Shown: piece after piece, positions 1 to 14,492 of the stretch
How the letters are laid out: each line of letters opens with the position of its first letter
How positions within the stretch are numbered: position 1 is the first letter of the stretch
From: a virus
Direction: 5' to 3' (one strand)
DNA: 14,492 nt
Virus genome (UHGV): UHGV-1980068
Translations under genes and position numbers: made by a program
The notes under the pieces: model-generated
What the model saw: the letters and a program-made list of their open reading frames with translations, nothing else
Database searches by the model: none
Told to the model about the DNA's origin: nothing

Positions 1-7
1 ACGGGGT

Positions 8-223
8 ATGTACCAGATGGAAAAAATCACAACAGGTGTGTCATACACCACGTCAGCGGTGGGAACGGGCTACTGGTTCCTGCAGTTGCTGGACAGGGTT
101 TCCCCGTCTCAGTGGGCGGCAATAGGCGTGCTGGGGAGTCTGCTGTTTGGGCTGCTGACATATCTGACGAACCTGTATTTCAAGATTAAAGAAGACCGGC
201 GTAAGGCGGCGCGGGGAGAGTAG
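8..223 (+). CDS. Pinholin (phage 21 S21-like class II holin), 71 aa
   Basis: Translation recalls phage 21 S21 from memory (GYWFLQ..[17 protein letters not shown]...[22 protein letters not shown]). Two hydrophobic segments, the first Gly/Ala/Thr-rich and SAR-like, plus a charged C-terminal tail. Met1 and Met4 (nt 8 and 17) could be a dual-start motif. Sits directly upstream of a SAR endolysin. Only 7 nt lie upstream in the window, so the true start cannot be fully confirmed. Confidence 0.8.
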
Positions 224-226
224 ACG

Positions 227-736
227 ATGAATAAACAATACGAACTGGTTGTTAAAGGGATAAATAATTACCCGGATAAGATTACTGTTACTGTAGCGCT
301 GGAAACGGGTGGGTATACGTCACTGTTGTTGCCAAATGTGGTGATTGATCTTGATCGTGTTGAAGGTGCCCCGCTGGAGTTTTACGAAGCTGAGGCGAAA
401 AAGAAGGCGAAGCAGTTTTTCATGGATATTGCTGCCGGGTTATGTGAAGGGGATGAACAGTCACAGGAAAAGTGCCTTTGTTCCGAAGATCGGTATACCA
501 TACAAATTAACAATGCATATAACACGATACTGTCAGAAAAAGATGATATCGAATCACGCATTGAAAAACTGGAGAATTGCGTCGTTGAACTGAATAAAAA
601 ACTGTCGACGCTGATGCCTTCTGAAGATGCAAAAAAACGCCGCGATGAGCAGTTCGCGGCGTTTTACGATTATTGCATTGAAGTTACTCGCAGGAATTTT
701 GTGAAGGCTTTTGAGGAGAGTAAATCTCTTCAGTAA
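227..736 (+). CDS. Hypothetical protein, 169 aa (AT-rich insert in lysis cassette; predicted coiled-coil C-terminal half)
   Basis: Long ORF starting 4 nt after the holin stop, with GGGGAGAG upstream of the ATG. Visibly more AT-rich than the flanking phage genes. No recognisable catalytic motif; Cys cluster CEGDEQSQEKCLC; K/E-rich heptad-like C-terminus. Confidence 0.6.
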   Translation: MNKQYELVVKGINNYPDKITVTVALETGGYTSLLLPNVVIDLDRVEGAPLEFYEAEAKKKAKQFFMDIAAGLCEGDEQSQEKCLCSEDRYTIQINNAYNTILSEKDDIESRIEKLENCVVELNKKLSTLMPSEDAKKRRDEQFAAFYDYCIEVTRRNFVKAFEESKSLQ

Positions 737-944
737 GCTTAATGGCGGACGCTGCAATTAATTCAGGAAGGTCCGCAAGGTCATCTGTCAGTGGGAATGA
801 TGAAAAATCGGCGGCAGTTCTGTTAAGAATTGCTTTAACTAATTCCTTTTCCTCATCCGGCAACACGTTGATTAGAGCTACGACTGCTTGCCTGAGTGCG
901 ATTAAATCAGCAAAAGTTTGTTTTGGTAGATTTGGATAATCCAT
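684..944 (-). CDS. Hypothetical small acidic protein, 87 aa (convergent partner of the 169-aa ORF)
   Basis: Minus-strand ORF. I place the start at the internal Met (MDYPNLPKQTF...) because it is preceded by AGAGGTG a few nt upstream; the tool's longer 684..1016 version lacks an RBS. Same AT-rich composition as 227..736. Its 3' end overlaps the 3' end of 227..736 by 53 nt. Confidence 0.45.
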   Translation of the reverse strand: MDYPNLPKQTFADLIALRQAVVALINVLPDEEKELVKAILNRTAADFSSFPLTDDLADLPELIAASAIKLTEEIYSPQKPSQNSCE

Positions 945-1055
945 AGTCACCTCTGTGTTTATCAGATTGACATACCCTGGCCAGTGCCCACCACTGGCGG
1001 GGTGAAGGCTTAACATATCCAGGGATTCGGAACCGATAAATCCTGATAAATATCC

Positions 1056-1592
1056 ATGAACGCAAAAATCAAATACGGCCTGTCAGCTGCTGTTCTGGCG
1101 CTGATTGCTGCAGGCGCGTCTGCTCCTCAGATACTTGACCAGTTTCTGGACGAAAAAGAGGGTAACCACACAACGGCATACCGTGATGGTGCAGGTATCT
1201 GGACCATCTGCCGTGGTGCCATCATGGTGGATGGCAAACCTGTCGTTCCGGGCATGAAGTTGTCGAAGGAAAAATGCGACCGGGTTAACGCCATTGAGCG
1301 TGATAAAGCGCTGGCGTGGGTGGAGAAAAACATCAGAGTGCCGCTGACCNNNNNNNNNNNNNNNNNNNNNATCGCGTCATTCTGTCCGTACAACATTGGT
1401 CCCGGTAAGTGTTTCCCGTCGACGTTTTACAGACGAATTAATGCTGGTGATCGCAGGGGAGCATGCGAAGCGATTCGCTGGTGGATTAAGGACGGTGGCA
1501 GAGACTGCCGTATTCGCTCAAACAACTGTTACGGTCAGGTATCCCGTCGCGACCAGGAGAGTGCGCTGGCGTGCTGGGGAATTGACAGATAA
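1056..1592 (+). CDS. SAR endolysin (T4-lysozyme-fold phage lysozyme, R21/RrrD-like), interrupted by an in-frame 21-N gap
   Basis: N-terminal weakly hydrophobic Gly/Ala-rich signal-anchor-release segment (YGLSAAVLALIAAGASAP). Catalytic E-x8-D-x5-T triad visible in EGNHTTAYRDGAGIWT. Translation closely recalls E. coli cryptic-prophage lysozyme RrrD. The N-run is 21 nt, so the reading frame is preserved across it. Confidence 0.85.
   Translation: MNAKIKYGLSAAVLALIAAGASAPQILDQFLDEKEGNHTTAYRDGAGIWTICRGAIMVDGKPVVPGMKLSKEKCDRVNAIERDKALAWVEKNIRVPLTXXXXXXXIASFCPYNIGPGKCFPSTFYRRINAGDRRGACEAIRWWIKDGGRDCRIRSNNCYGQVSRRDQESALACWGIDR
1350..1370. other. Assembly gap (21 N) inside the endolysin gene
   Basis: Run of n characters in the sequence. 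Confidence 0.99.
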
Positions 1593-1681
1593 GCAGAATA
1601 TTTTGCTGAAAAATGCGGTTTGCTCACACGGACGGATAACACGAAATCCTGCGAACTGACAAAAACTAAGTGAATAAAAGT

Positions 1682-1716
1682 AAAAACCCCGTTTGTTGGC
1701 TGCAAGCGGGGTTTTG
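1682..1716 (+). terminator. Rho-independent terminator-like hairpin (potentially bidirectional)
   Basis: aaaaACCCCG-tttgttggctgcaag-CGGGGTtttt: GC stem flanked by an A-run upstream and a T-run downstream, about 90 nt after the endolysin stop. Confidence 0.6.
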
Positions 1717-1748
1717 TGTTTCTGACCTTGGATAAGGCAAGGGAGAAC

Positions 1749-1931
1749 ATGGAAAAGTATAAACGAATTCTGTTGAGGTTGACTATGAAAAACGGCCTTG
1801 AACTGAAAGCGCCTGTAACTGATGACATCAGCAGAGCACTGGCTTTTGCCATTAAGTGGGTGGCGGTCGGTGTTGCTGTGTCCCCGATGCTGTATGGGCT
1901 GGCAAAACTGGTCATTGCGTTGAAATCGTGA
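1749..1931 (+). CDS. Hypothetical small membrane protein, 60 aa, single C-terminal TM
   Basis: ATG preceded by AAGGCAAGGGAGA. Charged N-terminus followed by a hydrophobic stretch (IKWVAVGVAVSPMLYGLAKLVIAL). Tightly packed between endolysin and Rz. The tool's GTG start at 1716 lies inside the terminator hairpin and is less likely. Confidence 0.45.
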   Translation: MEKYKRILLRLTMKNGLELKAPVTDDISRALAFAIKWVAVGVAVSPMLYGLAKLVIALKS

Positions 1932-1945
1932 AGGGAGGATTAAGC

Positions 1946-2077
1946 ATGTCAGACAAACTCATAACGCTGGCGAAGATCCTCTGTGTAATTGTCGGCATTT
2001 CATTTTCACTAATGCTGGTTGCCATTTTCTTTTCCACCGCCTGGCGAGTCCTGACGTTATCGGGACTGGTGGGGTGA
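1946..2077 (+). CDS. Hypothetical small membrane peptide, 43 aa, single TM
   Basis: Strong RBS AAGGGAGGA at 1931-1939 overlapping the stop of the previous ORF. Almost entirely hydrophobic ([23 protein letters not shown]). Ends 8 nt before the Rz start. Confidence 0.4.
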
Positions 2078-2084
2078 AAGAGAG

Positions 2085-2550
2085 ATGAGCCGTGTTCTGT
2101 GTGTGGTGATTATTGTCCTGGCGGGTGGCTGTGGTGCGCTGTGGCTGGCAACAGACCATTACCGCGATAACGCCATCACCTACAAAGTGCAGCGCGATAA
2201 AAAAGCCAGAGAGCTGGAGCTGGCAAACGCCACCATTACTGATATGCAGGTGCGCCAGCGCGATGTTGCTGCGCTCGATGCAAAATACTCGAGGGAATTA
2301 GCCGATGCGAGAGCTGAAAATGAAACTCTGCGTGCTGATGTTGCTGCTGGTCGTAAGCGCCTGCGGATCAACGCCACCTGCTCCGGTACCGTGCGTGAAG
2401 CCACCGGCACCTCCGGCATGGATAATGCAACCGGCCCCCGACTGGCAGACACCGNNNNNNNNNNATTTCACCCTCAGAGAGCGGTTGATGATGATGCAGA
2501 AGCAGCTGGAAGGGGCACAGGAATATATCCGCACTCAGTGCCTGAAATAA
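2085..2550 (+). CDS. Rz: Rz i-spanin (inner-membrane spanin subunit), frame broken by a 10-N gap
   Basis: N-terminal approximately 120 aa closely recall lambda Rz (MSRV...[45 protein letters not shown]...AAGRxRL). After the gap the homologous C-terminus (FTLRERLxxMQKQLEGxQxYIxxQC) continues in the +1 frame to the stop at 2548-2550. The tool's 2085..2642 tail is a frame artefact. Confidence 0.85.
2305..2488 (+). CDS. Rz1: Rz1 o-spanin (outer-membrane lipoprotein spanin subunit), embedded in Rz in an alternative frame
   Basis: Translation [22 protein letters not shown]...[21 protein letters not shown] has a lipobox-like VVSAC and Pro-rich body, recalling lambda Rz1. After the N gap, att tca ccc tca gag agc ggt tga gives ISPSERG-stop, matching the lambda Rz1 C-terminus. 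Confidence 0.75.
2455..2464. other. Assembly gap (10 N) inside Rz/Rz1
   Basis: Run of n characters. Both Rz and Rz1 change frame across it, so the true gap length is not 10 nt. Confidence 0.99.
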
Positions 2551-2851
2551 GTTTTGCTGATGCGCCGTATCGTCGCAGTATTCCCGCATTAACAGAGACC
2601 TCAGCCAGACACTGGACCTCCTGCGCGAGTGTGTGGGGATAATCAAAAACGATGCACACCGGGCTTTCCACGTTTTCAGGTAACGTGAGCGTTTTCCCGC
2701 ATGGCCGCCTGTCCGGTGCGGTGGTGGAAGAAACCGGATAAAACAACCATATTGTGTAAATATCAATCAAACAAGACGCTGCTGTGTGAATTCTGAAAAA
2801 TCACAGCGGTCATTATGCGTCAGTTTTTAACAGAGGACGTCAGAAAGTGAC

Positions 2852-3703
2852 ATGGCAAAGCTGGACTGGAAAAAACTGGAGCAGGTATTCCGACGCGAAC
2901 ATGCCAGAACTGGCATAAAACTTCAGGACTGGTGTCGACAGAACAATATCTGCTATGGCACGGCTCGTCGGTACATAAAACTGCGCAAAAACTCCCCCAA
3001 AAATACAGAGGAAAGTGCGCAGAAAAATGCGCAAAAAAGTGCGCAAATTGACACTCAAAAAAGCGCACAAAAAAATGCGCATGGAGCTGATGACGAGTCC
3101 AGTAATGACGAGTCTTACGGCGATGATGGCAGTGATGAAAAATGCGCAAAAAACTGCGCAAATTCGGCAGAAACGAAACGCAACAGCAGATCGGGTAATC
3201 CTCACCCCGTTGCCCGGTTTAGCGACCGTAACACCCACGCCGTGAGACACCGTGGATATGCGAAGTATCTTGAGGCAGATAACCTCATGGATGATGCGTC
3301 CGATATGGTGCTGTTCGATGAACTGGTGTTCACCCGTGCCCGCGCACTTTCAGTAACAGGAACACTGAAAAAAATGTTCGCCGACCTGAAAGAGGCGGCT
3401 GACGTGGAAACCCGTGTTGCCCTGTACGACAAAATACTTAAAGCCGAACAGGCTCTTGACCGGAATATTGCCCGTATCGAGTCAATTGAACGCTCATTGC
3501 TGACGCTGGACGTTCTGGCGGAAACAGCACCAAAACTTCGTGCTGACCGGGAAAGAATCAACGCCGCCAGAGATAAACTCAGAGCGGAAACCGATATTCT
3601 GACCAGCCAGCGCCGGGGGGTTATTACGCCAGTCAGTGACATCGTGTCATCGCTGCATGAAATGAGTAATTCGGGGAGACTGGATGACATTCCGGAAGAA
3701 TGA
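2852..3703 (+). CDS. Putative terminase small subunit (TerS), 283 aa
   Basis: Sits immediately upstream of the large terminase and overlaps its start by 20 nt. N-terminal basic, HTH-like region (GIKLQDWCRQNNICYGTARRYIKLRK). Low-complexity SAQKNAQKSAQ middle. C-terminal coiled-coil. Confidence 0.6.
   Translation: MAKLDWKKLEQVFRREHARTGIKLQDWCRQNNICYGTARRYIKLRKNSPKNTEESAQKNAQKSAQIDTQKSAQKNAHGADDESSNDESYGDDGSDEKCAKNCANSAETKRNSRSGNPHPVARFSDRNTHAVRHRGYAKYLEADNLMDDASDMVLFDELVFTRARALSVTGTLKKMFADLKEAADVETRVALYDKILKAEQALDRNIARIESIERSLLTLDVLAETAPKLRADRERINAARDKLRAETDILTSQRRGVITPVSDIVSSLHEMSNSGRLDDIPEE
3016..3160. repeat. Phased array of TGCGCA palindromes (six perfect, one GCGCA) within terS; candidate pac/TerS-binding site
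   Basis: TGCGCA at 3016, 3028, 3040, 3076, 3143, 3155 and GCGCA at 3063. Spacings of 12-13 bp within each cluster. Two near-identical approximately 30-bp copies (aaaaatgcgcaaaaaa[g/c]tgcgcaaatt) at 3022-3049 and 3137-3164. Confidence 0.6.
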
Positions 3704-5390
3704 ACCGCGATGTGATGAACCGTCAGAAATGACCGGGACCGAACAACGTCTGTTCATCATGACTAAACTGAGCAATCCCTGGTGGCGGCTCAATCATCTC
3801 TACAAAATACAGAACGAAAAAGGTGAGCTGGTCACCTTCAGAATGCGACCGGCGCAGCGCCAGTTGTTCCGGAGCATGCACAATAAAAATATTATCCTGA
3901 AAGCACGCCAGCTGGGGTTTTCCACGGCCATTGATATTTATCTTCTCGACCAGGCATTATTCATACCGCATCTCAAATGCGGGATTGTCGCTCAGGATAA
4001 ACAGGCTGCCAGTGAAATTTTCCGCACCAAAATTGCTGTACCGTTTGATCATCTTCCTGACTGGCTGAGAGCCTCATTCACCATCGTTGAACGTCGTAGC
4101 GGAGCCAGCGGTGGCTATATCCTGTTTGGTCACGGCTCGAGTATCCAGGTGGCAACCTCATTCCGTTCAGGTACGGTGCAGCGCCTGCATATCTCAGAGC
4201 ACGGCAAAATTTGCGCAAAATATCCGGCTAAGGCGAAAGAACTGCGAACCGGTACACTTAATGCCGTCTCTGATGAGTGCATTATCTTTGATGAATCCAC
4301 TGCTGAAGGTGTGGGTGGCGATTTTTACGAGATGAGTAACCGGGCACAGGAAATCACTGCATCAGGGCTGGCGCTGACGCCACAGGATTATAAATTCCAT
4401 TTTTACGCCTGGTGGCAGGATCTCAAATACAGCGCCAGAGTGCCGGAAAGCGGACTTAAGCTGTCACGGGAAAAAACAGCGTATTTTTCTGCGGTTGAAA
4501 AAGCAATGAACATCACGCTTACCGATGAGCAGAAACACTGGTACATCTGCAAGGAAACTGAACAGCGTGAGGAAATGAAGCAGGAATTTCCCTCAACGCC
4601 ACAGGAGGCGTTTCTGACGTCAGGACGACGGGTGTTCAGTGCGGAAAGCACGCTGCAGGCAGAGTCATTCTGTTCGCCACCGCTGATTGTTTATGACATT
4701 GAACCGGTTACAGGAACGAAGACCAAGGCGCAGTCTCTGCGTGACGGGAATAAAGCCGAACAGCACCGGACGCTGATGAATTATCTGCTGGTCTGGGAGC
4801 TGCCGGATCCGGATGAAGAGTATGTATGCGGAGCAGATACCGCTGAGGGGCTGGAGCACGGAGACCGCTCATCGCTGGATATCATCAGATGCAGTAATGG
4901 TGAGCAGGTGGCTCACTGGTTTGGTCATCTCGATGCGGAGCTTTTCGCTCATCTCATTGCGCAGGTCTGCCGTATGTACAACAACGCGTTTGTGGGGCCG
5001 GAGCGTAACAATCACGGACATGCCGTTATCCTGAAACTCAGGGAACTCTATCCGACGCGTTATATCTACAACGAACAGCACCTTGACCAGGCATATGACG
5101 ACGATACGCCCCGTCTTGGCTGGCTGACAACCCGCCAGAGTAAACCGGTCCTGACAGAGGGAATGAAAACGCTGCTGAATAACGGCCTGTCGGGGATCCG
5201 CTGGTCGGGCACATTATCAGAAATGAACACCTACGTTTATGACGCGAAAGGCTCCATGAATGCACAGGAAGGCTGTTTTGATGATCAGCTTATGAGCTAC
5301 ATGATTGCCCAGGAGATGCGCGCCAGAATGCCGGTGAGGGTAAAACAGAAAACGGATAAACGCAGAACCACACACTGGATGGCTCACTGA
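3684..5390 (+). CDS. Terminase large subunit (TerL), 568 aa
   Basis: GGGGAGA RBS. N-terminal ATPase-like region with Walker-A-like ILKARQLGFST and Walker-B-like hydrophobic-DE (IIFDEST). C-terminal nuclease-like region. Translationally coupled to the downstream portal (ATGA overlap). Confidence 0.8.
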   Translation: MTFRKNEPRCDEPSEMTGTEQRLFIMTKLSNPWWRLNHLYKIQNEKGELVTFRMRPAQRQLFRSMHNKNIILKARQLGFSTAIDIYLLDQALFIPHLKCGIVAQDKQAASEIFRTKIAVPFDHLPDWLRASFTIVERRSGASGGYILFGHGSSIQVATSFRSGTVQRLHISEHGKICAKYPAKAKELRTGTLNAVSDECIIFDESTAEGVGGDFYEMSNRAQEITASGLALTPQDYKFHFYAWWQDLKYSARVPESGLKLSREKTAYFSAVEKAMNITLTDEQKHWYICKETEQREEMKQEFPSTPQEAFLTSGRRVFSAESTLQAESFCSPPLIVYDIEPVTGTKTKAQSLRDGNKAEQHRTLMNYLLVWELPDPDEEYVCGADTAEGLEHGDRSSLDIIRCSNGEQVAHWFGHLDAELFAHLIAQVCRMYNNAFVGPERNNHGHAVILKLRELYPTRYIYNEQHLDQAYDDDTPRLGWLTTRQSKPVLTEGMKTLLNNGLSGIRWSGTLSEMNTYVYDAKGSMNAQEGCFDDQLMSYMIAQEMRARMPVRVKQKTDKRRTTHWMAH

Positions 5391-7534
5391 TGAAAAATGA
5401 AACTAATACCATGGCGACGAAAAACGACAACGGAGCCACGCCGCGTTTTTCTCAGCGCCAGTTACAGGCGCTTTGTTCTGATATTGACAGTCAGCCTAAA
5501 TGGCGCGATGCCGCAAACAAGGCCTGTGCGTATTACGATGGTGACCAGTTGCCACCGGAAGTTCTCCAGGTGTTGAAAGATCGCGGTCAGCCGATGACCA
5601 TCCATAACCTCATCGCGCCTACCGTTGATGGTGTTCTGGGTATGGAGGCCAAAACGCGGACTGATCTGTTGGTGATATCAGATGATCCTGATGATGAAAC
5701 AGAAAAACTGGCTGAAGCTATTAATGCTGAATTTGCCGATGCTTGCCGCCTTGGAAATATGAATAAAGCCCGTTCTGATGCCTATGCGGAACAAATCAAA
5801 GCGGGGCTCAGCTGGGTGGAGGTCAGACGGAACAGCGATCCGTTCGGGCCTGAGTTTAAGGTGTCTACTGTCAGCCGGAATGAAGTGTTCTGGGACTGGC
5901 TTAGCCGGGAGGCTGATTTAAGTGACTGCCGCTGGCTGATGCGCCGCCGCTGGATGGATACCGATGAGGCAAAAGCCACATTTCCGGGAATGGCTCAGGT
6001 TATCGATTATGCCATTGATGACTGGCGTGGTTTTGTCGATACCACGGTTACTGAAGGCCAGCCCAGTCCGTTGATGAGTGCATGGGAAGAGTATCAGTCA
6101 TGGGATCGACAGCAGAACGAATGGCTTCAGCGTGAACGCCGTCGTGTGCTGCTTCAGGTGGTTTATTACCGTACATTCGAGCGTCTTCCGGTGATTGAAC
6201 TCAGTAATGGACGGGTGGTGGCCTTTGATAAAAATAATCTGATGCATGCGGTGGCTGTGGCATCCGGGCGGGTGCAGGTGAGAGTCGGGCGGGTAAGTCG
6301 TATTCGTGAAGCCTGGTTTGTGGGACCGCACTTTATTGTGGATCGCCCCTGCAGTGCGCCGCAGGGGATGTTCCCGCTGGTTCCCTTCTGGGGATACCGG
6401 AAGGATAAAACCGGGGAGCCTTACGGGCTGATTTCCCGGGCCATTCCGGCACAGGATGAGGTGAATTTTCGTCGTATAAAACTGACGTGGTTGCTTCAGG
6501 CCAAACGCGTGATTATGGACGAGGATGCCACCCAGTTGTCAGACAACGATCTGATGGAGCAGATCGAGCGTCCGGATGGCATTATTAAACTGAATCCGGC
6601 CCGAAAAAATCAGAAAAGCGTTGCTGATGTTTTCCGGGTTGAACAGGATTTTCAGGTTGCCAGCCAGCAGTTTCAGGTCATGCAGGAGTCGGAAAAACTT
6701 ATCCAGGACACGATGGGGGTTTATTCCGCATTTCTCGGGCAGGATTCAAATGCATCGTCCGGCGTGGCGATCAGCAACCTGGTGGAGCAGGGAGCCACAA
6801 CCCTTGCCGAAATCAACGATAACTACCAGTTTGCCTGCCAGCAGGTGGGAAGGCTGTTGCTCGCTTATCTTCTTGATGACCTGAAAAAGCGGCGTAATCA
6901 TGCGGTGGTGATTAATCGCGATGATCGTCAGCGTCGCCAGACCATTGTCCTCAATGCTGAAGGTGATAATGGTGAACTGACCAATGATATTTCAAGGTTA
7001 AATACACATATTGCGCTGGCTCCTGTTCAGCAGACACCGGCGTTTAAGGCACAGCTTGCACAGAGAATGTCAGAGGTTATTCAGGGGCTGCCGCCTCAGG
7101 TGCAGGCTGTTGTGCTCGATCTGTGGGTTAATCTTCTGGATGTGCCGCAGAAACAGGAATTTGTCGAACGTATTCGTGCGGCGCTGGGGACGCCAAAATC
7201 ACCGGATGAGATGACTCCGGAAGAGCAGGAAGCGGCAGCACAACAGCAGGCGCTGGAGCAACAGCAGGCAGAACTTCAGATGCGCGAAATGACAGGCCGG
7301 GTGGCTAAACTGGAAGCAGAAGCTGCCAGGGCACGCGCGGCTGCGCAACGGGATAATGCTGGCGCACAACGGGATGTCGCCGCGGCACAGGGACAGCGTT
7401 ATGTGGATGCGCTTAACCAGGCACATACGGCAGAAATCATTACCGGCATACAGAATATGGAACAGGAGCAGGAAGTTCTTCAGCAACAGATGCTGCATAC
7501 ACTACAACAGCGGATGCATGAAATGCCGCTCTGA
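5390..7534 (+). CDS. Portal protein, 714 aa
   Basis: Large protein immediately after TerL with a stop/start overlap. Long C-terminal Q/A/E-rich coiled-coil (QQQALEQQQAELQMREM...AKLEAEAARARAAAQ) typical of podovirus-type portals. Size and position fit. Confidence 0.75.
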   Translation: MKNETNTMATKNDNGATPRFSQRQLQALCSDIDSQPKWRDAANKACAYYDGDQLPPEVLQVLKDRGQPMTIHNLIAPTVDGVLGMEAKTRTDLLVISDDPDDETEKLAEAINAEFADACRLGNMNKARSDAYAEQIKAGLSWVEVRRNSDPFGPEFKVSTVSRNEVFWDWLSREADLSDCRWLMRRRWMDTDEAKATFPGMAQVIDYAIDDWRGFVDTTVTEGQPSPLMSAWEEYQSWDRQQNEWLQRERRRVLLQVVYYRTFERLPVIELSNGRVVAFDKNNLMHAVAVASGRVQVRVGRVSRIREAWFVGPHFIVDRPCSAPQGMFPLVPFWGYRKDKTGEPYGLISRAIPAQDEVNFRRIKLTWLLQAKRVIMDEDATQLSDNDLMEQIERPDGIIKLNPARKNQKSVADVFRVEQDFQVASQQFQVMQESEKLIQDTMGVYSAFLGQDSNASSGVAISNLVEQGATTLAEINDNYQFACQQVGRLLLAYLLDDLKKRRNHAVVINRDDRQRRQTIVLNAEGDNGELTNDISRLNTHIALAPVQQTPAFKAQLAQRMSEVIQGLPPQVQAVVLDLWVNLLDVPQKQEFVERIRAALGTPKSPDEMTPEEQEAAAQQQALEQQQAELQMREMTGRVAKLEAEAARARAAAQRDNAGAQRDVAAAQGQRYVDALNQAHTAEIITGIQNMEQEQEVLQQQMLHTLQQRMHEMPL

Positions 7535-7552
7535 AAATCCTGAACTTAACGG

Positions 7553-7578
7553 AACCCCGTCATCGTACGGGGTTTTTT
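7553..7578 (+). terminator. Rho-independent terminator/attenuator after portal
   Basis: aACCCCGT-catcgt-ACGGGGTtttttt: 7-bp GC-rich stem followed by a T6 run. Confidence 0.7.
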
Positions 7579-7691
7579 GTTTCCGGAGATAAGCGTTCCG
7601 GGAGCGGTGCGCTTATTCGCGGGGGCAGCGATAAGCCTTATTTACTCAACCATTCGGATCTGTCCGATAAACAGACCATGCGGAGTTATTT

Positions 7692-8699
7692 ATGGATTTT
7701 GAATTTACGGGTGAAGAAACCCCGGAACAACTGGAAAAAATGCTGGAAGGGCTTGGAGATGTGGATATTGACGGTCACGAACAGGACTGCGTGACAGAGG
7801 CCGCCACAGAAAATCATGCGGATGAGGCAGCACAGACACAGACGGGCGATAACACTGCGGCACCGACGCCGGATGCCAGTGCTGAGCAGACGCAGGACGT
7901 GAAGGAGCCGGAGGCGAAGGGTGTGCTCACCCGCGATGGTAAACACGTCATTCCCTATGAAGTCCTTGAGGCTGAACGTTCCGGTAAGCAGCGGGCCGAA
8001 CAGGAAGCCGCACTTCTTCGGGGACAGATAGCCGAAGAAAAACGCCTGGTTGAACTGCTGACGTCTCAGATCCACCAGGCCGGTATGAAACCCGCACCGT
8101 TACCGGAAAACGAAAAAATCTCTGATGAGAAGATTGCCCGTATCAGGGATATGTATCCGGAAATTGGTGACGCGGTGGCTTCGCTCATCCGTAAAAATAA
8201 CTATCTCCAGTCCCGTGTTCAGCAATCAGCACAGCAGGCAGAAGGTCATGGTGGTGAGGATTTATCACCGGTTCTTGATGCGATGAATGCCGTGCCGGTG
8301 CTGAAAACGTGGCAGAACTCCGATCCGGATCGCTTCTCGGTTGCCGTATCCATCGACGGGAAGCTCCAGAATGACCCCGCATGGAAAGACAAACCGCTCA
8401 CTGAACGTTTCGCCGAAGTGGCCCGCCGTACGCAGCTCGCTTTCGGTGAAGCCAGTGAGCCGCCTTCTGATGACAAGGCAGACAACACGGATATCCGGAA
8501 AACGGCGGAAGAAAAAGTGAAAGCCGCTGAACGGGAGATGGCTGTGCCTGCTTCCCCGTCAGAGCTTGGCAACACGGCTTCCGTCGGAACCGGTGATAAT
8601 TTTGAACGGTTACTTGGTGCTTCCCATACCGAAATTGAAGCCGCCATGCGAGGCATGACGGACGCTGAAATTGACGCGATTCTGGAAAAACTCGGGTAA
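7692..8699 (+). CDS. Putative scaffolding protein, 335 aa
   Basis: Lies between portal and major capsid. Highly acidic and alpha-helical (EEKRLVELLTSQ..., AEEKVKAAERE). Low complexity typical of scaffolds. Confidence 0.6.
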   Translation: MDFEFTGEETPEQLEKMLEGLGDVDIDGHEQDCVTEAATENHADEAAQTQTGDNTAAPTPDASAEQTQDVKEPEAKGVLTRDGKHVIPYEVLEAERSGKQRAEQEAALLRGQIAEEKRLVELLTSQIHQAGMKPAPLPENEKISDEKIARIRDMYPEIGDAVASLIRKNNYLQSRVQQSAQQAEGHGGEDLSPVLDAMNAVPVLKTWQNSDPDRFSVAVSIDGKLQNDPAWKDKPLTERFAEVARRTQLAFGEASEPPSDDKADNTDIRKTAEEKVKAAEREMAVPASPSELGNTASVGTGDNFERLLGASHTEIEAAMRGMTDAEIDAILEKLG

Positions 8700-8721
8700 C
8701 CACTGAAGGAGTACTGACGTA

Positions 8722-9936
8722 ATGACCACAGTAACAACAGCCCAGGCGAATAAGCTGTATCAGGTGGCGCTTTTCACGGCTGCCAACCGCAACCGCTCAA
8801 TGGTGAATATACTCACTGAACAGCAGGATGCACCAAAAGCAGTTTCGCCTGACAAGAAAAGCACGAAGCAGACCAGTGCCGGTGCACCGGTTGTGCGAAT
8901 CACGGACCTCAACAAACAGGCCGGTGATGAAGTGACGTTCAGCATCATGCACAAACTCTCTAAACGTCCGACGATGGGGGATGAGCGCGTTGAAGGCCGT
9001 GGTGAAGACCTCAGCCATGCTGATTTTTCCCTGAAAATTAATCAGGGCCGTCACCTGGTGGATGCGGGCGGACGTATGAGCCAACAGCGTACGAAGTTCA
9101 ACCTGGCATCCTCTGCCAGAACGCTGCTGGGTACGTACTTTAACGACCTGCAGGACCAGTGTGCGATAGTGCATCTTGCCGGTGCCCGCGGTGATTTTGT
9201 TGCTGATGACACCATTCTGCCAACGGCAGATCACCCTGAATTCAAAAAAATCATGATCAACGACGTACTGCCGCCGACGCATGATCGTCATTTTTTCGGT
9301 GGGGATGCGACGAGTTTTGAGAGTATTGACCAGTCTGACCTGTTCACTCTTGCGCTGGTCGATAATCTCTCGTTGTTTATTGACGAGATGGCTCATCCGT
9401 TACAACCGGTACGCCTGTCCGGTGATGAGCTGTATGGCGAAGATCCGTATTACGTCCTCTACGTCACGCCGCGTCAGTGGAATGACTGGTACACCTCCAC
9501 GTCCGGCAAGGACTGGAACCAGATGATGACGCGTGCCGTAAACCGCTCAAAAGGGTTTAACCATCCGCTGTTCAAAGGCGAATGTGCGATGTGGCGCAAT
9601 ATTCTGGTCCGTAAGTATGCGGGGATGCCGATCCGTTTCTATAAGGACTCAAAGGTCCTTGTATCGAAAAACGATATGGCAGCAACCACAGAGGAGAAGC
9701 AGGCCAAGACCAACATCGACCGTGCCATGCTGCTGGGGGCTCAGGCGCTGGCGAATGCGTACGGCCAGAAGGGCGGCGGCCACTTCAACATGGTTGAGAA
9801 GAAAACGGATATGGATAACCGTACTGAGATAGCAATCAGCTGGATCAACGGTCTGAAAAAAATCCGTTTCCCCGAGAAGAGCGGCAAGATGCAGGATCAC
9901 GGTGTTATTGCCGTTGATACCGCAGTGAAGCTGTGA
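8722..9936 (+). CDS. Major capsid (coat) protein, 404 aa
   Basis: AAGGAG RBS. Size and position (after scaffold, followed by a strong terminator) fit a coat protein. No catalytic motifs. Confidence 0.7.
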   Translation: MTTVTTAQANKLYQVALFTAANRNRSMVNILTEQQDAPKAVSPDKKSTKQTSAGAPVVRITDLNKQAGDEVTFSIMHKLSKRPTMGDERVEGRGEDLSHADFSLKINQGRHLVDAGGRMSQQRTKFNLASSARTLLGTYFNDLQDQCAIVHLAGARGDFVADDTILPTADHPEFKKIMINDVLPPTHDRHFFGGDATSFESIDQSDLFTLALVDNLSLFIDEMAHPLQPVRLSGDELYGEDPYYVLYVTPRQWNDWYTSTSGKDWNQMMTRAVNRSKGFNHPLFKGECAMWRNILVRKYAGMPIRFYKDSKVLVSKNDMAATTEEKQAKTNIDRAMLLGAQALANAYGQKGGGHFNMVEKKTDMDNRTEIAISWINGLKKIRFPEKSGKMQDHGVIAVDTAVKL

Positions 9937-9952
9937 TTTTTCCTTTCCCCAT

Positions 9953-9975
9953 GCCGGGTTATCGCCCGGCTTTTT
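9953..9975 (+). terminator. Rho-independent terminator/attenuator after capsid gene
   Basis: GCCGGG-ttatcg-CCCGGC followed by ttttt. Confidence 0.7.
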
Positions 9976-9990
9976 CAGGAGTCATTAATT

Positions 9991-10383
9991 ATGGCAAAGA
10001 CTATCCTTGCTCCGTCACTGAGTGAGCGGGTTTATTCAGGTACGCATGGTAATGAGTCGGTGGCAGAAGGTGTGTTTACAGTGAATGCTGCCGAACAGGA
10101 AACCGTTATTAATCTTCTCTCACTGCCGACTGGCGTTCGCATTAATGGGATCCAACTGATTTCAAAAGGTGGTCTTGGTGGTACGGCGACCGTCAGCGTT
10201 AAATCTGGCAAGCATGAGCTCATTGGTGACAGTGGTGCAGTAACTGCCAGCTTTGCTAAATATGTGCCAGTGGAGCCGTACACCACACAGAGTGATGGAG
10301 AGCTGGTTACGGTCACCATTAAGACAGCTGCTGCGACCGGTACCCTGAATGTTCTGCTGCGTTATACCGTGGTGGGATACTGA
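9991..10383 (+). CDS. Hypothetical virion protein, 130 aa (possible head decoration/auxiliary capsid protein)
   Basis: AGGAG RBS. Beta-rich Gly/Thr/Val composition. Bracketed by two intrinsic terminators directly after the coat gene, as expected for an abundantly expressed head component. Confidence 0.5.
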   Translation: MAKTILAPSLSERVYSGTHGNESVAEGVFTVNAAEQETVINLLSLPTGVRINGIQLISKGGLGGTATVSVKSGKHELIGDSGAVTASFAKYVPVEPYTTQSDGELVTVTIKTAAATGTLNVLLRYTVVGY

Positions 10384-10396
10384 TATAAACCTTCCG

Positions 10397-10419
10397 GCCC
10401 GCGTCATGCGGGCTTTTTT
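10397..10419 (+). terminator. Rho-independent terminator/attenuator
   Basis: GCCCGC-gtcat-GCGGGC followed by tttttt. Confidence 0.7.
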
Positions 10420-10433
10420 ATCCGGGGAATTAT

Positions 10434-10895
10434 ATGAGCGAGAAAATTGCCGTTGTCTATATCGGCCCCAAACCCGTGAAAAAGGATACCCTTACCGGGA
10501 GTCGTACACTGTTCCCGCGTCTTGAGCCGGTGCATGTTGACAGCGCGCTTGCCTGGCAGTTGCTGGCCTTTCCGGATGTCTGGGTTCGTCATGAAGAGCT
10601 TGATGGTGTGCTCAAAAAGCAACAACAGGATGAGCAGTTGCGGCAGGCACAGCAGGCGCAGGAAAGAGAACAGGTGGCTCTTGCAGAAGCGGAGAACAGT
10701 TTTGTGGTTAGCGTTGGTGGTCAGGATGTGGATTTGAGCAAACTCACGTCCGCACGGCTGGCAACGTTGTGTGAGGCAGAAGAGCTGAATATTCACAAAG
10801 ACCCGAAAGAAACGGCTGATGTATTTCGTGTCCGTGTGCGTGAGGCATTTCGCCGTCGTGTTGCGGAGACTGAACAGCATGGCGGAACTGACTGA
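10434..10895 (+). CDS. Hypothetical phage structural/assembly protein, 153 aa
   Basis: ORF in the operon context. Q-rich coiled-coil centre (KKQQQDEQLRQAQQAQEREQ). Overlaps the next ORF by 17 nt. Confidence 0.5.
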   Translation: MSEKIAVVYIGPKPVKKDTLTGSRTLFPRLEPVHVDSALAWQLLAFPDVWVRHEELDGVLKKQQQDEQLRQAQQAQEREQVALAEAENSFVVSVGGQDVDLSKLTSARLATLCEAEELNIHKDPKETADVFRVRVREAFRRRVAETEQHGGTD

Positions 10896-11442
10896 TTTTT
10901 TACCGTATGTCCGTCGCCATATCAGTGGTCCGCTGAACATTATGATGACGGATGCGTTATCCATGTCGGCAGTGGCATTCTGCCGTCAGTCCCTGTTGTG
11001 CCGCCGTGAAGCCACGCTGTCACCGCCAGCCGGAGAGGACTGTGTGCTGCCATATGACGCGGAGAATGAAGAGTGCGTACATATTATTCGTATCCTCGCT
11101 GACGGGCGTGAGCTTTTTGCCGGTCATGATGTGGAAATCCGCCCGGGGCGGGTAATGCATTTTGCCTGTTCGCCCGGAGAGGTGAGTGTGCTTTATGCCG
11201 TTGCTCCGAAAGCAGGGAGCCGTCAGGTGCAGGATGAACTGCGGGCATGGTCTGAAGAAGTGGCTGCAGGGGCGCTTGAACGGTTGTTCATGCAGACCGG
11301 GGTTTCATGGTCAGACCCGTCGCGCGCACAGTATTTCTCTGTGCTGTTTTCTGAGGGTATCCGTCGGGCATATCGCGACACACTGGCGACAAGTCCGTAC
11401 TCCTCATACCGCAATCCTGTCCGCAGACAAAGGTTTTACTGA
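10879..11442 (+). CDS. Hypothetical phage structural protein, 187 aa
   Basis: Start taken at the internal Met (MAELTDFLPYV...) which overlaps the preceding gene's 3' end. Its stop overlaps the next start (ATGA). Confidence 0.5.
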   Translation: MAELTDFLPYVRRHISGPLNIMMTDALSMSAVAFCRQSLLCRREATLSPPAGEDCVLPYDAENEECVHIIRILADGRELFAGHDVEIRPGRVMHFACSPGEVSVLYAVAPKAGSRQVQDELRAWSEEVAAGALERLFMQTGVSWSDPSRAQYFSVLFSEGIRRAYRDTLATSPYSSYRNPVRRQRFY

Positions 11443-12092
11443 TGACGACGATTACTGAAATCATCGGACGAGTGAACACGCAACTGGTTGACCCGATGAT
11501 GGTGCGCTGGCCTCTGGCTGAGCTGTGTGATTATTACAATGATGCTGTGCGGGCGGTGATTCTGGCAAGGCCGGATGCAGGCGCAAGTCTGGAGACGCTG
11601 AATTGTGTTCCTGGTGCACGTCAGACTTTGCCTGATGGCGCAATACAGCTTCTTGACGTGATATGCCTCAGCGATGGCAGTGCTATAAAACCGCAATCCC
11701 GTGAGGTGCTTGATGCACAGTATCCCGACTGGCACATGCTGAGGGGGAAACCGGAATGCTTTATCAGCAGTGACCTTGCCCCGCGCGTGTTCTGGCTGTT
11801 TCCGGCACCGGAGGAGGCTGTGAGTGTTGATGCTGTGGTCAGCCGCATTCCGGAGGCGGTGTATGTTCTGACGCAGGATGATGACACGCCTGTACCGCTG
11901 GAAGAGGCTTATGTTAACCCGCTGGTTGACTGGATGTTGTTTCGTGCATTCAGCAAGGATGCAGCCGGTGGTGCAGAGTCAGGACTGGCAGCACAACATT
12001 ATCAGAGTTTTGTTGAGCAGCTCGGGATTAAACAGGGTGCAGACAGTGCATTGTCTGCCCGCAAGAAGGTGTTTAACGGAGGTGGAATGTGA
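11442..12092 (+). CDS. Hypothetical phage structural protein, 216 aa (possible tail/adaptor component)
   Basis: Translationally coupled on both sides (ATGA upstream, GTGA overlap with the fibre gene). Immediately precedes the tail fibre. Confidence 0.55.
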
Positions 12093-14011
12093 GTGTTGTT
12101 GTTTCGGGGACGCTGAAATCTCCTGATGGTGAGGCAATATCAGGCGCAAATATTACCCTGACGGCGCTGACAGTTTCACCGGATGCGCTCAGCGGCACCA
12201 GTGCGTCAGCAGTGACTCGTGACGGCGGGTATTACGGAATGACGCTGGAGCCGGGGGAGTATGCGGTTTCTGTGACGGTGAAAGGGAAGACTGCTGTCTA
12301 CGGACGTGTGCGTATTGAGGGGACTGAAAGTACGGTGACGCTCAATATGCTGTTACGCCGCAGTCTTGTTGAGGTGAGCATACCCGGAGAACTGCTGACA
12401 GATTTCCGGCAGATACAGAACAATGTGGCGGATGACCTTGCCACGATTCGTCGTCTGAACGAAGACACGGCGGTGAAAAATAATCAGGCTTCACAGTCGA
12501 AGGAAAGCGCTGCTGCCAGTGCGAAGACTGCATCAGAAAGCGCGAAGGCTGCGACCAGCAAAGCGACGGAGTCTGCACAAAAAGCCAGTGAGGCTGCAGA
12601 GGCGGCGACCCGGGCAGGTGAGTCTGAAAAGGCAGCGGCAGCTGACGCTAAAGAGGCCAGACGACATGCTGAAACCGCCAGAGTGGCTCAGGAGGCCGCC
12701 GGAGACGTTCTTAAACGTGCTGAGGCTGCTACAGTTAGTGCTGAAGAAGCCAGACGTATGGCTGAGAATGCACGAGGACCTAAAGGCGATACAGGGCCGA
12801 AAGGTGATGCTGGTCCTCGTGGTGAAACAGGTCCGGCGGGTCCGCGTGGGGAGAAAGGTGAGCAGGGAGAGCGCGGACCTCAGGGCATACCGGGCCAGAA
12901 AGGTGATACAGGAGAACGGGGACCTCAGGGAGTACAGGGGCCAGCTGGCGCAACAGGGCCATCTGGCCCACGTGGTGCGACCGGGCCACAGGGAGCAATG
13001 GGGCCGCGTGGTGAAACCGGGGCCAGAGGCGAAAAAGGAGACCCGGGGGGGCCTCAGGGACCAAAGGGGGATACTGGTCCGAGAGGTGAGCCGGGGCCGG
13101 CAGGAGCAAAGGGAGAGCGCGGTGAGACCGGACCTGCGGGGCCGAAAGGTGACACCGGCCCACGTGGAGAGGCCGGACCACCCGGACCACAGGGTCCGGC
13201 AGGGCAAACCGGCCCGAAAGGGGATAAAGGTGAACCCGGCGCAACAGGTCCGGCAGGTCCCGCAGGCCCTCGGGGAGAAACCGGCCCCGCAGGTCCTGCG
13301 GGTCCCGCAGCCAGTGTCGCCAGTGTTCCGGATGCCAGCACATCACAGAAAGGTGTTGTACAGCTGAGCAGCGATACCAACAGCGATGATGAAACAAAAG
13401 CGGCAACCCCAAAGGCTGTGAAAGCGGTAATGGCAGAAGTGCAGGCAGCAAAAACGAAGGCAGAAGAGGCAGCAACCCGGGCAGCAGTCCCCGGACCGAA
13501 GGGGGACAGGGGGGAACCTGGCGCACCTGGTGCAGTGGGTCCCGCAGGCCCACGGGGACCGGCTGGTGCAGCTGGTCCCAAAGGTGATGCAGGCCCGGCC
13601 GGACCCCGGGGTCAAAAAGGTGATACAGGACCTGCAGGTCCGCAGGGACCAGCTGGCCCGGCAGGCCCACAGGGGGTTGCCGGAAGGGACGGCAATGTTT
13701 CCACCGGGAAATATGCGGTTGGTTCTTATGTTTTTGGCGTGTCCTCTGTCTATGCTGACGGCGAAGGCTTATTTTCATCAGGGATATATGAAAACATTCA
13801 GGGTAGCTCCATTGATCTGATTTCAATACAGACAACACAAACAGGCGCATCAACACCAAATCAAATCTGGTTTTTGAAACTGGAGGAGGACATTCCGGGG
13901 GTGTGGCGGGCATTTAAACCCGCCGCATATATTGATCTGATGCCAGAAGGAATGCAAGGAGGAAAGAACTCGATGTTTAACTTTATTACTCTTTTCCAGC
14001 GGATAGCGTAA
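12089..14011 (+). CDS. Tail fibre protein with Stf-like N-terminus, two collagen-like Gly-X-Y domains and a short C-terminal tip domain, 640 aa
   Basis: GTG start preceded by GGAGGTGG. N-terminus ([26 protein letters not shown]) recalls lambda side tail fibre Stf (MAVKISGVLKDG...). Ala/Ser/Glu/Lys-rich helical region. Collagen block 1 at about 12776-13309 has 59 Gly-X-Y triplets with one extra-Gly interruption. The conserved Stf motif [29 protein letters not shown] follows. Collagen block 2 at about 13493-13693 has about 22 triplets. Confidence 0.85.
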
Positions 14012-14022
14012 CGAGGTACGGC

Positions 14023-14492
14023 ATGATAATAGCGATCAGTGCGGTTAAGGATCCGGTATATACCAGGCAGGGATGTATCAACTGTCTGGTGAAACTCACC
14101 GGAGTTGACGAGGAGGAGACGGACTGGCTTCCGTTTACGGCGACACCAACGGACGAAGCCCCTCATGGAAAAGAACTCTGGCAGGCACTGAACTCAGGTC
14201 AATATGGTCAAATCGCGCCGTATACTCAACCGGAAGATGCGGTGGAAAAAGCCAGACAACAGAAAATTAATGAGATCAACGCCTGGCGTAATTCGATGGA
14301 AGCGGCGAACTACACGTTTGAGCACAATGGGCGTAAATGGGACTACGGGAAGTCAACGCAGACGCGTATTGAGCCGTCGGTGGCGGCAGCGAAAGCGGGG
14401 AAACTGCCGGAGCAGTTTTTCTGGACGGATGCGGACAATAATGACGTACCGATGGACGCTGAAACACTGATTGCTCTGAGTGCTGCTGCAGA
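14023..14492 (+). CDS. Tail fibre assembly chaperone (Tfa-like), 5' partial and open to the window end
   Basis: ATG at 14023 preceded by GAGG. The frame stays open through nt 14492 (my translation: MIIAISAVKDPVYTRQG...KINEINAWRNSMEAANYTFEHNGRKWDYGKS...FFWTDADNNDVPMD...). The tool did not list it because there is no stop in the window. Sits directly downstream of the fibre gene. The xINAWR...F...G..W motif resembles Tfa chaperones. Confidence 0.65.
   Translation, partial: MIIAISAVKDPVYTRQGCINCLVKLTGVDEEETDWLPFTATPTDEAPHGKELWQALNSGQYGQIAPYTQPEDAVEKARQQKINEINAWRNSMEAANYTFEHNGRKWDYGKSTQTRIEPSVAAAKAGKLPEQFFWTDADNNDVPMDAETLIALSAAA

Follow-up and report, generated by a model that had tools for sequence, protein, structure and literature searches.

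The 14,492-nucleotide window, which is the whole stretch of DNA that was analysed from virus genome UHGV-1980068, has a variable accessory slot at positions 224-1055. Its first 2.6 kb form a phage 21-type lysis cassette with the order S, slot, R, Rz/Rz1, and the slot is a moron-like hot spot between the pinholin gene S and the SAR lysozyme gene R. The slot contains ORF169, a YdfR (DUF1327) family protein gene on the plus strand, and rev86, a small acidic protein gene on the minus strand. Comparison of loci indicates that the variable cargo is only the C-terminal helical hairpin module of ORF169 together with rev86. These are inherited as one unit, which is here grafted onto ydfR. Lambdoid late regions are well known for morons, and the layout is one variant of this theme. 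The features of the cassette are as follows:

8-223, plus strand: S, class II (phage 21-type) holin/pinholin, 71 aa (PF04971, E 7e-33; phrog_9876)
227-736, plus strand: ORF169, 169 aa
227-466, plus strand: ORF169 residues 1-80, DUF1327/YdfR N-domain (PF07041; AF2 model)
467-535, plus strand: ORF169 residues 81-103, variable linker, predicted disordered, the mosaic joint of the DUF1327 family
536-736, plus strand: ORF169 residues 104-169, predicted helical hairpin module (AF2 model; phrog_36381, phrog_15975)
684-944, minus strand: rev86, 86 aa, acidic, predicted three-helix bundle with a disordered tail (phrog_2572, E 4e-50)
684-736, both strands: convergent overlap of the ORF169 and rev86 3' ends, 53 nt
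948-953, minus strand: rev86 ribosome-binding site GAGGTG, read from the sequence
975-1003, minus strand: GC-rich hairpin (GCCAGTG, 5-nt loop, CACTGGC) in the presumed rev86 5' leader
1012-1053, minus strand: conserved element, putative leftward sigma-70-type promoter (19-mer ATATTTATCAGGATTTATC plus hexamers)
1056-1592, plus strand: R, SAR-type lysozyme with an N-terminal SAR-like segment (PF00959, E 4e-21)

The S gene has the dual-start motif M1/M4, and the ribosome-binding site GGGGAGAG for whichever gene comes next is located in its 3' end. The start codon of ORF169 is 4 nt after the S stop. The R allele in the window begins MNAKIKYGLS..., and in the leader alignment the conserved leader element always accompanies this allele. 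On the 3' side of R are two small ORFs, followed by Rz with an embedded Rz1 from position 2085. P22-like portal, capsid and tail fibre genes lie beyond the spanin genes. A first-pass annotation made from the sequence alone had placed a 169-aa plus-strand gene and a minus-strand gene between S and R, and the ORF calls and Pfam matches agree with it. It gave the minus-strand protein 87 aa; the actual length is 86 aa. The 53-nt convergent overlap at 684-736 is an additional feature that is absent from that annotation.

The GC content of 227-1055 is 0.429, compared with 0.546 in S, 0.535 in R and 0.528 in the whole window. The region is the lowest 829-bp stretch. An equally low value is reached by just 0.12% of all 829-bp segments, every one of which overlaps 227-1055. 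An artificial query of S joined to R was run against the phage collection. Nothing separates S from R in 933W and most Stx2a phages, and the two genes span 754 bp. A second group of phages has an insert of about 395 bp with a short ydfR alone inside, and the insert is about 830 bp in the window and in phage PhiR12_1. Region 224-1055 is extra DNA relative to phages such as 933W. The earlier description of visibly lower-GC DNA inserted between two normally contiguous genes is therefore upheld.

Comparison with phages that have adjacent S and R had been proposed for defining the insertion boundaries. The left junction is constant, with the S stop, 3-4 nt and an ATG, whether the next gene is R, ydfR or a free 67-aa helical gene. 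On the right, a leader of about 50 nt before R is common to all insert-bearing forms, and 933W is without it. The cassette is 99.6% identical in phages PhiR12_1, _2 and _5, and the whole cassette is found with at least 80% query coverage in 99 complete E. coli genomes. A 274-nt probe (737-1010), consisting of the non-overlapping part of rev86 and the leader, matches 314 of 5426 complete E. coli genomes, or about 6%. The cassette does not block lysis, since PhiR12_1 and 2H10 carry it and are viable.

Morons are recognised by a location between genes that are adjacent in related phages, a composition unlike that of their neighbours, and a promoter and a terminator of their own. The slot has the first two of these features, and its candidate promoter is the conserved element next to R. 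No terminator-like site was found downstream of rev86 on the minus strand, and rev86 ends inside ORF169. Since accessory DNA of deviant GC lies between adjacent genes, and rev86 has both a ribosome-binding site and a conserved promoter-like element upstream, the region behaves as a moron slot, in line with the moron insertion that the first-pass annotation suggested.

Residues 1-80 of ORF169 align with positions 1-80 of the 93 positions of the PF07041 profile with a score of 118 bits (cutoff 25, E 2e-34). The protein also matches phrog_2091 (E 1e-84). By these profile matches ORF169 is a member of the DUF1327/YdfR family, the usual gene after S21-type holins. In all the prophage and phage loci examined, E. 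coli prophages and Stx phages among them, the DUF1327 gene sits on the 3' side of an S21-type holin gene; the YdfR gene of the K-12 Qin prophage is between essQ and rrrQ. Homologues of ORF169 carry the NCBI annotation "YdfR family protein", and many E. coli prophages have one. The first-pass annotation had recognised neither protein of the slot. Both are already represented in family collections, ORF169 in a known family and rev86 in PHROG 2572.

The DUF1327 family has a conserved N-domain, alternative linker modules and swappable C-terminal modules, with protein lengths of 103-296 aa. BLAST matches to the cassette break at about 476-532, inside ORF169, and this break is the mosaic joint. The AF2 model of ORF169 is of moderate confidence (mean pLDDT 66). 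In this model, residues 5-74 form three beta strands and a long helix with a KKKAK motif, and residues 74-106 have a pLDDT below 50. The hairpin is made of helices 108-129 and 133-168, and the C-terminal end reads ...KKRRDEQFAAFYDYCIEVTRRNFVKAFEESKSLQ before the stop codon. No hydrophobic segment or signal sequence was evident on inspection of ORF169 or rev86, and GRAVY is negative for both. The product of ORF169 is proposed to be soluble.

Residues 1-72 of K-12 YdfR bind residues 1-597 of RNase E, the N-terminal catalytic half, in two-hybrid and co-purification experiments (PMC13232886). The purified protein carries DNase-resistant nucleic acid, which is RNA, and few transcripts are altered when YdfR is overproduced (PMC13232886). 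The N-domain of ORF169 (residues 1-80) corresponds to the RNase E-binding part of K-12 YdfR.

The minus-strand ORF, rev86, is very probably a real gene. Its residues 1-86 align over the full length of the phrog_2572 profile (1-86, E 4e-50), and a distant 93-aa form matches the same profile (E 1e-28). On the basis of these matches rev86 is a member of the catalogued family PHROG 2572. No Pfam, NCBIfam or PADLOC model matched rev86 above threshold. The protein is small and acidic, as had been stated, with a pI of 4.3 and a net charge of -7.5 over 86 aa. The gene also has its own ribosome-binding site as described, with the GAGG core at 950-953, 5 bases before the ATG at 944. The AF2 model is of moderate confidence (mean pLDDT 71) and has helices at residues 8-27, 30-48 and 56-74. 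A Foldseek search of this model against the PDB returned nothing with E below 3, although a fold match could be missed with a model of moderate confidence.

Two homologues of rev86, P0019 and P0020, are 49% and 41% identical to it in the alignment, and 58% and 42% identical over the matched stretches of an exhaustive HMMER search. The start codon and the ribosome-binding site are kept down to about 41% identity. All indels between rev86 and its distant homologues are in frame, in multiples of three. In comparisons with distant homologues, dN/dS is 0.30-0.36 for the rev86 frame, 0.32-0.70 for the two next-best antisense frames and above 1.4 for the third; the rev86 frame has the lowest value in most, not all, of these comparisons. 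Among close E. coli variants dN/dS ranges from 0.6 to above 1, on very few changes. On the opposite strand, the frame that shares its third codon positions with rev86 is open as well. In some close variants this antisense ORF lacks the ATG, and in loci L086 and L087 there is no start codon at its N-terminal end. The rev86 family is narrow, with 13 matches among 1.8 billion representative proteins. A species-level genome scan found the family in E. coli only, and the close relatives are confined to E. coli and near neighbours.

The GenBank label of this gene in the PhiR12 phages, DUF1823 (PF08853), was rejected; the match reaches 15.3 bits where the cutoff is 25 (E 0.023) and covers 30 residues only. 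Two fungal TPR/CHAT proteins gave repeated weak matches in the exhaustive HMMER search and were judged to be spurious helix-repeat similarity. A 110-aa version of the reverse ORF with a start at 1016 was also rejected, since this start falls inside the element at 1012-1053 and lacks conservation.

The hairpin module and rev86 are linked across loci. A search of viral contigs with the reverse protein gave 80 contigs, and in all 80 the rev86 homologue is convergent to the hairpin module and overlaps its 3' end. The reciprocal search with the hairpin module found rev86 in 77 of 80 contigs. In the 3 exceptions the first hairpin helix is fused to a different C-terminal domain, and the reverse gene is different as well. 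In the window the overlap takes in the final 17 codons of ORF169 and the part of rev86 that encodes its disordered tail. In individual loci its length is 47-59 nt (47 in L054 and L061, 53 in the window, L092 and L093, and 59 in L086-L089). The upstream DUF1327 N-domain ranges from 51% to 100% identity among the 80 rev86 loci, or is absent. A free-standing 67-aa hairpin gene (P0039) is found directly 3' of S in loci L090-L093. The gene order in L092 and L093 is S, the free 67-aa hairpin gene, the reverse gene and R, with no DUF1327 domain. In L087-L089, from a prophage with a Fels-1-like terminase region, a 73-aa hairpin protein and a 93-aa reverse protein are encoded as a convergent overlapping pair. 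This pair is located after the spanin gene and before the terminase gene, which is outside the S-R gap. Both partners have diverged in L087, where the reverse protein has about 49% identity and the hairpin protein 31% (pairwise E 8e-6).

Since this linkage holds across loci, also without DUF1327 and outside the S-R gap, the cargo is the hairpin module plus rev86. The first-pass annotation had described about 830 bp of two-gene cargo. It was right about the extra DNA, but the whole of ORF169 is not cargo, and the variable part is limited to the hairpin module and rev86. The co-inheritance, co-divergence and 3' overlap of the pair suggest that the hairpin module and the reverse protein may act on each other, either as proteins or via an RNA duplex. 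The linkage could simply reflect adjacency and the shared overlap. The 90-aa MDNNTISL... family is the commonest of the other reverse genes, and at these loci the forward protein is unlike the gene-free form only in its last few residues. A forward protein that is nearly unchanged argues against a general rule of cognate pairs.

The position of the slot raises the question of a role in lysis. Both proteins might be routine lysis accessories which tune the timing or strength of the pinholin or SAR endolysin, for example with a cytoplasmic antiholin-like factor among them. The slot is between S and R, the forward gene follows the S stop by 4 nt, and DUF1327 genes come after the S21-type holin in all loci examined. 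According to the part of PMC13232886 that cites it, a genetic screen also tied K-12 ydfR to envelope integrity. However, 933W and most Stx2a phages lyse normally with an empty slot, and the content of the slot ranges from nothing to many unrelated genes. S encodes its own antiholin through the dual start, neither protein has an evident hydrophobic segment or signal, both have a negative GRAVY, and the hairpin and reverse pair of L087 is outside the S-R gap. Given these observations, it is improbable that the two proteins are routine lysis accessories.

The reverse gene is preceded by a conserved element next to R. The 19-mer ATATTTATCAGGATTTATC occupies 1053-1035 on the minus strand and lies directly next to the start codon of R. 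The window has a single copy, and 200 shuffles gave none, even with three mismatches allowed. The putative promoter consists of a -35 hexamer TTTATC (1040-1035), a 17-nt spacer and a -10 hexamer TATGTT (1017-1012). Locus L087 has no adjacent R, and there the 19-mer is conserved at 18/19 positions and the spacer at 8/17, and the -10 hexamer keeps T1, A2, T3 and T6. The hexamers and their spacing are thus kept while the spacer diverges. A promoter scan with a threshold of 9/12 reported no site for rev86; the element was missed because its hexamers match the consensus at only 7/12 positions. The element looks like a weak leftward promoter which would give rev86 a leader of about 60 nt. The first-pass annotation had offered a TTGACA at 966-971 as a lead to the minus-strand promoter. 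This hexamer is actually at 967-972 with no usable -10 after it, and its plus-strand orientation means that the minus-strand gene cannot be driven from it.

The hairpin at 975-1003 in the leader has a fold energy of -25.5 kcal/mol and a z-score of only -1.65, and it is not significantly more stable than shuffles. Other alleles of the slot have hairpins of different sequence at the same place in the leader. A search of Rfam gave only a chance sub-threshold match elsewhere.

Viral contigs were scanned for the 19-mer and 80 loci were examined. About 45 of the 80 have one of at least six unrelated families of small reverse ORFs, which start 103-128 nt downstream of the element. A further 25 loci have no reverse ORF, one has a 233-aa reverse ORF, and a few others are doubtful ORF calls. 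The families are rev86/93; the 90-aa MDNNTISL... protein, which is the commonest (26 of 80 loci); a family of 87-91 aa; the 104-aa orf6 of Stx2 phage 86; a family of 95-116 aa; and a family of 98 aa. All six belong to separate PHROGs and all are acidic, with a pI of 4.3-5.8. An hhalign comparison of the rev86 family with the 90-aa and 104-aa reverse proteins found no relationship. The five other families and the 233-aa ORF matched nothing in Pfam, NCBIfam or PADLOC, and the 233-aa ORF also matched nothing in PHROGs. This arrangement fits a shared leftward promoter serving a swap site. No description of varied reverse genes behind one conserved element was found in the literature searched, the coverage of which was incomplete. 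A search on the accession numbers and the PhiR12 phages likewise found nothing.

It is possible to read the whole S-R gap of phage 21-type cassettes as an unrecognised hypervariable island. One conserved leftward promoter would then serve interchangeable small acidic proteins of at least seven unrelated families, some of them matched to a particular C-terminal module of the late YdfR protein. The lysogen would produce these proteins, and their targets would be the module-bearing late proteins of related phages, against which they would provide exclusion, an immunity-like function or anti-defence. The layout would be parallel to that of colicin and immunity genes. This reading of the slot seems unlikely.

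The element may also have a different function. Short-ydfR prophages without a reverse gene have the same leader before R. Since the leader is also found before R in these gene-free forms, the element could serve the translation of R instead. A further reading is that rev86 is not a functional protein gene. The leftward transcript would then be an antisense RNA against the ydfR and S mRNA that damps leaky holin expression, or the element would be a translation leader for R only. The 25 of 80 loci that have the element before R and no reverse ORF are in keeping with this, as are the narrowness of the rev86 family and the open frame on the opposite strand with coinciding third positions. Since no terminator was found after rev86, a leftward transcript would continue antisense into ORF169 and S. 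Against this, rev86 retains its start codon, ribosome-binding site and in-frame indels to about 41% identity, and its frame has the lowest dN/dS in most of the distant comparisons. Other families of similar size and charge are found at the same distance from the element, the element is retained in L087 without R, and the rev86 model is a compact three-helix fold. This reading, in either form, is therefore quite improbable.

The low-GC insertion and the reverse gene with its own start signals could also be those of a defence, exclusion, toxin-antitoxin or abortive-infection module, in which the acidic protein would be an antitoxin or a DNA mimic. Functions of this kind had been suggested in the first-pass annotation. 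The presence of many unrelated small acidic proteins in the slot is a pattern typical of arms-race genes, and bor is a precedent for a lysogen-expressed gene beside lysis genes. On the other hand, the only PADLOC match is PDC-S11 to the coiled-coil region of ORF169, which is weak (E 0.003, 14.9 bits), and rev86 has no match. No toxin or antitoxin family was found in Pfam or NCBIfam, and Foldseek found no related fold. The two genes are convergent and not co-transcribed, and neither model has an enzyme-like or membrane-toxin-like fold. The charge of rev86, -7.5 over 86 aa, is much lower than that of DNA mimics such as Ocr. The searches give no signature of a toxin-antitoxin pair, a known defence system or a DNA mimic, and a module of this type is likewise improbable.

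The preferred reading is that the slot holds a YdfR-hairpin gene of the late operon and a convergent rev86 as a pair, with rev86 expressed in the lysogen. As a whole, this model has about an even chance of being correct. In this model rev86 would be read leftward from a weak constitutive promoter beside the R start codon. Read from its own weak promoter, rev86 would be expressed in the lysogen at a time when the late operon is silent, as is the case for bor. Once the phage is induced, strong Q-dependent late transcription would run head-on into rev86 and shut it down. The same transcription would yield the hairpin-bearing YdfR protein at the same time as the proteins for lysis. The protein products or the overlapping RNAs of the two genes may then act on each other as neutraliser and target.

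If lysogens do express the reverse genes, the slot would offer small prophage proteins in a compact form that is simple to clone. The rev86 gene is present in about 6% of complete E. coli genomes, and more have the other reverse families. The slot would then also be a way into the study of YdfR, which was linked to RNase E only recently in K-12. Without such expression, the finding would amount to no more than an annotated mosaic joint in a lysis cassette.

The closest known relative of the forward gene is YdfR (b1555) of the K-12 Qin prophage. It has the same N-terminal 80-residue family and the same place as ORF169, after an S21-type holin gene and before a lysozyme gene. K-12 YdfR differs in being 103 aa long with a short helical tail and in having no reverse gene adjoining it. 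In ORF169 a linker and a helical hairpin of 66 aa, which overlaps rev86, are joined to the domain; the binding of RNase E is known for K-12 YdfR.

The bor gene of lambda and 933W fits the classical moron idea. Like rev86, it is a small gene on the strand opposite to the late operon and beside the lysis cassette, and it is annotated as lysogen-expressed in the 933W record. Bor is an outer-membrane lipoprotein encoded downstream of Rz, whereas rev86 codes for an acidic protein predicted to be soluble and helical, and the gene lies between S and R and overlaps a late gene.

Type II toxin-antitoxin systems also consist of two small adjacent genes on a mobile element, one with an acidic product. 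They are arranged as operons, in contrast to the convergent genes of the slot, and no toxin or antitoxin family or fold was found here. The OOP RNA of lambda is convergent with the 3' end of cII. As is predicted for ORF169 and rev86, these convergent transcripts overlap by about 50-55 nt at the coding 3' end, and an RNA duplex would form there. OOP is short and does not code for a protein, whereas the rev86 transcript would encode one.

In pore-forming colicin operons, the immunity gene runs on the other strand and separates the colicin gene from the lysis gene. The slot resembles this layout in having an induced forward gene with a variable C-terminal module, then a small opposite-strand gene with its own promoter (putative in the slot), then a lysis gene. 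As in the colicin layout, different C-terminal modules go with different reverse genes. Colicins are large toxins and their immunity proteins are membrane proteins, whereas no toxin-like or membrane-like protein is encoded in the slot. The likeness between the slot and the colicin and immunity genes is therefore one of layout only.

The reverse gene of the slot between the holin gene S and the lysozyme gene R is annotated in the PhiR12 GenBank records as a 'DUF1823 containing protein' (3684-3944 in the record compared here, L001). The Pfam match to DUF1823 scores 15.3 bits against a threshold of 25; therefore, this identity was rejected and the label should not be propagated. The slot can also hold a second forward gene, encoding a minimal DUF1327 protein of 72-75 aa, as seen in L172 (2170-2397) and in one IMG/VR locus. 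Each of these minimal genes is adjoined by its own reverse gene, and the proteins share only ~34% identity with the N-domain of the window protein.

GC-rich hairpins lie 40-75 nt past the conserved 19-mer, the minus-strand element adjoining the R start codon, in the loci that carry it (L176-L255). Their position after the putative -10 is constant and their sequence differs between slot alleles, for example GCCAGTG...CACTGGC in one and GCCTG...CAGGC in another.

Further ORFs lie outside the lysis cassette:
2852-3703, 283-aa ORF ahead of the large terminase-like gene
12089-14011, tail fibre-like protein of 640 aa

The 283-aa ORF contains a repeat rich in lysine, glutamine and alanine (AQKNAQKSAQ...), and neither it nor the following 568-aa ORF has a match in Pfam. 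Collagen repeats form six stretches of the tail fibre-like protein, which also carries a phage tail fibre repeat and, at its N-terminus, a CarboxypepD_reg domain.

The window has two masked runs of N, at 1350-1370 and 2455-2464. Since the second run is 10 nt long, the Rz reading frame is broken past it; therefore, the C-terminus of the listed 185-aa Rz ORF is false. A +1-frame ORF is embedded within Rz at 2305-2550. Its lipoprotein-like start (16 residues) fits what an Rz1 o-spanin is expected to have.

The gap between R and Rz (1593-2084) is a second variable slot. It contains the following features:
1683-1715, plus strand, strong terminator-like hairpin
1716-1931, small hydrophobic ORF of 71 aa (phrog_1115)
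1946-2077, small hydrophobic ORF of 43 aa (phrog_4906)

The antirepressor gene ant occupies the corresponding R-Rz gap in 933W and Stx2 phage 86.

Follow-up and report, generated by a model that had tools for sequence, protein, structure and literature searches.

Lambda S107/S105 and phage 21 S71/S68 are pairs of holin and antiholin that arise from dual start codons. Another kind of small late gene is the lambdoid moron, exemplified by HK97 gene 15, lambda bor and lambda lom and reportedly defined (Juhala et al. 2000) as an extra unit situated between two genes that are neighbors in related phages, with its own sigma-70 promoter, a factor-independent terminator and a base composition that differs from that of its surroundings. 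In type I toxin-antitoxin systems, a small hydrophobic peptide (about 60 aa or less) made from its own promoter is toxic when overexpressed and is neutralized by an sRNA, antisense or partly complementary, that has a promoter and a terminator of its own; examples are hok/sok, symE/symR and zorO/orzO, together with hokW-sokW of the Sakai prophage Sp5 (PMC8621323). Of note, the releasin gp25 of phage Mu (DUF2730) is a small membrane-tethered protein that is encoded near a SAR endolysin and needed for release of the endolysin; Mu-type releasins pair an N-terminal TMD, oriented N-out and C-in, with about 70 aa of cytoplasmic domain (Chamblee et al. 2022, PMC9239132).

We analyzed a 14,492-nt stretch of the virus genome UHGV-1980068 (hereafter the window), in which two tiny genes, ORF1 (plus strand, 1749-1931, 60 aa) and ORF2 (plus strand, 1946-2077, 43 aa), lie between the endolysin and Rz genes of a lysis cassette. 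Neither is known from the lysis cassettes that textbooks describe for lambda, phage 21, and P22. The initial annotation regarded the gap between endolysin and Rz as canonically empty, but in E. coli prophages it proved to be a busy cargo slot, which elsewhere contains ant with an ORF2-like gene, clusters of further tiny TM ORFs, or an insert that resembles a methyltransferase. The cassette has a holin of the S21 type (8-223; PF04971, E = 7e-33 in Pfam/PHROG profile searches). The left border of the slot is an endolysin of the Phage_lysozyme family (plus strand, 1056-1592; PF00959, E = 4.4e-21), whose N terminus is weakly hydrophobic and SAR-like (Kyte-Doolittle window of 1.78), and the right border is Rz with an embedded Rz1 that begins at 2305 (plus strand, 2085-2550; PF03245, E = 7.7e-33, and PF06085, E = 4.1e-14). 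The Rz frame is broken in the window by a masked run of N. An AT-rich spacer (plus strand, 1593-1682, 39% GC) follows the endolysin gene and is part of its module: of 5,426 E. coli genomes, 2,135 have kept both the spacer and the endolysin 3' end; these include Stx2 phages that lack the elements downstream, namely a hairpin and ORF1, and in which homology stops just short of the hairpin.

The two closely packed ORFs of the initial annotation, each with one hydrophobic helix, were recovered in place with the lengths given above, and the transmembrane prediction suggested there agreed: the Kyte-Doolittle analysis returned a single hydrophobic segment per protein, at residues 38-56 of ORF1 (best 19-residue window of 1.88) and at residues 11-29 of ORF2 (2.87). 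ORF1 has a basic helix at its N terminus, an MKNG...AP.T motif and, toward the C terminus, a long hydrophobic helix, and its AlphaFold2 model consists of a helix (residues 2-14), a loop, and a helix (residues 25-59) with a pLDDT of about 83 on the long helix. In ORF2, the transmembrane helix is N-terminal and only a short tail follows. An SD sequence, AAGGGAG, precedes ORF1 at 1739-1745, and the ribosome-binding site of ORF2, AAGGGAGGA, is read directly at 1931-1939 on the plus strand and is as strong as had been claimed; its base 1931 is shared with the ORF1 stop codon, of which it is the last base. A gap of 7 nt separates the end of ORF2 from the start of Rz.

Both ORFs are very short, neither belongs to a Pfam family, and the C-terminal half of ORF2 is frameshifted in 8 of 79 loci (∼10%), from which it follows that ORF2 is not always maintained. 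These features would suit a noncoding spacer in which ORFs arose by chance, a reading that is scarcely credible given a significant excess of synonymous changes that contradicts it. The E. coli and Salmonella copies of ORF1 differ by 19 synonymous and 14 nonsynonymous changes (p = 6e-5), and ORF2 differs from its O157 copy by 11 synonymous and 2 nonsynonymous changes (p = 3e-5), with dN/dS values of 0.04-0.25 for ORF1 and 0.05-0.43 for ORF2. Frames and lengths are kept down to 50-60% protein identity, ORF1 occurs in other genera, strong ribosome-binding sites precede both ORFs, and translation of an ORF2 homologue is backed by RIBOseq. This homologue, XECs191/ECs_1966 of O157 Sakai, has a published RIBOseq RPKM of 12.6 with an RCV of 0.43 in LB; its RNA and ribosome signal is weak, was obtained in uninduced Sakai cultures with multi-mapped reads possible, and belongs to a homologue, not to the locus of the window. 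The RIBOseq supplement covered unannotated ORFs only, so that the ORF1 variant of Sp4 was not included. The initial annotation had allowed that the segment might turn out to be an unconserved or untranslated spacer; the synonymous excess, the dN/dS values of 0.04-0.4 and, for ORF2, the weak signal of XECs191 all point the other way. A 126-aa ORF on the minus strand (1535-1915) was dismissed, since it crosses the hairpin and the substitutions fit the plus-strand frames.

Conservation of this kind indicates that ORF1 and ORF2 are genuine accessory genes for what appear to be very small inner-membrane proteins. The segment is present, at a coverage of at least 80%, in 990 of 5,426 complete E. coli genomes (∼18%), and in the phage-named Escherichia records PhiR12_3 and PhiR12_4 it is 99.6% identical. 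In RefSeq, each ORF has a CDS annotation as a "hypothetical protein." Neither had a match in Pfam, NCBIfam, or PADLOC, apart from a subthreshold hit of ORF2 to DUF3930 (E = 0.17); a full-text literature search for the peptide strings returned no paper, the searched sequence strings were absent from the Cappable-seq TSS supplements for EDL933, and we found no functional study of either protein in the literature.

ORF1 matches three PHROG families of unknown function (phrog_1115, E = 1.4e-42; phrog_4493, E = 2.6e-30; phrog_3246, E = 4.5e-19). Its homologues number 121 at E ≤ 0.01, the named ones being from Escherichia and Salmonella, with one partial sequence labeled Pseudomonas. When an HMM built from the ORF1 alignment was run against 1.84 billion representatives, it gave 21 matches, all but two of them of about 20-90 aa; the two large proteins are weak repeat matches, and the search did not tie ORF1 to any larger domain. 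A scan of GTDB representative genomes yielded as its sole match a truncated remnant in a Sodalis MAG. Sequence comparison places ORF1 in a family of proteins of about 40-65 aa, newly recognized here, with members in Escherichia, Salmonella, the Sodalis remnant, and IMG/VR phages. ORF2 matches a single PHROG family of unknown function over its full length (phrog_4906, E = 2.5e-27), and its 115 homologues are nearly all labeled E. coli, with one also labeled Shigella. The idea that ORF1 and ORF2 are paralogues was rejected (hhalign probability of 4.6%).

The intrinsic terminator-like hairpin that had been noticed after the endolysin gene is indeed present, at 1683-1715, with its T-run. It consists of an A-tract (A5), a 9-bp GC-rich stem in which 1687-1695 pairs with 1703-1711 around a loop at 1696-1702, and a T-tract, TTTTGTGTTT, an arrangement of the bidirectional intrinsic-terminator type. 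This hairpin is the top terminator-like match in the window, with a folding energy of -21.6 kcal/mol (z = -4.55; none of 200 shuffles was as stable). Across 11 lineages, 93% of the cells of the stem are paired, 3 pairs have changed on both sides in a compensatory manner, and the covariation score exceeds those of all 500 shuffles. The assignment of the terminator to the endolysin was not borne out, as the hairpin accompanies ORF1 in all contexts examined. In every lineage of the ORF1 family that we inspected, a GC hairpin flanked by an A-tract and a T-tract precedes the start by 30-45 nt, with differing stem sequences, and in L010, L012, L104, and the Sodalis remnant this is a second hairpin, located right behind the terminator of the preceding gene. 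In L010, L098, and L107, a terminator lies downstream of the family member too. Conversely, Stx2 phages have the same endolysin and spacer but no hairpin, ant replacing ORF1. On these comparisons, which are new here, we assign the hairpin to ORF1 as the first element of its unit and not to the endolysin as its terminator. Between the hairpin and ORF1, the minimum-free-energy fold contains a short plus-strand stem of CCTTG (1726-1730) with CAAGG (1738-1742), whose 3' arm overlaps the ribosome-binding site of ORF1. CCTTG...CAAGG or close variants occur in most family members; RNAalifold, applied to a poor alignment of the 5'-UTRs of the family, gave no consensus structure, so the support for this stem (1726-1742) is weak.

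Within ORF1, an internal GAGG (1775-1778) is followed 6 nt later by an ATG (1785, Met13); together (plus strand, 1775-1787) they form a candidate second start for a 48-aa protein. The SD-like GAGG or GGAGG and the ATG are kept in all lineages, even where the N-terminal residues differ, and many database entries, as well as Sakai ECs_1094, begin at the equivalent of Met13. From this conservation, we infer that the ATG at 1785 may serve as a start codon. It falls within a 48-nt stretch (1755-1802, nt 7-54 of ORF1) in which the E. coli and Salmonella copies do not differ at all, against 30 differences in the other 126 nt (24%; P ∼ 2e-6).

The contexts of the family show that the ORF1 unit is composed of an A-tract, a GC hairpin, a T-tract, usually a stem over the ribosome-binding site, and an ORF with two in-frame start signals, and that it moves compactly between junctions of late operons. 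Members occupy six or more distinct junctions, at sites that include endolysin/Rz, tail K-like/I, major tail/chaperone, positions between head genes, and positions after tail-fibre genes. In the Salmonella lineage L008 and in Sakai Sp4, an ORF1-type gene stands alone and abuts Rz, and in RM13752 the ORF1/ORF2 pair belongs to another cassette, where it follows a GH108 endolysin. The ant cargo of 933W-type Stx phages occupies the same gap after the same spacer, and the ORF2 homologue placed between ant and Rz likewise ends 7 nt before Rz, whereas ant, which encodes a 189-aa soluble antirepressor, replaces the hairpin and ORF1. In the comparison with related prophages that the initial annotation called for, the segment was present in many genomes and absent from many related phages.

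We lean, if not strongly, toward the view that ORF1 and ORF2 are late-expressed, moron-like cargo for small membrane proteins in the late operon of a lambdoid prophage. Judging from lambdoid biology, the hairpin would act as an intrinsic terminator that stops ordinary lysogen transcription and would be read through only by Q-modified late transcription, so that both peptides would be made late, together with the holin, the endolysin, and Rz/Rz1. Further intrinsic terminators occur within the same late operon, as expected if it is antiterminated. Both peptides would then insert into the inner membrane, ORF1 by way of its C-terminal helix, which would leave about 25-30 residues on the cytoplasmic side, and ORF2 by way of its N-terminal helix. 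There, we guess, they might modulate a late event at the level of the membrane, such as lysis timing or the exclusion of further phage. They would not represent an essential step of lysis, because many related phages have neither ORF1 nor ORF2. A role in lysis timing, a role in exclusion, and an antisense-controlled toxin are all possible, as are the holin, antiholin, and membrane-toxin functions put forward in the initial annotation.

The segment resembles lambdoid morons in several respects. It is a small, self-contained insert at a variable slot between late genes that stand side by side in related phages, its base composition is unlike that of its neighbors (47.5% GC for ORF1 and 48.5% for ORF2 versus 53.5% for the endolysin and 55.9% for Rz), a factor-independent terminator is attached to it, and the junction that the unit occupies varies from phage to phage; as with many morons, the product is probably a small envelope protein. 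These points, together with the use of typical moron sites, including those downstream of tail-fibre genes, and the RNA and ribosome signal of the ORF2 homologue in uninduced Sakai, could also indicate classical morons that are expressed from the prophage and that protect the lysogen, through superinfection exclusion at the inner membrane like HK97 gp15, or alter host physiology. We consider this quite unlikely. A crude consensus scan of the plus strand, which weak or non-sigma-70 sites would escape, detected no sigma-70-like promoter upstream of either ORF, in contrast to morons. Furthermore, the terminator of the ORF1 unit lies on the upstream and not the downstream side of the gene, a placement that should silence the gene in a lysogen, so that antiterminated late transcripts, and not prophage expression, would be the expected source of the product. 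Spontaneous induction can give a weak signal in uninduced cultures, and neither ORF1 nor ORF2 matched the PADLOC defense models.

Alternatively, late-expressed peptides could be dedicated lysis regulators, one or both binding the S21-type holin or the SAR-like endolysin within the membrane and tuning when it is triggered, in the manner of an antiholin or a releasin. In favor of such regulators, the genes lie within the lysis cassette in lineages of both E. coli and Salmonella, abutting or nearly abutting Rz, and an endolysin or a holin adjoins 6-7 of about 15 distinct architectures of the ORF1 family. However, more than half of these architectures belong to modules for the head or the tail, at a distance from lysis genes, which weakens the argument from neighborhood; other relatives accompany unrelated lysis genes of the HP1-type holin, GH108, and GH19-like types, the slot also accepts cargo unrelated to lysis (ant and the methyltransferase-like ORF), and both genes are missing from many related phages.

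As in the holin/antiholin pairs of lambda and phage 21, we are dealing with very small membrane proteins of a lysis cassette, and the two conserved in-frame start signals of ORF1 are reminiscent of their dual starts. Unlike these pairs, ORF1 has one hydrophobic helix instead of two or three, its starts are 12 codons apart, and the cassette already has an S21-type holin. Holins, which bring about a lethal, timed permeabilization of the inner membrane, have one or more TMDs followed by a highly charged, basic tail at the cytoplasmic C terminus, whereas only one basic residue follows the helix in ORF1 as in ORF2, and the holin families of Pfam and PHROG matched neither protein in the same searches that caught the true holin at 8-223.

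Mu gp25 provides a precedent for a regulator that is not a holin (PMC9239132), since it is likewise a small, single-helix tether of the inner membrane with a cytoplasmic soluble part, and its gene comes a few genes after that for a SAR endolysin. Neither ORF shows sequence similarity to it or matches PF10805/DUF2730. ORF1 differs in its length of 60 aa, its C-terminal helix, its basic N terminus, and a family that is not limited to lysis cassettes, and ORF2, despite an N-terminal helix, has only 14 residues after it and almost no soluble part. Spanin models were not matched either, neither protein has a lipobox, and Rz and Rz1 have genes of their own at 2085-2550; a novel spanin formed by ORF1 or ORF2 with a small lipoprotein (L003, L105) was rejected because neither peptide has a periplasmic domain. 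Taken together, we regard dedicated lysis regulators as unlikely.

The identical 48-nt stretch spans, in addition to the internal start, both hexamers of a minus-strand promoter-like sequence, TAGTCA-18-TATACT (1785 to 1756), within the first codons of ORF1. ORF1 could in this case be a membrane toxin under antisense control, as in type I systems, with an RNA of about 70 nt that covers the start codon and ribosome-binding site of ORF1 and ends at the hairpin. The conserved A-tract and T-tract mean that the hairpin could terminate in both directions, and it goes with the ORF wherever that occurs, including sites where another terminator stands immediately before it. Of 17 scored lineages, 10 have T(A/G)G(T/A)CA-18-TATA(C/A)T at the same place, and three more depart from it, L010 and L012a in their -35 hexamer and L109 in a weaker -10, TAAACT. 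Folding of the predicted RNA gives a 5' region followed by a terminator stem, and some variants have an 8-codon upstream ORF that overlaps a GTG start, with the SD in a stem, which recalls mok/hok.

A hydrophobic, prophage-encoded product of at most 60 aa (60 aa for ORF1, or 48 aa if the internal start is used) that has a single hydrophobic helix, a structured 5' region with the SD in a stem, an upstream overlapping ORF in some variants, and a candidate antisense promoter facing a terminator are indeed what ORF1 shares with the type I loci. Nevertheless, ORF1 has no homology to known type I toxins, its antisense RNA is predicted only, and the promoter-like motif is indistinguishable from coding constraint: when 17 lineages were recoded synonymously, the minus-strand promoter score matched or surpassed the original in 5-62% of the trials, so that the conserved K-Y-K and L-T-M residues could account for the motif. 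Moreover, the KLYRK subgroup has only a weak -10, TACGGT; no promoter for a toxin mRNA was found in the plus-strand consensus scan, and in L010, L012, and L104 the unit comes immediately after another terminator. Rfam searches, at the gathering threshold on the whole window and permissively on 1500-2200, returned no credible RNA family. Among the sRNAs listed for Sakai from Hfq-CRAC (Tree et al. 2014), there is no peak at the hairpin and no Hfq-bound RNA at the Sp4 site, although type I antitoxins need not bind Hfq; EcOnc33, EcOnc35, and EcOnc52 from the same study map elsewhere, at the 3' end of an esterase gene or upstream of the holin, and EcOnc11 lies downstream of Rz, beyond the content of the window. 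We deem an antisense-controlled toxin unlikely on this evidence.

A broader proposal, which we put forward tentatively and with considerable doubt, is that the ORF1 unit might be an unrecognized mobile cassette, in which the gene for a membrane-active peptide travels with its own control element, consisting of the bidirectional terminator and an antisense promoter and/or a second start within the first 18 codons. This element would hold the peptide off until late transcription, making the unit a type I-like or "insulated toxin" module that hops among late-operon junctions of enterobacterial phages, and ORF2 would be a second, E. coli-specific, Rz-linked peptide that is also found in Shiga-toxin phages.

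Whichever function applies to late-expressed, moron-like cargo, an ORF2-type gene directly precedes Rz in many Stx1 and Stx2 phages, in which lysis timing governs toxin release. [quoted passage not shown] The recurring terminator-first architecture of the ORF1 family also offers a simple sequence signature for finding more tiny late genes. Annotation of the family is at present inconsistent among pipelines, with lengths from 37 to 104 aa and three different start codons.

The main new point of our analysis is that the hairpin between the endolysin and Rz genes belongs to ORF1, the 60-aa ORF that follows it. The hairpin (stem 1687-1695 pairing with 1703-1711, A5 on its 5' side and TTTTGTGTTT on its 3' side) is the top-scoring terminator-like site in the entire window and folds at -21.6 kcal/mol (z = -4.55). 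ORF1 (1749-1931) is preceded by an AAGGGAG site, and the 43-aa ORF2 (1946-2077) by AAGGGAGGA, whose first base doubles as the last base of the stop codon of ORF1; a gap of 7 nt separates the end of ORF2 from the start of Rz. In each ORF, a single hydrophobic segment exceeds the usual Kyte-Doolittle threshold. In the AlphaFold2 model of ORF1, a loop joins a short N-terminal helix to a C-terminal helix of 35 residues. Coordinates, folding, and Kyte-Doolittle profiles thus agree with the initial annotation, which had described a hairpin, two tiny ORFs, a ribosome-binding site, and one hydrophobic segment per ORF. The finding is therefore real and accurately described; what needs correcting is the assignment of the hairpin, the view of the slot as otherwise empty, and the suggestion that the ORFs could be dedicated lysis genes, against which the family distribution speaks.

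The hairpin is not the end of the endolysin gene. In every ORF1-family lineage inspected, a GC-rich hairpin flanked by an A-tract and a T-tract lies 30 to 45 nt 5' of the start, with stem and tail degenerate in one locus (L101). The stem sequence varies from lineage to lineage, whereas its flanks are homologous across contexts (AAAGCAAAA 5' of the stem and TTTGTTTCTGACCTTGAG 3' of it). Over 11 lineages, 93% of the cells in the stem alignment are paired, both sides have changed in three pairs, and the covariation score exceeds that of 500/500 shuffles. Furthermore, the hairpin immediately follows the preceding gene's own terminator in L010, L012, L104, and a truncated remnant from Sodalis. Since the stem is kept upstream of the ORF1 family and its flanks are homologous across contexts, the hairpin is the first element of a mobile unit, composed of the hairpin with its two tracts, a leader, and an ORF1-family gene. 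Most members of the family also have a short predicted CCTTG/CAAGG stem over the ribosome-binding site.

ORF1 and ORF2 are real genes. Synonymous-biased substitutions in diverged copies of both ORFs argue against the alternative that the segment is a noncoding spacer: ORF1 differs from a Salmonella copy by 19 synonymous and 14 nonsynonymous changes (dN/dS 0.18, p = 6e-5), ORF2 from an O157 copy by 11 and 2 (dN/dS 0.05, p = 3e-5), and the remaining pairs of diverged copies give dN/dS values of 0.04 to 0.43. In about 1 in 10 copies of ORF2, the C-terminal half is frameshifted. Of 5,426 complete E. coli genomes, 990 carry at least 80% of the segment, and Escherichia phages PhiR12_3 and PhiR12_4 carry it at 99.6% identity. 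The ORF2 homolog of Stx-type prophages, EDL933_1392, was predicted to be located in the inner membrane (Neuhaus et al. 2016). Ribosome profiling of O157 Sakai covered the homolog XECs191 (ECs_1966 in the current Sakai record), also a predicted inner-membrane protein, with an RNA RPKM of 30.0, a RIBOseq RPKM of 12.6, a ribosome coverage value of 0.43, and a coverage of 0.55 in LB (Hücker et al. 2017). This translation signal, which comes from a homolog in uninduced cultures, agrees weakly with ORF2 being coding. Both objects are already in databases, as RefSeq "hypothetical proteins" and as PHROG families of unknown function (phrog_1115, phrog_4493, and phrog_3246 for ORF1; phrog_4906 for ORF2); new here are the architecture, the mobility, and the breadth of the ORF1 unit.

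An HMM search with ORF1 against 1.84 billion representative proteins returned only 21 matches, of which 19 are small (about 20 to 90 aa) and combine x-Y-(K/R)-(K/R)...M-K-(N/D)-G-x-E-x-x-A-P with a hydrophobic helix; the other two, which are large, are weak repeat matches. For divergent members, DNA was taken from IMG/VR and the neighboring genes were typed. Units separate a lambda K-like minor tail protein from tail assembly protein I (L099 and L100) and a major tail protein from its chaperone (L107). Others lie between head genes (L103) or between a major head protein and a holin (L109), and still others follow tail-fiber or assembly genes (L098, L101, L104, L010, and L012) or endolysins (L105 and L108). 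Two Salmonella types of ORF1 homolog lie downstream of tail-fiber genes, and hairpin-ORF units are tandemly repeated in L101 and L109. The unit in a Sodalis MAG (L014 and L015, about 2900-3040) keeps its hairpin, its leader, and 14 codons of ORF1 before it breaks off behind MKNG; the family thus extends to an insect-symbiont lineage as a remnant. This distribution leads us to favor a mobile accessory gene of the late operon over a dedicated lysis gene. Neither ORF showed similarity to holins, Mu releasin/DUF2730, spanins, defense proteins, or known type I toxins, and no relatedness between ORF1 and ORF2 was detectable.

Comparison with related prophages also qualifies the statement that canonical cassettes have nothing at this position: cargo is common in the endolysin-Rz gap, and its contents differ between prophages. 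The first 188 nt of our query run from the end of the endolysin through 90 nt of AT-rich spacer and the hairpin to the ORF1 leader; all or part of this stretch occurs in 2,135 genomes, far more than have the ORFs. In Stx2 phages, homology stops just 5' of the hairpin and is followed by ant (189 aa) and an ORF2-like gene that ends 7 nt short of Rz. Sakai Sp4 and the Salmonella locus L008 have a lone ORF1-type gene abutting Rz. In strain RM13752 the cassette is unrelated, and the ORF1-ORF2 pair (84.5% DNA identity) follows a GH108 endolysin there. ORF2 follows ORF1 in 77 of 95 copies among the collected loci, a sample of mostly close relatives. The slot of E. coli S6 (L005 2620-3175) has the hairpin and then a nest of very small hydrophobic ORFs, namely one of 31 aa that is unannotated, an ORF2-like gene, a C-terminal ORF1 fragment, and one of 28 aa. 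In some strains, the N-terminal half of ORF2 is fused to the C-terminal half of ORF1 in a protein of 83 aa (P0094). This nest and this fusion suggest that the hydrophobic helices are often shuffled. In L003 and L105, two cassettes with no recognizable Rz/Rz1, the unit is followed by a lipobox-bearing lipoprotein of some 60 aa (L003 2881-3063, phrog_7528, unknown function; L105 3156-3335, no family match); each of these lipoproteins could be an unrecognized outer-membrane lysis or exclusion component.

The lambdoid late operon is transcribed by a Q-modified, terminator-resistant polymerase. The simplest reading of the unit is probably that the hairpin would block ordinary transcription in the lysogen, that the stem covering the SD would limit translation, and that the peptides would be produced only late, alongside the lysis proteins. 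The low GC content of the two ORFs (47.5-48.5%, versus 53.5-55.9% in the flanking lysis genes) and the scattered positions of ORF1 units recall morons; unlike in a moron, however, a consensus scan of the plus strand 5' of both ORFs revealed no sigma-70-like promoter, and the terminator of the unit lies upstream. ORF1 variants with a GTG or TTG start (Sakai Sp4, L097 5230-5330, minus strand; L008 3950-4005; L108 2960-3005) have an SD, GGGAGG, inside an AGGGA/TCCCT stem. At these three loci, an 8-codon upstream ORF overlaps the GTG start, which together with the SD in the stem hints at tight translational control. In Sp4 and L008, this ORF reads MGREVLSL and MCREVCSL, and its stop overlaps the start as GTGA, which looks like translational coupling.

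Nucleotides 7-54 of ORF1 (1755-1802; 48 nt) are identical in the E. coli and Salmonella copies, whereas the rest of ORF1 differs at 30 positions in 126 nt (24%; P about 2e-6); the leader carries an indel between the two. An internal start site, an antisense promoter, and a recombination patch are candidate explanations. Within this stretch, every lineage keeps a GAGG followed by ATG (Met13), at which many records place the annotated start; this suggests a second start that would yield a 48-aa form. The stretch also contains a minus-strand promoter-like motif, TAGTCA-18-TATACT, facing the hairpin, from which an antisense RNA of about 70 nt could be predicted to span the ORF1 start codon and SD and to end at the hairpin, whose minus strand also has a T-run. 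Such a layout is that of a type I toxin-antitoxin locus, and we keep this antisense model as a rival of low probability. T(A/G)G(T/A)CA-18-TATA(C/A)T recurs at the matching position in 10 of 17 scored lineages; however, synonymous recoding of the same proteins gave an equal or better motif score in 5-62% of trials, so that the motif cannot be told apart from coding constraint. No Hfq-bound RNA has been reported at the ORF1 site in Sakai. The Hfq-bound RNAs EcOnc10, EcOnc11, and EcOnc12 (Tree et al. 2014) have near-identical scores; EcOnc11 maps to Sakai Sp10 (L112 2460-2508), between Rz and a ylcI/ynfO-like gene and opposite to late transcription, a site absent from the window, which matches Sakai after Rz over the first 195 nt only.

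As a whole, the window represents the late region of a lambdoid prophage of E. coli. In it, an S21-type class II holin (8-223, PF04971) precedes a YdfR/DUF1327-like ORF of 169 aa with a long C-terminal extension (227-736, phrog_2091), a convergent minus-strand ORF (684-1016, phrog_2572, unknown function), and an endolysin of the lysozyme family whose N-terminus is weakly hydrophobic (1056-1592); then come the hairpin, ORF1, and ORF2 (1682-2084), Rz (2085-2550) with Rz1 embedded in it, the terminase subunits (small, then large), and head and tail genes. The holin/endolysin gap (227-1016) is a second cargo slot, both ORFs of which are low in GC (42-44%). Other strong intrinsic-terminator hairpins within the late operon lie 3' of a 714-aa ORF (5390-7534; hairpin 7551-7576, in the gap), a 404-aa ORF (8722-9936; hairpin 9953-9970), and a 130-aa ORF (9991-10383; hairpin 10396-10414), and no small ORF1-type ORF comes after any of these hairpins. 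Masked N runs occur in the endolysin (1350-1369) and in Rz/Rz1 (2455-2464); because the latter is 10 nt long, Rz appears frame-broken in mechanical ORF lists. Within the small terminase gene, a run of TGCGCA(N6)TGCGCA inverted repeats (2990-3170) encodes a repetitive AQKNAQKSAQ stretch and gives several spurious minus-strand terminator-like matches.

Follow-up and report, generated by a model that had tools for sequence, protein, structure and literature searches.

The window analysed here, a stretch of 14,492 nucleotides from the virus genome UHGV-1980068, carries late genes of an E. coli prophage of the lambdoid, Stx-phage-like kind. An Rz-like spanin open reading frame (2085-2642) and about 300 bp of non-coding DNA (2551-2851) lie upstream of terS (2852..3703, plus strand), which encodes a small terminase subunit of 283 amino acids and was assigned through phrog_370 together with synteny. 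The match to phrog_370, described as 'terminase small subunit', has an E-value of 1.3e-116 and extends over the full length of the protein (residues 1-283). The gene overlaps by 20 nt with terL (3684..5390, plus strand), which encodes a large terminase subunit of 568 amino acids with matches to phrog_2, phrog_24361 and other TerL families. Next comes a gene for a P22-like portal protein (5390..7534, plus strand; Pfam PF16510, E 4e-129), so that terS lies directly ahead of terL and the portal gene; a capsid gene is also present.

A total of 296 hits to TerS homologues were obtained, and wherever these proteins carried a name it was 'terminase'. The synteny of terS and terL was kept in all homologue loci that reached far enough. 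The terS region is 99% identical to that of Escherichia phage PhiR12_3. VT2-Sakai and some 200 further Stx-converting phages align to it in two pieces at about 89% identity, and the stretch left unaligned is the repeat region that is the subject of this study. The TerL of PhiR12_3 is annotated as 'T4-like headful', and the TerL class to which the window belongs is named 'headful (933W type)' in papers that classify terminases. This TerL is presumed to be both nuclease and motor, and would be the enzyme that cuts at the candidate pac site described below.

An AlphaFold2 model of TerS begins with a predicted three-helix helix-turn-helix (HTH) domain, comprising residues 6-20, 24-31 and 35-41 (coding segment for residues 6-41, 2867..2974, plus strand), with pLDDT values of about 88-92 over residues 11-40. 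The third helix, residues 35-41 (YGTARRY), is the predicted recognition helix. Residues 46-114 and most of 118-131 have a pLDDT below 50, which marks the segment from roughly 46 to 131 as disordered, and a long helical hairpin is predicted at residues 145-252. This layout of an HTH domain, a disordered linker and a long helical hairpin, as modelled, fits a small terminase. Foldseek searches of the PDB with the N-terminal domain returned mostly HTH DNA-binding domains as top matches, all non-significant (E >0.5), and the full-length model found coiled-coil look-alikes only. Sequence searches of TerS against Pfam and the PDB gave nothing meaningful, including no match to any solved TerS.

The repeats lie in the DNA that encodes the disordered segment of TerS, where protein constraint is lowest. 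Exact copies of the hexamer TGCGCA start at 2982, 3016, 3028, 3040, 3076, 3143 and 3155, and a degenerate copy, AGCGCA, starts at 3062 (GCGCA from 3063). The array thus has seven exact boxes and one degenerate box. The exact boxes are seven of the ten TGCGCA hexamers in the window and all lie within 180 bp. The original prediction listed six TGCGCA and one GCGCA within 3016-3160, each of which was borne out by the exact motif positions; with the eighth box at 2982, the array spans 2982-3160. In gene coordinates, the boxes occupy terS nt 131-230, followed by a spacer of 61 bp and further boxes at nt 292-309.

Within the gene, three different readings of the hexamer occur. Box 0 (AAAC-TGCGCA-A, 2978..2988, core 2982-2987, plus strand) is read as cTG-CGC-A, encoding L-R in frame 2, and overlaps the last HTH-adjacent codons, K-L-R-K. 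Boxes 1-3 (3012..3046, plus strand, with TGCGCA at 3016, 3028 and 3040) are read as x-A-Q in frame 3, and Box 4 (AAAA-TGCGCA-T, 3072..3082, core 3076-3081, plus strand) as N-A-H, both following the pattern nnT-GCG-CAn (S/N-A-Q/H, 3016-3076). The degenerate box (3062..3067, plus strand) has its GCGCA core shifted by one frame. Beyond the box-free spacer (3082..3142, plus strand), which codes for an acidic peptide and contains ATGACGAGTC twice, Boxes 5-6 (3139..3161, plus strand, with TGCGCA at 3143 and 3155) are read as TGC-GCA, encoding C-A in frame 1. Boxes 5-6 are part of a 28-bp copy (3137-3164) of the segment 3022-3049, with 27 of the 28 positions identical, which confirms the two near-identical copies predicted earlier. 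The duplicated segment is translated in two frames, once as K-N-A-Q-K-S-A-Q-I and once as E-K-C-A-K-N-C-A-N. The low complexity ascribed to the encoded peptide was likewise upheld, and the peptide falls in the segment that AlphaFold2 predicts to be disordered. A phasing of about 12 bp had also been proposed; it holds within 3016-3040 and 3143-3155, but elsewhere the spacings are 22, 14 and 67 bp. Most boxes of the window are placed one helical turn apart (12 bp in the window and 9-14 bp in its relatives), and the 12-bp units differ in copy number among close relatives.

A set of 71 boxes yields the consensus AAA-N-TGCGCA-R, and every box points the same way. With this uniform orientation and these flanks, each box is an asymmetric site of about 11 bp around a palindromic core, and the boxes follow one another as direct repeats. 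The array is the only one of its kind in the phage. In 50 kb of PhiR12_3, 7 of the 23 TGCGCA hexamers lie inside the cluster, and the extended motif AAANTGCGCAR, sought on both strands, occurs six times, always in the cluster and nowhere else. The total of ten TGCGCA hexamers in the window is not unusual in itself (shuffle mean 6.9), and it is their concentration that stands out: seven fall within 180 bp, against a maximum of four in 500 first-order Markov simulations.

Several lines of evidence converge on selection at the level of the DNA. When the TerS protein was held fixed and its codons were redrawn according to the phage's own usage, the resampled genes contained a mean of 0.95 TGCGCA hexamers and a maximum of six, and none of 5000 runs reached seven. 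TerS homologues from Salmonella, Citrobacter, Dickeya, Yersinia, Serratia, Paramixta and Aeromonas, with 39-65% identity, carry three to seven exact TGCGCA hexamers at gene nt 130-300. Even those of about 40% identity, such as the ones in Aeromonas prophages, have five to eight exact copies right after the HTH-coding part. The positions of the boxes, their frames and the residues they encode shift among these homologues, with irregular spacings of 7-23 bp (mode 9-14), and the boxes make use of every frame. The motif is absent from the remainder of the homologous terS genes, and is rare in the 1.5-kb flanks of the loci (0-3 per locus). In Dickeya, Serratia, Paramixta and most Aeromonas homologues, the boxes form one contiguous cluster instead of the two groups on either side of a spacer that the window has.

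The synonymous sites were compared in 12 representatives from eight genera (E. coli, Salmonella, Citrobacter, Dickeya, Yersinia, Serratia, Paramixta and Aeromonas). The alanine of linker A-Q/H dipeptides is encoded by GCG in 47/55 cases, versus 53/213 in the C-terminal domain of these genes, and the base before the alanine codon is T in 51/55 versus 49/213, while the residue preceding the alanine in the linker has 10 different identities. Based on the three reading frames, the synonymous resampling, the bias at synonymous sites and the retention across genera, selection acts on the DNA of the array and not on the encoded peptide. The original prediction had proposed this on account of the low-complexity peptide, and had suggested that homologous terS genes be compared; the comparison agrees with it, as the DNA repeats are kept at about 40% TerS identity while the amino acids change.

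The individual boxes are not all equally telling. A box at gene nt 131, the position of Box 0, is also found in the E. coli, Salmonella, Citrobacter and Yersinia homologues; it may be dictated by the protein, since it also occurs, coding K-L-R-K, in a Salmonella gene that otherwise has GATCA boxes. The downstream pair (3143 and 3155) recurs in genes of the 933W type, in which GATCAT forms the upstream boxes. The box at 3155 may partly reflect a conserved peptide, NCANSAETKR, because it is kept or nearly kept with other HTH types, and it is sometimes mutated in such genes. Box 4 is lost (TGTGCA) in L012, a relative of 94% identity, and in phage GER2 the position aligned with the degenerate AGCGCA of the window holds a complete TGCGCA. 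Given the occurrence of Box 0 in a GATCA-type gene, the peptide at 3155 and the loss at 3076, not every box need be functional.

The hexamer co-varies with the HTH type of the TerS that is encoded just upstream of it. In 62 distinct genes, a motif-blind count was made of the commonest 6-mer in terS nt 100-330. In every gene with an ARR(Y/H) helix the commonest 6-mer was TGCGCA, and in every gene with an ARTR helix (933W type) it was GATCAT. The ARR(Y/H)(I/L)K helix of the window type is found in many genera, and the ARTRIK helix of the 933W/Sakai type goes with three to seven copies of (C/T)GATCAT at 12 bp. A single gene among the 62, from a Salmonella group, has an ARTQIK helix and five copies of (T/C)GATCA at 12 bp, and the one AKRY gene, from a Pectobacterium prophage with the helix AKRYIT, has TTCGCA as its commonest 6-mer. 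Two unrelated N-terminal modules in Salmonella are accompanied by AAACGCAC or by TCCGTC/GACGGA. The same split between helix and hexamer was seen, using peptide proxies, among 120 listed proteins with no exception. The C-terminal two thirds of TerS are conserved across the family, and a change of N-terminal module is accompanied by a change of repeats.

Based on these observations, the array at 2982-3160 is probably the part of a headful pac site that TerS recognises, and would represent a non-GATC variant of the P1 type. The prediction of a candidate pac site within terS is thereby strengthened, with support from DNA-level selection, the co-variation of hexamer and helix, and the headful class of TerL. 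We infer that TerS itself is the binder. The HTH domains of an oligomeric TerS would each bind one box, and the box DNA, which is rich in A-tracts, may be bent or wrapped on the TerS assembly. The resulting complex would recruit TerL for a first cut nearby, from which the headful packaging series would start. The likeliest place for this cut would be the spacer 3082-3142, between the five-box group (3016-3081) and the downstream pair, by analogy with P1. None of the phage records in the databases begins or ends in the repeat region, and several start at terL, apparently by convention.

Known packaging sites resemble this arrangement to different degrees. The original prediction pointed to P22 and SPP1 as precedents, and the location of pac inside the small terminase gene does stand as a common feature, but P1, with its hexamer clusters inside pacA, is the closer match. 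P22 packages by the headful mechanism, and its pac lies within gene 3, which encodes the small terminase. The P22 site is a single asymmetric sequence of about 22 bp and not a repeat array, so the earlier description of it as phased TerS-binding repeats does not fit. In the headful phage SPP1, pac (pacL/pacC/pacR) lies partly inside the small terminase gene and has several boxes for the TerS protein G1P on intrinsically bent DNA around the cleavage region; the SPP1 boxes are, however, longer and heterogeneous, and the site is partly upstream of gene 1. The cosB site of lambda likewise offers multiple binding sites to the HTH of a small terminase, with R3-R2-R1 bound by the winged HTH of gpNu1 next to the nicking site and with an IHF site, I1. 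In contrast to a headful site, lambda cos generates fixed cohesive ends, and its 16-bp sites are in mixed orientation upstream of Nu1.

The experimentally defined pac site of P1 is a segment of 161 bp inside pacA with seven hexamers, each containing a Dam site, and synonymous recoding of these hexamers lowers the titre about nine-fold (PMC10028697). In the annotated P1 genome TGATCA/G hexamers form one cluster at pacA nt 194, 201, 213 and 228 and a second one at nt 324, 336, 347 and 375. Enclosed by these two clusters are an IHF site (nt 256-268) and the cleavages that have been mapped (nt 276-285). In both systems, the site, a candidate one in the window, lies within the gene for the recognition subunit, just after the part that encodes the N-terminal domain (pacA nt 194-375 and terS nt 131-309), and consists of two clusters of a 6-bp palindromic hexamer around a repeat-free spacer, of 90 bp in P1 and 61 bp in the window. 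Both also use more than one reading frame for their hexamers, and TGCGCA and TGATCA/G have the skeleton TGnnCA in common. The resemblance extends, weakly, to the proteins. Residues 3-45 of PacA align with residues 6-48 of TerS, including NTARRY, and over these 43 residues the PacA N-terminus (WDDHKKNF...NPNTARRYLRAFK; NTARRYLR) matches TerS with an hhalign probability of 51% (E 1.5e-4) and a BLASTP E-value of 0.001. This similarity suggests a common origin of the HTH domains of PacA and TerS.

There are also clear differences from P1. The hexamer of the window is TGCGCA, which has no GATC, as opposed to TGATCA/G in P1, and Dam control is therefore not possible at these boxes; the nearest GATC is at gene nt 338. 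An IHF site is part of P1 pac, whereas no match to the IHF consensus WATCAANNNNTTR with up to one mismatch was found on either strand of 2900-3300 in the window, which is a weak test as IHF sites are degenerate. Beyond its N-terminus TerS shows no detectable similarity to PacA, and none between TerL and P1 PacB was detectable by BLASTP. Finally, the phage of the window is of a lambdoid, Stx-phage-like podovirus type, whereas P1 is a myovirus with a plasmid prophage. Since PacA combines an ARRY helix with TGATCA, a simple code in which RRY specifies TGCGCA and RT(R/Q) specifies GATCA was rejected as a general rule, and the residues that set specificity must include more than RRY versus RT(R/Q).

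The 933W and VT2-Sakai phages carry a sister variant of the array. They have the same TerS family as the window, with an array at the same position, with the same 12-bp period and a box number of three to seven; after it come the acidic spacer and the downstream TGCGCA boxes known from the window. They differ from the window in their boxes, (C/T)GATCAT, each of which contains a Dam site as in P1, and in the recognition helix, NTARTRIKMGK compared with GTARRYIKLRK. The presence of a Dam site in every 933W-type box suggests, by analogy with P1, that the packaging of Stx phages may be controlled by methylation. A limited literature search found no published description of the GATCAT array in the terS of 933W-type Stx phages.

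The array could be bound by a protein other than TerS, such as a host nucleoid or regulatory protein or another phage protein, for example one acting on late transcription through terS-terL or on a step that has no part in packaging recognition. The evidence for selection on the DNA leaves the identity of the binder free, and genes with another HTH type retain some of the TGCGCA boxes. The co-variation of HTH and boxes could also arise from linkage alone, because the two stretches of DNA are less than 150 bp apart, but linkage cannot produce exact maintenance of the hexamer over such evolutionary depth. The position, orientation and two-cluster layout of the boxes, moreover, match those of P1 pac inside pacA. 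A host factor is made unlikely by the fact that the hexamer follows the TerS helix among phages of the same host species, and E. coli is not known to have a regulator with the consensus AAA-N-TGCGCA-R. Overall, we regard binding by another protein as unlikely. The array could instead be a relic, with packaging starting in the non-coding region 2551-2851 or elsewhere. The 300-bp gap upstream of terS is indeed non-coding in the window, but 2552-2851 holds no repeat array, the TerL belongs to a class described as headful and not cos, and the exactness of the hexamer across genera would not be expected of a relic, all of which makes this explanation very unlikely. Avoidance of restriction sites, or a role as a decoy, would explain neither the co-variation nor the orientation of the flanks; TGCGCA is the site of FspI, and GCGC that of HhaI.

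Two further explanations invoke slippage and the mRNA. Replication slippage in an unconstrained low-complexity linker could have amplified a 12-bp unit in which the hexamer has no function, and such an origin would account for the exact 12-bp periodicity, the duplicated segment with 27 of 28 identical positions, the variable copy number among close relatives and the predicted disorder of the linker. It leaves unexplained, however, why the same hexamer is read in three frames, why it is kept at irregular, non-alignable positions across genera at about 40% TerS identity, why synonymous sites are biased in 12 lineages, and why the motif is missing from the rest of the terS genes. With the cross-genus retention and the synonymous-site bias, slippage as the sole cause is already largely refuted, and we hold it to be highly improbable. 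The palindromic hexamers could also act in the mRNA, where paired copies would form hairpins that tune the translation of terS/terL or the stability of the message. The RNA of the window does fold better than expected (z = -4.0 for 2970-3170 and z = -4.8 for 2976-3125), with stems built of TGCGCA pairs, but any GC-rich palindrome array in an A-rich context folds better than its shuffles. The excess folding is not conserved (z -1.3 in Aeromonas, -1.8 in Dickeya, -0.65 in Pectobacterium and -1.3 in type D), and mRNA structure was for this reason rejected as the main explanation. The repeats of Pectobacterium and type D are, in addition, non-palindromic, and no Rfam family was matched, so that an action in the mRNA is barely credible. 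Recognition by TerS as part of a candidate pac site is the reading that we carry forward.

The window thus holds a hexamer-array candidate pac site in the style of P1, with a Dam-insensitive hexamer and in a different terminase family. No description of the pac site of 933W-type or other Stx phages was found in a limited search, with older subscription papers mostly outside its reach. The choice of pac sets which DNA is packaged by a headful phage, and thus which host or island DNA can be transduced. The 933W-type packaging module is carried by most Stx2 phages, many Stx1 phages and many other prophages of enterobacteria and Aeromonas. The window and its relatives provide a definite site that follows a simple sequence rule and can be tested, and natural specificity variants, TGCGCA versus GATCAT, that pair with small changes in a TerS helix. 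Knowledge of the site would allow one to predict packaging starts and the transduction, lateral or generalised, that Stx-type prophages bring about, to redesign packaging specificity along the lines already followed with P1 phagemids, and to run tests of how the HTH of a small terminase reads a hexamer array.

The wider pattern, with its helix-plus-box cassettes and with P1-like GATC boxes in medically important Stx phages, is of more interest than the single site. We tentatively propose, while thinking it somewhat more probably wrong than right, that a recognition helix and its own boxes form an exchangeable specificity cassette, with at least five pairs (TGCGCA, GATCAT/TGATCA, TTCGCA, AAACGCAC and TCCGTC/GACGGA), that these cassettes share their origin with PacA and pac of P1, and that TGCGCA is a Dam-independent derivative of a GATC ancestor. 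If so, the 933W-type Stx phages would possess a P1-like, methylation-gated pac site that has so far gone undescribed, and swaps of cassettes would let co-resident lambdoid prophages, as in EHEC strains with many of them, either shield their own packaging from the others or take hold of one another's DNA.

In the 933W- and Sakai-type Stx phages, the TGCGCA boxes of the window terS are replaced by (C/T)GATCAT, which is present in three, four, five or seven copies at a spacing of exactly 12 bp. The array occupies gene nt 142-190 of the VT2-Sakai terS (L002 1303-2109), is likewise found in the compared sequences L006, L025 and P0015, and encodes the peptide IDHE/IDHK/TDHE. Copy number varies among very close relatives of this type. 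Every (C/T)GATCAT box contains a Dam GATC site, in which it resembles the hexamers of P1 pac. The TGATCA hexamers of P1 (L109 30723-30909, corresponding to pacA nt 194-380) encode M-I-I-D-H, N-D-Q-H and G-D-H, and this D-H/D-Q peptide signature is common to P1 PacA and the TerS linkers of the 933W type and the Salmonella GATCA type. Additionally, the hexamers of the different types (TGATCA, CGATCA, TGCGCA and TTCGCA) have one skeleton in common.

Two Salmonella terS genes with unrelated N-terminal modules carry short repeats of their own at the place equivalent to the box array, namely three copies of AAAAACGCAC in L106 (1620-1700), and two copies of TCCGTC followed by two of GGACGGACG in inverted orientation in L107 (1620-1720). 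These repeats suggest the same arrangement of a site next to the HTH, with other specificities. The terS of PhiR5_2 (L004 1301-2107) is a mosaic, in which a 933W-type HTH and GATCAT boxes are followed by a middle segment of the window type (NSRSGNPHPVARF); recombination breakpoints are therefore intragenic and lie downstream of the box arrays.

An insertion labelled ‘IS3 family transposase’ in E. coli genome annotations cuts terS short immediately downstream of the third GATCAT box in one set of Stx2a prophages (L009 about 2170-2700, Stx2a_JNE122536, LC727843, and sister LC7278xx records). These prophages are probably unable to package by themselves.

Within the window terS, ATGACGAGTC forms an exact 10-bp direct repeat (3090-3099 and 3105-3114, 15 bp apart), both copies of which fall in the box-free spacer. 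By analogy with P1 pac, where hexamers lie on both sides of the cleavage site, this spacer is the predicted location of the packaging cut. Separately, a run of ten Ns at 2455-2464, in the Rz-like spanin region 5' of terS, marks an assembly gap.

A peptide encoded by a 368-bp ‘Xanthomonas pisi’ contig (L097, NZ_JPLE01000258.1) matches the C-terminal residues 205-283 of the window TerS at 99% identity. The presence of this E. coli phage peptide most likely reflects contamination of that assembly.
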